Assembly: GCF_011045215.1 (NCBI RefSeq)
Contig: NZ_CP049201.1
Length of the DNA stretch: 64,000 nt
Reading direction: 5' to 3' (one strand)
From: Escherichia coli
Lineage (GTDB): Bacteria; Pseudomonadota; Gammaproteobacteria; Enterobacterales; Enterobacteriaceae
The notes below the pieces were generated by a model. It was not told the DNA's origin and did not search any database. It saw only the letters and a program-made list of their open reading frames with translations. Positions 1 through 64,000 of this stretch are shown piece after piece. Numbering within the stretch: the stretch's first letter is position 1; the number at the start of each line of letters is the position of its first letter. Both the position numbers and the translations under genes were made by a program.

Positions 1-27
1 CCCGGAGAGGGGGCGATAGAATAGCCT

Positions 28-1176
28 TTAGCGAGCGACTCGAAGGCCGTTTTCAACACCGCGTGAGAACACCACCTGCCAGAGCTGAATATCACGGGCG
101 CGAAAAGCACCTGCGCAGGCATTCAGATAATAGGTAAACATCCGTTTAAAGCGTTCACTGTAGTTATCCGCAATTTCTGGCCATGCGGCGAGGAATCGTT
201 CATACCACGCCATCAACGTAGTATCGTAATCAGCACCGAAGTTATGCCAGTCTTCCATCACAAAGTGGGGTTCGCTGGACTGAGCAATCTGGCGTACAGA
301 GGGCAGGCAACCGTTCGGGAAAATATATTTATTAATCCAGGGATCAACATTCAGATCGGTTTTTTTCGAACCGATAGTATGGAGCAGGAATATGCCTTCC
401 GGTTTCAAATTACGATCCACCACCGCAAAATAGGTATCGTAATTTTTCGGTCCGACGTGCTCGAACATCCCCACAGAAACAATACGATCAAACTGGTCGT
501 TCAGGTCACGATAATCTTGCAGCAAAATGGTGACATCCAGGCCTTCACAACGTTCCTGAGCCATTTTTTGCTGTTCGGCAGAAATGGTGACGCCCACCAC
601 GCTTACGTCATAATTAGATGCCATGTAGTGAGCCAGTCCGCCCCAGCCGCAGCCAATATCCAGTACGCGCATCCCTGGTTTTAACTGCAATTTTTCACAA
701 ATCATTTTGAGCTTCGCCTGCTGGGCAGATTCCAGATTATCGGCATCTTTCCAGTAAGCGCAGGAATATTGCATGAAGGGATCAAGCATGCGGCTGAACA
801 AGTCATTACCCAAATCGTAATGCTCTTTGCCGACTATCCAGGCACGTTTTTTACTCTGCAGATTGAAGAGACGAGCGCCGGCAATACGCAGCGTGTCTTT
901 GAAATGATGGGGGAGTTGGTTCTCGAGACCTGCGCGTAAGACTTTGCTAAAAAACATATCCAGTCGGTCACATTCCCACCAGCCATCCATATAACTTTCG
1001 CCTAACCCCAAAGAGCCTTCTTGCAGAACGCGTTTAAAAAAATCGGGGTTTTTCACACGAATATCCGCCGGGGCAGAACCGTTAATGGCTATACCGGCAC
1101 GGCTAAGTAATTCGTTGGCGATACGGTACCAGTTGTCATCCGGTACACTGACTTCTTCTATACACGATGAACTCAT
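28..1176 (-). CDS. cfa: cyclopropane fatty acyl phospholipid synthase
   Basis: 382-aa ORF, recognised as E. coli Cfa (SAM methyltransferase fold, GCGWGG motif); ATG confirmed at 1176-1174. Confidence 0.95.
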   Translation of the reverse strand: MSSSCIEEVSVPDDNWYRIANELLSRAGIAINGSAPADIRVKNPDFFKRVLQEGSLGLGESYMDGWWECDRLDMFFSKVLRAGLENQLPHHFKDTLRIAGARLFNLQSKKRAWIVGKEHYDLGNDLFSRMLDPFMQYSCAYWKDADNLESAQQAKLKMICEKLQLKPGMRVLDIGCGWGGLAHYMASNYDVSVVGVTISAEQQKMAQERCEGLDVTILLQDYRDLNDQFDRIVSVGMFEHVGPKNYDTYFAVVDRNLKPEGIFLLHTIGSKKTDLNVDPWINKYIFPNGCLPSVRQIAQSSEPHFVMEDWHNFGADYDTTLMAWYERFLAAWPEIADNYSERFKRMFTYYLNACAGAFRARDIQLWQVVFSRGVENGLRVAR

Positions 1177-1390
1177 AGTTTCTCCATCACTGGTCGGTGA
1201 TCAGAACCTTAAAACAGCGTAGACGCTTTTTGGGCTTTGTGAGAAATCTCGCAGAAAAAACCGCGAGTCTATAATCCGACGTAGAACAGAGGGAAAGGAG
1301 GAACCCTTGCCGAAATGACCATCCATAGTGAGTCGGGAACGATCCTGTCCCCGTAAAAACATAATATTTATCGTAGCTTTAACAACTCGA
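1177..1390 (-). promoter_or_regulatory. cfa promoter and long 5' leader region
   Basis: Non-coding stretch upstream of cfa; by established knowledge cfa has sigma70 and sigmaS promoters and a long sRNA-targeted leader. Boundaries not resolved from sequence. Confidence 0.3.
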
Positions 1391-1466
1391 AATTAGTATA
1401 GGCCGCTAATTTCAATCATACAACAAAATTTTGTTAGCAGCCTAAGTATAAGTATATCGATATAGA

Positions 1467-2678
1467 TCAGTGTGATTCGCTATGAGCGACTTCGGCATTG
1501 CCATGATTCTGGCAGCCAACTTCTTCACAACGTTGCATCATGTAACCCAGCGCGACCAGCACTACTGTTGATAACATCACGCTGGTGGTGGTGAGCAATG
1601 GCGTGCTGATACTGATCAGCCAGGAAACTACCAGACTTGCGAGGAAGCACAGACCCAGTTGTAGAGTGTTCTGCAACGCTGCGGCGCGACCAGTGGCGTG
1701 TGGGAAGGGACGCAGCGCCTGGGCGACAACAATAGGGTAGATCGCGCCATTGGCAATCGCCATCACACAGAATGGGATCAGGATTTCGACCAGCGACACA
1801 TGGCTAATGAAGCCCGCAGCCCAGGTCGCAATGACGCTGACAGCAAACAGCACCAGCAACCACGGTAATAACTGCTTGCCTTGCCATTTCTGCAGCGCGG
1901 CGCGACAGCCATAACCACCAATCAGAAACGCGATAGTTTGCGGGACATAACTTAAACCAATAACTGCCGGGCTGTAGCCCATTTCACTAAGGATGAACGG
2001 TGAACCGGTCAGCCATGCAAAAAAACTGGCTGAACAGGCCGCGTATATCAGCACGTTGCCGCGATAGGTTTTAGAACGTAGCAGGTCGGTAAAGGTCAGA
2101 CCATCCTGACTATTGTTACGGGCCTTCGTCGTGGGTTTGAGCCAGAAAATAGGCAGAATCAGCACCACGGTAATGGCAAACAGGGTGGCGAAAATCGCCT
2201 GCCAGGAAAAATGGACCAGCAGCCAGCTTCCTAACAGAGGAGCCAGGGCCGGAGATAGACCCACCAGCGGCATGATGGTCGCAAAAATTCGGTTAACCTT
2301 CTGTGAAGGATAATAATCCGTCACTAACGCTTGCCAGATAACCGCCGCGGCGCAGACACCCACAGCTTGTACAAAACGCAATACCAGCAGCATAGCGGCG
2401 TTTTCTACCCACAGCATCCCCAGACTACCTAACGCAAAAATTGTCAGGCCGATTAATAATACCGGTTTACGACCATAACGGTCGGAGAGCGGCCCCCACA
2501 GAAGCTGGGCTGCGGCAAAACCGGCAAGGAACAGACTAAGGCTGGCACTGACAGCAGACGCAGGCGTTTGCAGGTCGGCCTGTATGGCGGCGAAAGCAGG
2601 CAGATACATATCGGTTGCCAGAAAACCGAGTACGCTCAAACCCGCCAGCCAGACTAAAAATCTTTTCCCAGGTTGCAT
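1467..2678 (-). CDS. punC: MFS purine nucleoside transporter
   Basis: 403-aa multi-TM ORF matching E. coli YdhC/PunC; ATG at 2678-2676. Confidence 0.9.
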
Positions 2679-2790
2679 GTATATTCTCTAAATCTCTCAA
2701 TTAAACACCGCCGCAAAGTGTAGGGAGTGAAATTAGTGTTGTGAAACGGTAATATTTGATGACTGGTTTCAAAAATTTTGCAGGTAGACT

Positions 2791-3723
2791 ATGTGGTCAG
2801 AATATTCACTCGAAGTTGTTGATGCGGTAGCGCGTAATGGTAGTTTTAGCGCTGCGGCACAGGAGTTGCATCGCGTTCCTTCTGCGGTCAGCTATACCGT
2901 GCGTCAGCTGGAAGAGTGGCTGGCGGTGCCGCTCTTTGAAAGACGGCACCGTGATGTGGAACTGACCGCTGCCGGAGCGTGGTTTCTCAAAGAAGGGCGC
3001 TCTGTTGTCAAAAAAATGCAGATCACCCGCCAGCAATGTCAGCAGATAGCGAACGGCTGGCGCGGTCAGTTAGCTATTGCAGTGGATAATATTGTCAGGC
3101 CAGAACGTACACGGCAGATGATCGTTGATTTTTATCGCCATTTTGATGATGTCGAACTTCTTGTCTTTCAGGAAGTGTTCAACGGTGTCTGGGATGCGCT
3201 TTCCGACGGGCGCGTGGAACTGGCGATTGGCGCAACACGCGCGATTCCGGTAGGCGGTCGTTATGCCTTCCGGGATATGGGGATGCTAAGCTGGAGTTGC
3301 GTTGTTGCCAGTCACCACCCGCTGGCGTTGATGGATTGCCCGTTCAGCGATGATACGTTGCGCAACTGGCCGTCGTTGGTGCGCGAAGACACCTCGCGAA
3401 CGCTACCTAAACGTATTACCTGGTTGCTGGATAACCAAAAAAGACTTGTCGTACCTGACTGGGAATCATCGGCAACCTGTATCTCGGCAGGATTATGCAT
3501 AGGGATGGTGCCAACACATTTCGCCAAACCGTGGCTTAATGAGGGGAAGTGGGTAGCATTAGAACTGGAAAACCCCTTTCCGGATTCGGCATGTTGTCTG
3601 ACATGGCAGCAAAATGATATGTCGCCTGCGTTAACCTGGTTGCTTGAGTATCTCGGCGATAGTGAGACGCTGAATAAGGAGTGGCTGCGGGAGCCGGAAG
3701 AGACTCCCGCAACGGGTGATTAA
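2791..3723 (+). CDS. punR: LysR-family transcriptional regulator
   Basis: 310-aa ORF with N-terminal HTH, divergent from punC; matches YdhB/PunR. Confidence 0.9.
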
Positions 3724-4745
3724 CGACGATAGTCGCGGAACGGGCCGTCAGCCACGGAGCGGCGTTCAATCAAGCGCGGATGCACTTCAATGGACTGCGG
3801 TTCTTCACGTTTGTTGACTATACGATCCAACAACATGTTGAACGCTGTTTCACCCAGCGAATCTTTTGGCTGATGGATCGTGGTCAGCGCCGGCGTAAAA
3901 TAGCGGGCGTTGCGCACGTTATCATAACCAATCAGCGAAACATCCTGCGGGACGCGCAGCCCCATTTCATCAGCAGCACAAAGTGCGCCCATTGCCATGA
4001 TATCGCCACCACAGAAGACGGCAGTAGGGCGATGCGGCTGCGACAGGATTTGCTGCATGGCGCGATAACCGGATTCAGGTTCAAAGTCACCCTGCACAAT
4101 CCAGCTTTCCGGCACTTTGATCATCGCTTCTTCCATCGCCTTCATAAAACCGGCAAGGCGGCCTGCGCCGGTGTTACGTTCCAGCGGGCCGGGGATAACG
4201 CCGATTTCGCGGTGACCGCGTTCAATCAGATAACGCCCGGCCATGTAGCCGCCTTCGAACGCGTTATCAATGACCGCATCGGTGAAGTCAGCTTTTGCTT
4301 CACCCCAGTCCATCACCACCATTGGAATATGGCGATACTCTTCCAGCATCGCCAGCAACGGCTCTGGGTACTCAGAACACATCACCAGCAGACCATCGAC
4401 GCGTTTTTGCGCCATCATCGACAGATAAGCCCGCTGTTTCTCAAGATTGTTCCACGCATTGCCCAGAATCAGGGTGTAACCTTTCTGGAAGCAATTTTTT
4501 TCAACTGCTTCAATGATCTCGGCAAAATAGGCCGCTTCGCTGCTGGTCGCCAGCAAACCGATAGACTTGGTGTGGTTAACCTTCAGGCTACGCGCCACCG
4601 CGCTAGGGGAGTAGTGTAATTCTTTAATCGCTGCCCACACGGCGTTGCGCGTTTCTTCAGCGACGAAACGTGTTTTGTTGATCACGTGTGACACAGTTGT
4701 AGTGGAAACGTTTGCTCGTTTCGCTACATCTTTTATTGTTGCCAT
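3720..4745 (-). CDS. purR: purine repressor PurR (LacI family)
   Basis: 341-aa ORF beginning [24 protein letters not shown], recognised as PurR. Confidence 0.97.
4703..4718 (-). promoter_or_regulatory. PUR box (purR autoregulatory operator O2, inside coding region)
   Basis: Minus-strand GAGCAAACGTTTCC matches PUR-box core; position about 30-40 nt into purR ORF as expected for O2. Confidence 0.5.
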
Positions 4746-4788
4746 TCCATTTCACTCCAGACCCTAACTTCAGCTCCTGCAAAATCGC

Positions 4789-4806
4789 AAGGTAAACGTT
4801 TGCCTT
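4789..4806 (-). promoter_or_regulatory. PUR box (purR operator O1 in 5' leader)
   Basis: AAGGTAAACGTTTGCCTT, near-palindromic PUR-box core 44-61 nt upstream of purR ATG. Confidence 0.55.
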
Positions 4807-5043
4807 TACACACCTTACGCACAACAAAAGTGTTGCGGTACGCCGGAAAAACGACACGGAGCGTCAGGAAGGGGTCAATGGCCAGTACGCAAATAGTGTA
4901 AGCGTGGAATTTTGGCCGATCTTGACGAAAAGGGGAAGTGGTAAAAACACTTATCATTATAAATGACGGGAGATTTTTTCATCACAGTGTGTAAAAATGC
5001 GTAATATCACTTTTTGTGTGGTAATAAAAAAGGAGAAAACTTG

Positions 5044-5133
5044 ATGAGCACCGACCTTAAATTTTCACTGGTAACAACGATTATCGTCCTCGGTTTGATC
5101 GTGGCCGTGGGTTTGACTGCCGCGCTGCACTGA
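5044..5133 (+). CDS. ynhF: 29-aa small membrane protein YnhF
   Basis: ATG..TGA ORF translated by hand: MSTDLKFSLVTTIIVLGLIVAVGLTAALH; hydrophobic single TM; location purR-ydhP matches known ynhF. Confidence 0.8.
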   Translation: MSTDLKFSLVTTIIVLGLIVAVGLTAALH

Positions 5134-5298
5134 TTTCCTCTCGAGGGAGCGCGTTCTCCCTCGCATCTCCTTCCTGTTTGTTAGCAAAATGGCAAAAGTG
5201 TTTTCTCTTTTTGTTATTTTCATTTTTTTGTGATTGCTGTCATGCTTTCGCCACTTTAATGAATATCGCGTAATGACGCGAAGAGGTGGAGATAAGGC

Positions 5299-6468
5299 AT
5301 GAAAATTAACTATCCGTTGCTGGCGCTGGCGATTGGCGCGTTTGGTATCGGGACAACGGAGTTCTCGCCAATGGGCTTGTTGCCCGTCATTGCGCGCGGT
5401 GTGGATGTCTCGATTCCCGCTGCCGGAATGTTAATCAGTGCCTATGCAGTTGGCGTAATGGTGGGCGCGCCGCTGATGACGCTTCTACTTTCTCATCGTG
5501 CCCGCCGCAGTGCGTTGATTTTCCTGATGGCAATTTTCACGCTAGGCAACGTACTTTCCGCCATCGCGCCGGATTATATGACCCTGATGCTTTCACGCAT
5601 TTTGACCAGCCTGAATCACGGAGCATTTTTTGGTTTGGGTTCAGTCGTGGCCGCAAGCGTGGTGCCAAAACATAAACAGGCCAGCGCAGTTGCCACTATG
5701 TTTATGGGGTTAACCCTGGCAAATATCGGTGGCGTGCCGGCGGCGACCTGGTTGGGTGAAACCATCGGCTGGCGGATGTCATTTCTGGCAACGGCGGGGC
5801 TGGGAGTGATTTCAATGGTAAGTCTGTTCTTCTCATTACCTAAAGGTGGTGCAGGGGTACGACCTGAAGTGAAAAAAGAGCTGGCGGTATTAATGCGTCC
5901 GCAGGTGCTGTCTGCATTGCTGACGACGGTACTGGGAGCTGGTGCAATGTTTACTCTCTACACCTATATCTCTCCGGTACTGCAAAGTATTACCCACGCA
6001 ACACCGGTGTTCGTCACGGCAATGCTGGTGCTGATTGGTGTCGGATTCTCTATCGGTAACTATCTCGGCGGCAAACTGGCAGATCGTTCAGTTAACGGCA
6101 CGTTGAAAGGCTTTTTGTTGCTGCTGATGGTGATTATGCTGGCAATCCCGTTCCTGGCCCGCAATGAGTTCGGCGCAGCTATTAGCATGGTGGTGTGGGG
6201 CGCTGCAACCTTTGCGGTCGTACCGCCGTTACAGATGCGCGTGATGCGTGTCGCCAGTGAAGCGCCAGGTCTGTCTTCATCAGTCAATATTGGTGCCTTT
6301 AATCTTGGAAATGCGCTGGGAGCAGCTGCTGGTGGTGCGGTAATTTCCGCTGGGCTGGGATACAGCTTTGTGCCGGTGATGGGGGCGATTGTCGCGGGAC
6401 TGGCATTATTGCTGGTGTTTATGTCAGCCAGAAAACAACCTGAAACAGTTTGCGTTGCTAACAGCTAA
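5299..6468 (+). CDS. ydhP: MFS transporter YdhP
   Basis: 389-aa 12-TM ORF matching E. coli YdhP. Confidence 0.9.
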   Translation: MKINYPLLALAIGAFGIGTTEFSPMGLLPVIARGVDVSIPAAGMLISAYAVGVMVGAPLMTLLLSHRARRSALIFLMAIFTLGNVLSAIAPDYMTLMLSRILTSLNHGAFFGLGSVVAASVVPKHKQASAVATMFMGLTLANIGGVPAATWLGETIGWRMSFLATAGLGVISMVSLFFSLPKGGAGVRPEVKKELAVLMRPQVLSALLTTVLGAGAMFTLYTYISPVLQSITHATPVFVTAMLVLIGVGFSIGNYLGGKLADRSVNGTLKGFLLLLMVIMLAIPFLARNEFGAAISMVVWGAATFAVVPPLQMRVMRVASEAPGLSSSVNIGAFNLGNALGAAAGGAVISAGLGYSFVPVMGAIVAGLALLLVFMSARKQPETVCVANS

Positions 6469-6479
6469 TTAAACAAAAA

Positions 6480-6501
6480 CGCAGAAGGATAACCTTCTGC
6501 G
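6480..6501. terminator. bidirectional hairpin between convergent ydhP and sodB
   Basis: CGCAGAAGG-ATAA-CCTTCTGCG perfect 9-bp stem, A-run upstream and T-rich downstream. Confidence 0.6.
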
Positions 6502-6530
6502 TTACAGTTGCTGACAACGTGCGATTTATC

Positions 6531-6600
6531 TTGCCGAATGCGCTGTTAACGCCTCATCCGCGTTGGCATGGTAAGCGAAGCGTATCAGGCAATACTGCAT
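6531..6600. repeat. REP-like palindromic elements (degenerate REP pair)
   Basis: GCCGAATGCG...AACGCCTCATCCGC and GCCTGATACGCTTCGCTTACCATGCC (minus) resemble REP consensus; in convergent intergenic space. Confidence 0.45.
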
Positions 6601-6613
6601 TTGCCATCAGTTA

Positions 6614-7195
6614 TTATGCAGCGAGATTTTTCGCTACGAATTCCCAGTTCACCAGCGCCCAGAAGTGCTCAAGATAGCCAGGACGTGCATTGCGATAGTC
6701 GATGTAATATGCGTGTTCCCAGACATCAACGGTTAGCAGCGGAGTCGCATCGGTGGTCAGCGGAGTACCCGCGTTAGAGGTTGAAACGATAGCCAGTTTG
6801 CCATCGCTGTTTTTCACCAGCCAGGTCCAGCCAGAACCAAAGTTTTTGATCGCTGCATCAGTAAACTGAGCTTTGAAATCGGCAAAGCTGCCAAAAGATG
6901 CGGCGATAGCTTCAGCGACTTTTCCAGTCGGTTCGCCACCGGCGTTCGGTGCCAGGCAGTTCCAGTAGAAAGTATGGTTCCAGACCTGAGCTGCGTTGTT
7001 GAATACGCCACCTTCAGAGCTGCGAATAATCTCTTCCAGTGATTTACCTTCAAACGCGGTACCTTTGATCAGGTTGTTCAGGTTAGTGACATAAGTCTGA
7101 TGATGCTTGCCGTAGTGATACTCGATGGTTTCCGCAGAAATATGCGGTGCCAGAGCATCTTTAGCATATGGTAGTGCAGGTAATTCGAATGACAT
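6614..7195 (-). CDS. sodB: iron superoxide dismutase
   Basis: 193-aa [39 protein letters not shown], recognised as SodB. Confidence 0.97.
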
Positions 7196-7221
7196 TGCTA
7201 CTCTCCTTTATTATTAATTTG

Positions 7222-7251
7222 CATACGTACAATAGCCTTATTGTGCGTATG
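7222..7251 (-). promoter_or_regulatory. palindrome in sodB promoter/5' leader
   Basis: CATACGTACAATA-GCCT-TATTGTGCGTATG, 13-bp arms with 1 mismatch, 27-56 nt upstream of sodB ATG. Confidence 0.45.
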
Positions 7252-7322
7252 GATAGGGTAGCAAATTAAAAGGTGAGACAAAAGATGAACTTACCCTGTT
7301 GCCGTAACAACAGGGTAAAGTT

Positions 7323-8150
7323 TTAGCGAAGTGTTTTTGGGGTCATTACCCGGCGAGCGCCAACGTAGTGGCGCTGCCAGTAGTCTTCACTGAGAGAAGT
7401 GATTTGAATTTCCTGACCCGTACGCGGTGACTGAATAAATTTGCCGTTGCCGACATACACACCGACATGATCGGCTGTACCGCGTCCCTGAGTACGGAAA
7501 AAGACCAGGTCGCCGTTTTTCAGTTCACTACGTTCGATTGGCGCTGCATCACGCAGGTGATACATTTCATTCGCCGTACGCGGAATACGAATTTTTACCA
7601 AATCTTTATAAGCGTAATAAACCAGGCCGCTGCAATCAAAACCGGTACGCGGTGAGCTGCCACCCCAACGATATGGCTTACCAATTTGCTGCATCAGTTT
7701 ATTCATTGCCACTTTTGTGGCTTTTTGCACCTTCGCTTTGTGTGCGTCGGCAAGGGTTCCTGACGCGGCATTTTTGACTTTCACACAATGCGATTTATAG
7801 CCCTTACGTTTGGTACACTTTTCGGTAAAGCTGGCTGAGGCCGTTTTATTGACGGTATGTTTGCTGCGAGTTTTGGCGTTTTTAGAAGCGGTAATGGAAG
7901 ATTTTTTAACGGAAGAAGCGGTTTTGCTTTTGGTCGTACTTTTACTGGCGGCTTTTTTCGCTGTTTTCTGGCTGGCTTTCTGGGTCTTTTTGGTGGTTGC
8001 CGTGCTTTTCTTTTTATCTGCTTTTTTGGTGATATGAGTGGTAGCAGAACTCTCCCTGGCTTGCTTTGAAGCATGGGCCATAGGCGTTAAAGGCAGGGTG
8101 GTAAAAAGTAAAGCACAGAGCGTGATCGAAATACGGTTTATCCGCGCCAC
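7323..8150 (-). CDS. mepH: NlpC/P60 peptidoglycan DD-endopeptidase MepH
   Basis: 275-aa ORF (GTG start) with signal peptide, K/T/S-rich linker and C-terminal NlpC/P60 domain (GFDCSGLV); matches YdhO/MepH. Confidence 0.9.
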   Translation of the reverse strand: MARINRISITLCALLFTTLPLTPMAHASKQARESSATTHITKKADKKKSTATTKKTQKASQKTAKKAASKSTTKSKTASSVKKSSITASKNAKTRSKHTVNKTASASFTEKCTKRKGYKSHCVKVKNAASGTLADAHKAKVQKATKVAMNKLMQQIGKPYRWGGSSPRTGFDCSGLVYYAYKDLVKIRIPRTANEMYHLRDAAPIERSELKNGDLVFFRTQGRGTADHVGVYVGNGKFIQSPRTGQEIQITSLSEDYWQRHYVGARRVMTPKTLR

Positions 8151-8484
8151 TGAGCGTCCCTCTGTTAAGGCAGGTCTATCATGCCTGCGTCTGATTTACA
8201 AAACTTGATGATTCTAATGCATAGAAGAAGAGAAAGTTAATAGCTTTTATTGTTAAAAAATACGTTTCGTTGGCGAGCGCAAAAAAATGCAGCAGTGAAA
8301 GCTAAAAATGGTTATAAATACGCCAGTTTGCCGTGCATCAGGGAAGAAACGAATATTTGAAATGCAACAAATAGAGCAAAGGGATAAAATAGCAAAAGCG
8401 TGATGAAAATGTTATTTTCCGATGCCGCACTGACCCGCTACAATGTCAGATTACTGCCGTAAAGAAGTTTGAGGAAGCAAGACA

Positions 8485-8832
8485 ATGAGCACCACTATCG
8501 AAAAAATCCAACGCCAGATTGCTGAAAACCCGATCCTGCTGTACATGAAAGGTTCACCGAAACTGCCGAGCTGCGGTTTCTCTGCCCAGGCAGTACAGGC
8601 GCTTGCCGCATGTGGCGAACGTTTTGCCTATGTTGATATTCTGCAGAATCCGGACATTCGTGCGGAGCTGCCGAAATATGCTAACTGGCCGACCTTCCCG
8701 CAACTGTGGGTTGACGGCGAACTGGTCGGCGGTTGTGATATTGTGATCGAAATGTATCAGCGTGGCGAACTGCAGCAGCTGATCAAAGAAACTGCCGCTA
8801 AATACAAGTCTGAAGAGCCGGACGCGGAATAA
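8485..8832 (+). CDS. grxD: monothiol glutaredoxin Grx4
   Basis: 115-aa ORF with CGFS motif (PSCGFSAQ). Confidence 0.95.
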   Translation: MSTTIEKIQRQIAENPILLYMKGSPKLPSCGFSAQAVQALAACGERFAYVDILQNPDIRAELPKYANWPTFPQLWVDGELVGGCDIVIEMYQRGELQQLIKETAAKYKSEEPDAE

Positions 8833-8846
8833 TCCGTCCTGCAATA

Positions 8847-8874
8847 CTGACGGATGCGAACGGGCATCCGTCAG
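8847..8874 (+). terminator. hairpin downstream of grxD
   Basis: CTGACGGATGC-GAACGG-GCATCCGTCAG 11-bp stem directly after grxD stop; weak U-tract. Confidence 0.5.
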
Positions 8875-8882
8875 TCCTTTAT

Positions 8883-11800
8883 CTATCCCCAATCCAGCCC
8901 TTGTGGCGAACTTGAAAATCCCGCCTCACGCAGCAGCGTAAACATCGGCGTTTGCCGGACCGGTAGATCATTCACTTCTGTTAGCGTAAAGCGCAGCCGT
9001 GGTTCGCGACGCAGTGCGGTAGTCAGCGCGTGGAAAACCTCTGGGGCGAGTAATTCCTCTTTTTCCTGCCAGACCAGCATTTTTTTGCCACCTTGCGCCA
9101 GATAGAGTAACAATTTGCCGCCAGAAACGACCACCAGCGCACCCGCCCGACGCGTTGGTACCAGCGTTGCCGGATGTGCAGGCCAGGGCAGAAGATTTCC
9201 CCACACATTAGCCGGATCGTTGGCGGAGAGCGCCACTGGTGTATAGTGGCGCGTTTGCGCGGCTTGTGTCGCCAGGTCGCGCAAGCGGTCAATAGTCAGA
9301 CGTTCAGCGAATTGCGCGCCACCCAGACCTTCTACAAAACGACCTCGCATAATTCGCCCGGAGTCTTCCATACTTCGACAAAGCGTTTGCATCGATGGAA
9401 ACCCGCCAGGGATATTTTCGGCTATCACCGCCTGACGACTGATGATGCCGTAGCGGTCGAGCATATTTTCCGCCAGCGCCAGCATCCTTTCGGTATCGTT
9501 TAGTGGCTCCACCTGCAATAACGACCAGCGTCCAGCCAGATTTGGTGTGTTGTAAGATACCCGCGGCGAGACGGGTTGTGCATAGACAGGACGCCCACGA
9601 CGAGCCCGGTGACTGCGGCGAGTTGAGGTGCGTGCGTTGGAACTGCTGCGGGTGAGGGCGCGTAACGGTGCCCAAATATCGCTGGTGATGACGCCTTGCC
9701 AGACCAGCGCCCATAACGCCTCTTGCAGTGCCGAGGGATCAACCGATTCGCCGATTTTGTCGCGTATCCGTTGGCTGATTTGTTGTGCAAACCAGGCTCC
9801 TCCGTCAGCCAGAACAGCGACTATCGCTTGTTGCAGCGCCGAACGATTCGCCTGATCCGCTTCGGCGGGAGTGAACGATTCTGCAGCATATTCCTGTAGA
9901 TGCAGTGCCACCAGGCCGTCATCTTCACCCAGTTTTTTTTGCCCCGACCAGATAACCGCACCGGTTGCCAGTAATTCATCGAGCATTTCTGGCGAATAGT
10001 CGCGTACGCGGGCAGGCAGGATCTGGCTTTCCCAGAGTGAGGCGGGTAAGCCGACTCCGGCAAGCTGTTCGATTACCCGCATCACGCCATCTACGCCCTC
10101 ATAAACGCCTGGCGATGTTGAGGCAAAGAGCGCCGGGCTACCATCGGTGGCGGGTAATACGCCCTGACGTTCCAGCAGCAATCGCGCATAGGTCGTGGCT
10201 GCAACGGGACGCGTCGCTTCTCTGGCGGCTTGCAGCGAGCGCAAACGCAGACGACGAAATACTTCATCGCTCACCCAGATGTCTTGTTGCAGATTCATCA
10301 CCAGACCCTGTTCGCGCAGTTGCTGAAGCTGCTCTTCGACAATGGCAATACCGAGACTAAACTCATGAGCCAGTTGTTCAGCCGTGACCAGAGCATGAGC
10401 CCGGAGATAGCGCAGAAAGAGGTCGCGAAGCGGGTAACTGACTCTATGCAAATAAATCTCTGGCAGAGACTCTGGTAGTTGTACGCCGAGGGCATCGCGC
10501 AGCCTGGCGGCATCATCCATACAGGCAAGACGCTCCTGTCCGCTAATCATCGCCGGGAAGATTCGTTTTACTGTAAGAAGATTTTCCAGATACGACGCAA
10601 TCTCTTCACTGCTGCCTGTATGCCGTTGCGCCAGGTCTTCAACGGTCATTGGCCCCAGTTCGCGCAGCAGGTCGAACAATCCTTCTTCACCTTTCGCTCT
10701 TCTGCCAGGAGCCAGTCGTTGCAACTCTTCTTCCACCTGGCGAATGACCTGCGGGTCGAGTAATTCCCCGGATCGACCTGTCCGAGTAGATTGCGCAGTA
10801 ACTCGCTGTCCAGCGACAGTACGGATGCCCGGCGCTCTGCCAGCGGGGCGTCGCTCTGGTACATAAATTCCGCGACATAGCCGAACAATAAACTTGTGGC
10901 GAAAGGCGAGGGCGTAGTAGTCGTTACATCGGATATTTGAATTTCGCCACCGTTCAGGCGACGCATCAAACGTTCCAGTGCGGGAAGATCATAAACATCT
11001 TGCAGACATTCGCGTAGGGTTTCGAGAATGACCGGAAAATCCGGATATCCCTGAGCGATTTCCAGCAACTGACTGGCGCGCAGCCGTTGTTGCCAGAGCG
11101 GGGTGCGATGGCCCGGCGTGCGGCCCGGCATTAATAACGCCCGCGCGGCGCATTCGCGAAAACGGGCGGCGAAAAGTGCTGAGCTGCCTACCGCCTCGCG
11201 GACAATTTGCAGCAACTTTTCTGGTTCAAACAAAAAAATCGCGGCGTCGGGCAATTTACCATCAGTGTCAGGAATGCGCGCAACAATGCCGTCATCACTG
11301 GCGACCACAGACGCGTCAGCGCCCCATAGCGCATGTATTCGCCCGGCAATCGCCAGCGCCCAGGGTTCATGCACCCGTCTTCCATAGGGAGAGTGCAAAA
11401 TAATACGCCAGTCGCCAATTTCATCACGGCACCGTTCGAGGACCAGATGACGACTCCCCGGAACGATGCCCGTCGCGTTGCGCTGCTCGTCAATCAACCC
11501 CTGAATATTGGCGATCGTATTTTCTTCAGCCAGCCACGGGGGAATAGTCCCGGAAAAGAACGCGCCATCCGCCAGTAAATGAAGAAAATCGCCGATCATC
11601 TCGCCTAATTCAGCCGGACGTCCGTTACCTTCACCACGCCAGAAGGGGAGCCGGGCAGAACGACCCGGAGCAGGAGTCACAATCACCTGATCGCGGGTGA
11701 TTTGCTGTATCCGCCATGAGGTAGCGCCGAGAGTGATAATGTCGTTCACCCGCGACTCATATACCATCTCCTCATCCAGTTCACCCACCCGCCGCGAACC

Positions 11801-13498
11801 GGCCTGTTCTTCACCTTCGGGTAATAACACGCTATACATGCCACGATCCGGAATGGTGCCACCGCTGGTAACCGCCAACAGCTGAGCGCCAGGTCGGGCG
11901 GTCAATATCCCGGTCTCCCTGTTCCAGACCAGTTTTGGTCGAAAAGCAGAAAAATCGCCAGAGGGATAGCGCCCGGAAAGCATATCCAGCGTGGCGTCAA
12001 AAACACGTCTTGGCAGATCTTTCCACGGTGCGGCACGGCGTACGCGGGAGTACCATTCGTCTACCTGTAATGCATCCATCGCCGCGGCGGCAACGGTTTG
12101 CTGCGCAAGGACGTCGAGTGGATTATGCGGAGGTGTCAGGTTTTCCAGCCTGCCTGCGAACATACACTCTACAATGACTGCGGAATCGACTAAGTCACGC
12201 CGGGTTCGGGGGAAAAAAAGCCCTTTGGAGATACCTCCTACCTGGTGTCCGGCACGTCCAATGCGTTGTAACCCACTGGCAACAGAAAGCGGCGTTGCCA
12301 CCTGAATCACCAGATCCACCGCGCCCATATCAATCCCCAGTTCGAGACTGGAAGTTGCGACCACGCAGCGTAATTCACCCGATTTCAGCGCCTGTTCGGT
12401 GATTGCTCGTTGTTCTTTAGAGACGGAGCCGTGGTGTGAGCGGGCAATAAAAACGTCGCTACTTTGTACACGGTTAGAGGTTGCGCCGGAGGTCGACTCG
12501 AAATGGGCCACATCAACGGCGATAGAAGGGGAACGCTGTAAGCGTGCGGCGTAAAGCTCATTTAATCGTGCCGTCAGTTTTTCCGCCAGCCCCCGCGAAT
12601 TAGTAAAGACAATGGTCGAGCGATGGCGCAACACTTCATCAAGGATACCCGTTTCAATATATGGCCAGATGGAGCCTTCCCGGCCGGCATGGCTGTCTTC
12701 GCCAGTGCCGCTGGCGACCGATGAGACATCATCCATATTGGCGACCGGTACGACAATCCGTATCTGCGGATAGCGCATTGCGGGTGGGTTGACTACCGTA
12801 ACCGGGCGATCGCCGCCAAGAAATGCTGCCACATCGCTGGCTGAGCGCACAGTGGCAGAAAGGCCAATTCGCTGTGCTGAGGTGTGGAGCAGCGCATCGA
12901 GCCGCTCCAGACTTAACGCCAGATGCGCGCCACGTTTACTGCCCGCTACCGCGTGGACTTCATCAATAATTACCGTTTCGACGCCGCGTAGCGTTTCGCG
13001 CGCGCGGGAGGTCAGCATCAGATAGAGTGATTCGGGTGTGGTGATCAGAATATCCGGCGGATTACGGGTGAGTTTGCTGCGTTCCTGTGCAGGCGTATCG
13101 CCAGTACGGATCCCCACGCGAAGATTGACTTCCGTTTCGCCGCGCCGCCGCCGTTCATCGGCAATACCCTTCAACGGGATCTGCAAGTTGCGCTGAACGT
13201 CGGTGCCCAGGGCTTTTATCGGTGAAATATAGAGAATGCGTGAGGTTTTACGCTTATGCGCCTCGCGGGTATCTTCGCCGCCTTCGCGGAAGAGCCGATC
13301 GAGGGCGTAGAGAAATGCTGCCAGCGTTTTCCCGGAGCCGGTCGGTGCAATCACCAGCGCATGTTCGCCTCGCGCCGCCACATGCCAGGTTTGCGACTGG
13401 ACAGCGGTCGGCTGTTTAAAGGCGCTAAGAAACCAGTCGCGGGTCGCCGGTGAAAACACGTCCGGCAGGGGCGATGAAAGGTTTGGATTATCTGCCAT
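8883..13498 (-). pseudogene. lhr: lhr (large ATP-dependent helicase-related protein) disrupted by -1 frameshift
   Basis: Two overlapping ORFs (950 aa at 10646..13498; 617 aa at 8883..10736) in different frames; total span 4616 nt is one nt short of the 4617 needed for 1538 aa + stop; frame change maps to C4 run at 10756-10759 (GATCCGGGG on coding strand). Confidence 0.8.
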
Positions 13499-13590
13499 TA
13501 ACGCTATTCCCCGTGAATATCATGCATGATGCGTGGAATAGCCTCACTATAGATGCCTGAATCATTGCATGTCATCAGGCATCGACTCGA

Positions 13591-14238
13591 TTACACCTCT
13601 TCGGCGGCAGGTAGCGGCCAGCCTCCCAGACGTTTCCAGCGGTTGACGATTTCACAAAACAGCACCGCAGTGCGTTCGGTGTCGTACAGCGCGGAGTGCG
13701 CCTGGGTGCTGTCGAAGTCCATGCCAGCGGTCTGGCAAGCCTTTGACAATACGGTTTGTCCGAGTGCCAGCCCGGCCAGTGCAGCAGTGTCAAAAGTGGC
13801 GAAAGGGTGGAACGGGTTACGTTTCAGTGAGGCGCGTTCTGCGGCGGCCATCATAAAGCTGTGATCGAAATTGGCGTTGTGCGCCACCATAATGGCGCGG
13901 TTACAGCCGCTCGCTTTAATACCTTTACGTACAACTTTAAAAATTTCGTGCAGCGCCTCGTATTCGCTGACCGCGCCGCGATCGGGATCGTTCGGGTCAA
14001 TGCCGTTGAAGGCAAGGGCTTCTGGTTGCAAATTTGCGCCGACAAATGGTTCGACGTGGAAATGTAATGTGGTGTCCGGCATCAGCCAGCCTTGTTCATC
14101 CATTTTCAGGGTGATGGCGGCAATCTCAAGCAGCGCATCGGTTTTGGCGTTAAATCCGGCTGTTTCAACATCGATCACAACAGGATAAAAACCACGAAAA
14201 CGGTCGCACAGACCGGTAAGTTGAGCGTTATCGGACAT
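13591..14238 (-). CDS. rnt: ribonuclease T
   Basis: 215-aa ORF, DEDDh exonuclease motifs, recognised as RNase T. Confidence 0.95.
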
Positions 14239-14340
14239 CTGATTCTCTTAATACGGATAAATTGCAGCGCGCATTATGACAAATATTACTTGTCGATGCA
14301 GTAAAGATGCGGGCGCGATGAGTTCGCGCCCGGCAGGAGA

Positions 14341-14748
14341 TTAGTTGCCCAGACCGCGACCGGCGTCTTTCTCTTCGATTAACTCAATTTTGTAACCGTC
14401 CGGATCTTCCACAAACGCGATAACCGTAGTACCGCCTTTTACCGGACCCGCTTCACGGGTCACGTTACCCCCATTTTGACGGATTTTTTCGCACGCTTCA
14501 GCGGCATTATCTACGCTAAGCGCGATGTGACCATAAGCAGTGCCGAGTTCGTATTTATCCACGCCCCAGTTGTAGGTCAGTTCAATCACCGCTTCTTCGG
14601 TTTCCGGGCCGTAGCCAACAAACGCCAGTGAGTATTTGTATTCCGGGTTTTCGCTGGTACGCAGCAGTTTCATGCCCAGAACTTTGGTATAAAAATCGAT
14701 GGAGCGTTGCAGATCGCCAACGCGCAGCATGGTATGAAGAAGACGCAT
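14341..14748 (-). CDS. gloA: glyoxalase I (lactoylglutathione lyase)
   Basis: 135-aa [29 protein letters not shown], recognised as GloA. Confidence 0.96.
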
Positions 14749-14828
14749 CTTTTTATCCTCAAAATGGCTAACAGATTCAAAATGTTGTTTTAGTATAGCG
14801 GCGGCTTTACGCCGCTCGCAATGTTGGA

Positions 14829-15926
14829 TTACAACGTCGGGTAATCAGTGTAGCCTTCCGCACCGCCACCATAGAAACTTTCAGCACGCTGTGGGTTAAG
14901 CTCAGCTTTGCGCTGCAAGCGGGCGACCAGATCCGGGTTCGCAATCCAGTCACGACCAAATGCCACCGCATCAATTAACCCTTTGCCAATCAGCGTTTCG
15001 GCTTTTTCTACCGTGTATGCACCTGCGCCGATAATCGGACCGTGGAAACGTGCGCGTACTTTTTCGCGGAACGCATCAGTATACGGTTCACCTCCCGCCC
15101 AATCTGGTTCTGACATATGCAGATAAGCAATGCCGCGTTTACCCAGTTGTTCAATCAGATACAGTGCATCGGCTTCTTCATTCGGGCCGTTATCTGTGTT
15201 CTGGAAAGTACCGATTGGCGAAACGCGAATGCCAATGCGATCGGCACCCCATTCTTCAATCCCTGCATCGACCACTCCCAGCACCAGACGTGCGCGATTT
15301 TCCACGCTGCCGCCGTACTGATCGGTACGATGGTTTGAAGAAGGAGAAAGGAACTGATGCAGCAAATAACCGTGAGCAGAGTGGAGCTCCACCAGATCAA
15401 AACCGGCTTCACGCGAGTTAGCAATGGCCTGACGGAAATCATTGACGATACCTGGAATCTCTTCCAGTTCAAGGGCACGCGGCATGGATGTTTCAACGCG
15501 GATCGCCTGACCATTTTCATCGCGCAGAGAAGTACGTGTTCCCGCGCTAAGTGCTGAAGGCGCTACCGGTGCCTGACCGCTAGGTTGCAGGCTGGCGTGA
15601 GAAATGCGTCCAGTGTGCCACAGCTGTACGGCCATATGCCCATTTTCAGCATGAACGCCAGCGGTAATTTTTTTCCATGCGGCAATTTGTTCCGGACTAT
15701 GGATGCCAGGTGCACCAGCATACCCTTTTGCCTGGGCAGAAATTTGCGTGGCTTCGCTAATAATCAAACCGGCACTGGCACGTTGGCGATAGTATTCCGC
15801 CATCAACGGGGTAGGGATGTCACCCGGTTCAATACTGCGCAGACGCGTCAGCGGTGCCATAAAAATACGGTTTGCCGCAGTTATTGCGCCCACTTTCAGT
15901 GGGGAATACAGTTTTTCAGATGACAT
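14829..15926 (-). CDS. nemA: N-ethylmaleimide reductase (OYE family)
   Basis: 365-aa old-yellow-enzyme-like ORF in nemR-nemA-gloA arrangement. Confidence 0.95.
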
Positions 15927-15962
15927 AAAGGCTCCCGGTCGTCTGGTGATAAAAAATGCCTG

Positions 15963-16562
15963 CTAAACGGCAGGCGTCGCAATAATGTTTTTTACATGTG
16001 CCAGCGCGTTTTCCAGCGGCTCGGAATTGCGCGAAATTTTGGCCTGCAGATTCGCACCCAGCCATAGTGCGTAAAGCACTTGTGCCTGTTGCAGCGGTTC
16101 GCCACAAAAGGTTAAACAGTGGTTCTCACGGCCATTTTCCAGAGCCTGCGAGAGCAGGGCGATCACGCCGCGAGCGCCTTTATCCATCGCGCTACGCATA
16201 TCTTCTGACAGATCGCACACTTCGGCAGAGAGTTTTACTGTCAGGCATCCACTGATGGTTCCATGTTGGCAAAACTGGTTCAGTGTTTGCTGGTAATAAG
16301 CCAGTATGCGGTCGCGGTAGTTACCTTCGCCGGATTGCAGCAACTCAGTCAGTCGCTGGTGATATGCGGCATAATGGCGCTCAAGCATGGCAACGCCAAA
16401 CGCCTCTTTAGAGCGAAAGTAGTGATAGAAGGACCCTTTCGGCACTTCAGCGGTTTTTAGTAATTCGCTTAGCCCCATCCCGGTGAATCCACGTTGCAGG
16501 CAAAGTTGCTCGCCCGTCGCCAGGAGATGTTCGCGAGTATCATGTTCGGTGTGTTTGTTCAT
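15963..16562 (-). CDS. nemR: TetR-family repressor NemR
   Basis: 199-aa ORF with N-terminal TetR HTH immediately upstream of nemA. Confidence 0.93.
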   Translation of the reverse strand: MNKHTEHDTREHLLATGEQLCLQRGFTGMGLSELLKTAEVPKGSFYHYFRSKEAFGVAMLERHYAAYHQRLTELLQSGEGNYRDRILAYYQQTLNQFCQHGTISGCLTVKLSAEVCDLSEDMRSAMDKGARGVIALLSQALENGRENHCLTFCGEPLQQAQVLYALWLGANLQAKISRNSEPLENALAHVKNIIATPAV

Positions 16563-16576
16563 GTGTTGGAGTGTAG

Positions 16577-16592
16577 TAGACCAGTCGGTCTA
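16577..16592. promoter_or_regulatory. NemR operator (NemR box)
   Basis: TAGACCAGTCGGTCTA inverted repeat 15-30 nt upstream of nemR ATG. Confidence 0.7.
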
Positions 16593-16664
16593 GTGCAAGC
16601 AAAGTTGCTACTTTGGGCATTAACAGCTTCAATAATGGTAATAATCTTATCTGAGGAGGGCGAG

Positions 16665-16904
16665 GTGGCGGAGCAATTAGAATTCTTTCCCGTCCAGAGC
16701 CCGTGCCGGGGAATTTGCCAGTCTGACGAACGCGGGTTTTGTCGCGGCTGTTTTCGTAGTCGGGATGAGCGTTTTAACTGGAATAAAATGAGCGATGGCG
16801 AAAAACAAGAGGTGCTGCGCCTTTGTCGGCAACGATTAATGCGCAAATTACGTGCAAATAAGCCAGCGTCATCAGACGAACCGGAGCAACCATCACTCTT
16901 TTGA
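16665..16904 (+). CDS. ydhL: DUF1289 Cys-rich small protein YdhL
   Basis: 79-aa reading frame from GTG at 16665 preceded by GAGGAGGG; CxxC..CxxC motif; the 136-aa track ORF is an upstream extension. Confidence 0.75.
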   Translation: MAEQLEFFPVQSPCRGICQSDERGFCRGCFRSRDERFNWNKMSDGEKQEVLRLCRQRLMRKLRANKPASSDEPEQPSLF

Positions 16905-16952
16905 GCCTAATCTTGCGTATACTCCTCTCATATCTGATAAGAGGAAGCGATT

Positions 16953-17849
16953 ATGGTTCAGCGTATTACTATTGCGCCGCAAGGCCCGGAGTTTTCCCGT
17001 TTTGTGATGGGCTACTGGCGATTGATGGACTGGAACATGTCCGCCCGCCAGCTGGTCAGTTTTATTGAAGAGCATCTGGATCTCGGCGTGACCACCGTGG
17101 ACCATGCTGATATTTATGGTGGCTATCAGTGCGAAGCGGCGTTTGGCGAGGCGCTGAAACTGGCACCTCACCTGCGTGAGCGGATGGAAATCGTCAGTAA
17201 ATGCGGTATCGCGACGACCGCGCGTGAAGAAAACGTCATTGGTCATTACATCACTGACCGCGATCACATCATTAAGAGCGCCGAACAGTCGCTAATTAAT
17301 CTTGCGACCGATCATCTGGATCTGCTGTTAATCCACCGCCCGGACCCGTTAATGGATGCCGATGAAGTGGCGGACGCGTTCAAACATCTGCATCAGAGCG
17401 GCAAAGTGCGTCATTTTGGCGTATCGAACTTTACGCCTGCGCAATTTGCCCTGTTGCAATCACGTCTGCCGTTTACCCTTGCCACTAATCAGGTGGAAAT
17501 ATCCCCGGTACATCAGCCGTTACTGCTGGATGGCACGCTCGACCAACTGCAACAACTGCGTGTTCGTCCGATGGCGTGGTCCTGCCTTGGTGGTGGTCGT
17601 CTGTTTAATGATGATTATTTCCAGCCGCTGCGTGATGAACTGGCTGTGGTGGCGGAGGAGTTAAACGCGGGCTCGATTGAACAGGTGGTTTACGCCTGGG
17701 TACTACGTTTACCGTCACAGCCGCTGCCAATTATCGGCTCAGGTAAAATTGAGCGCGTACGGGCAGCTGTCGAAGCAGAAACACTGAAAATGACCCGTCA
17801 ACAATGGTTTCGTATCCGTAAAGCGGCACTGGGTTACGACGTACCGTAA
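16953..17849 (+). CDS. ydhF: aldo-keto reductase family oxidoreductase YdhF
   Basis: 298-aa ORF matching YdhF. Confidence 0.9.
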   Translation: MVQRITIAPQGPEFSRFVMGYWRLMDWNMSARQLVSFIEEHLDLGVTTVDHADIYGGYQCEAAFGEALKLAPHLRERMEIVSKCGIATTAREENVIGHYITDRDHIIKSAEQSLINLATDHLDLLLIHRPDPLMDADEVADAFKHLHQSGKVRHFGVSNFTPAQFALLQSRLPFTLATNQVEISPVHQPLLLDGTLDQLQQLRVRPMAWSCLGGGRLFNDDYFQPLRDELAVVAEELNAGSIEQVVYAWVLRLPSQPLPIIGSGKIERVRAAVEAETLKMTRQQWFRIRKAALGYDVP

Positions 17850-17929
17850 GCACTTTTAGGAATAGCCGCCGTTCAAAAATGTGTCACTGGTTTACACTTA
17901 TTCAGGAATGCACAATGAACGGAGGTCCT

Positions 17930-18451
17930 ATGAAACGTTTTAGTCTGGCTATTCTGGCGCTGGTTGTTGCAACCGGCGCACAAGCTGCCAGTGAAAAAGT
18001 CGAGATGAACCTCGTCACGTCGCAAGGGGTTGGGCAGTCAATTGGTAGCGTCACCATTACTGAAACCGATAAAGGTCTGGAGTTTTCGCCCGATCTGAAA
18101 GCATTACCTCCCGGTGAACATGGCTTCCATATTCATGCCAAAGGAAGCTGCCAGCCAGCCACCAAAGATGGCAAAGCCAGCGCCGCGGAATCCGCAGGCG
18201 GGCATCTTGATCCACAAAATACCGGTAAACATGAAGGGCCAGAAGGTGCCGGGCATTTAGGCGATCTGCCTGCACTGGTCGTCAATAATGACGGCAAAGC
18301 TACCGATGCCGTCATCGCGCCTCGTCTGAAATCACTGGATGAAATCAAAGACAAAGCGCTGATGGTCCACGTTGGCGGCGATAATATGTCCGATCAACCT
18401 AAACCGCTGGGCGGTGGCGGTGAACGCTATGCCTGTGGTGTAATTAAGTAA
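17930..18451 (+). CDS. sodC: periplasmic Cu,Zn superoxide dismutase
   Basis: 173-aa ORF from ATG at 17930 with signal peptide MKRFSLAILALVVATGAQA and Cu/Zn SOD His ligands; track ORF is longer upstream. Confidence 0.93.
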   Translation: MKRFSLAILALVVATGAQAASEKVEMNLVTSQGVGQSIGSVTITETDKGLEFSPDLKALPPGEHGFHIHAKGSCQPATKDGKASAAESAGGHLDPQNTGKHEGPEGAGHLGDLPALVVNNDGKATDAVIAPRLKSLDEIKDKALMVHVGGDNMSDQPKPLGGGGERYACGVIK

Positions 18452-20464
18452 TTAAGAGGCCAGCGTACCTTGCGGTGGTGCTTGCTCAAGTTGAGAAAGC
18501 GAGCAGTACAGCCGCCAGACAATTGCCGCCAGCTCACGGGCGGCAGGTTGATGATGACGGGCAAGGTTGTCGCAAATCCGCTGTAATTCTTCAAGTGTGG
18601 CCGCCAGTGATTTTTGCTGAACGCCACGCTCACTCATCACTCCCCGCAACAGTGAAATACAGTTATCCCGTACTCGCGATAACGGATCGGAACGCGATTC
18701 CCAGCCGCGTAATTGCCAGACAACATGAGAACAGTTCAGCAGCACTACACCCCAGCGTAATAACCAACGGCGAGCCAGTGCATCCTGGCTGTTACTCAAC
18801 TGACTGACGTGATGATAAGTGAGCGATTCAAATTCGCTTTCACTCAGTGTTGGATGGCGGCTTAGTTGATCGACAAAATCCCGGCGCAGCGCGCGAATAT
18901 GGCGGCGGCTTTTGCGAGCATCCGATCCTGGACGCAGAATGGCGAACGCTAACCACGCCAACGCGACGCCAACGATTTTTGCCAGATTATCGTTAAGAAA
19001 ATCAGCAAAATCATACACCGGGGGATTAGTTACAGCGATAAAAGAACCCATAAAAACAATCAGTTGCCCCCACAATGCGGCAAATTTTGGCATCTGCAAT
19101 TTAAGAAGCTGCATTGTCGCCAGCAGTGGAAAGAGAAACAGTAAAAATTGCCACAGATCGCTAATCTGGACCATCAGACCAAATTTGACCACAAAGCTGA
19201 ATAGCGAAAGTAACACCAGCGTGCGCATCAGCAGTGACAACGACTTAAACGGTGCTGCGACGGCGGAGTAGAGTACGCAGCTAATTGCTGCCAGCGTTAA
19301 TGCATTGGCACCGGCATCCCATTGCGAAGCAATACTCCATGCGCCAATCATCATCAACGTACAAAATGTACGCAGCCCGCTCCACATAGCTTCGGCGTTA
19401 TCGGTATGACGAGCCAGGCCGGATGTCCGTGGGAGTCTGGTATGATCATCTACACCGCTTTGCAGACGATGTAATTCCTGACTACTTTGCAGATAAAGGC
19501 GGCAAAAATAACGTAGTCGCTGCCAGAAGGCGACGTGCCGATAGTCGGCGACGTTGGTCGGGCGTAGCGGGGCGATAATACGTGCGACGGTGTAAACATC
19601 TGTTTGCGAACTGGCGAGCGCCGTCAGCAACTGTTCGAGAATTTTTCGTGTGGCACCTGGCGGTGAGGGCCAGTTGAGCAACATACGTCGCAGGCTGGAG
19701 ATGACACTGGTCATACGTAATTGCTGGTGGAGCAGCGCATTAAGGCGCGCGTTTTGCTGGCGAAAACGATAGTGGCTCCAGAAAGCCTGGATACGCAGCA
19801 AATTCATGGTCAGTATCTGCCCAATCACCCCTTCATGTGCTGCACGAATGGCATCGGTTGTTTCAGGCTGCCAGAGTAAACTGGCATGTTCAAGTAGTCG
19901 GGCGTGCATGTTTTTCAATGCGGTTAAAAGGGCTGTAGCATCGGAACTGCTAGGCAGGATCATCATCATCATGCCGCCGCACAAAATACCGACAATCACC
20001 TCGCAAACGCGCGCCTGAGCGATATCCCACAGCTGGCTGGCCTCAGTAATATTAACCATCGGAAAGGCGATGATGGCAGCCGTGTAGCCCGCCAGTTGAA
20101 ATGCATACGCGACGTTATTCGTGAAGTGCGCACAGGCCCAGGTACAAAAGCCAAGCCACGCCGACATGCTCAATAGAAAAAACCACGGCTCATTGAGCGT
20201 ATGTCCGGCAAGAAGCAGTGCCGCAATGGCTCCCAGTAAACTGCCAGCGATGCGTCCGAGGCTTTTGCTGATGACACCGCCAACGGTGGGAAAGCTAACC
20301 ACTGCAGCCGAGGTCATCGCCCAATAGGGTTCATCCAGATTCAAATAATAGGCAACCGTCAGCGCCAGACACATAGCAATGGTATTGCGTAACGCATAAC
20401 GCCATTGCGCCAGCGTGGCCCTGAACCAGGGCAAATTGCGCAAGGACCATGACGATGCGTTCAT
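18452..20464 (-). CDS. ydhK: FUSC/AaeB-family putative efflux protein YdhK
   Basis: 670-aa multi-TM ORF matching YdhK. Confidence 0.88.
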
Positions 20465-21321
20465 TATTGACCTACGGCAATGCTACAGGTGGTGCCCGAC
20501 ACCAGCGTGACATCGCCTGGAACTTTATCCAGCGCAAAGCGGACGGGAACGCGTTGGGCGAGTCGAACCCAGGGGACGTTAGGTTTCACATCCGGAATAA
20601 GGCTTGAGTCACTTTCAACGCTCTGATCATAAATCGCCCGACCGATACTGGAAACATGACCCTGTAACGTTTTGTTATCACTATAGAGGGTAATTTGTGC
20701 TGGTGCACCTTCGCGGATATGGCGCAACTTGGTTTCTTCAAAATAACCAATGACGTAAAACGAGTTGCTGTCGACAAGGGCAAACAGCGGTTTCCCGGTA
20801 TCAGCGTAATCGCCGATGCGGGTAGTAAGGTTAGTCACCCATCCACTCACCGGGGCGCGAATTTCCGTTTGCGCCAGTTGCCATTGTGCCTGTTTCAGCG
20901 TCGCCTGTGCGGCATCAACACTGGCCTGCATCGCTTTAACATTGAGGTTAGCGGTATCGAGTTCTTCGGCAGAAATAAAATTTTGTGAGAGATGACGACG
21001 ACGATTCGCTTCGTTATTGGCTTTTGCGAGGTCAGATTGCGCTTTCGCCAGCTGAGCCTGTGCGTTCAGCTCGGCGATCTGAAAGGGCGTTTTATCGATC
21101 GTGAGCAGAAGATCCCCCGCGTTAACCAGCTGGTTGTCTTTTATATTCAGCTCAACAATACGTCCCGACACCTGTGGGGTGATAGAAACCTGTTCTGCGC
21201 GTATTTTCCCGTCGCGTGTCCACGGAGATTGCATGTAATAATTCCACAGCCACCATCCGGCAAGAACCGCAACTACCGCTACAATGATTGTTGAGAAATA
21301 CTTAATTGTTTTAATTGACAT
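20464..21321 (-). CDS. ydhJ: HlyD-family membrane fusion protein YdhJ
   Basis: 285-aa reading frame from ATG at 21321 (MSIKTIKYF); single N-terminal TM plus coiled coil. Confidence 0.88.
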
Positions 21322-21323
21322 AG

Positions 21324-21560
21324 TTACCACGCAATCAGTATTGCCAGAGCAAGGCAAACGCAAATCGCAAACAGCGATAAATCCATTAACAAGGGATGCC
21401 AGATGTCACCGGCGTAGATCCAGCCACGAAGCAGGCGGTGTACGACAAGCCAGATGACGAATCCAAACGCGAAGGCTTTGAAAAACGGAGGAAAATAGAC
21501 GGACGCACCGAACACCAGATCTTGTAAGGGCAATCCTGTTGCATTGAGCATAAACTTCAC
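21324..21560 (-). CDS. ydhI: DUF1656 small membrane protein YdhI
   Basis: 78-aa ORF (GTG start) at head of ydhIJK. Confidence 0.85.
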
Positions 21561-21732
21561 AAAGTAGATTCCTTTACGACCGAATATATTGCGTTAGATT
21601 AATAAATATTCTTTAAGTGCGAAAAATTTACGCGCAATTTCTGAAAAATATGTCTGACGGTAACCAAATGCAGCAATACATTTGTTTTAACAATACAATT
21701 GCTGCACACTATTCTAAAAGCCGCATAATATC

Positions 21733-21744
21733 TTAGCAAGCTAA
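21733..21744. promoter_or_regulatory. SlyA binding site
   Basis: Exact 12-bp palindrome TTAGCAAGCTAA 11 nt upstream of slyA start, identical to SlyA consensus site. Confidence 0.7.
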
Positions 21745-21754
21745 TTATAAGGAG

Positions 21755-22195
21755 ATGAAATTGGAATCGCCACTAGGTTCTGATCTGGCACGGTTGGTGC
21801 GCATATGGCGTGCTCTGATAGACCATCGCCTGAAACCGCTGGAGTTAACACAAACCCATTGGGTTACGTTACACAATATCCATCAGTTACCTCCAGACCA
21901 GTCGCAAATTCAACTGGCAAAAGCGATTGGCATCGAGCAGCCATCACTGGTCCGTACTCTGGACCAACTGGAAGAAAAAGGGTTAATTTCGCGTCAAACT
22001 TGTGCCAGCGATCGTCGGGCTAAACGTATTAAACTGACGGAAAAGGCAGAGCCGCTGATCAGCGAAATGGAAGCTGTTATTAACAAAACCCGCGCGGAAA
22101 TTTTACATGGCATCTCCGCAGAGGAACTGGAACAACTGATTACGCTCATCGCAAAACTTGAGCATAATATCATTGAGTTACAGGCCAAAGGGTGA
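21755..22195 (+). CDS. slyA: MarR-family transcriptional regulator SlyA
   Basis: [29 protein letters not shown]...; the real start may be the TTG at 21761, giving 144 aa. Confidence 0.93.
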
Positions 22196-22205
22196 AATGA
22201 AGGGG

Positions 22206-22233
22206 GCGTGTGGTCAGTAACCTGACCACACGC
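22206..22233. terminator. bidirectional hairpin between convergent slyA and slyB
   Basis: GCGTGTGGTCAG-TAAC-CTGACCACACGC perfect 12-bp stem. Confidence 0.65.
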
Positions 22234-22240
22234 AAACTAT

Positions 22241-22708
22241 TTAGCGCGGAGAAACGGTCACCTGACTGCCATTGCTGGCCAGTACGACACGTTGGCCCGG
22301 AGAGAAACGAGTGTTGCCTTGTTTCTGTACCACCATGATGGTATTACCATCGTCTTTACGAATTTCCAGCTCGACACCCTGCGTTTTGTTCATTGCACTC
22401 TGTACGCCCTGACCGGCTACGCCACCTGCAACAGCGCCTGCTGCAGTAGCCAGAGAACGCCCGGTTCCGCCACCAACAGTATTTCCCAGGAAACCACCAA
22501 GAACAGCACCGCCAATTGCACCGATCACGTTGGAATCATCACCGCCCTGAATCTGTACCGGACGTACGTTAACGATGGTGCCATAGCTGACATTCTGTAC
22601 TTGTTTCGCTTCAGAAGCGGTATAAACATCCCCTGACAGGGTGTCGTTATTAACACAACCGACAAGAGACAGACCTACCATTGAAACAACCAATACGCGT
22701 TTAATCAT
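22241..22708 (-). CDS. slyB: outer membrane lipoprotein SlyB
   Basis: 155-aa ORF with lipobox (LVGC) and Gly-rich region. Confidence 0.95.
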   Translation of the reverse strand: MIKRVLVVSMVGLSLVGCVNNDTLSGDVYTASEAKQVQNVSYGTIVNVRPVQIQGGDDSNVIGAIGGAVLGGFLGNTVGGGTGRSLATAAGAVAGGVAGQGVQSAMNKTQGVELEIRKDDGNTIMVVQKQGNTRFSPGQRVVLASNGSQVTVSPR

Positions 22709-22831
22709 TGAAAAATCTCCTGTTCACCATGAAACGCCACGCAAGCATCCCTCATGGTCAAAGTATATGGCATATGTGAATCCATGGTTACATGTTCTAC
22801 CAAATATGAGCAAATCATAATGAAAGTAGGA

Positions 22832-22848
22832 TCAACCAATTATAAACA
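22832..22848 (-). promoter_or_regulatory. putative PhoP box in slyB promoter
   Basis: Minus-strand TGTTTA-TAATT-GGTTGA direct-repeat motif about 125 nt upstream of slyB ATG; slyB is a known PhoP-activated gene. Confidence 0.45.
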
Positions 22849-22981
22849 AAACATTCATGATGATTATTGATTTGAAGATAATGTTTTACTACCAACGGTA
22901 AAAATCGGTCATTCCGCATGGTATTCACGAAAAGTTTATGTTTGAGTGGTGCGCAAACGTCAGATTGAAAAAGGATGAACT

Positions 22982-24091
22982 ATGAAATCGGGCCGCTTTA
23001 TTGGCGTTATGTCAGGCACCAGCCTTGATGGTGTTGATGTTGTGTTGGCGACAATTGATGAACACCGGGTCGCACAGCTGGCAAGTTTGAGCTGGCCGAT
23101 CCCGGTGTCTCTGAAACAGGCTGTACTGGATATTTGCCAGGGCCAGCAGCTTACACTTTCGCAGTTTGGACAGCTTGATACTCAACTCGGGCGACTTTTT
23201 GCTGATGCGGTCAATGCCTTGCTTAAGGAACAAAACCTGCAGGCGAGAGATATAGTTGCGATCGGCTGTCACGGTCAAACCGTCTGGCATGAACCGACGG
23301 GCGTGGCACCACACACTTTACAGATTGGCGATAACAATCAAATTGTGGCACGCACCGGAATTACGGTTGTCGGTGATTTTCGCCGTCGCGATATTGCCTT
23401 GGGAGGACAAGGCGCACCGCTGGTACCTGCGTTCCATCATGCCTTGCTGGCTCACCCAACCGAGCGACGAATGGTGCTCAATATTGGCGGCATCGCCAAT
23501 CTGTCACTGCTCATTCCTGGGCAGCCGGTTGGCGGCTACGATACCGGTCCTGGTAACATGCTGATGGATGCCTGGATCTGGCGTCAGGCCGGTAAACCTT
23601 ACGATAAAGATGCCGAGTGGGCACGGGCGGGTAAAGTTATTCTCCCACTGCTGCAAAATATGCTCAGCGACCCATATTTCTCGCAACCTGCACCGAAAAG
23701 CACCGGACGCGAATACTTTAACTACGGCTGGCTGGAGCGCCATTTACGCCATTTTCCGGGTGTTGATCCCCGTGATGTGCAGGCCACACTGGCAGAACTC
23801 ACCGCCGTGACCATTTCTGAACAAGTTTTGTTGAGCGGTGGCTGCGAACGATTGATGGTATGTGGTGGAGGTAGTCGTAATCCGCTACTCATGGCGCGTC
23901 TGGCGGCATTACTGCCAGGCACAGAAGTCACCACCACCGATGCCGTTGGCATTAGTGGCGATGACATGGAAGCATTGGCTTTCGCCTGGCTTGCCTGGCG
24001 GACGCTGGCGGGATTACCAGGAAATCTGCCTTCCGTCACTGGCGCAAGCCAGGAGACGGTACTGGGGGCTATTTTCCCCGCCAACTCGTGA
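22982..24091 (+). CDS. anmK: anhydro-N-acetylmuramic acid kinase
   Basis: 369-aa ORF matching AnmK. Confidence 0.93.
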
Positions 24092-24188
24092 TATCAGAAT
24101 TAACTGAATTTTTTCTTATCGTGTCTGCCGTTACACTTGGAAGATTAAGGAGGGTATTTGCCCTCCGGACCAGGAAAGTCTTCGGGAT

Positions 24189-24518
24189 ATGACTATGAAA
24201 AAACTGTTAATTATCATTTTGCCGCTCCTTCTCTCCGGCTGTAGCGCCTTTAATCAACTGGTTGAGCGAATGCAAACCGATACGCTGGAATACCAGTGTG
24301 ATGAAAAACCGTTGACGGTCAAACTGAATAATCCGCGCCAGGAAGTCAGTTTTGTTTACGATAATCAACTACTGCATCTCAAACAGGGCCTTTCAGCCTC
24401 TGGCGCGCGTTACTCCGACGGGATCTATGTTTTCTGGTCGAAAGGTGAGGAAGCGACTGTCTATAAACGCGACCGCATCGTCTTGAATAACTGTCAGTTA
24501 CAAAATCCACAGCGTTGA
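24189..24518 (+). CDS. mliC: membrane-bound lysozyme inhibitor of C-type lysozyme
   Basis: 109-aa ORF with lipoprotein signal (LLSGC). Confidence 0.9.
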
Positions 24519-24576
24519 GATTTTTCCAGGGGCGGCGCACAATAGCGTCACCCACTGACAATCCGTAAAGAAAACC

Positions 24577-25233
24577 ATGTCTGATAACGACGAATTGCAG
24601 CAAATCGCGCATCTGCGCCGTGAATACACCAAAGGCGGGTTACGCCGCCGCGATCTTCCCGCCGATCCATTAACCCTTTTTGAACGTTGGCTCTCTCAGG
24701 CTTGTGAAGCCAAACTGGCGGACCCTACCGCGATGGTGGTCGCTACCGTGGATGAACATGGTCAGCCTTATCAGCGCATCGTTTTACTCAAACATTACGA
24801 CGAAAAAGGCATGGTGTTTTACACCAACCTCGGTAGCCGTAAAGCACATCAAATTGAAAATAATCCGCGCGTTAGCCTGCTGTTCCCGTGGCATACCCTT
24901 GAACGCCAGGTGATGGTGATCGGTAAAGCGGAACGACTTTCGACTCTCGAAGTGATGAAATATTTTCATAGCCGCCCGCGTGATAGCCAGATTGGTGCAT
25001 GGGTTTCGAAGCAGTCCAGTCGCATTTCTGCCCGCGGTATCCTTGAAAGTAAATTCCTGGAGCTGAAGCAGAAGTTTCAACAGGGCGAAGTGCCATTGCC
25101 GAGCTTTTGGGGCGGTTTTCGCGTCAGCCTTGAACAGATTGAGTTCTGGCAGGGTGGTGAGCATCGCCTGCATGACCGCTTTTTGTACCAGCGTGAAAAT
25201 GATGCGTGGAAGATTGATCGTCTTGCACCCTGA
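24577..25233 (+). CDS. pdxH: pyridoxine/pyridoxamine 5'-phosphate oxidase
   Basis: 218-aa ORF matching PdxH. Confidence 0.95.
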
Positions 25234-25361
25234 AAAGATGCAAAAATCTTGCTTTAATCGCTGGTACTCCTGATTCTGGCACTTTATTCTATGTCTCTTT
25301 CGCATCTGGCGAAAAGTCGTGTACCGGCAAAGGTGCAGTCGTTATATACATGGAGATTTTG

Positions 25362-26636
25362 ATGGCAAGCAGTAACTTGATTAAACAATTGCAAGAGCGG
25401 GGGCTGGTAGCCCAGGTGACGGACGAGGAAGCGTTAGCAGAGCGACTGGCGCAAGGCCCGATCGCGCTCTATTGCGGCTTCGATCCTACCGCTGACAGCT
25501 TGCATTTGGGGCATCTTGTTCCATTGTTATGCCTGAAACGCTTCCAGCAGGCGGGCCACAAGCCGGTTGCGCTGGTAGGCGGCGCGACGGGTCTGATTGG
25601 CGACCCGAGCTTCAAAGCTGCCGAGCGTAAGCTGAACACCGAAGAAACTGTTCAGGAGTGGGTGGACAAAATCCGTAAGCAGGTTGCCCCGTTCCTCGAT
25701 TTCGACTGTGGAGAAAACTCTGCTATCGCGGCGAACAACTATGACTGGTTCGGCAATATGAATGTGCTGACCTTCCTGCGCGATATTGGCAAACATTTCT
25801 CCGTTAACCAGATGATCAACAAAGAAGCGGTTAAGCAGCGTCTCAACCGTGAAGATCAGGGGATTTCGTTCACTGAGTTTTCCTACAACCTGTTGCAGGG
25901 TTATGACTTCGCCTGTCTGAACAAACAGTACGGTGTGGTGCTGCAAATTGGTGGTTCTGACCAGTGGGGTAACATCACTTCTGGTATCGACCTGACCCGT
26001 CGTCTTCATCAGAATCAGGTGTTTGGCCTGACCGTTCCGCTGATCACCAAAGCAGACGGCACCAAATTTGGTAAAACTGAAGGCGGCGCAGTCTGGTTGG
26101 ATCCGAAGAAAACCAGCCCGTACAAATTCTACCAGTTCTGGATCAACACTGCGGATGCCGACGTTTACCGCTTCCTGAAGTTCTTCACCTTTATGAGCAT
26201 TGAAGAGATCAACGCCCTGGAAGAAGAAGATAAAAATAGCGGTAAAGCACCGCGAGCCCAGTATGTACTGGCGGAGCAGGTGACTCGTCTGGTTCACGGT
26301 GAAGAAGGTTTGCAGGCGGCAAAACGTATTACCGAATGCCTGTTCAGCGGTTCTTTGAGTGCGCTGAGTGAAGCGGACTTCGAACAGCTGGCGCAGGACG
26401 GCGTACCGATGGTTGAGATGGAAAAGGGCGCAGACCTGATGCAGGCGCTGGTCGATTCTGAACTGCAACCTTCCCGTGGTCAGGCGCGTAAAACTATCGC
26501 CTCCAATGCCATCACCATTAACGGTGAAAAACAGTCCGATCCTGAATACTTCTTTAAAGAAGAAGATCGTCTGTTTGGTCGTTTTACCTTACTGCGTCGC
26601 GGCAAAAAGAATTACTGTCTGATTTGCTGGAAATAA
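25362..26636 (+). CDS. tyrS: tyrosyl-tRNA synthetase
   Basis: 424-aa frame from ATG at 25362 ([18 protein letters not shown]), HIGH and KMSKS (KFGKT) motifs. Confidence 0.96.
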
Positions 26637-26652
26637 TGCATTAAGTGGAAAG

Positions 26653-26685
26653 GGGGAGTGAGAAATCACTCCCCCTGGTTTTTAT
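26653..26685 (+). terminator. rho-independent terminator after tyrS
   Basis: GGGGGAGTGA-GAAA-TCACTCCCCC followed by TGGTTTTTA. Confidence 0.75.
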
Positions 26686-26694
26686 ACAGGGAAC

Positions 26695-27558
26695 ATGATG
26701 AAAAATATTCTCGCTATCCAGTCTCACGTTGTTTATGGTCATGCGGGTAACAGTGCGGCAGAGTTTCCGATGCGCCGCCTGGGCGCGAACGTCTGGCCGC
26801 TGAACACCGTTCAATTTTCTAATCACACCCAATACGGCAAATGGACTGGCTGCGTGATGCCGCCCAGCCATTTAACCGAAATTGTGCAAGGCATTGCCGC
26901 CATTGATAAATTACACACCTGTGATGCCGTATTAAGTGGCTATCTGGGATCGGCGGAGCAGGGTGAACATATCCTCGGTATCGTCCGTCAGGTGAAAGCC
27001 GCGAATCCGCAGGCGAAATATTTTTGCGATCCGGTAATGGGTCATCCGGAAAAAGGCTGTATCGTTGCACCGGGTGTCGCAGAGTTTCATGTGCGGCACG
27101 GTTTGCCTGCCAGCGATATCATTGCGCCGAATCTGGTTGAGCTGGAAATACTCTGTGAGCATGCGGTAAATAACGTCGAAGAAGCGGTTCTGGCAGCGCG
27201 CGAACTCATTGCGCAAGGGCCACAAATTGTGTTGGTTAAACACCTGGCGCGAGCTGGCTACAGCCGTGACCGTTTTGAAATGCTGCTGGTCACCGCCGAT
27301 GAAGCCTGGCATATCAGCCGTCCGCTGGTGGATTTTGGTATGCGCCAGCCGGTAGGTGTTGGTGATGTGACGAGCGGTTTACTGCTGGTGAAACTGCTTC
27401 AGGGGGCAACGCTGCAGGAGGCCCTGGAACATGTGACCGCTGCAGTCTACGAAATCATGGTGACCACCAAAGCAATGCAGGAATATGAGCTGCAAGTGGT
27501 GGCTGCTCAGGATCGTATTGCCAAACCAGAACATTACTTCAGCGCAACAAAGCTCTGA
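26695..27558 (+). CDS. pdxY: pyridoxal kinase 2
   Basis: 287-aa ORF matching PdxY. Confidence 0.94.
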
Positions 27559-27570
27559 AATATCTCATTT

Positions 27571-27594
27571 CGGCCCACAACGACCTGTGGGCCG
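27571..27594. terminator. bidirectional hairpin between convergent pdxY and gstA
   Basis: CGGCCCACA-ACGACC-TGTGGGCCG. Confidence 0.6.
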
Positions 27595-27601
27595 ATGGCT
27601 A

Positions 27602-28207
27602 TTACTTTAAGCTTTCCGCTGACAGCGCGTCTTGTACTTCCGGACGTTCAGCCATACGTTGCATAAATGCCGCAATGTGCTCTAACCCTTCCAGATTCAG
27701 TTTCACCGCGTATGCCCAGCGCAGAACCGTAAACAGATAGGCATCAGCAATTGTAAATCTTTGCCCGCAGATCCAGTGCTCATCCTTCAGTGCCTCATTC
27801 ACATATTGCAGCTTCTTCTCCAGCTGCGCGCGAACTGTCGGTTTGTACTCTTCCGGTGTATCAGGGCGAAACAGAGGTGTGAAACCTTTATGCAGCTCGG
27901 TGGCGATGTAATTCAGCCATTCGATGGTTTTATAGCGGGAAATACTGTTTACCGGTGCCAGCAACTGGCGGTCGGGGACGCTGTCGGCAAGATACTGCAT
28001 AATCGCAACGCCTTCCGTCAGCAAAGTACCATCGTCCAGCAGCAATGCAGGCACCTGCCCCTTAGGGTTAACGGCAAAGTAATCGTCACCGTTTTCGAGA
28101 CGTTTTTTCATTAAATCCACACTGACGAGCGTAAAATCCTTTCCGCTCTCACGCAGGGTGATATGGGAAGCGAGAGAGCAGGCGCCCGGTTTGTAGAACA
28201 ATTTCAT
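27602..28207 (-). CDS. gstA: glutathione S-transferase
   Basis: 201-aa [28 protein letters not shown], recognised as GstA. Confidence 0.95.
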
Positions 28208-28255
28208 CGGTAACTCCTTTTGTCTGTGGTTTAAAGTATGGTAGTGCGTTGCTGA

Positions 28256-28290
28256 ACAAAAAAAAAGCCGCTAACGAAAAGTTAGCGGCT
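28256..28290 (-). terminator. rho-independent terminator after dtpA
   Basis: AGCCGCTAAC-GAAAA-GTTAGCGGCT with A9 on plus strand (U-run on minus-strand transcript). Confidence 0.75.
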
Positions 28291-28312
28291 TGTAAAAGAG
28301 TTTCCCTGAATT

Positions 28313-29815
28313 TTACGCTACGGCTGCTTTCGCCGCTTTGTCTGCAGCGTCATCCTGCGTCATGCGGTGCAGTTTCGGCGCGGTCAGCAGCATCAGTACT
28401 GCAATAACGGCAGTAGCGACACCAATCTGCAAGAATACGCGACCATAGACTTCCAGTGACATCAGCGGATCGGTAACGTTATCCGGCACAGCCATCATAC
28501 CCGCAACATAACCACCAATCAGGTTTGCACCGGCAGTGGTCAGGAACCAGCTACCCATAATGAAGCCCATCAGACGCTGCGGAACGAGTTGAGCAACCAT
28601 TGCCAGACCCAGACCAGAGATCATAAGTTCCCCGATACTCTGCAGGCCATAGCTTGCGACCAGCCAGCTTACAGACACGATACCTGCGTCAGACGCGAAT
28701 TTTGCACCCAGCGGCAGAATCAGGAACGCACCAGAACACATCACCATACCGATTGCAAACTTAGTTGGCATCGGCAGGGTATCGCCCATCTTGTTATAGA
28801 TAGCGGCCAGAATCGGGCTACCAATGATGATCCAGAACGGGTTCAGTGCCTGATACTGCTCAGGTTCTACGGCCAGGCCCAGAATGGTGTGTTCAACGTT
28901 ACGAATCGCAAAGAAGTTCAGTGACGTTGGCATCTGGCTGTACAGTACGAAGAAGATAATGGCTTCGAGCATCAGGATGAAGGCAACGATCATTTTACGA
29001 CGCGCAGCACCTTTCATCGCGAAGGCTTCTTTACCGAAGATAACCACGATACCAAAGGCAACAACGCCCAGCGCCATACGCGCAACTTCCTGATTGTGCA
29101 GCAGCCAGGTGGCGATAGCGATCAGTGCCACAACACCAATAATGGTCAGCAGCAGGTTACGGTAGTTGATAGGCTCGAAGTCTGGTTTTGAACCGTACTG
29201 TTTAACCCAGCGTTGGCAGAAGGCGAAGTTAACGATAGTGATCAGCAGGCCTACAACGCTCAACGCAAACGCAACACTCCAGCCGTATTTCGCGGCCAGC
29301 CACGGGGTGGCGATCATAGAGAAGAAAGAGCCGATGTTGACGGACATGTAGTACATGGTGAATGCACCGTCCAGACGCGGGTCGTTTTTCTCATAGCATG
29401 TAGAAAGCAGAGAAGACGGGTTAGCTTTAAACAGGCCGTTACCGACCGCAATAGCCGCCATACCCATATAAACGATACCGGCGTCGTGACCAGACCAGGC
29501 AACCAGAGCATAACCAATCGCCAGCACAATAGCGCCGAGCATAATTACGCGTTTAGTACCCAGTACCTTGTCACCTAACCAGCCGCCGATAGCGACCAGA
29601 CCATAAACCAGGGCACTAAAGGAAGAGAAAAGGGTGATTGAATCCGCTTCAGACATACCCAGTTGTTTAACCAGGTAAACAGCCATAATTCCTTGTAGGC
29701 CGTAATAACCAAAACGTTCCCATAACTCAATCGAGAAGATGAGATAGAACGCCTTCGGTTGTTTGAAAGCGTTCAAACTGACGCTTTCAGTTGGTTTTTG
29801 GTTTGCAGTGGACAC
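28313..29815 (-). CDS. dtpA: dipeptide/tripeptide:H+ symporter (POT family)
   Basis: 500-aa ORF (GTG start) matching DtpA/TppB. Confidence 0.94.
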
Positions 29816-30425
29816 TTTTACCTCTTTTTTTACATCCCATATTAACGGGGGTGCTTTCTCGCGTTATGTCTAAAAAACATACGCGCAATTGTTATAGTGG
29901 GAGGGGAAACGGCAGGTAATGTTCACTATCTTGCACTTTCAGACAAGTCCTTTGTAATAATCTGTTACATATAACTGAGGCGGGGAATTCAACCATTCCG
30001 GGAAATGTTATCCAGCGTTAAATTTTTCAAAAAACGTAACGGCAGATTTTTTCACTGCACTGAGAGGGGGGTGATGGCTTGACGGCGATATGTTCTGCTA
30101 TTTAGCGTTTTTCCTAGTGAGATAGTCCAGTTTCTGAAAAATAGCCAGTGTAATGTTTTGTAGGTCAATATTTGTTGCGTGTGTAAATTTAAATGATTTT
30201 AACCTGATTCTTGCAATGTTTTTACATTGCCACAGCATCGTGATCTTGATCACGAATGAATAGAAAATTTCGCTATTAAAAAAACAATTAACCTGCATTT
30301 TTGGTTATCCGCAAACGGATTACCTGATGATAACGCTAAGCAATGGCATCATTGACGTTAAAAAGATGTTTTAAAAGAGGATAAAGAAAGGTTATCAATG
30401 GGGTAATCGGTGTTACCCCTTTTCT

Positions 30426-31061
30426 TCAGATGTCAACTTTCTCTTTGTATTCACAAAGATCTTCAATAATACAAGAGCCACAGCGGGGCTTGCGGGCAAT
30501 GCAGGTATAACGCCCGTGCAGGATCAACCAATGGTGGCAGTCGACTTTAAACTCTGCCGGAACCACTTTCAGTAGCTTTTCTTCTACCTGTTCGACGTTT
30601 TTCCCCGGCGCAAATTGAGTACGATTACAAACGCGGAAGATGTGCGTGTCGACAGCAATAGTCGGCCAGCCGAATGCAGTGTTTAATACGACGTTGGCTG
30701 TTTTACGACCTACGCCGGGCAGGGCTTCAAGCGCAGCACGATCTTCCGGAACCTCGCCATTATGCTGCTCCAGTAAGATACGGCAGGTTTTGATGATATT
30801 TTCTGCTTTGCTGTTATAAAGCCCAATCGTTTTGATATAGGTTTTCACCCCTTCAACGCCCAGTTCAAGCATCGCTGCAGGCGTATTCGCCACCGGGTAG
30901 AGTTTCGCCGTCGCCTTATTAACACTGACATCGGTCGCCTGAGCGGAAAGCAGTACGGCAATCAACAATTCAAAAGGCGAACTGAAATTAAGCTCGGTGG
31001 TGGGATGAGGATTGTTCTCACGCAGGCGAGTGAGGATCTCCAGGCGTTTTGCTTTGTTCAT
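30426..31061 (-). CDS. nth: endonuclease III
   Basis: 211-aa ORF with HhH and 4Fe-4S Cys cluster. Confidence 0.95.
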   Translation of the reverse strand: MNKAKRLEILTRLRENNPHPTTELNFSSPFELLIAVLLSAQATDVSVNKATAKLYPVANTPAAMLELGVEGVKTYIKTIGLYNSKAENIIKTCRILLEQHNGEVPEDRAALEALPGVGRKTANVVLNTAFGWPTIAVDTHIFRVCNRTQFAPGKNVEQVEEKLLKVVPAEFKVDCHHWLILHGRYTCIARKPRCGSCIIEDLCEYKEKVDI

Positions 31062-31756
31062 CAGACATTCCCTGTTTCACCGTTTGGCAATGCACGTTCG
31101 GCAGCTGCTTCAGTACGGCGCTTTTTCATTCTTTCATCAATCAGGTATTTTCCTGCCAGCATCAGTCCCAGGCCAATAAATGCACCTGGTGGCAGCATCG
31201 CCAACAGGAAAGGGGAGTCGGTGTGGAAAATCTCCACGCGTAATACTTTTGCCCAGCTACCTAACAGCGCATCAGCACCGTCAAACAATGTGCCATTGCC
31301 GATAATTTCGCGTAGTGAACCCAGCACGAACATGGCGCAGGTTGCGCCCATACCAATTGAAAAGCCGTCCAGTGCCGAAAGCGCCGGACCTTTTTTGGCG
31401 GCGAAGGCTTCAGCGCGGCCCACAACGATACAGTTAGTGACAATAAGCGGAATAAAAATCCCTAATGATTGATACAGGCCAAAGGCGTAGGCGTTGATCA
31501 GCATCTGTACAGCGCTGACCACCGAGGCGATGATCATCACGTAAATGGGAATGCGGATCTCGGCTGGCGTCCAGTGACGCAGCGTCGAAATGGTCAGGTT
31601 GGTCAGCGTCAGTACCAGCGTAGTCGCAAGTCCTAAACCCAGAGCGTTAGTGGCAGTGGACGTGACCGCCAACAGAGGACAAAGGCCGAGCAACTGGACC
31701 AGCGCAGAGTTGTTTTTCCACAACCCCTGAACAATAACGTCTTTAATTTCGCTCAC
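31061..31756 (-). CDS. rsxE: Rsx (Rnf-type) complex subunit E
   Basis: 231-aa membrane ORF, GTG start, in rsxABCDGE-nth cluster. Confidence 0.92.
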
Positions 31757-31759
31757 GCT

Positions 31760-32380
31760 TTATTCTCCACAGGCAGGAAGTTGAGAAAGTTGTGCCGGTA
31801 ACGTCTGAGCGTACAATCCGGCGCGTTTTACCGCATTAACCACCGCGCGGGGAGTAATCGTCGCGCCGGTGAACTGGTCGAAATCACCACCATCTTTCTT
31901 CACCGCCCAGTGCGCATCATCCGCACCACTGATTTTTTTACCCGCAAAATGGGTGATCCAGTCAGAAAGGCGCAGTTCGATTTTATCGCCAAGCCCTGGC
32001 GTTTCGTGGTGCTCTGTCACGCGCGTGCCAAGTACCGTGCCGTTAAAATCGGCTCCCACCAGCAGCTGAATCGCACCGGAATAGCCATCTGGCGCGGTTG
32101 CTTCCAGAACGGCGGCTACCGGTTTGTCATTCTGTTTGGCGATGTAAACCCGATGCTCACCTTTACCTAACTCTGGCGCAGTTACCAGATAGCAACTCTG
32201 TGCCAGCGCATTGTTATAGCGTTCGGCTGGCAGCACCTGATCAAATAACGCCTTTTGTTGCAGACTGGCCTGTTCAGCAATCGTCGTTTTGGTCATCTGG
32301 TTGATGGCCGCAGTTAACCCTGTTGAACCCGCTGCAAATAGCGCCAACGTAATGCCGTGTTTTCGGATAGTTTTCAGCAT
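31760..32380 (-). CDS. rsxG: Rsx complex subunit G
   Basis: 206-aa [21 protein letters not shown]. Confidence 0.92.
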
Positions 32381-32383
32381 GGT

Positions 32384-33442
32384 TTACCCTTTGCGATGGC
32401 CGTAGACGCGCGGACGCGTGTAGTAATCGATCAGAGGAACCGTGATGTTCGCCAGCAGGACGGCAAAAGCCACGCCGTCAGGATAGCCGCCGAAACTGCG
32501 GATCAACCAGACCAATAAGCCCGCCAGCGCGCCGAAAATAAGACGACCACGATTGGTCGTAGAAGCGGTAACCGGGTCAGTCAAAATAAAGAATGCACCG
32601 AGCATGGTCGCTCCAGACAGCAGATGAATTTGCGGTGCTGCCAGTGTTTCTGGTGAGAACAACCAGCCCAACGTTGCGCATAACGCCAGCGTTACTAAGA
32701 AGCTGAGGGGAATATGCCAGCGAATCGCTTTCTGCCATAGCAACCATACGCCGCCAGCCAGCCAGGCGAGATTTACCCATTGCCAACCAGCGCCCGCCAG
32801 AATACCGCTGTAGATCGGATATTGCATAATCTGTTCAACCGAATGACCGGCACGGACAGAGGTTTTAAATGTATCCAGCGGTGTCGCCTGACTAATGCCA
32901 TCAATACCTAAGCGTAGTGTGTTCATATCACCACCACTGGCGGTATGCCCGCTGAAAATAACCTGTATGGCGTCGATAAAACCTGGGATGTTGACCGCAA
33001 TTTCATGTGGCGGTAACCAGCTGGTCATCTGCACCGGGAAGGAGATCAGTAAGACCACATAACCAATCATTGCCGGATTAAACGGGTTTTGTCCCAGACC
33101 GCCATACAACTGTTTAGCGATGATCACCGCAAACACCGTACCCAGCACGACCATCCACCATGGCGCGAGGGGGGGAATACTTACCGCCAGCAATAAGCCT
33201 GTCAGCAATGCTGAGTTATCTTTCAACGTGGCGGCTACCGACTGTTTGCGTAGTTTGAGTACGAGAGCTTCGGCTAACAGAGCACTGACCGACGCCAACA
33301 GGATCTGAACGAGAGTACCCCAACCAAAAAACCACAGTTGCGCTGCGATTCCTGGCACGGCTGCGAGCAACACCAACAGCATAATGCGCGATGTCTGGCG
33401 CTGGTTATGGGTATAAGGGGAGCTAGCTATTCTGAATACCAT
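32384..33442 (-). CDS. rsxD: Rsx complex subunit D
   Basis: 352-aa polytopic ORF. Confidence 0.92.
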
Positions 33443-35851
<2,409 letters not shown>

Positions 35852-35852
<1 letters not shown>

Positions 35853-36433
35853 TACAACTTCACCAAACCACTAAAGCCCATAAAGGCCAGAGACATAAGA
35901 CCTGCGGTAATTAACGCAATGGCATTACCGCGAAAAGGAGCCGGGACATCAGCCACAGCAAGGCGTTCGCGGATGGCTGCGAAGAGAACCATCACCAGCG
36001 AGAAACCGACAGCGGCGGAAAAACCGTACAGCGCCGACTGCAAGAAATTGTGCCCGAGATTGATATTCAGCAACGCCACGCCGAGCACTGCACAGTTGGT
36101 GGTGATAAGCGGCAAAAAAATCCCCAGCAGACGGTAAAGCACCGGGCTGGTTTTGCGCACCACCATCTCGGTGAACTGCACAACCACAGCAATCACCAGA
36201 ATAAACGCCAGGGTACGCAGGTAAATCAGATTAAGTGGGATCAAAATCCACGTATCGATAAGCCAGGCGCAAATAGACGCCAGCGTCATCACAAACGTTG
36301 TTGCCAGCCCCATGCCCATCGCGGTTTCCAGCTTTTTGGAAACTCCCATAAACGGACAGAGACCGAGAAACTTGACCAGTACAAAGTTATTGACCAGTAC
36401 AGTTCCGACAAACAGTAACAGGTAGTCAGTCAT
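35852..36433 (-). CDS. rsxA: Rsx complex subunit A
   Basis: 193-aa membrane ORF. Confidence 0.93.
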
Positions 36434-36509
36434 TTTTCGGCCTGAAATAAAAAAGCCGCCTATTATCCGTTAATCCAGAGCAGGCGACAACAGGTTAACT
36501 GTAAGGTTA

Positions 36510-36950
36510 TTACGGATTCACAAACGTCGCTTTCACCCGCGACGAGCGTTTGAAATAGGGGACGATCAATGCGGTTGCCAACAAAGTAAACAGCAACTGG
36601 CGAACGGCTATGCCATCTTCCACGGGTGAAAAAGCGAACGCTTTTACTGCCAGCAATACGGAAATAAGCAGCCAGATAATATAGTGTTTAGGAACACAAC
36701 GCCGACGTTTAAAGAAAGCGATGGTCAACCACAGTGTGTAATACCACATGGCGATAGCAGTAATAAAAGAAACGCCCCATAAGATTTGTGTCGTCAGTGC
36801 TTGTGCGCCGAGCGTTTGAAATGTTTGCGGAGAAGATAACGCAGCGGTATACAGCAACAACGCCAGCGTCGTACTTAACAGAGCGACTAAAAGCCAGGCC
36901 AACGGGCCAAGCAACCAGCCTCCAATACGTTGTGGCGTTGTGGTGGTCAT
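36510..36950 (-). CDS. ydgK: DUF2569 inner membrane protein YdgK
   Basis: 146-aa frame from ATG at 36950 (MTTTTPQRIGGW). Confidence 0.85.
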   Translation of the reverse strand: MTTTTPQRIGGWLLGPLAWLLVALLSTTLALLLYTAALSSPQTFQTLGAQALTTQILWGVSFITAIAMWYYTLWLTIAFFKRRRCVPKHYIIWLLISVLLAVKAFAFSPVEDGIAVRQLLFTLLATALIVPYFKRSSRVKATFVNP

Positions 36951-37035
36951 AGGTTCTCCAGAATAGCGACGCAAACAGGCAAATCTAATTTTAGGGGCGT
37001 TATTATAAGGCTTTTATAACCGATCGCTACTTTCT

Positions 37036-37251
37036 TTATTGGACATAGTGCCAGACGGACTTCGGTACCTGGCCGAGGTCAAACAAACGCCCGCCAGAAA
37101 CCAGCTCTGCGCGACGGTGATCGGCAGCACGATACATATTGATCAGTTCCTGATCGTCCGTCAGGGTGTAATTAAGATGGTCGTAGAGTTTTTCCAGACT
37201 TTCGAGTGAACTGATTTTGCGAAATTTTAATAAGTAGTCCTGAACAGTCAT
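37036..37251 (-). CDS. cnu: Hha-family nucleoid-associated protein Cnu (YdgT)
   Basis: 71-aa [33 protein letters not shown]. Confidence 0.93.
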
Positions 37252-37523
37252 AAAAGGTCCATAAAATAATTAATACCAAAGGGGTAGGTATTATTAGTGA
37301 TGATAAAATTTCACCAAAAGTGAACGCTTGTGTTATTACAATAATAAGAATGCGCTGATGGCAAATATTCAGGGATGAAAAACTGCTCTGAAAAGAGTAA
37401 CGCGCTTTACTATCCCTGACAATCACCAACAACATCGAACAAGATAATAAATTCCTGGTTTAATATCCGACAAGTGAAAACATGCACCCGGACGGGCAGC
37501 ATGTCGCTCTACAAGTGCAGAGC

Positions 37524-37649
37524 TTACTTGTGTTGTACCGTAGTACTCTGTTCAGGTGGCTGATAGTTGTCAATGTGACTCGCCACGCCAAGAAGAATGA
37601 CTGAAACGACAAGAACGATCCAACCTGTTAATTCAATAAGACGATTCAT
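37524..37649 (-). CDS. blr: 41-aa small membrane protein Blr
   Basis: Hand translation of minus strand: MNRLIELTGWIVLVVSVILLGVASHIDNYQPPEQSTTVQHK; position between cnu and ydgJ matches blr. Confidence 0.8.
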   Translation of the reverse strand: MNRLIELTGWIVLVVSVILLGVASHIDNYQPPEQSTTVQHK

Positions 37650-37891
37650 TACAACTCACATCTCTGTTGATTGATCCATTAACTTCAGGGGGTAAATGTT
37701 ACTTAGCAATAATAGCTCCAGCAAGATTTTTACTGAGGTTTTTGCGATATTTAGCTTTTGTCGTTGGAAAAATCGCTATTTTTTTGACTTAAGTTAAACA
37801 ACATCCCTTATTGCTGGCAGGTTATTAAACTGTTGAGCGAGGGTAAAGGATAGTGTCAAATAGCCATCATACTTCAATGAGAGGCAATGAC

Positions 37892-38932
37892 ATGAGCGAC
37901 AACATCCGTGTTGGGTTGATTGGGTATGGTTATGCGAGCAAAACCTTCCATGCGCCCCTGATTGCGGGCACGCCCGGGCTGGAACTGGCGGTTATCTCCA
38001 GCAGTGATGAAACAAAAGTAAAAGCCGACTGGCCAACGGTTACGGTTGTCTCTGAGCCGAAGCATCTGTTTAACGATCCCAACATAGACCTGATTGTCAT
38101 TCCTACACCCAACGATACCCATTTCCCGTTAGCCAAAGCGGCGCTTAAGGCGGGTAAACATGTGGTCGTTGATAAACCCTTTACCGTGACACTGTCACAA
38201 GCGCGAGAGCTGGATGCGCTGGCAAAAAGCCTGGGGCGTGTGCTGTCTGTATTCCATAACCGTCGTTGGGATAGCGATTTCTTGACGCTAAAAGGTTTGC
38301 TAGCGGAAGGCGTGCTGGGTGAAGTTGCTTACTTTGAGTCTCATTTTGACCGCTTCCGTCCGCAGGTGCGCGATCGTTGGCGTGAACAGGGCGGCCCAGG
38401 CAGCGGTATCTGGTACGATTTAGCACCACATCTTCTTGATCAGGCTATTACATTATTTGGTTTACCGGTCAGCATGACGGTGGACTTGGCACAGTTACGG
38501 CCTGGAGCGCAGTCGACCGATTATTTCCACGCCATCTTGTCCTATCCACAGCGGCGAGTCATTTTACACGGTACCATGCTGGCAGCCGCTGAGTCAGCAC
38601 GGTATATCGTGCATGGATCCCGAGGCAGTTATGTGAAATATGGCCTCGATCCACAGGAAGAACGTCTGAAAAATGGCGAGCGTCTGCCGCAGGAAGACTG
38701 GGGCTACGATATGCGTGATGGCGTACTTACCCGCGTGGAAGGTGAGGAACGTGTCGAAGAAACGCTGTTGACGGTGCCTGGGAATTATCCGGCTTACTAT
38801 GCGGCGATTCGTGATGCGTTAAATGGCGATGGTGAAAATCCGGTTCCGGCAAGCCAGGCAATCCAGGTAATGGAGTTGATTGAGCTGGGCATCGAATCCG
38901 CCAAACATCGCGCGACTTTGTGCCTTGCATGA
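37892..38932 (+). CDS. ydgJ: Gfo/Idh/MocA-family oxidoreductase YdgJ
   Basis: 346-aa frame from ATG at 37892 (MSDNIRVGLIGYGYASKTFHAPL), Rossmann motif. Confidence 0.9.
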   Translation: MSDNIRVGLIGYGYASKTFHAPLIAGTPGLELAVISSSDETKVKADWPTVTVVSEPKHLFNDPNIDLIVIPTPNDTHFPLAKAALKAGKHVVVDKPFTVTLSQARELDALAKSLGRVLSVFHNRRWDSDFLTLKGLLAEGVLGEVAYFESHFDRFRPQVRDRWREQGGPGSGIWYDLAPHLLDQAITLFGLPVSMTVDLAQLRPGAQSTDYFHAILSYPQRRVILHGTMLAAAESARYIVHGSRGSYVKYGLDPQEERLKNGERLPQEDWGYDMRDGVLTRVEGEERVEETLLTVPGNYPAYYAAIRDALNGDGENPVPASQAIQVMELIELGIESAKHRATLCLA

Positions 38933-38966
38933 AAAATGGATGGTGCAATTTGCACCATCCATTTTT
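38931..38966. terminator. bidirectional terminator between convergent ydgJ and add
   Basis: AAAAA-ATGGATGGTGC-AATTT-GCACCATCCAT-TTTTT, 11-bp stem flanked by A5 and T5. Confidence 0.75.
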
Positions 38967-38967
38967 G

Positions 38968-39969
38968 TTACTTCGCTGCGGCTTTTTCTCGCAGTGCGCG
39001 TTTTTCCTCAGCGCTGAGGAAAGCCATTTCCAGACCATTAATCTGTGCCTGGCGGATTTGCTCGCGGGATAACCCAGCAGCTGGCGCGGCAACGTTATAT
39101 TCGTGAATGATATCCACTCCCTGTACGCCGGGATCGTCAGTGTTAATGCTGGCACGAATGCCATGATCAAGGAACGTTTTCAGCGGATGTGCAGCCAGCT
39201 CAGCCACGGTGCTGGTCTGAATATTGGAGGTCAGACAGGATTCAATACCAATTTGTTGCTCGGCGAGAAAATCCATCAGCGCCCGATCTTCAATGGCTTT
39301 TACGCCATGTCCAATACGCTCCGCACCCAGTTCACGAATCGCCTGCCAGATGCTTTCCGGCCCGGCAGCTTCGCCTGCATGGACGGTAATATGCCAGCCC
39401 GCATCACGCGCGCGGTTGAAGTGGGAAAGGAACAGACTTCCCGGGAAACCAAGTTCATCACCGGCTAAATCAAGTGCGGTAATCTGGTCACGGTGGGCTA
39501 AAAAGGCTTCCAGCTCTTGCTGACAGGCGGCTTCGCCGAAGGTCCGGCTCATAATGCCGATAAGCTTCGCCTGCACACCAAAGGTGCGGCAACCTTCACG
39601 TACGCCATCGATCACCGCTTCGACAACACCCGCTACAGGCAGCTTATGTGCCATTGCCATGTAGCCTGGTGAAAAACGCAGCTCGACATAGTGCAGGCCG
39701 TTACGGGCTGCATCTTCAATGTTTTCAAATGCCACGCGGCGGCAGGCATCAAGAGAGGCGAGAACTTTAACACCCCAGTCAAGTTTGGTCAGAAAGCTCA
39801 CCAGATCGGGTTCGTTGGCAATGACCTGAACGTGGGGAATCAGTGTTTCCAGGGATTGTGCAGGAAGCGAGATATTATACTGGCGGCCAAGTTCAAGAAT
39901 GGTCTGGGGACGAATGTTACCATCAAGGTGGCGATGGATATCAGTTAATGGCAGGGTGGTATCAATCAT
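38968..39969 (-). CDS. add: adenosine deaminase
   Basis: 333-aa [31 protein letters not shown]. Confidence 0.96.
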
Positions 39970-40037
39970 GGTCGCACTCTTTTTCTGGATATAAAAGTGC
40001 GCACCATTATAAAAACAAAGCAGGGTAAAAATCCACG

Positions 40038-40067
40038 ATTGCGCAACAATTTTTTACGTTGCGCAAT
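40038..40067 (-). terminator. inverted repeat downstream of malY (candidate terminator; overlaps add upstream region)
   Basis: ATTGCGCAAC-N10-GTTGCGCAAT perfect 10-bp arms. Confidence 0.4.
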
Positions 40068-40072
40068 TGGGG

Positions 40073-41245
40073 TTAGCGAACAGCGCGGATGGCGTTAATT
40101 AATCCAGCCACACCTTTTTCCAGTTTCGAACGTGGGCAGCCGGCATTGAGACGGACAAAACCACGACCTTCTTCACCGTAGGTATACCCCGGCATGATCG
40201 CGACCTTTTCTTGCTCGATAAGCGCTTTTTGCAACGCGTTGTCGTCAATATTCAATGGACGTAGATCAAGCCAGGCCAGATAAGTGGATTGCGGGATCTG
40301 CCAGTTGAGTTCAGGAAACGCGGCGTTCATTTTATCTGCGATATACGTCAGGTTATCTTTCAGATAGACGCGTAAGGCATCCAGCCACGGCGCGCCTTGC
40401 TGATAGGCGGCGATATGAGCAGTTAACGCCAGTACCGAAGGGGAAGAAAGCCCATCACGGCCTTTCAGTGCCGATAAATAGGCATCGCGGCTACTGCTAT
40501 TTTCTATAATCCCGTAAGCACCGGTCAGGGCGGGAATATTGAAACTTTTCGATCCCGACGTTAGCAACGCCCAGTCTCCGCGAGCCACATTACTCCAGGG
40601 AATATGCGGCTGCTCGCCCCAAACCATATCCATATGGATTTCATCGGAAATAACCCGCACACCATGACGCTCGCACAGGTCAGCCATGATCTCCAGCTCA
40701 TCGCACGTCCACACTTTCCCGGTAGGATTCTGTGGGCTACACAGGAGCATAATTTTACATTCTGGTTTCGCCAACACGGCTTCCAGCTTGCCCATATCGC
40801 AAAACCAGCCGTCAGCCTGCTTCTCTAAAGCAACGGGCATTACTGTGCGCTGGTTACCTTCAATGGCCTTGTAAAATGCGTCATAGGCGGGCGTGTGGAT
40901 CACCACGCCTTCACCTGTTTCAGACCACTGACGAATCAGTTCTGAAACCATATAGATGACAGAAGGGCCATACACCACCGTCTGCGTATCAATTGCGGTG
41001 TAATGCTGGGTGGAAAACCAGTGGGCAATAGCCGCGAGAAATTCATCGTTTTTCCAGCGGCTGTAGCCAAATACGCCGTGCATCAGGCGCTGATTCAGCG
41101 CCTCGATAATGCAGGGGGCAGTGGCAAAATCCATGTCTGAAATCGTGAACGGTAACAGGTCAGCAGTGCCGAAACGGTCAGCGACATAATCCCACTGTGT
41201 ACACCATGTGCCATGACGATCCACGACCTTTGAAAAATCGAACAT
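40073..41245 (-). CDS. malY: PLP-dependent cystathionine beta-lyase / Mal regulon modulator MalY
   Basis: 390-aa ORF matching MalY. Confidence 0.94.
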   Translation of the reverse strand: MFDFSKVVDRHGTWCTQWDYVADRFGTADLLPFTISDMDFATAPCIIEALNQRLMHGVFGYSRWKNDEFLAAIAHWFSTQHYTAIDTQTVVYGPSVIYMVSELIRQWSETGEGVVIHTPAYDAFYKAIEGNQRTVMPVALEKQADGWFCDMGKLEAVLAKPECKIMLLCSPQNPTGKVWTCDELEIMADLCERHGVRVISDEIHMDMVWGEQPHIPWSNVARGDWALLTSGSKSFNIPALTGAYGIIENSSSRDAYLSALKGRDGLSSPSVLALTAHIAAYQQGAPWLDALRVYLKDNLTYIADKMNAAFPELNWQIPQSTYLAWLDLRPLNIDDNALQKALIEQEKVAIMPGYTYGEEGRGFVRLNAGCPRSKLEKGVAGLINAIRAVR

Positions 41246-41254
41246 ATCTTATCC

Positions 41255-44050
<2,796 letters not shown>

Positions 44051-44161
44051 TCCTCTCTTTATCTGCTATACCTGGTAGTGTCCTTTCCTCAAGGTTAATG
44101 ATAAAAAATGTGGCACACAGGCGGTGCCTTTTATTTTTACTGAAGTTCACAGGAGGTTTAT

Positions 44162-44929
44162 GTGTTTAATTCTGACAACCTGAGACTCGACGGAAAATGC
44201 GCCATCATCACAGGTGCGGGTGCAGGTATTGGTAAAGAAATCGCCATTACATTCGCGACAGCTGGCGCATCTGTGGTGGTCAGTGATATTAACGCCGACG
44301 CAGCTAACCATGTTGTAGATGAAATTCAACAACTGGGTGGTCAGGCATTTGCCTGGCGTTGTGATATTACTTCCGAACAGGAACTCTCTGCACTGGCAGA
44401 CTTTGCCGTCAGTAAGCTGGGTAAAGTTGATATCCTGGTTAACAACGCCGGTGGCGGTGGTCCTAAACCGTTTGATATGCCAATGGCGGATTTTCGCCGT
44501 GCTTATGAACTGAATGTGTTTTCTTTTTTCCATCTGTCACAACTTGTTGCGCCAGAAATGGAAAAAAATGGCGGTGGCGTTATTCTGACCATCACTTCTA
44601 TGGCGGCAGAAAATAAAAATATAAACATGACTTCCTATGCATCATCTAAAGCTGCGGCCAGTCATCTGGTCAGAAATATGGCGTTTGACCTGGGTGAAAA
44701 AAATATTCGGGTAAATGGCATTGCGCCGGGGGCAATATTAACCGATGCCCTGAAATCCGTTATTACACCAGAAATTGAACAAAAAATGTTACAGCACACG
44801 CCGATTAGACGTCTGGGCCAACCGCAAGATATTGCTAACGCAGCTCTGTTCCTTTGCTCGCCTGCAGCCAGCTGGGTAAGCGGACAAATTCTCACCGTCT
44901 CCGGTGGTGGGGTACAGGAGCTCAATTAA
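44162..44929 (+). CDS. hdhA: 7-alpha-hydroxysteroid dehydrogenase (SDR)
   Basis: 255-aa ORF, GTG start, TGAGAGIG Rossmann motif. Confidence 0.94.
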   Translation: MFNSDNLRLDGKCAIITGAGAGIGKEIAITFATAGASVVVSDINADAANHVVDEIQQLGGQAFAWRCDITSEQELSALADFAVSKLGKVDILVNNAGGGGPKPFDMPMADFRRAYELNVFSFFHLSQLVAPEMEKNGGGVILTITSMAAENKNINMTSYASSKAAASHLVRNMAFDLGEKNIRVNGIAPGAILTDALKSVITPEIEQKMLQHTPIRRLGQPQDIANAALFLCSPAASWVSGQILTVSGGGVQELN

Positions 44930-45157
44930 TACACTAACGAACCGGTAAACAGCCGTATGTGTTGTTTACCGGGATAGCGTGTGCAATTCATCAACGTCTC
45001 TGCTAAACAACTGGCAGCCAAATCACGGCTATTGGTTAACCAATTACTGGGTGAAAAGTAAACGAATAGAGTGTGCCTTCGCACTATTCAACAGCAATGA
45101 TAGGCGCTCACCTGACAACGCGGTAAACTAGTTATTCACGCTAACTATAATGGTTTA

Positions 45158-45748
45158 ATGATGGATAACATGCAGACTGAAGCACAACCGACACGGACCC
45201 GGATCCTCAATGCTGCCAGAGAGATTTTTTCAGAAAATGGATTTCACAGTGCCTCGATGAAAGCCATCTGTAAATCTTGCGCCATTAGTCCCGGGACGCT
45301 CTATCACCATTTCATCTCCAAAGAAGCCTTGATTCAGGCGATTATCTTACAGGACCAGGAGAGGGCGCTGGCCCGTTTCCGGGAACCGATTGAAGGGATT
45401 CATTTTGTTGACTATATGGTCGAGTCTATTGTCTCTCTCACCCATGAAGCCTTTGGGCAACGGGCGCTGGTGGTCGAAATTATGGCGGAAGGGATGCGTA
45501 ACCCACAGGTCGCCGCCATGCTTAAAAATAAGCATATGACGATCACTGAATTTGTTGCTCAGCGGATGCGTGATGCCCAGCAAAAAGGCGAGATAAGCCC
45601 AGACATCAACACGGCAATGACTTCACGTTTACTGCTGGATCTGACCTACGGTGTACTGGCCGATATCGAAGCGGAAGACCTGGCGCGTGAAGCGTCGTTT
45701 GCTCAGGGATTACGCGCGATGATTGGCGGTATCTTAACCGCATCCTGA
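45158..45748 (+). CDS. uidR: TetR-family repressor of the glucuronide operon (UidR/GusR)
   Basis: 196-aa ORF matching UidR. Confidence 0.94.
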   Translation: MMDNMQTEAQPTRTRILNAAREIFSENGFHSASMKAICKSCAISPGTLYHHFISKEALIQAIILQDQERALARFREPIEGIHFVDYMVESIVSLTHEAFGQRALVVEIMAEGMRNPQVAAMLKNKHMTITEFVAQRMRDAQQKGEISPDINTAMTSRLLLDLTYGVLADIEAEDLAREASFAQGLRAMIGGILTAS

Positions 45749-46086
45749 TCCTCTCATTTCGCGGGCTGGTGATAACTGTGCCCGCGTTTCATACTTTAAT
45801 TTCCCTGTACAAAATACAATCTCCCCGGGATCGGAGAATTCCCCCCCCCAAAATATTCACCGTAGCCATATGTCATGAGAGTTTATCGTTCTCAAGATGC
45901 TCGAACGAACGTTCGATTGCTTATTTTATGGCTTCTGTCAACGCTGTTTTAAAGATTAATGCGATCTATATCACGCTGTGGGTATTGCAGTTTTTGGTTT
46001 TTTGATCGCGGTGTCAGTTCTTTTTATTTCCATTTCTCTTCCATGGGTTTCTCACAGATAACTGTGTGCAACACAGAATTGGTTAA

Positions 46087-49319
<3,233 letters not shown>

Positions 49320-49357
49320 TATTCTATAAAAATAATCAGAACATCAAAGGTGCAACT

Positions 49358-50623
49358 ATGAGAAAAATAGTGGCCATGGCCTTTATTTACCTGACGGCTG
49401 CCTCTGGCCTTACCTCTGCTTACGCGGCGCAACTGGCTGACGATGAAGCGGGACTACGCATCAGATTGAAAAACGAATTGCGCAGGGCTGATAAGCCCAG
49501 TGCTGGCGCGGGAAGAGATATTTACGCATGGGTACAGGGAGGATTGCTCGATTTCAATAGTGGTTATTATTCCAATATTATTGGCGTTGAAGGCGGAGCG
49601 TATTATGTCTATAAATTAGGTGCTCGTGCTGATATGAGTACCCGTTGGTATCTTGATGGTGATAAAAGTTTTGGCTTTGCCTTGGGTGCGGTAAAAATAA
49701 AACCGAGTGAAAATAGTTTACTTAAATTAGGTCGCTTCGGGACGGATTATAGTTATGGTAGCTTACCTTATCGTATTCCGTTAATGGCTGGCAGTTCGCA
49801 ACGTACATTACCGACTGTTTCTGAAGGAGCATTAGGTTATTGGGCTTTAACGCCAAATATTGATCTGTGGGGAATGTGGCGTTCACGAGTATTTTTATGG
49901 ACCGATTCAACAACCGGCATCCGTGATGAAGGGGTTTATAACAGCCAGACGGGAAAATACGATAAACATCGCGCACGTTCTTTTTTAGCCGCCAGTTGGC
50001 ATGATGATACCAGTCGCTATTCTCTGGGGGCATCGGTACAGAAAGATGTCTCCAACCAGATTCAAAGTATTCTGGAGAAAAGCATTCCGCTCGCTCAGGA
50101 TTATGCGCTGAAAGGGGAGTTGCTTGGCTTTTACGCGCAACTCGAAGGCTTAAGTCGTAATACCAGCCAGCCCAATGAAACGGCGTTGGTTAGTGGACAA
50201 TTGACCTGGAGTGCGCCGTGGGGAAGCGTTTTTGGTAGTGGTGGTTATCTGCGTCATGCGATGAATGGAGCTGTAGTGGATACCGACATTGGCTATCCCT
50301 TTTCATTAAGTCTTGATCGTAACCGTGAAGGAATGCAGTCCTGGCAATTGGGCGTCAATTATCGTTTAACCCCGCAATTTACGCTGACATTTGCGCCGAT
50401 TGTGACCCGCGGCTATGAGTCCAGTAAACGAGATGTGCGGATTGAAGGCGCGGGTATCTTAGGTGGTATGAACTATCGGGTCAGCGAAGGGCCGTTACAA
50501 GGGATGAATTTCTTTCTTGCTGCCGATAAAGGGCGGGAAAAGCGCAACGGCAGTACGCTGGGCAATCGCCTGAATTACTGGGATGTGAAAATGAGTATTC
50601 AGTATGACTTTATGTTGAAGTAA
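49358..50623 (+). CDS. uidC: outer membrane glucuronide porin
   Basis: 421-aa ORF with signal peptide and C-terminal aromatic residue. Confidence 0.93.
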   Translation: MRKIVAMAFIYLTAASGLTSAYAAQLADDEAGLRIRLKNELRRADKPSAGAGRDIYAWVQGGLLDFNSGYYSNIIGVEGGAYYVYKLGARADMSTRWYLDGDKSFGFALGAVKIKPSENSLLKLGRFGTDYSYGSLPYRIPLMAGSSQRTLPTVSEGALGYWALTPNIDLWGMWRSRVFLWTDSTTGIRDEGVYNSQTGKYDKHRARSFLAASWHDDTSRYSLGASVQKDVSNQIQSILEKSIPLAQDYALKGELLGFYAQLEGLSRNTSQPNETALVSGQLTWSAPWGSVFGSGGYLRHAMNGAVVDTDIGYPFSLSLDRNREGMQSWQLGVNYRLTPQFTLTFAPIVTRGYESSKRDVRIEGAGILGGMNYRVSEGPLQGMNFFLAADKGREKRNGSTLGNRLNYWDVKMSIQYDFMLK

Positions 50624-50624
50624 G

Positions 50625-50658
50625 AAAAAACGCCGGAGTGAAAATCCTCCGGCGTTTT
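50625..50658. terminator. bidirectional terminator between convergent uidC and ydgA
   Basis: AAAAAACGCCGGAG-TGAAAATC-CTCCGGCGTTTT. Confidence 0.75.
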
Positions 50659-50667
50659 GGCTGTGAA

Positions 50668-52176
50668 TTACTGCTGCGGAATAGCGGGTACAGCCGGAAC
50701 GTTTAATGCCGGCATCGCAAACATACCAACAAAATCTTCCAGTGGCATTTTCTGCCCGTTTAACGTGATCTGACCGTTAGCATATTGCAGGCTGGTGGTG
50801 ATGGTGTTGTCCTGCAAGGTGGTCAGACGGAACATCTGGCCCATTGCTGATGCGCCTTCAACTTGCTGTTTCGCCAGCTTTTTCGCTTGATCTTCCTGAT
50901 AACCTTCCAACTTCGCTACCTGAGTCATCAGTTCAGTTGCCATATCGACCGGAATGGTCAGTTTCGCATCCAGAGATTTAACCGAACGATCTACTTCCTG
51001 CGCCAGCGTTTGCGGCGCTTCTTTAGTCGTTGCCGGATCTTTCAGGAACAACGACAGATTCAGCGCACTTTCACCCTGACTGTTTTTCCAGCTTAGTGGC
51101 GCGATAGTAATCACCGGATCGCCTTTCAACATCAGCGGCAGGGCGCTAAAGAAGGCTTCCGTCACTTTCTCCTGATAAAGTTCGGGATTGTTGGCAATTT
51201 CTGGCTGTGCCAGCAGCGCCTGAGTTTGCGCGTTATATTGCTGGCTAAACTGATGCCAGGCTTCACCATCAATCTGGCCGACTTTTAAAGTCAGCTTGCC
51301 GCTGCCCAGATCCTGATTCTGTACCTTCAGGCTGTTTAGCGAGTAATCCAGTTGGCTATTGATCGTTTTACCGTCATTGACCAGATCCGATTTACCGCTG
51401 ATCTCCATGCCTTCCAGCAGTGCCAGTTCTTTGCCTTCCACTGAAATGGTCATTTTTTCCAGTGACAGTTTTTGGTTTCCTACGCGCTCACCAAAACTTG
51501 CCAGCGTGCTGGAACCGTCGGTTTTCAGATTATTAAAGGTCAACTGCACTTTCTGGTTGTATTCGTTAACTGCGTCTATCCGACCACTTTGCGCCTCCCC
51601 GGAAAGGGAGATAGCTTTGCCGTCTCTGTCCGCATTTAACTGGAACTCGCCGCCGCTAAAGGCGACTTTTTCATCCTTTTGCTCGTAATTCAGCGGATTG
51701 AGCGAAATATCGGAACTGGAATCACCGCTGTAACCAATGCGCGAGTTAATCTCAAAAGGCGTTTCACCTTTTGCCATATCAAACAGTGGTTTGCTTACTT
51801 CGTTATTAACCAGCGTGGTTTGAATTGATGCCATCGATGGGATCAGGTTCAGTTTTTTAAGCTGGGCAAGGGGGAAGGGACCATGATCAACCGATTCGTT
51901 GAAGATGACGCTCTGACCGCTTTTAATCCACGGATTTTCTTTCCCGGCAATGGGTTTCACCAACAGTTGCAACTGGCTGCTGAATACGCCGCGATGATAG
52001 TTTTGATAACTCACTTCCAGGTTGGATTCAGGAGCTGTCAGTTTAAGTTGCGCGTTCGCCTGCGCGACCATCTCTTCGAGATGGGTTTCAATCTTCTTGC
52101 CTGTATACCATGCGCCGCCTGTCCAGACTACGCCTAGCGCAACAATGACGCCTACCGCTACCAGCGATTTATTCAT
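50668..52176 (-). CDS. ydgA: DUF945 family protein YdgA
   Basis: 502-aa ORF with N-terminal TM. Confidence 0.9.
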   Translation of the reverse strand: MNKSLVAVGVIVALGVVWTGGAWYTGKKIETHLEEMVAQANAQLKLTAPESNLEVSYQNYHRGVFSSQLQLLVKPIAGKENPWIKSGQSVIFNESVDHGPFPLAQLKKLNLIPSMASIQTTLVNNEVSKPLFDMAKGETPFEINSRIGYSGDSSSDISLNPLNYEQKDEKVAFSGGEFQLNADRDGKAISLSGEAQSGRIDAVNEYNQKVQLTFNNLKTDGSSTLASFGERVGNQKLSLEKMTISVEGKELALLEGMEISGKSDLVNDGKTINSQLDYSLNSLKVQNQDLGSGKLTLKVGQIDGEAWHQFSQQYNAQTQALLAQPEIANNPELYQEKVTEAFFSALPLMLKGDPVITIAPLSWKNSQGESALNLSLFLKDPATTKEAPQTLAQEVDRSVKSLDAKLTIPVDMATELMTQVAKLEGYQEDQAKKLAKQQVEGASAMGQMFRLTTLQDNTITTSLQYANGQITLNGQKMPLEDFVGMFAMPALNVPAVPAIPQQ

Positions 52177-52276
52177 AATGATTATCCATAAAATGAAATC
52201 AGGCGGACTGGCCGCCTGAAGGTGTTATAAGCCTTTAATAAGCTTAGCAAGAGATGTTAATTTTTTCAGTAAGCTC

Positions 52277-53452
52277 TTACAGCTTGTTGTAAACACGCGC
52301 TAAACGGCCGTGGCCTTTAACAGTCACCGGTGATTCGTTGGCGGCAATAAACGCTGATTCACCCGGTTTAAGCTGTAACTGCTGAGAACCTTTACACAGC
52401 GTTGCATCGCCTTCGACACAGAACAAAATGGCGGCACTCTGCTGGCTAATGGTGGTTTCTTTATCACTAAGGTCATGCAGCGAGAAGGCAAAATCATCAA
52501 CAGGAATCGGGAAGTCCAGTTCTGCACCTTGTTTCACCGGCTGGGTCAACAACTGGTTAGCCGGTTTGGCTTCGAACTTCACATTGGCAACCAGTTCCGG
52601 AATATCAATGTATTTAGGCGTCAGACCCGCACGCAGCACGTTATCGGAGTTTGCCATCACTTCCAGCGCCACGCCTTGCAGGTAAGCGTGCGGTGTTTCA
52701 GCGAACAGGAACATCGCTTCGCCAGGATTCAATTTCACCACATTCAGCAACAGCGGAGAGAACAGGCCGCTGTCATCCGGGTAAAATTCAGAAATTAAAC
52801 GAATCGTTTGCCACGGTTCACCCTGCTGACTGTCGAGCGCCGATTTTAAAATCGCCAGCGCGCGGGATTTTTCTTCACCCTGCATATTCAACAGGCTGGC
52901 GAACAGTTCGCTTAAACGTTCGGCATCAGGCTGTTGTAAAAAGTGAGCAATCGCCGGATGTGCACCTGCGACCGGCTGGAGTAGGGAGACAATCTCGGAA
53001 AATTCACGAAACGCGTTCATCGCAAGGAAAGGCGTCAGCGCAAAAACCAGCTCCGGCTTGTGGTTAGGATCTTTATAGTTACGCTCGGCGGCATCCATCG
53101 GGATACCTGCGGCATTTTCTTTGGCAAAACCGATTTCAGAATTGTGTTTGTTTGGATGAACCTGAATGGAGAGTGGCTGTGCTGCGCATAATACTTTGAA
53201 CAGGAAAGGCAGTTCGCCAAAGCGTTTGGCAACGGCCTCTCCGAGCAGAGTCGATTTATCACTCTCAATCACATCACGCAGTGAAACGATATCTCCGGCG
53301 GCATTCTGCACTCGTGAACTGCTTTTCGGATGTGCGCCCATCCACAGCTCGGCCATCGGCTGGCTGGACGGATTTTCCATACCATAAAGTTCAGTCAACG
53401 CCGTTTTGCTGCCCCAGGCATAGTTTTGCACTGAGTTAATGAGTTTTTGCAT
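52277..53452 (-). CDS. manA: mannose-6-phosphate isomerase
   Basis: 391-aa frame from ATG at 53452 (MQKLINSVQNYAWGSKTALTELYG). Confidence 0.96.
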   Translation of the reverse strand: MQKLINSVQNYAWGSKTALTELYGMENPSSQPMAELWMGAHPKSSSRVQNAAGDIVSLRDVIESDKSTLLGEAVAKRFGELPFLFKVLCAAQPLSIQVHPNKHNSEIGFAKENAAGIPMDAAERNYKDPNHKPELVFALTPFLAMNAFREFSEIVSLLQPVAGAHPAIAHFLQQPDAERLSELFASLLNMQGEEKSRALAILKSALDSQQGEPWQTIRLISEFYPDDSGLFSPLLLNVVKLNPGEAMFLFAETPHAYLQGVALEVMANSDNVLRAGLTPKYIDIPELVANVKFEAKPANQLLTQPVKQGAELDFPIPVDDFAFSLHDLSDKETTISQQSAAILFCVEGDATLCKGSQQLQLKPGESAFIAANESPVTVKGHGRLARVYNKL

Positions 53453-53650
53453 GATCAATCCCTGTTTTAATGTGGAAATTAATCCCGCTATTAAAGCAAG
53501 AATCCTACGGGAAGTAACCTGGAGCCGCAAAAAGTCGTACTAGTCTCAGTTTTTGTTAAAAAAGTGTGTAGGATATTGTTACTCGCTTTTAACAGGGCAA
53601 CGGAACACCCGCCCAGAGCATAACCAAACCAGGCAGTAAGTGAGAGAACA

Positions 53651-55297
53651 ATGTCAAACAAACCCTTTCATTATCAGGCTCCTTTTCCACTCAAAAAAGA
53701 TGATACTGAGTATTACCTGCTAACCAGCGAACACGTTAGCGTATCTGAATTTGAAGGGCAGGAGATTTTGAAAGTCGCACCCGAAGCGTTAACTCTGTTG
53801 GCGCGTCAGGCGTTTCATGATGCGTCGTTTATGCTGCGTCCGGCGCACCAACAACAGGTGGCCGACATTCTGCGTGACCCGGAGGCCAGCGAAAATGATA
53901 AATATGTGGCGCTGCAATTCCTGCGTAACTCCGACATCGCGGCGAAAGGCGTTCTGCCAACCTGTCAGGATACCGGCACCGCGATTATTGTTGGTAAAAA
54001 AGGGCAGCGTGTATGGACCGGTGGTGGTGATGAAGCGGCGCTGGCACGCGGTGTCTATAACACTTATATCGAAGATAATCTGCGCTACTCGCAAAACGCG
54101 CCGCTGGATATGTATAAAGAAGTGAATACTGGCACCAATCTGCCAGCGCAGATCGATCTTTATGCCGTTGATGGCGACGAATACAAATTCCTCTGTATCG
54201 CCAAAGGTGGTGGTTCGGCAAACAAGACGTATCTCTATCAGGAAACCAAAGCGTTACTGACGCCGGGGAAACTGAAAAATTACCTGGTTGAGAAGATGCG
54301 CACGCTGGGTACGGCGGCCTGTCCTCCGTATCATATTGCGTTCGTTATTGGTGGAACTTCTGCAGAAACGAACCTTAAAACGGTGAAACTGGCTTCCGCG
54401 AAATACTATGATGAACTGCCAACGGAAGGGAATGAGCACGGTCAGGCGTTCCGCGATGTGGAACTGGAAAAAGAATTGCTGATCGAAGCGCAAAATCTTG
54501 GTCTGGGTGCGCAGTTTGGTGGTAAATACTTCGCTCACGACATCCGCGTGATTCGCCTGCCACGTCACGGCGCATCCTGCCCGGTCGGTATGGGCGTCTC
54601 CTGTTCTGCTGACCGTAATATCAAAGCGAAGATCAACCGTCAGGGGATCTGGATCGAAAAACTGGAACATAATCCAGGCAAATATATCCCGGAAGAGCTG
54701 CGCAAAGCGGGAGAAGGCGAAGCGGTGCGCGTTGACCTTAACCGTCCGATGAAAGAGATCCTCGCACAGTTGTCGCAGTATCCCGTTTCTACACGCTTAT
54801 CGCTTAACGGCACGATTATCGTCGGTCGTGATATTGCTCACGCCAAACTGAAAGAGCGGATGGATAACGGTGAAGGGCTGCCGCAGTACATCAAAGATCA
54901 TCCGATTTACTACGCGGGTCCGGCCAAAACGCCGGAAGGTTATGCCTCCGGTTCTCTTGGCCCAACGACCGCCGGACGGATGGATTCTTATGTCGATCAA
55001 CTGCAAGCGCAGGGCGGAAGTATGATCATGCTGGCGAAAGGCAACCGCAGCCAGCAGGTGACGGATGCCTGTAAAAAACACGGCGGCTTCTACCTTGGCA
55101 GTATCGGTGGTCCGGCCGCTGTATTGGCGCAGGGAAGTATTAAGAGCCTGGAATGTGTTGAATATCCGGAACTGGGAATGGAAGCCATCTGGAAAATTGA
55201 AGTGGAAGATTTCCCGGCGTTTATCCTTGTGGATGATAAAGGAAATGACTTCTTCCAGCAGATACAACTCACACAATGTACCCGCTGTGTGAAATAA
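53651..55297 (+). CDS. fumA: class I fumarate hydratase (aerobic, Fe-S)
   Basis: 548-aa ORF matching FumA. Confidence 0.96.
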
Positions 55298-55302
55298 ACA
55301 GA

Positions 55303-55327
55303 GCCGCCCTTCGGGGCGGTTTTTTTA
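55303..55327 (+). terminator. rho-independent terminator after fumA
   Basis: GCCGCCC-TTCG-GGGCGGT followed by T7. Confidence 0.8.
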
Positions 55328-55439
55328 CATGGCACGAAAGACCAAACATTTGTTATCAAATAGTAAATAATGAGTGAGCTAAAAGTTGCTTAACGAAAGC
55401 AAAACAGAAAGAAAAAATTAATCAGGTGAGGAGCAGGCC

Positions 55440-57803
<2,364 letters not shown>

Positions 57804-57844
57804 TATAGCACAGTGGTGGTGACTTGACCACCGTGCGCGTAGTG

Positions 57845-59146
57845 TCAAGCAGAGGTAAATTGCGGGATGTTATGCCATAACGGCCAGCTAAACGAGAAGC
57901 GGGCACCACCCAGTTCGCTGGTGTCACAATTAACCGTACCGCCCATTGCCAGTGCTATAGAGTGGACAATTGCCAGCCCCAGCCCGCAGCCGCCGGTTGA
58001 GCGATCCCGGCTGGGATCGAGGCGAACAAAAGGTTCAAAGATATGTTCGCGGTTTTCTGGGGCAATCCCTGGGCCATCATCCTCAACAATTAATGTCGCT
58101 CTATTCCCCGACAGTAGCAGGCTGGTTTCAACCGTTGAATGGCAGTAGCGCAGGGCGTTATTGAGCAAATTATCCAGCACACGCTCCATTAAGCGCATAT
58201 CCAACGCCGCATAATGGCCTTGCGCGAGCGTTTTTATCCGTACCGTTTTATCGGGCGTTACTGCCTGAATGTCTGCCAGATGCGTTGACAGCCACAACGG
58301 CAGGTCTGGTTCGCTAAGATGAAGCTCGTTTTGTGGGCGATCGAGTCGGGCATAAGTCAGCAGCTCTTCAATTAAAGCTTCAAGTTGACTGATATCACGA
58401 TTCAACGCCTGGGATTCGGCGGCGCTCAGGTTATCGCTCATCTCCAGTCGATAACGCAGGCGCACTAACGGTGTTCGCAGTTCGTGTGCAATACCGTCAA
58501 TAAGCTGTTTTTTGCTGGCTATCAAGGCGTTGATATTGTCCGCCATCTGGTTAAATGCGACGCCAAGGCGTTCAAAGCTCGAACCCTCATCAAAGTGGAT
58601 ACGTTCATTGAGATGCCCATCGCCAAATCGTTGCGCCGCAGCTTCCAGTTTTAACATATCCTGCCAGTGCGGACGCATCCAGATAAACACCGGAAAGGCG
58701 AGGGAAATGGCAATAAAAGCGATCAGGGCGATATCCAGCAATCGCATCTGATGGAGGTAATAAAGATAAGGAACAGGACCAACTGCCAGCACGTAGTGGC
58801 TGCGCGGGATACGTTGCAAAAACGTGTACTGATCGTCCAGGGCGACAATTTCGCCGCCACGCAGTCGGTGCATGGAAATATCATCAAGATGGTATTTACT
58901 CAGTGGCTCGACACGCAGATCGAAAGAGAGATTTAAATCCATCTCTTTCAGCGTCTTACCCCAGTCGTGTGGGGGGATCTCACGCAATTCGCTGCGCATC
59001 AGATACAGCGAACTGTTCATCAAATCATCCAGCGACTGTTTGCCCGCGCGTTCGGCGGTAAATTTGTACACCAGCCCAACCAGCAGAGACATCACAAGGA
59101 AGCAGACAAACAATAACAGGTAAAACTGGATAAACAATTTTTTCAT
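57845..59146 (-). CDS. rstB: sensor histidine kinase RstB
   Basis: 433-aa frame from ATG at 59146 (MKKLFIQFYLLLFVCFLVMSLL), HAMP/HisKA/HATPase. Confidence 0.95.
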   Translation of the reverse strand: MKKLFIQFYLLLFVCFLVMSLLVGLVYKFTAERAGKQSLDDLMNSSLYLMRSELREIPPHDWGKTLKEMDLNLSFDLRVEPLSKYHLDDISMHRLRGGEIVALDDQYTFLQRIPRSHYVLAVGPVPYLYYLHQMRLLDIALIAFIAISLAFPVFIWMRPHWQDMLKLEAAAQRFGDGHLNERIHFDEGSSFERLGVAFNQMADNINALIASKKQLIDGIAHELRTPLVRLRYRLEMSDNLSAAESQALNRDISQLEALIEELLTYARLDRPQNELHLSEPDLPLWLSTHLADIQAVTPDKTVRIKTLAQGHYAALDMRLMERVLDNLLNNALRYCHSTVETSLLLSGNRATLIVEDDGPGIAPENREHIFEPFVRLDPSRDRSTGGCGLGLAIVHSIALAMGGTVNCDTSELGGARFSFSWPLWHNIPQFTSA

Positions 59147-59176
59147 TGGCATCGCCCGCAACAGAATACTATTCGT

Positions 59177-59205
59177 ATTAATTCACGACTGTGGAGCAAT
59201 GTAAA
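59177..59205 (-). promoter_or_regulatory. candidate sigma70 promoter for rstB (TTTACA-N17-ATTAAT)
   Basis: Minus strand -35 TTTACA (59205-59200), 17-nt spacer, -10 ATTAAT (59182-59177), about 30 nt upstream of rstB ATG; prediction only. Confidence 0.3.
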
Positions 59206-59324
59206 CCGCCAACTGGATAAGGCCTTGTTTGGAAGATAATGTCCGGAACAGACGGATGTATCCCCGGCGTATTCATATTCAGTAAATTCAATTTTCCACC
59301 GGGGCTTGTTTATTATGCTAAGGT

Positions 59325-60668
59325 TTAATTTAACGTGACGCTTTGTTGTTCTTTAGTCTCTCTATCCTTAAGAAGACGGGCTGATATTACACCGGACATC
59401 ATTGAACCATTCACATTAAGCGCTGTTCTTGCCATATCAACGATCGGCTCTATGGCAATAAAAATACCCACTAATGCGACAGGGAAATTAAGTGTTGAAA
59501 GGACAATCAGCGCCGCGAATGTCCCACCACCACCTACGCCTGCTACCCCTATTGAGCCAAGCGCGATGGCAGGTAAAAGAGTAGCGAGGAATTGCAATGA
59601 GAAGGGATCGATACCCATTGTTGGAGCAATTATCGCCACCATCACGGCAGGATAAATCCCAGCGCAGCCATTTTGTCCCATGTTGGAACCAAAAGACGCT
59701 GCAATATTAGCAATCGTATTTGGAACCCCCAATTTTTCCAATGCAGAAATAGCCAGAGGAATTGAAGCCGCACTACTGCGAGAAACAAACGCAAAGGTAA
59801 GTACTTGCCAGACGGTCTTGTAATAGTTAACGGGGTTTTTACCTATTAACAGCAAAATGCCCGAGTGAACAATAAACATCACAAAAACGGCCAGATAACA
59901 GGCGACGATGAACCCGAGCAAATTGGTAAACTGTGAAAGCTGATACGTTGAGAAGACTTTCGCCATTAGTGCCATTACCCCATAAGGCGTCAGCGCAATG
60001 ACAATACGGACCATTTTCATTACCCATATTTGAATCGCGTTGATCCCCGCGCTCAATTTTTCGCCCTCTGCTGGTGCATCTTTCTTTACTTTTAACAGCG
60101 CAATACCAGCAAGAATTGTAAAGATGACGATGCCAATAACCGAAACACTTCTTGCCCCGGTCAGATCAAGGAAGAGGTTGGTTGGGATCAATGACGTAAT
60201 GAGTCGCGGTAAAGATACCGCAGCTGTTTTCGAGACGTCATCGCTGGTTAAAGAGGATTGCATATGACCAAAGGCGCTGGCATCAAGGCCAATTGCACTG
60301 GCAATAGCCAGGCCAACTAAACCTGCAATCATGACTAAACACAACATACAGGCAACAATAGTTAAAGACATCTTGCCAATACCAGCGCTATTTTCGAGCT
60401 TATTAATCGCTGAAAGAATAGAAATGAATATGAGTGGAACGGCAACAAGTTTTAATAAATTAACATAACCGTTACCAGCAATATTATACCATTCGATAAC
60501 GGTTTCACTGTTTGTCTCAGGAATGAAATGCAGGGAGATACCAATGATAGCCCCCAGGAAAATCGCGATAAAAACACTTTTGGAAAGGGATTCGCTCTTT
60601 TGATCCGTTTTGAAAATCCCCCATGAGCAGATCAAAAAAAGCACAATATATGTGAAAGTTGTAACCAT
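59325..60668 (-). CDS. DAACS-family (sodium:dicarboxylate symporter superfamily) transporter, YdjN/TcyP-like; absent from this position in K-12
   Basis: 447-aa polytopic ORF, ATG at 60668 with AGAGG upstream; shares motifs with E. coli YdjN/TcyP as recalled (W(Y/F)NI(A/V)GNGYV, LTFAF(V/T)SRSSAASIPL, FG(S/A)xxGQNGCAG, GVAGVGGG(G/A)TFAALIV); substrate not inferable. Confidence 0.85.
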   Translation of the reverse strand: MVTTFTYIVLFLICSWGIFKTDQKSESLSKSVFIAIFLGAIIGISLHFIPETNSETVIEWYNIAGNGYVNLLKLVAVPLIFISILSAINKLENSAGIGKMSLTIVACMLCLVMIAGLVGLAIASAIGLDASAFGHMQSSLTSDDVSKTAAVSLPRLITSLIPTNLFLDLTGARSVSVIGIVIFTILAGIALLKVKKDAPAEGEKLSAGINAIQIWVMKMVRIVIALTPYGVMALMAKVFSTYQLSQFTNLLGFIVACYLAVFVMFIVHSGILLLIGKNPVNYYKTVWQVLTFAFVSRSSAASIPLAISALEKLGVPNTIANIAASFGSNMGQNGCAGIYPAVMVAIIAPTMGIDPFSLQFLATLLPAIALGSIGVAGVGGGGTFAALIVLSTLNFPVALVGIFIAIEPIVDMARTALNVNGSMMSGVISARLLKDRETKEQQSVTLN

Positions 60669-60722
60669 TTTTTAAGCCTCTTGCCTCATTCAGCACCTGA
60701 AATGCCGGAAAGAGTTTGTTGT

Positions 60723-60747
60723 AAAAAATCTGCGCCATAAGACGCAG
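60723..60747 (-). terminator. hairpin plus U-run between rstA and the inserted transporter gene (rstA terminator or leader attenuator)
   Basis: Minus strand CUGCGUC-UUAU-GGCGCAG followed by AUUUUUU; a TATAAT hexamer (60763-60758) lies just upstream. Confidence 0.45.
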
Positions 60748-60880
60748 GGACGAGGCGATTATAGAGAAATTTTTTCTCATATTCACATCAAATGTAGGGG
60801 GGTTGGAATTTGAATAAGCTCTTATTAATTGAATTCGTTAATTGTTCTCTTTTTCAGATGAACAAATATTAGTCATCTGA

Positions 60881-61612
60881 TTATTTATTGTCACTATCCC
60901 ATGCATGAGGCGCAAAAAGATAGCCTTTGTTACGCACGGTTTTAATGCGATAAGGTTCTGCGGCGTTATCGAGCAGTTTTTTTCTTAACCGCGAAATAGC
61001 CACGTCCACGCTACGATCCAGTCCGTCATAACTGACGCCGCGTAAATTTTTCAGCAATGCATCGCGGTCCATGATTTGCCCGGCATGGGTAGCTAATTCC
61101 CACAATAATTCGAAATCAGCTGTTGAGAGCGAGATTTCAGTGTTAGCCAGGGTGACTACGCGGTTGATAGGATCGATGGTCAACGTGCCGAAATGCAGGG
61201 CTTTGTAGGGAGTCAGAGACGTTTCCTGAAGACCTTTGGTCAGTGTGGCTTGCTCATTCTGACGCAAATGCAAACGTAAACGCGCTAGCAAAACAGCAGG
61301 GGGCGTCGTTTTGAGAATATAGTCGCAGGCACCCATTTCCAGTGCCAGGATGTGGTTCATATCGCTATCGAGAGAGGTTAGAAGAACAATCGGTCCAGAC
61401 CACTTTGCGCGTAAATCACGACAAATGGTCATGCCGTCCTTGCCTGGTAGCATGATGTCGAGTAACACCAAATCCGGATTTTCTCGCAAAATGGTTTCTT
61501 CGGCATGGTCGCCGCGCGGCTCTACGGTAACCTGCATATCATGTTTTGCCAGGTACGCGGCAATCAGTGAACCGACTTCCGCATCATCTTCCACAAATAC
61601 GATAGTGTTCAT
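60881..61612 (-). CDS. rstA: OmpR-family response regulator RstA (C-terminus differs from K-12 as recalled)
   Basis: Frame from ATG at 61612 (MNTIVFVEDDAEVGSLIAAYL), receiver plus winged-helix domains; ends ...APHAWDSDNK. Confidence 0.92.
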   Translation of the reverse strand: MNTIVFVEDDAEVGSLIAAYLAKHDMQVTVEPRGDHAEETILRENPDLVLLDIMLPGKDGMTICRDLRAKWSGPIVLLTSLDSDMNHILALEMGACDYILKTTPPAVLLARLRLHLRQNEQATLTKGLQETSLTPYKALHFGTLTIDPINRVVTLANTEISLSTADFELLWELATHAGQIMDRDALLKNLRGVSYDGLDRSVDVAISRLRKKLLDNAAEPYRIKTVRNKGYLFAPHAWDSDNK

Positions 61613-61658
61613 AACATTCACGGTAGATATAAAAACGTCACAATACACCGCGCTGTTT

Positions 61659-61675
61659 TTACTTACTATCAATCG
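61659..61675 (-). promoter_or_regulatory. putative PhoP box in rstA promoter
   Basis: Minus strand TGTTTA-GAAAC-GATTGA about 50-65 nt upstream of rstA ATG; rstA is PhoP-activated by established knowledge; second half-site is weak. Confidence 0.35.
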
Positions 61676-61740
61676 TTTCTAAACAAGTTTTCATCAGGTA
61701 TTCTACTGATGACTTGTTATGGAAGTGTTAAGGTAAAAAG

Positions 61741-62076
61741 ATGGGGCTGGTAATCAAAGCCGCGCTCGGTGCGCTGGTAGTGCTGTTGATTGGTGTTTTA
61801 GCAAAAACGAAAAATTATTATATCGCCGGGCTGATTCCACTTTTCCCGACCTTTGCGCTTATCGCGCATTATATTGTTGCCAGCGAACGCGGCATTGAAG
61901 CCTTACGCGCAACCATCATTTTTAGTATGTGGTCGATTATTCCCTATTTTGTTTACCTGGTGTCGCTGTGGTATTTCACCGGAATGATGCGCTTGCCCGC
62001 CGCTTTTGTTGGTTCTGTTGCGTGTTGGGGGATAAGCGCATGGGTGTTGATTATATGCTGGATAAAGCTGCATTAA
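61741..62076 (+). CDS. ydgC: GlpM-family inner membrane protein YdgC
   Basis: 111-aa hydrophobic ORF. Confidence 0.88.
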   Translation: MGLVIKAALGALVVLLIGVLAKTKNYYIAGLIPLFPTFALIAHYIVASERGIEALRATIIFSMWSIIPYFVYLVSLWYFTGMMRLPAAFVGSVACWGISAWVLIICWIKLH

Positions 62077-62795
62077 CGCAGATGACGACCGCCATCAAGT
62101 GGGAAACTGCGTCCGGTGACAAAGCAACTGGTAAGTAAGTAATCGACCAGGTCGATCACTTCTTTCTCGCCAGGCGCGGTTTTCATCAGTGATTTATTCA
62201 GCGCCTGTTGTCGATATTCGGCATCATCATGTTCATTAAACAGGATCAGCGATGGCGCAATAGAATTCACTTTCACTTCCGGTGCCAGCTTGCGGGCAAA
62301 CGAGCGGGTCATATTATCCAGTGCCGCTTTGCTTGCAGCATACGCAATATGTTTGTCGCTACCGCGCTCCACCACATAATCGGTAAAGTGAATGATATCG
62401 CTGGCGGCGTGTCCGTGCCCACGCAGTAATCTTTCCAGCGCATGGTTGAGCAGGTATGGGGTATTAACGTGGATCTGCATCATGCAAGCCAGTACGTCGG
62501 CCAGTGGCGCACCCGGTTTTTCCGCCATCCACGCACTGGCGTTATGCAAAATAGCACGCAGACCATGGGTGCTTTTTAGTACTTCATCGGCAAACGCCAT
62601 CACACCGTCGTTGGTCGAAAAATCAGCCTGAATACACTGCGCACCTGCATTAATCAGTCCATCAATGGCTGGATAGTGAGTCCGATAGCTGACAATCACC
62701 GGTTGCTTTTGATTAATGAAATGCCATGCGAGGGCGAGGCCGATGCGACGACCTCCGCCAGTAATTAATATTGGCAAGGGCTGGGTTTTACCCAT
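62073..62795 (-). CDS. folM: dihydromonapterin reductase / alternative DHFR (SDR)
   Basis: 240-aa SDR ORF, 4-nt convergent overlap with ydgC. Confidence 0.93.
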   Translation of the reverse strand: MGKTQPLPILITGGGRRIGLALAWHFINQKQPVIVSYRTHYPAIDGLINAGAQCIQADFSTNDGVMAFADEVLKSTHGLRAILHNASAWMAEKPGAPLADVLACMMQIHVNTPYLLNHALERLLRGHGHAASDIIHFTDYVVERGSDKHIAYAASKAALDNMTRSFARKLAPEVKVNSIAPSLILFNEHDDAEYRQQALNKSLMKTAPGEKEVIDLVDYLLTSCFVTGRSFPLDGGRHLR

Positions 62796-62831
62796 CGTTA
62801 TCTCCTTTGCTATCCAACGATGGGATGAACG

Positions 62832-64000
62832 TTATCCCACCAGCATCCAGGTCGCCGGAACTGAGGCAATTAACAGCATGCCAATCAGCACCATTTCCTG
62901 ACGGTTCAGTACATTATCATGTGTATGCGTTTTGCGCGCATACAGGAAAACCAGCAGCCCCGGTGCATACAGAACAACGGATAACAGCAAGTGCATTGGA
63001 CCAGAGGCGTACAATAACCATAAGCCATAAATGCAGGCACCGACACCTACCGCTTTATGCAGTGGACGGGTTGCGATTTTCAGCAAGAACGCGCCGACCA
63101 GGAAATAGGGCACCAGAATCATTTCTGAGGCGATGGTCAGCAACGTGTTGTAATCGGAACCGGTCAGCCAGATGAGTACCAGACAAATTTGCACGCAGAT
63201 GTTGGTCAACCACAGTGAGGCGGATGGCGCAGCTTGTGCGTTCTGGCGCGCAAAAATGCGTGGGAATGCTTTATGGGTGGCAGCCAGGAACGGAACTTCT
63301 GCCGCCATGATGGTCCAGCTTAAGTACGCGCCGCAAACGGAAACGATCAAACCGGCAGCGATGATGATTTCGCCCCATGGTCCCATCATTTCCACCATCA
63401 GACCGGCCATTGACGGGTTACGAATTTCAGCCAGTTCAGGACGTGCCACCACACCCAGCGAAAGCAGCGTTACCAGCAAGTAAACGCCCAGAGCGGAGAG
63501 AACCGCCAGCAGTGTCGCTTTGCCAACATCACGTTTATTGCGCGCACGCGCAGAAACAACCACGGCACCTTCCACACCAATGAAAACCCACAGGGTGATC
63601 AGCATGGTGTTTTTCACCTGTTCCCAAACAGGTACGCCAAGTGCAAGTCCGGTGAAGTCGAGCTTGAAGGTATCCAGTTTGAACATCATCATCGCCAGCA
63701 CAACAAACAGACCCAGCGGCAACAATTTTGCCAGTGTCGCCACCAGGTTAATGCTGGCAGCGGTTTGCACCCCGCGCAGGATCAAAAAGTGAACAATCCA
63801 CAATAAAGCCGATGCACCGACTATCGATTGCCAGGTATTACCATCGCCAAACAGGCGCAATTCCGGCGTGTCCGTAAAAAAGCTTAACGCGGAAAAAACG
63901 ATCACCAGATAGGAGACGTTGGCGATGACTGCGCACAGCCAGTATCCCCATGCGGAACAAAAGCCGATTAGCTCGCCAAACCCTTCGCGGGCATAGGTAA
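62832..64000 (-). CDS. ydgI: APC-family arginine:ornithine antiporter-like YdgI (partial, 5' end beyond window)
   Basis: Polytopic ORF with stop at 62832; frame appears open to the window edge; K-12 YdgI is 460 aa so the N-terminal part is off-window. Confidence 0.8.
   Translation of the reverse strand, partial: TYAREGFGELIGFCSAWGYWLCAVIANVSYLVIVFSALSFFTDTPELRLFGDGNTWQSIVGASALLWIVHFLILRGVQTAASINLVATLAKLLPLGLFVVLAMMMFKLDTFKLDFTGLALGVPVWEQVKNTMLITLWVFIGVEGAVVVSARARNKRDVGKATLLAVLSALGVYLLVTLLSLGVVARPELAEIRNPSMAGLMVEMMGPWGEIIIAAGLIVSVCGAYLSWTIMAAEVPFLAATHKAFPRIFARQNAQAAPSASLWLTNICVQICLVLIWLTGSDYNTLLTIASEMILVPYFLVGAFLLKIATRPLHKAVGVGACIYGLWLLYASGPMHLLLSVVLYAPGLLVFLYARKTHTHDNVLNRQEMVLIGMLLIASVPATWMLVG

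Follow-up and report, generated by a model that had tools for sequence, protein, structure and literature searches.

The DNA between rstA and rstB in the 64,000-nt stretch of Escherichia coli DNA analysed here (the window) is an acquired cassette that carries a gene for a TcyP-like cation symporter (minus strand, 60896-59147). The promoter, hairpin, and leader in front of this gene are conserved in homologous loci. Our best explanation, which taken as a whole we consider probable, is that the cassette is horizontally acquired and mobile, and that it brought the transporter together with its native expression signals. We infer from the sequence where transcription starts, how efficiently it terminates, how the leader acts, and which transcript supplies rstB.

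A cassette separates rstA from rstB

Two reports (PMC6824119, PMC13276309) describe RstAB as a signalling pair under PhoP control that takes part in acid and virulence responses. The window shares its flanking genes and their order with the K-12 rstAB operon (folM-ydgC-rstA ... rstB-tus-fumC), and its RstA and RstB are 98.7% and 99.5% identical to the proteins of E. coli W. The K-12 operon contains no extra gene, whereas the window has an added gene with a promoter and leader of its own between the two. Junction alignment showed that the K-12 sequence ATAAGCG, which lies between the last rstA codon and the rstB ATG, has been replaced by a cassette of 1,750 bp, and that neither a target-site duplication nor an IS element is found at the chromosomal copy. 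With neither feature present, we rejected an IS-bounded composite transposon as the form of the chromosomal copy. The plasmid copies, in contrast, are IS-flanked, with 99% identical DNA lying between copies of IS1 or ISKpn26.

The cassette is rare in E. coli. It was present in five of 5,426 complete genomes, on the chromosome in one of these five, and in the 5,421 genomes from which it is absent rstA and rstB are 3 nt apart. The chromosomal rstA-transporter-rstB layout also occurs in S. flexneri, where the cassette is widespread and one variant of the transporter protein is found on at least 1,000 contigs; RefSeq annotates the matching arrangement in one locus (L002). No donor genome was found; the best chromosomal homologs were no more than 85% identical at the protein level and about 75% at the DNA level. 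The insertion did not turn up as the subject of any study in a literature search that covered it, STM1368, SL1344_1302, and the locus tags of S. flexneri.

The insertion has had side effects on the flanking genes, namely a changed RstA C-terminal tail and the abolition of rstA-rstB translational coupling. The final 16 nt of rstA (60881..61612, minus; 243 aa) derive from the insert (60896-60881), and the protein ends in ...HAWDSDNK, compared with ...HAWE in K-12-type RstA. The rstB gene is intact (57845..59146, minus; 433 aa). From the rstA stop to the rstB ATG the distance is 1,734 nt in the window and 3 nt in K-12-type genomes. The initial annotation had proposed that the two genes are no longer translationally coupled, and the spacing bears this out: judged by sequence, the loss of coupling is certain. 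A split of rstAB by a separately controlled gene could change the relative making of kinase and regulator, which would amount to a natural experiment that is found throughout S. flexneri.

Split loci in Citrobacter and Kluyvera resemble the window in that a homologous transporter gene lies directly downstream of rstA, and the Citrobacter RstA also carries a short tail of acidic and basic residues (WDDExRK). They differ in having 1-3 kb of further, opposite-strand genes before rstB, which the window lacks.

Three smaller features of the region were also noted. A hairpin lies directly 3' of the rstA stop (60854..60880, minus; UCAGAUGA...UCAUCUGA; -9.9 kcal/mol, z = -3.0), with no U-run after it on the rstA strand and no entry in the terminator scan. 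An in-frame ATG is present at 59152, two codons upstream of the rstB start. A truncated ydgI open reading frame was considered as a pseudogene and dismissed as an artefact of the window edge, as the gene reads through intact.

The cassette encodes a TcyP-like symporter

The transporter gene (59325..60668, minus) encodes a 447-aa protein of the SDF family that shares 46% identity with TcyP of E. coli K-12 over 441 aa, full length. PF00375 is recorded on all of its homologs, and their source names agree with a TcyP-like identity; NCBIfam matches were weak and were to GltP, DctA, and SstT only. With full-length similarity to TcyP and an SDF domain, the protein is an SDF (DAACS) symporter of the TcyP-like kind. 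E. coli TcyP (YdjN), a cystine/sulfocysteine:cation symporter, shares its SDF fold family, and this relationship suggests a cystine-type substrate. The cassette transporter nevertheless belongs to a clade separate from TcyP, with at least 69% identity within the clade and its own leader, and no similar promoter or leader was found in the region upstream of K-12 tcyP.

The initial annotation had placed an AGAGG motif and an ATG at the start of the gene. We found both, as AAGAGG at 60682-77 and ATG at 60668. Predicted pairing with the anti-Shine-Dalgarno sequence was stronger for this ATG (-5.8 kcal/mol) than for the GTG annotated at 60644 (-2.2 kcal/mol), and ATG 60668 is most likely the start.

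One homolog is Salmonella Typhimurium STM1368 (SL1344_1302), whose product is 77% identical to the cassette transporter. Its site is different, between ydiH/rydB and sufA, the latter being a divergently oriented neighbour. The TATAAT, the position of the hairpin with its U-rich run, and the 40-nt leader are the same, and the sequence of the hairpin stem differs. In a published supplement, STM1368 has an expression pattern of its own, unlike that of sufA (PMC6333337). No work on the function or regulation of STM1368 was found in the searchable literature.

The transporter is preceded by a conserved -10 box

A TATAAT hexamer had been reported on the minus strand at 60763-60758, and it lies exactly there. 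We propose that the transporter would have arrived with its native promoter and that this hexamer is probably its own -10 box, because the same upstream layout is common to homologous transporter genes. TATAAT is found upstream of such genes in at least eight genera, whatever the neighbouring genes, and in nearly all homologous loci, the exceptions being two with TAGAAT and two with TATACT. The full order of TATAAT, hairpin with U-rich run, and 40-nt leader recurs in Salmonella (STM1368), Citrobacter, Kluyvera, Shimwellia, Arsenophonus, and others, and the TATAAT is also seen in Apirhabdus and in metagenomes. Both IS-bounded kinds of plasmid copy carry IS insertions that spare the TATAAT. No single motif is above chance by itself, whether TATAAT (16 hexamers in the window against 22 ± 5 expected), terminator-like sites, or the rstB promoter candidate described below; it is conservation in homologous loci that lifts the TATAAT and the hairpin above chance, a kind of support that the rstB candidate does not have.

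The candidate -35 hexamer of this promoter is GTGAAT (60786-81), a weak match at three of six positions, 17 nt from the -10. Homologs carry a conserved inverted repeat, CCACAC-TTTTT-GTGTGG, at the -35 position, and the region upstream of the -10 in the window (60781..60798, minus) aligns with it as a diverged version. This region may be an activator site, and the promoter is probably activator-dependent because its -35 is poor and overlaps the conserved inverted repeat. Transcription is predicted to start near 60751, about 7 nt past the -10. A built-in promoter scan listed neither the transporter promoter nor the rstB candidate. We also considered control by RstA: the best comparison of the RstA box TACATNTNGTTACA (PMC4117788) with the transporter promoter leaves four mismatches, and sites with at most three mismatches number 44 against 42 expected, which is the chance level, so the gene was not assigned to the RstA regulon.

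The hairpin probably belongs to the transporter leader

The hairpin CUGCGUC-UUAU-GGCGCAG was found at 60747-30, where it had been described, and is listed by a terminator scan; an A and six U follow at 60729-23 (whole element 60723..60747, minus). Its stem of 7 bp includes five G-C pairs and closes a 4-nt loop, with a folding energy of -12 kcal/mol and z = -3.5, and only one of 200 shuffles folds as well. The element is thus shaped like an intrinsic terminator, a G+C-rich stem-loop with a U-run; terminator-like sites in the 2.9-kb region number six, with 2.8 ± 1.7 expected.

The initial annotation had left two readings open, a terminator of rstA or a promoter followed by a leader attenuator. 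In the first, the hairpin would efficiently end rstA, rstB would depend on a new promoter, TTTACA-N17-ATTAAT, and the genes would be fully uncoupled. The geometry of the hairpin is canonical for a terminator. Its place is not that of the 3' end of the rstA transcription unit: it begins 11 nt past the conserved -10, inside the transporter leader, and homologs keep a hairpin there even with no upstream gene to terminate, as in Salmonella, where the upstream gene sufA is divergent. An efficient terminator at this position would silence the transporter too, as it would stop the transporter's own transcripts, and an antitermination mechanism would therefore be required.

The homologs instead favour the second reading. 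Hairpins with unrelated stems (CUGCGUC, CCUGAACC, CUAUUAUCC, CCGGUCCC, ACCCACA, CUAAUUGUU, and GCUAUC) stand at the matching position in about 20 distinct homologous leaders. The hairpin begins 9-11 nt after the -10 in 15 of 20, with a U-rich run following in most, and folding z-scores are negative in 17 of 20. Some are weak, several reaching only -6 to -8 kcal/mol with z near -1. Judged by this layout, the hairpin with its U-run (60747-23) is the predicted first element of the transporter mRNA and not by origin an rstA terminator; it would have arrived as cargo, rather than having been selected to end rstA, because loci with a divergent upstream gene have it too.

Intrinsic terminators, leader attenuators, and stabilising stem-loops all resemble the window in having a G+C-rich stem and a U-run near the predicted 5' end. 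Stem-loops that stabilise the 5' end, such as the ompA 5' hairpin, are a known class. Known attenuators differ from the window leader, which contains no upstream sequence able to form an RNA antiterminator and no conserved leader peptide. We suggest that the hairpin acts as a leaky attenuator, a stabiliser of the 5' end, or both, and that it may also act on read-through from rstA.

rstB is most likely reached by read-through

A spacer of 178 nt separates the transporter stop from the rstB ATG (59147..59324, minus), and its DNA matches near-identical copies only. It contains no convincing terminator; the only candidate stems are one of 5 bp at 59253-41 and one with a long loop at 59304-59262. 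The proposed rstB promoter lies in this spacer (59177..59205, minus), with TTTACA at 59205-00 and ATTAAT at 59182-77, as had been described. Its location was thus correct, and its quality was not convincing: with five of six positions in TTTACA and four of six in ATTAAT it matches at 9 of 12, it has T instead of A at -11, and the promoter scan did not list it. In its favour are the five matching positions of the -35, the 17-nt spacing, and a TG at -15/-14 that would make an extended -10 (TGn). The density of relaxed 9-of-12 matches is 0.76 per kb per strand, and about 0.13 would be expected by chance in a spacer of this length.

The loci in Citrobacter and Kluyvera bear on this question from both sides. 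A promoter for rstB itself is viable because in these genera opposite-strand genes separate rstB from rstA. Their rstB genes, however, have a conserved upstream motif, GCTAAC-N-TATTGAA-N5-CGGTGA, which is missing from the window. Together with the position of the hairpin, these findings lead us to regard termination of rstA at the hairpin with rstB on its own new promoter as unlikely.

In the explanation that we favour, transcripts from the rstA promoter would have to cross the leader hairpin, and the most likely source of rstB transcripts is read-through from the transporter promoter, together with residual read-through from rstA. The spacer is without a convincing promoter, just as it is without a convincing terminator.

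A 40-nt leader is nearly invariant

Between the hairpin and the start codon lies a 40-nt leader, CTCTTTCCGGCATTTCAGGTGCTGAATGAGGCAAGAGGCT (60675..60714, minus), which includes the ribosome-binding site. In 16 loci chosen by protein similarity, 31 columns of the leader are invariant, against 73-77% identity in the coding DNA, a divergence of about 25%. Each of the 18 metagenome matches to the leader core is followed by a homologous transporter gene, and the element was found in front of this transporter family only. Homologs in Aeromonas and Plesiomonas, at 57-60% protein identity, lack it. A search of 58800-61800 against Rfam 15 at E ≤ 1 gave no match on the leader, and five homologous loci searched at the Rfam gathering score likewise gave none, the only matches being rydB downstream of STM1368 and tRNA. 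The leader, nearly unchanged in several genera and without an Rfam family, is a candidate for a new element that controls the uptake of sulfur amino acids post-transcriptionally.

The leader can adopt an imperfect hairpin fold that would pair CUCUU with AAGAG(G), the ribosome-binding site (60682-77), and it could in this way sequester that site. Across the loci, 98% of the cells in this helix pair, and one U-A to C-G change has occurred in two lineages; nine of the 14 pairs never vary and one of the 14 covaries. The invariance suggests a translational operator under the control of some factor, and it could also arise through an operator at the DNA level.

Three other explanations of the leader were tried and rejected. 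An upstream AUG (60689-87) opens a 5-codon open reading frame that ends at 60672. The AUG is conserved, but its reading frame and stop codon differ from locus to locus, and in one locus (L027) the AUG is absent, which does not fit a leader peptide. By eye, the window leader has no GGA motif for a CsrA site. In the minimum-energy fold of the window, the U-run pairs with the A-run ahead of the ATG, but inspection of homolog sequences showed no conservation of this pairing.

The hairpin, U-run, and leader might together form a dedicated sensor, that is, an attenuator and translational switch controlled by a ligand, protein, or sRNA that gates rstB through read-through. The near-invariance of the leader, its restriction to one transporter family, its absence from Rfam, and the presence of a terminator-shaped hairpin and a possible sequestering helix in a single leader are all consistent with this view. 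The order of the elements is odd for a riboswitch, as the terminator-like hairpin precedes the conserved element, which shows almost no covariation and is missing from the more distant homologs in Aeromonas and Plesiomonas. We judge that such a sensor has a small chance of being correct. The related proposal that the three elements are an undescribed regulatory RNA of the TcyP-like family across Enterobacterales, responsive to a metabolite, protein, or sRNA and gating rstB in the present E. coli and S. flexneri lineage, is put forward tentatively and is itself doubtful. If true, it would tie the level of the RstB kinase to whatever the leader senses.

Decay of the locus in S. flexneri

Some S. 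flexneri copies have decayed: ACG replaces the transporter ATG, and CAA the rstA stop, in one locus (L022). In a published supplement, rstB of S. flexneri M90T is listed among the pseudogenes (PMC7132871). These losses hint that the arrangement has consequences. They could also fit inert signals, left over from a donor, within a single rstA-transporter-rstB transcript that would arise by read-through from rstA and its PhoP-dependent promoter, as could the fact that the cassette brought no activator gene, but this is very improbable: the E. coli, Shigella, and plasmid copies all have the promoter and leader whole and without differences, and a perfect -10 with a stable six-U hairpin is unlikely to be wholly silent.

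A transporter gene separates rstA from rstB

On the minus strand of the window the gene order is folM, ydgC (opposite strand), rstA (61612-60881), a 447-aa ORF (60668-59325), rstB (59146-57845), tus and fumC. In E. coli W, as in 5,421 of 5,426 complete E. coli genomes, 3 nt lie between rstA and rstB. Junction alignment revealed that the K-12 sequence ATAAGCG is replaced here by 1,750 bp (60896-59147). The left junction lies within the final rstA codon, and therefore RstA ends ...HAWDSDNK and not ...HAWE (60881-60898, minus strand); the right junction is the base preceding the rstB ATG. The loss of rstA-rstB translational coupling, proposed in the initial annotation, follows directly from this sequence. 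In Citrobacter, where the transporter is likewise downstream, RstA ends ...HAWDDExRK, which suggests that the two arrangements have an ancestral junction in common. A hairpin directly 3' of the rstA stop (60854-60880, minus strand; -9.9 kcal/mol, z = -3.0) has no U-run on the rstA strand, and the Citrobacter loci likewise have a hairpin right after the rstA stop.

The inserted ORF encodes an SDF-family symporter with 46% full-length identity to E. coli K-12 TcyP, the cystine/sulfocysteine symporter. Its relatives are named L-cystine transporter by several sources, and the curated NCBIfam models GltP, DctA and SstT gave weak matches only. RefSeq places the start at a GTG (60644; 439 aa). The alternative ATG at 60668 lines up with the start codons of all homologs and has anti-SD pairing of -5.8 kcal/mol, versus -2.2 kcal/mol for the GTG.

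The window's exact transporter protein is on record from E. coli. Insert DNA that is 99.3-99.8% identical occurs at the identical chromosomal site in one environmental E. coli, and also on plasmids, between paired IS1 or paired ISKpn26 copies. The rstA-transporter-rstB arrangement is present in S. flexneri, with one protein variant on at least 1,000 contigs. In one such locus (GCA_013474215.1, 5760-6000), the rstA stop is changed from TAA to CAA, adding 4 aa, and the transporter ATG is ACG. S. flexneri 301 and 2457T carry an annotated truncated "putative transporter", and rstB is among the pseudogenes of S. flexneri M90T (PMC7132871, Table S4). The S. flexneri copies are decaying, unlike the window, in which the rstA stop, the transporter ATG and rstB are all intact.

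The transporter carries its own conserved promoter and leader

Protein-guided retrieval yielded homologs 69-85% identical in Citrobacter, Kluyvera, Salmonella, Shimwellia, Arsenophonus, Apirhabdus and metagenome bins. The Citrobacter and Kluyvera homologs lie between rstA and rstB together with extra opposite-strand genes; the Salmonella homolog (STM1368 = SL1344_1302) adjoins divergent sufA, and in the other genomes the gene is sited elsewhere. The opposite-strand ORFs vary across the four Citrobacter and three Kluyvera gaps, encoding 346 and 272 aa in one Citrobacter locus (L018) and 177 and 211 aa in one from Kluyvera (L014). In Salmonella, the sRNA gene rydB (6403-6463 of locus L021, minus strand) lies just downstream of STM1368 and converges on it. 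Whatever the context, the homologs have a common upstream architecture of inverted repeat, -10 box, hairpin and 40-nt leader.

All of the motifs in the initial annotation were found in place. It had offered the TATAAT (60763-60758) and the hairpin behind it as either an rstA terminator or a promoter with a leader attenuator. No motif of the set (TATAAT, hairpin, rstB-proximal promoter candidate) exceeded chance expectation when taken alone, and the built-in promoter scan lists neither the transporter promoter nor the rstB-proximal candidate. The -35 (GTGAAT, 17-nt spacing) matches at only 3 of 6 positions. TATAAT is nonetheless present in nearly all homologous loci, with TAGAAT in two and TATACT in two. 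Since it is conserved whatever the neighboring genes and survives in plasmid copies bounded by IS elements, the best reading is a -10 box belonging to a promoter of the transporter itself. In homologous promoters an inverted repeat, approximately CCACAC-TTTTT-GTGTGG, overlaps the -35 position (e.g. 3880-3896 of Citrobacter locus L018) and may be an activator site; the window counterpart (60781-60798, minus strand) has diverged to CTACATTTGATGTGAAT.

The hairpin (60747-60730; -12 kcal/mol, z = -3.5) is on the terminator-scan list and has good terminator geometry, with many homologs weaker (-6 to -8 kcal/mol, interrupted U-runs). Of 20 distinct leaders, 15 have it beginning 9-11 nt past the -10 box and 17 have negative folding z-scores; a U-rich run usually follows, and the stems are unrelated (CUGCGUC, CCUGAACC, CUAUUAUCC, CCGGUCCC, ACCCACA, CUAAUUGUU, GCUAUC). 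Because it lies 3' of the -10 box and is retained beside divergent upstream genes, we conclude that the hairpin belongs to the transporter 5' leader and did not evolve as the terminator of an upstream gene. Of the two options, the evidence favors the promoter with a leader attenuator. A strong terminator at this position would silence the transporter too, and any rstA read-through would still physically cross the hairpin. With transcription predicted to start about 7 nt past the -10 box, there would be no upstream sequence to form an RNA antiterminator; the hairpin could act as a leaky attenuator and/or a 5'-end stabilizing stem-loop. The initial observation is confirmed and its interpretation partly supported. 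The locus is a naturally occurring example of a two-component operon split by an accessory gene that has a conserved promoter and leader of its own.

A near-invariant element includes the ribosome-binding site

After the hairpin comes a 40-nt element, CTCTTTCCGGCATTTCAGGTGCTGAATGAGGCAAGAGGCT (60714-60675, minus strand), which includes the ribosome-binding site, is almost unchanged among Enterobacterales homologs of the transporter and merits experiment more than any other part. Among 16 loci found by protein similarity, 31 of its columns are invariant, whereas the coding DNA is only 73-77% identical, a contrast evident in the conservation profile. Scanning metagenome contigs with a 24-nt core gave 18 loci, all 18 upstream of a homologous transporter gene. 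The element is absent upstream of 57-60% identical homologs in Plesiomonas and Aeromonas and from E. coli tcyP, and no Rfam 15 family matches it.

The element can adopt an imperfect hairpin that pairs CUCUU with AAGAG in the ribosome-binding site. In 11 sequence variants, pairing holds for 98% of cells, versus 40-51% after the partner columns are shifted by 1-3 positions; covariation is limited to one pair (U-A to C-G; L016 and L027), and 9 of the 14 pairs are the same throughout. This fold is plausible, not proven. An upstream AUG after an AGGUG motif (60672-60689, minus strand) begins an ORF of 5 codons, whose stop falls one codon short of the transporter ATG. This AUG is conserved in homologs and missing in L027. 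A conserved leader peptide is unlikely, as the frame relative to the transporter varies between loci: an in-frame extension in Kluyvera, and overlapping out of frame in Citrobacter.

Expression of rstB

The rstB promoter candidate, TTTACA-N17-ATTAAT, matches at 9 of 12 positions with a TG extension, and has T in place of the key -11 A. It is the sole promoter-like match, a weak one, in the 178-nt transporter-rstB spacer, which has no convincing terminator; a search for relatives of the spacer found none beyond near-identical copies. In Citrobacter and Kluyvera, rstB has its own conserved upstream motif, GCTAAC-N-TATTGAA-N5-CGGTGA, which is absent from the window. Most economically, rstB transcripts would come from the transporter promoter by read-through, together with any rstA transcription passing the hairpin. 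The rstB ribosome-binding site is predicted to pair weakly with the anti-SD, at -4.2 kcal/mol in the K-12 type and -2.9 kcal/mol in the window.

Origin of the insert

No donor genome was found among the retrieved homologs (protein 69-85%, coding DNA 73-77% identical), and the junctions of the chromosomal insert have no IS element or target-site duplication. The K-12 spacer remnant TAAG is kept at the right junction in the environmental E. coli (7720-7745 of L002) and is absent from the window and S. flexneri. Left ends differ among insert copies (60896, 60841 and 60803). IS1-flanked plasmid copies (9640-9680 of L003) meet IS1 at the same base, ...GATGCCA, at which the chromosomal insert ends (59147-59160, minus strand). 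This right-end sequence bears a faint likeness to the IS1 inverted repeat.

What the first reader, a model, noticed from the sequence alone, without database searches (positions are those of the whole stretch)
60854..60880. Inverted repeat at the rstA stop codon, at the rstA-proximal edge of the insert
TCAGATGA-N11-TCATCTGA (8-bp arms) abuts the rstA TAA, exactly where the sequence departs from the compact K-12 rstA-rstB junction. It could be a remnant of the recombination or insertion event, or a structural element of the altered rstA 3' end.
Basis: seen in the sequence. Interest (0 to 1): 0.25.

Follow-up and report, generated by a model that had tools for sequence, protein, structure and literature searches.

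The report
Ordinary hairpin palindrome after rstA stop
The 8-bp inverted repeat is real and belongs to the acquired DNA between rstA and rstB, but it is not an insertion scar: it is a single-copy, AT-rich palindrome barely above chance, at most a weak stem-loop at the end of the rstA message.

Summary
TCAGATGA-N11-TCATCTGA is at 60854-60880 and abuts the rstA stop (60881-60883, minus strand). Against insert-free E. coli, window 59147-60896 (1750 nt) replaces 7 nt. The break lies in the last rstA codon, so the repeat sits 16 nt inside insert-specific DNA and is absent from insert-free genomes.

There is no partner repeat at the rstB edge and no target duplication. Plasmid copies of the cassette, in IS1 and ISKpn26 composites, stop short of the repeat. 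The scar idea is therefore not supported.

A perfect 8-nt-arm repeat turns up in 8% of shuffles of this 228-nt spacer. The hairpin is weak (-9.9 kcal/mol, z -1.6) and has no U-tract in the rstA sense. It is invariant in four near-identical copies and absent upstream of orthologous transporters.

The only support for a role is positional. Four Citrobacter loci with rstA directly upstream of the transporter also carry a hairpin just after the rstA stop, GC-rich and unrelated in sequence.

The insert is a TcyP-like transporter. It is standard in Shigella flexneri and present in 1 of 5426 complete E. coli genomes. Citrobacter and Kluyvera carry a homologue in the same rstA-rstB slot.

Verdict: ordinary, low interest.

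The parts
60854..60880 (.). The inverted repeat: arms 60854-60861 (TCAGATGA) and 60873-60880 (TCATCTGA), loop 60862-60872. In the rstA sense it reads UCAGAUGA-CUAAUAUUUGU-UCAUCUGA.
   Evidence: Fold energy is -9.9 kcal/mol in a 61-nt context, z -1.6.
60881..60883 (-). rstA stop codon TAA, directly abutting the repeat. In S. flexneri-type copies it is CAA and the stop moves into the loop.
60884..60896 (-). Insert-encoded rstA tail: the third base of codon 240 plus S-D-N-K. RstA ends HAWDSDNK* instead of HAWE*.
60881..61612 (-). rstA coding sequence (243 aa).
   Evidence: NCBIfam RstA equivalog, 485 bits; annotation of L001.
59147..60896 (.). Insert-specific segment (1750 nt) that replaces the 7 nt CGCTTAT of insert-free E. 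coli. No target duplication and no terminal repeats.
   Evidence: Flanks are ordinary E. coli sequence up to the breakpoints.
60804..60896 (.). AT-rich spacer (25% GC) holding the repeat. No homologue in orthologous loci. Absent from the IS1 composite, and only 60804-60841 is present in the ISKpn26 composite.
60758..60786 (-). The transporter's own promoter, conserved in orthologues: -35-like GTGAAT at 60786-60781 and -10 TATAAT at 60763-60758. It lies about 90 nt downstream of the repeat in the rstA sense.
60676..60747 (-). Conserved 5' leader of the transporter. A covarying hairpin (60747-60730) with a T run is followed by an invariant 39-nt hairpin (60714-60676) that pairs with the Shine-Dalgarno sequence.
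   Evidence: No Rfam match.
59325..60668 (-). Sodium:dicarboxylate symporter family (TcyP-like) transporter, 447 aa.
57845..59146 (-). rstB. Its ATG (59146-59144) is the other edge of the insert.

Best explanation
The repeat is an ordinary single-copy palindrome in the AT-rich spacer that arrived with the transporter cassette. That spacer lies between a donor-type rstA 3' end (tail DSDNK*) and the transporter's own promoter. On the rstA transcript it folds into a weak stem-loop of 8 pairs (3 of them G-C) with an 11-nt loop, immediately after the stop codon. If it does anything, the inferred role is a modest 3' stem-loop on the rstA message. Such a loop could slow 3'-to-5' decay or pause RNA polymerase, so marking rstA off from the inserted gene. 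It would not terminate efficiently, which would leave read-through towards the transporter and rstB possible. It would then be the positional counterpart of the stronger GC-rich hairpins that follow rstA in Citrobacter. Shown here: its location, its membership of the insert, its ability to fold, and the absence of scar features. Inferred: any effect at the RNA level. It may equally have no effect at all.
For: It lies inside insert-specific DNA and is absent from insert-free genomes. It folds at -9.9 kcal/mol directly after the stop. Four Citrobacter loci with rstA immediately upstream of the orthologous transporter also have an extended RstA tail (HAWDDEPRK*). They also have a hairpin 0-10 nt after the stop, at -13.7 to -24.2 kcal/mol with z -3.0 to -4.1, followed as here by A-rich sequence in L012 and L015. 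The transporter has its own conserved promoter and leader about 90 nt further on, so the repeat is not needed for its expression. The transporter and rstA are equally diverged from Citrobacter and Kluyvera (73-75% against 72-75% nt). This fits a donor in which rstA and the transporter were already neighbours.
Against: The hairpin is not significantly more stable than shuffles (z -1.6; 16 of 200 fold as well). A repeat of this kind arises by chance in 8% of shuffled spacers. There is no U-tract in the rstA sense. A ribosome terminating at the abutting stop would cover the 5' arm, and in S. flexneri-type copies that arm is translated. The only available copies are 98-99% identical, so conservation carries no information. 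The Citrobacter hairpins are not alignable with it, so there is no covariation evidence. Kluyvera spacers show no significant hairpin.
Confidence: 0.45

Rival explanations
1. It is a pure chance palindrome in AT-rich acquired spacer DNA, with no role at the DNA or RNA level.
For: At least one such repeat appears in 8% of shuffles of this spacer, and 38% of shuffles of the whole insert. Fold z is -1.6. It is not conserved upstream of any orthologue. It has no Rfam match and is single-copy.
Against: It sits exactly where Citrobacter relatives carry a significant hairpin. It shows no substitution in four copies, although only about 0.7 would be expected.
Confidence: 0.35
2. It is an operator. A dimeric DNA-binding protein would bind the perfect dyad, which overlaps a promoter-like site (-35 GTGACA 60894-60889, -10 TAATAT 60871-60866 in the loop), and control transcription entering the transporter.
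For: The dyad is perfect (8 + 8 nt), and the promoter-like hexamers (9 of 12 matches) have the -10 in the loop. A backbone palindrome upstream of rstA (61691-61712, TCATCAG-N8-CTGATGA) has a similar half-site.
Against: Promoter-like sites in the region are no more frequent than in shuffles (4 against 6.0). Half-site centres are 19 bp apart, which from general knowledge is unusual for dimeric regulators. The motif is absent upstream of 17 orthologous genes. The insert carries no regulator gene. The transporter has its own conserved promoter and leader.
Confidence: 0.08
3. It is a plus-strand terminator: a relic of a lost gene convergent with rstA, or a stop for antisense transcripts. Only on the plus strand is the hairpin followed by a T-rich tail (TTATTTATTG).
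For: The sequence shows it directly: U-rich on both sides on the plus strand, A-rich on both sides in the rstA sense. Kluyvera loci have a gene convergent with rstA between rstA and the transporter.
Against: No plus-strand gene or gene remnant lies upstream. The C-terminus of the Kluyvera gene is unrelated to the plus-strand reading frame here. The stem is weak with an 11-nt loop and was not called by the terminator scan. The T-rich tail is simply the complement of the rstA tail codons.
Confidence: 0.07
4. It is a scar or site of the recombination that created the insert. One variant is that the rstA-proximal 50 nt is a rearranged fragment of foreign AT-rich DNA joined through microhomology.
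For: It is close to the insert edge (16 nt). There is one unexplained coincidence. A metagenomic RHS-like gene (L031/L032) contains an exact 23-mer equal to window 60884-60906. Thirty-seven nt further, in inverted orientation, it also contains an exact 15-mer equal to 60855-60869.
Against: Both arms are at one end. There is no counterpart at the rstB edge, no target duplication and no terminal repeats. The IS1 and ISKpn26 composite copies exclude it. Ten of the 23 matching nt are rstA backbone shared by all E. coli. No similarity extends beyond the two exact words, and E. coli genomes hold no homologue of that gene.
Confidence: 0.05

Closest known systems
Intercistronic or 3'-UTR stem-loops that protect the upstream part of a polycistronic mRNA
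   Same: A hairpin immediately downstream of a cistron and upstream of further genes on the same strand, with no U-tract, so read-through is possible.
   Different: It is weak and AT-rich (-9.9 kcal/mol, not beyond shuffles). It is single-copy with no covariation support, and no transcript data are available.
Rho-independent (intrinsic) terminators
   Same: A stem-loop next to a stop codon, with a T-rich tail on the plus strand.
   Different: In the rstA sense the tail is A-rich. The stem has only 3 G-C pairs and an 11-nt loop. The plus strand has no gene to terminate.
Terminal inverted repeats and target-site duplications of insertion sequences or MITEs
   Same: An inverted repeat near the edge of an inserted segment.
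   Different: Both arms are at the same end and 16 nt inside it. There is no duplication. Real IS-mediated copies of this cassette (IS1, ISKpn26) have their own ends and leave the repeat behind.
GC-rich hairpins after rstA in Citrobacter loci with the rstA-transporter arrangement (L012, L014, L015, L021)
   Same: The same position: 0-10 nt after the stop of an RstA with an extended tail, upstream of the orthologous transporter's promoter. In L012 and L015 A-rich sequence follows, as in the window.
   Different: The sequence is unrelated, and the Citrobacter hairpins are much more stable (z -3 to -4). Homology of the spacers cannot be shown.

Membership tests
Rho-independent terminator | Stable, usually G+C-rich stem-loop | tested here: inconclusive
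   8 pairs, 3 of them G-C, 11-nt loop, -9.9 kcal/mol, z -1.6. The terminator scan did not call it.
Rho-independent terminator | U-tract directly 3' of the stem on the transcribed strand | tested here: not met
   In the rstA sense the stem is followed by AAAAAGAGAAC. A T-rich tail exists only on the plus strand, which has no upstream gene.
Transposable-element end or insertion scar | Inverted repeats at the two ends of the inserted segment | tested here: not met
   Both arms are at 60854-60880. The rstB edge (59147 onward) has nothing similar.
Transposable-element end or insertion scar | Target-site duplication flanking the insert | tested here: not met
   The 7 backbone nt CGCTTAT are replaced, and nothing is duplicated.
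Transposable-element end or insertion scar | The repeat travels with the mobile unit | tested here: not met
   The IS1 composite carries 59147-60803 and the ISKpn26 composite carries 59318-60841. Neither includes the repeat.
REP/BIME-type repeated extragenic palindromes | Many copies per genome with a shared consensus | tested here: not met
   It occurs once in the window. In 5426 E. coli genomes it is found only at this locus, in one genome.
Palindromic operator | Dyad symmetry | tested here: met
   Perfect 8 + 8 nt.
Palindromic operator | Motif conserved upstream of orthologous target genes | tested here: not met
   No CAGATG/CATCTG dyad occurs within 600 nt upstream of 17 orthologues.
Palindromic operator | A cognate binding protein | not testable with these tools
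   The insert has no regulator gene. Binding cannot be assayed here.
mRNA 3' stabilising stem-loop | Structure conserved with compensatory changes in relatives | tested here: inconclusive
   The only alignable copies are 98-99% identical and invariant. Citrobacter has non-alignable hairpins at the same place.
mRNA 3' stabilising stem-loop | Transcript 3' ends or decay intermediates mapping to the hairpin | not testable with these tools
   This needs Term-seq or 3' RACE in an insert-bearing strain.

The most novel reading that the evidence does not exclude
The rstA-proximal roughly 50 nt of the insert, comprising the altered RstA tail and the repeat, could be a rearranged fragment of foreign AT-rich DNA related to an RHS-type toxin gene. 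It would have been joined to rstA through the 10-nt microhomology ATGCATGGGA, with the palindrome created by a fold-back or inversion during joining. This reading rests only on the exact 23-mer plus inverted 15-mer shared with metagenome contigs L031 and L032.
Probability: 0.03. Interest if true: 0.45.

Novelty: not a real feature. Interest (0 to 1): 0.1.

Why it matters
It matters little in itself. The result removes a candidate 'junction scar' and fixes the exact breakpoints of the rstA-rstB insert. The context is more useful than the repeat. The slot between a response-regulator gene and its kinase gene holds a TcyP-like transporter in S. flexneri, in rare E. coli, in Citrobacter and in Kluyvera. 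IS1 and ISKpn26 have since mobilised the same cassette onto plasmids. The transporter also carries a strongly conserved leader that matches no Rfam family.

Tried and rejected
- **Rfam.** A scan of 59000-61800 at E <= 1 gave only a chance miRNA hit, inside the transporter coding sequence.
- **Motif in orthologues.** I searched for the palindrome or its half-sites upstream of 17 orthologous transporters. There were none, apart from two isolated hexamers around -420.
- **Donor search.** The genome-contig scan gave 16 loci, the closest at 85% aa. The 5.8-billion-protein search showed nothing between 85% and 96% identity. A search with the RstA C-terminal 44 aa returned only fragments with other tails.
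- **Metagenome scan with the altered rstA 3' end.** It hit only an unrelated RHS-like gene. That gene has no homologue in E. coli genomes.
- **Relic of the 3' end of the convergent Kluyvera gene.** Rejected, because the C-terminus of that isochorismatase-like protein is unrelated.
- **Divergent recombination tract in the flanks.** None was found. The nearest differences from a typical E. coli are 78 nt away in rstA and 332 nt away in rstB.
- **Known binding sites.** Comparison by eye with the RstA box and the LexA, CRP and FNR consensus sites, recalled from memory, showed no convincing match.
- **Literature.** A search found no paper on this insert.

Full report
**Observation.** The window has TCAGATGA-ACAAATATTAG-TCATCTGA at 60854-60880, once only. 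rstA lies on the minus strand (60881-61612). It matches the RstA equivalog at 485 bits, and its TAA (60881-60883) touches the repeat. RstA here has 243 aa and ends HAWDSDNK*, against HAWE* in ordinary E. coli.

The zero expectation is for that exact sequence. The fair null is any perfect repeat with arms of at least 8 nt and a loop of 3-20 nt:

| Region | Observed | Shuffles |
|---|---|---|
| Whole window | 38 | 14.6 +/- 3.9 |
| 1750-nt insert | 2 | 0.47 expected |
| 228-nt spacer (35% GC) | 1 | at least one in 8% of shuffles |

The repeat is real but only marginally beyond chance.

**Breakpoints.** Megablast of 59000-61100 against 5426 complete E. coli genomes matched the rstA and rstB flanks in 5420. 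Only one genome, NZ_OZ197100.1, has the intervening DNA.

Base-by-base comparison with two insert-free genomes (L002, L003) shows that window 59147-60896 (1750 nt) replaces the 7 nt CGCTTAT. One break is at the rstB ATG. The other is at the third base of the last rstA codon. The repeat therefore begins 16 nt inside insert-specific DNA, not at the departure point, and insert-free genomes lack it.

There is no target-site duplication and no matching repeat at the rstB edge. The flanks are ordinary E. coli sequence right up to the breaks. The nearest differences are 78 nt away in rstA and 332 nt away in rstB.

**What the insert is.** It carries one gene (59325-60668, minus strand), a 447-aa sodium:dicarboxylate symporter family protein that sources annotate as TcyP-like.

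It is the normal state in Shigella flexneri. The 439-aa form and a 247-aa RstA each occur on at least 1000 contigs, including strains 301 and 2457T (locus L007). In E. coli proper it is rare.

Orthologues at 79-86% aa identity lie directly downstream of rstA in four Citrobacter species. In five Kluyvera-type loci they lie about 930 nt downstream of rstA. rstB was found further downstream wherever the fetched flank reached far enough (L017, L018, L021, L023). In Salmonella, K. aerogenes and two metagenomic contigs the gene sits at other sites.

The transporter's divergence from the Citrobacter and Kluyvera copies (72.9-74.8% nt) equals that of the adjacent rstA (72.0-74.9%). This fits a donor, or an old allele, in which rstA and the transporter were already linked. 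No closer donor was found.

**The repeat is not part of the mobile or conserved unit.** DNA homology with orthologous loci starts only 50-100 nt upstream of the transporter ATG. The 93-nt stretch 60804-60896, which holds the repeat and is 25% GC, has no counterpart.

A 99%-identical copy of the cassette sits on plasmids in two forms:

- Twelve PLSDB plasmid records carry 59147-60803 between two IS1 copies.
- One plasmid carries 59318-60841 between two ISKpn26 copies.

Both forms stop short of the repeat.

The transporter has its own conserved promoter: -35-like at 60786-60781 and TATAAT at 60763-60758. Its leader lies about 90 nt downstream of the repeat.

**What the repeat could do.** In the rstA sense it folds at -9.9 kcal/mol (z -1.6; 16 of 200 shuffles fold as well). 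A-rich sequence follows, so it is not an intrinsic terminator for rstA (sequence).

On the plus strand a T-rich tail follows, but that tail is simply the complement of the rstA tail codons. No plus-strand gene precedes it.

A promoter-like site has its -10 in the loop. However, such sites are no more frequent here than in shuffles.

The motif is absent upstream of orthologues. It matches no Rfam family and is single-copy in E. coli.

The four available copies are 98-99% identical and invariant in the repeat, which tells us nothing. In S. flexneri-type copies TAA has become CAA, so the 5' arm is translated and the stop falls in the loop.

The one positive hint is positional. All four Citrobacter loci with rstA directly upstream of the transporter also have an extended RstA tail. 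They also have a significant GC-rich hairpin just after the stop, at -13.7 to -24.2 kcal/mol with z -3.0 to -4.1. A-rich sequence follows in L012 and L015. Kluyvera spacers show nothing significant.

**Verdict.** The repeat belongs to the insert. The 'remnant of recombination' reading is not supported.

The best reading is an ordinary spacer palindrome that at most forms a weak 3' stem-loop on the rstA message (0.45). Next most likely is pure chance with no role (0.35). Operator, plus-strand terminator and scar readings are minor. Interest is low.

**Unexplained.** The metagenome scan with the altered rstA 3' end hit an RHS-like gene in an AT-rich organism. That gene shares an exact 23-mer (window 60884-60906) and, 37 nt away in inverted orientation, an exact 15-mer (60855-60869).

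By my estimate, a 21-mer hit alone is plausible by chance in a collection of that size, but the neighbouring 15-mer is not. However, 10 of the 23 nt are rstA backbone. No further similarity exists, and E. coli has no homologue of the gene. I treat it as a probable fluke and record it.

Noticed in passing
window 60676-60786 (minus strand); same element in L004, L005, L008-L019, L021-L024, L026: The transporter carries a strongly conserved 5' leader at five different genomic sites. The conserved TATAAT is followed by a hairpin whose sequence differs in every genus while its pairs are kept (7 pairs with compensatory changes in 20 loci). A T run follows in the window copy. Last comes an invariant 39-nt hairpin, CTCTTTCCGGCATTTCAGGTGCTGAATGAGGCAAGAGGC, that pairs with the Shine-Dalgarno sequence. 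There is no Rfam match at E <= 1. This looks like a cis-regulatory RNA absent from Rfam and is more interesting than the repeat.
   Followed up: partly
window 59147-60803; L030 892-2548; L029 2650-4173; 12 PLSDB plasmid records: The same cassette (99.3-99.5% identical) sits on conjugative plasmids of E. coli, Shigella and Klebsiella, as an IS1-flanked segment and as an ISKpn26-flanked segment. The inner end of the IS1 copy coincides exactly with the insert's rstB-side breakpoint (59147). I could not explain that coincidence.
   Followed up: partly
window 59147-60896 compared with L009, L011, L012, L014, L015, L017, L018, L021, L023: The gap between rstA and rstB is a recurrent cargo site. Citrobacter and Kluyvera hold the orthologous transporter there together with other genes, including an isochorismatase-like gene. 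The transporter and rstA are equally diverged between genera, so the linkage may be old and the E. coli/Shigella 'insert' may derive from a relative with the same arrangement.
   Followed up: partly
L031 9877-9951, L032 9490-9564, against window 60855-60906: A metagenomic RHS-like gene (33-36% GC) shares an exact 23-mer and, 37 nt away in inverted orientation, an exact 15-mer with the rstA tail and repeat region. The peptide AWDSDNK is encoded in the same frame in both. It is probably chance, but my estimate of the joint probability is low.
   Followed up: partly
window 61691-61712: There is a second palindrome, TCATCAG-GTATTCTA-CTGATGA, in the divergent rstA-ydgC promoter region. It is present in insert-free genomes. 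Its half-site resembles that of the repeat (TCATCWG), but the arms are in the opposite arrangement.
   Followed up: no
window 59144-59155: Upstream of the rstB ATG the window reads GCGATGCCAATGAAAAAA, where insert-free E. coli has GCGATGAAAAAA. An in-frame upstream ATG (MPMKKLF...) therefore exists, and the rstB-side breakpoint could be placed 9 nt further in, with a 6-nt indel.
   Followed up: no
L007 and L028 (S. flexneri-type), column 264 of alignment A1: In S. flexneri-type copies the transporter's ATG (window 60668) is ACG, so the gene is annotated from a GTG eight codons downstream (439 aa). Strains 301 and 2457T carry a 348-aa annotation, which suggests truncation in some lineages.
   Followed up: no
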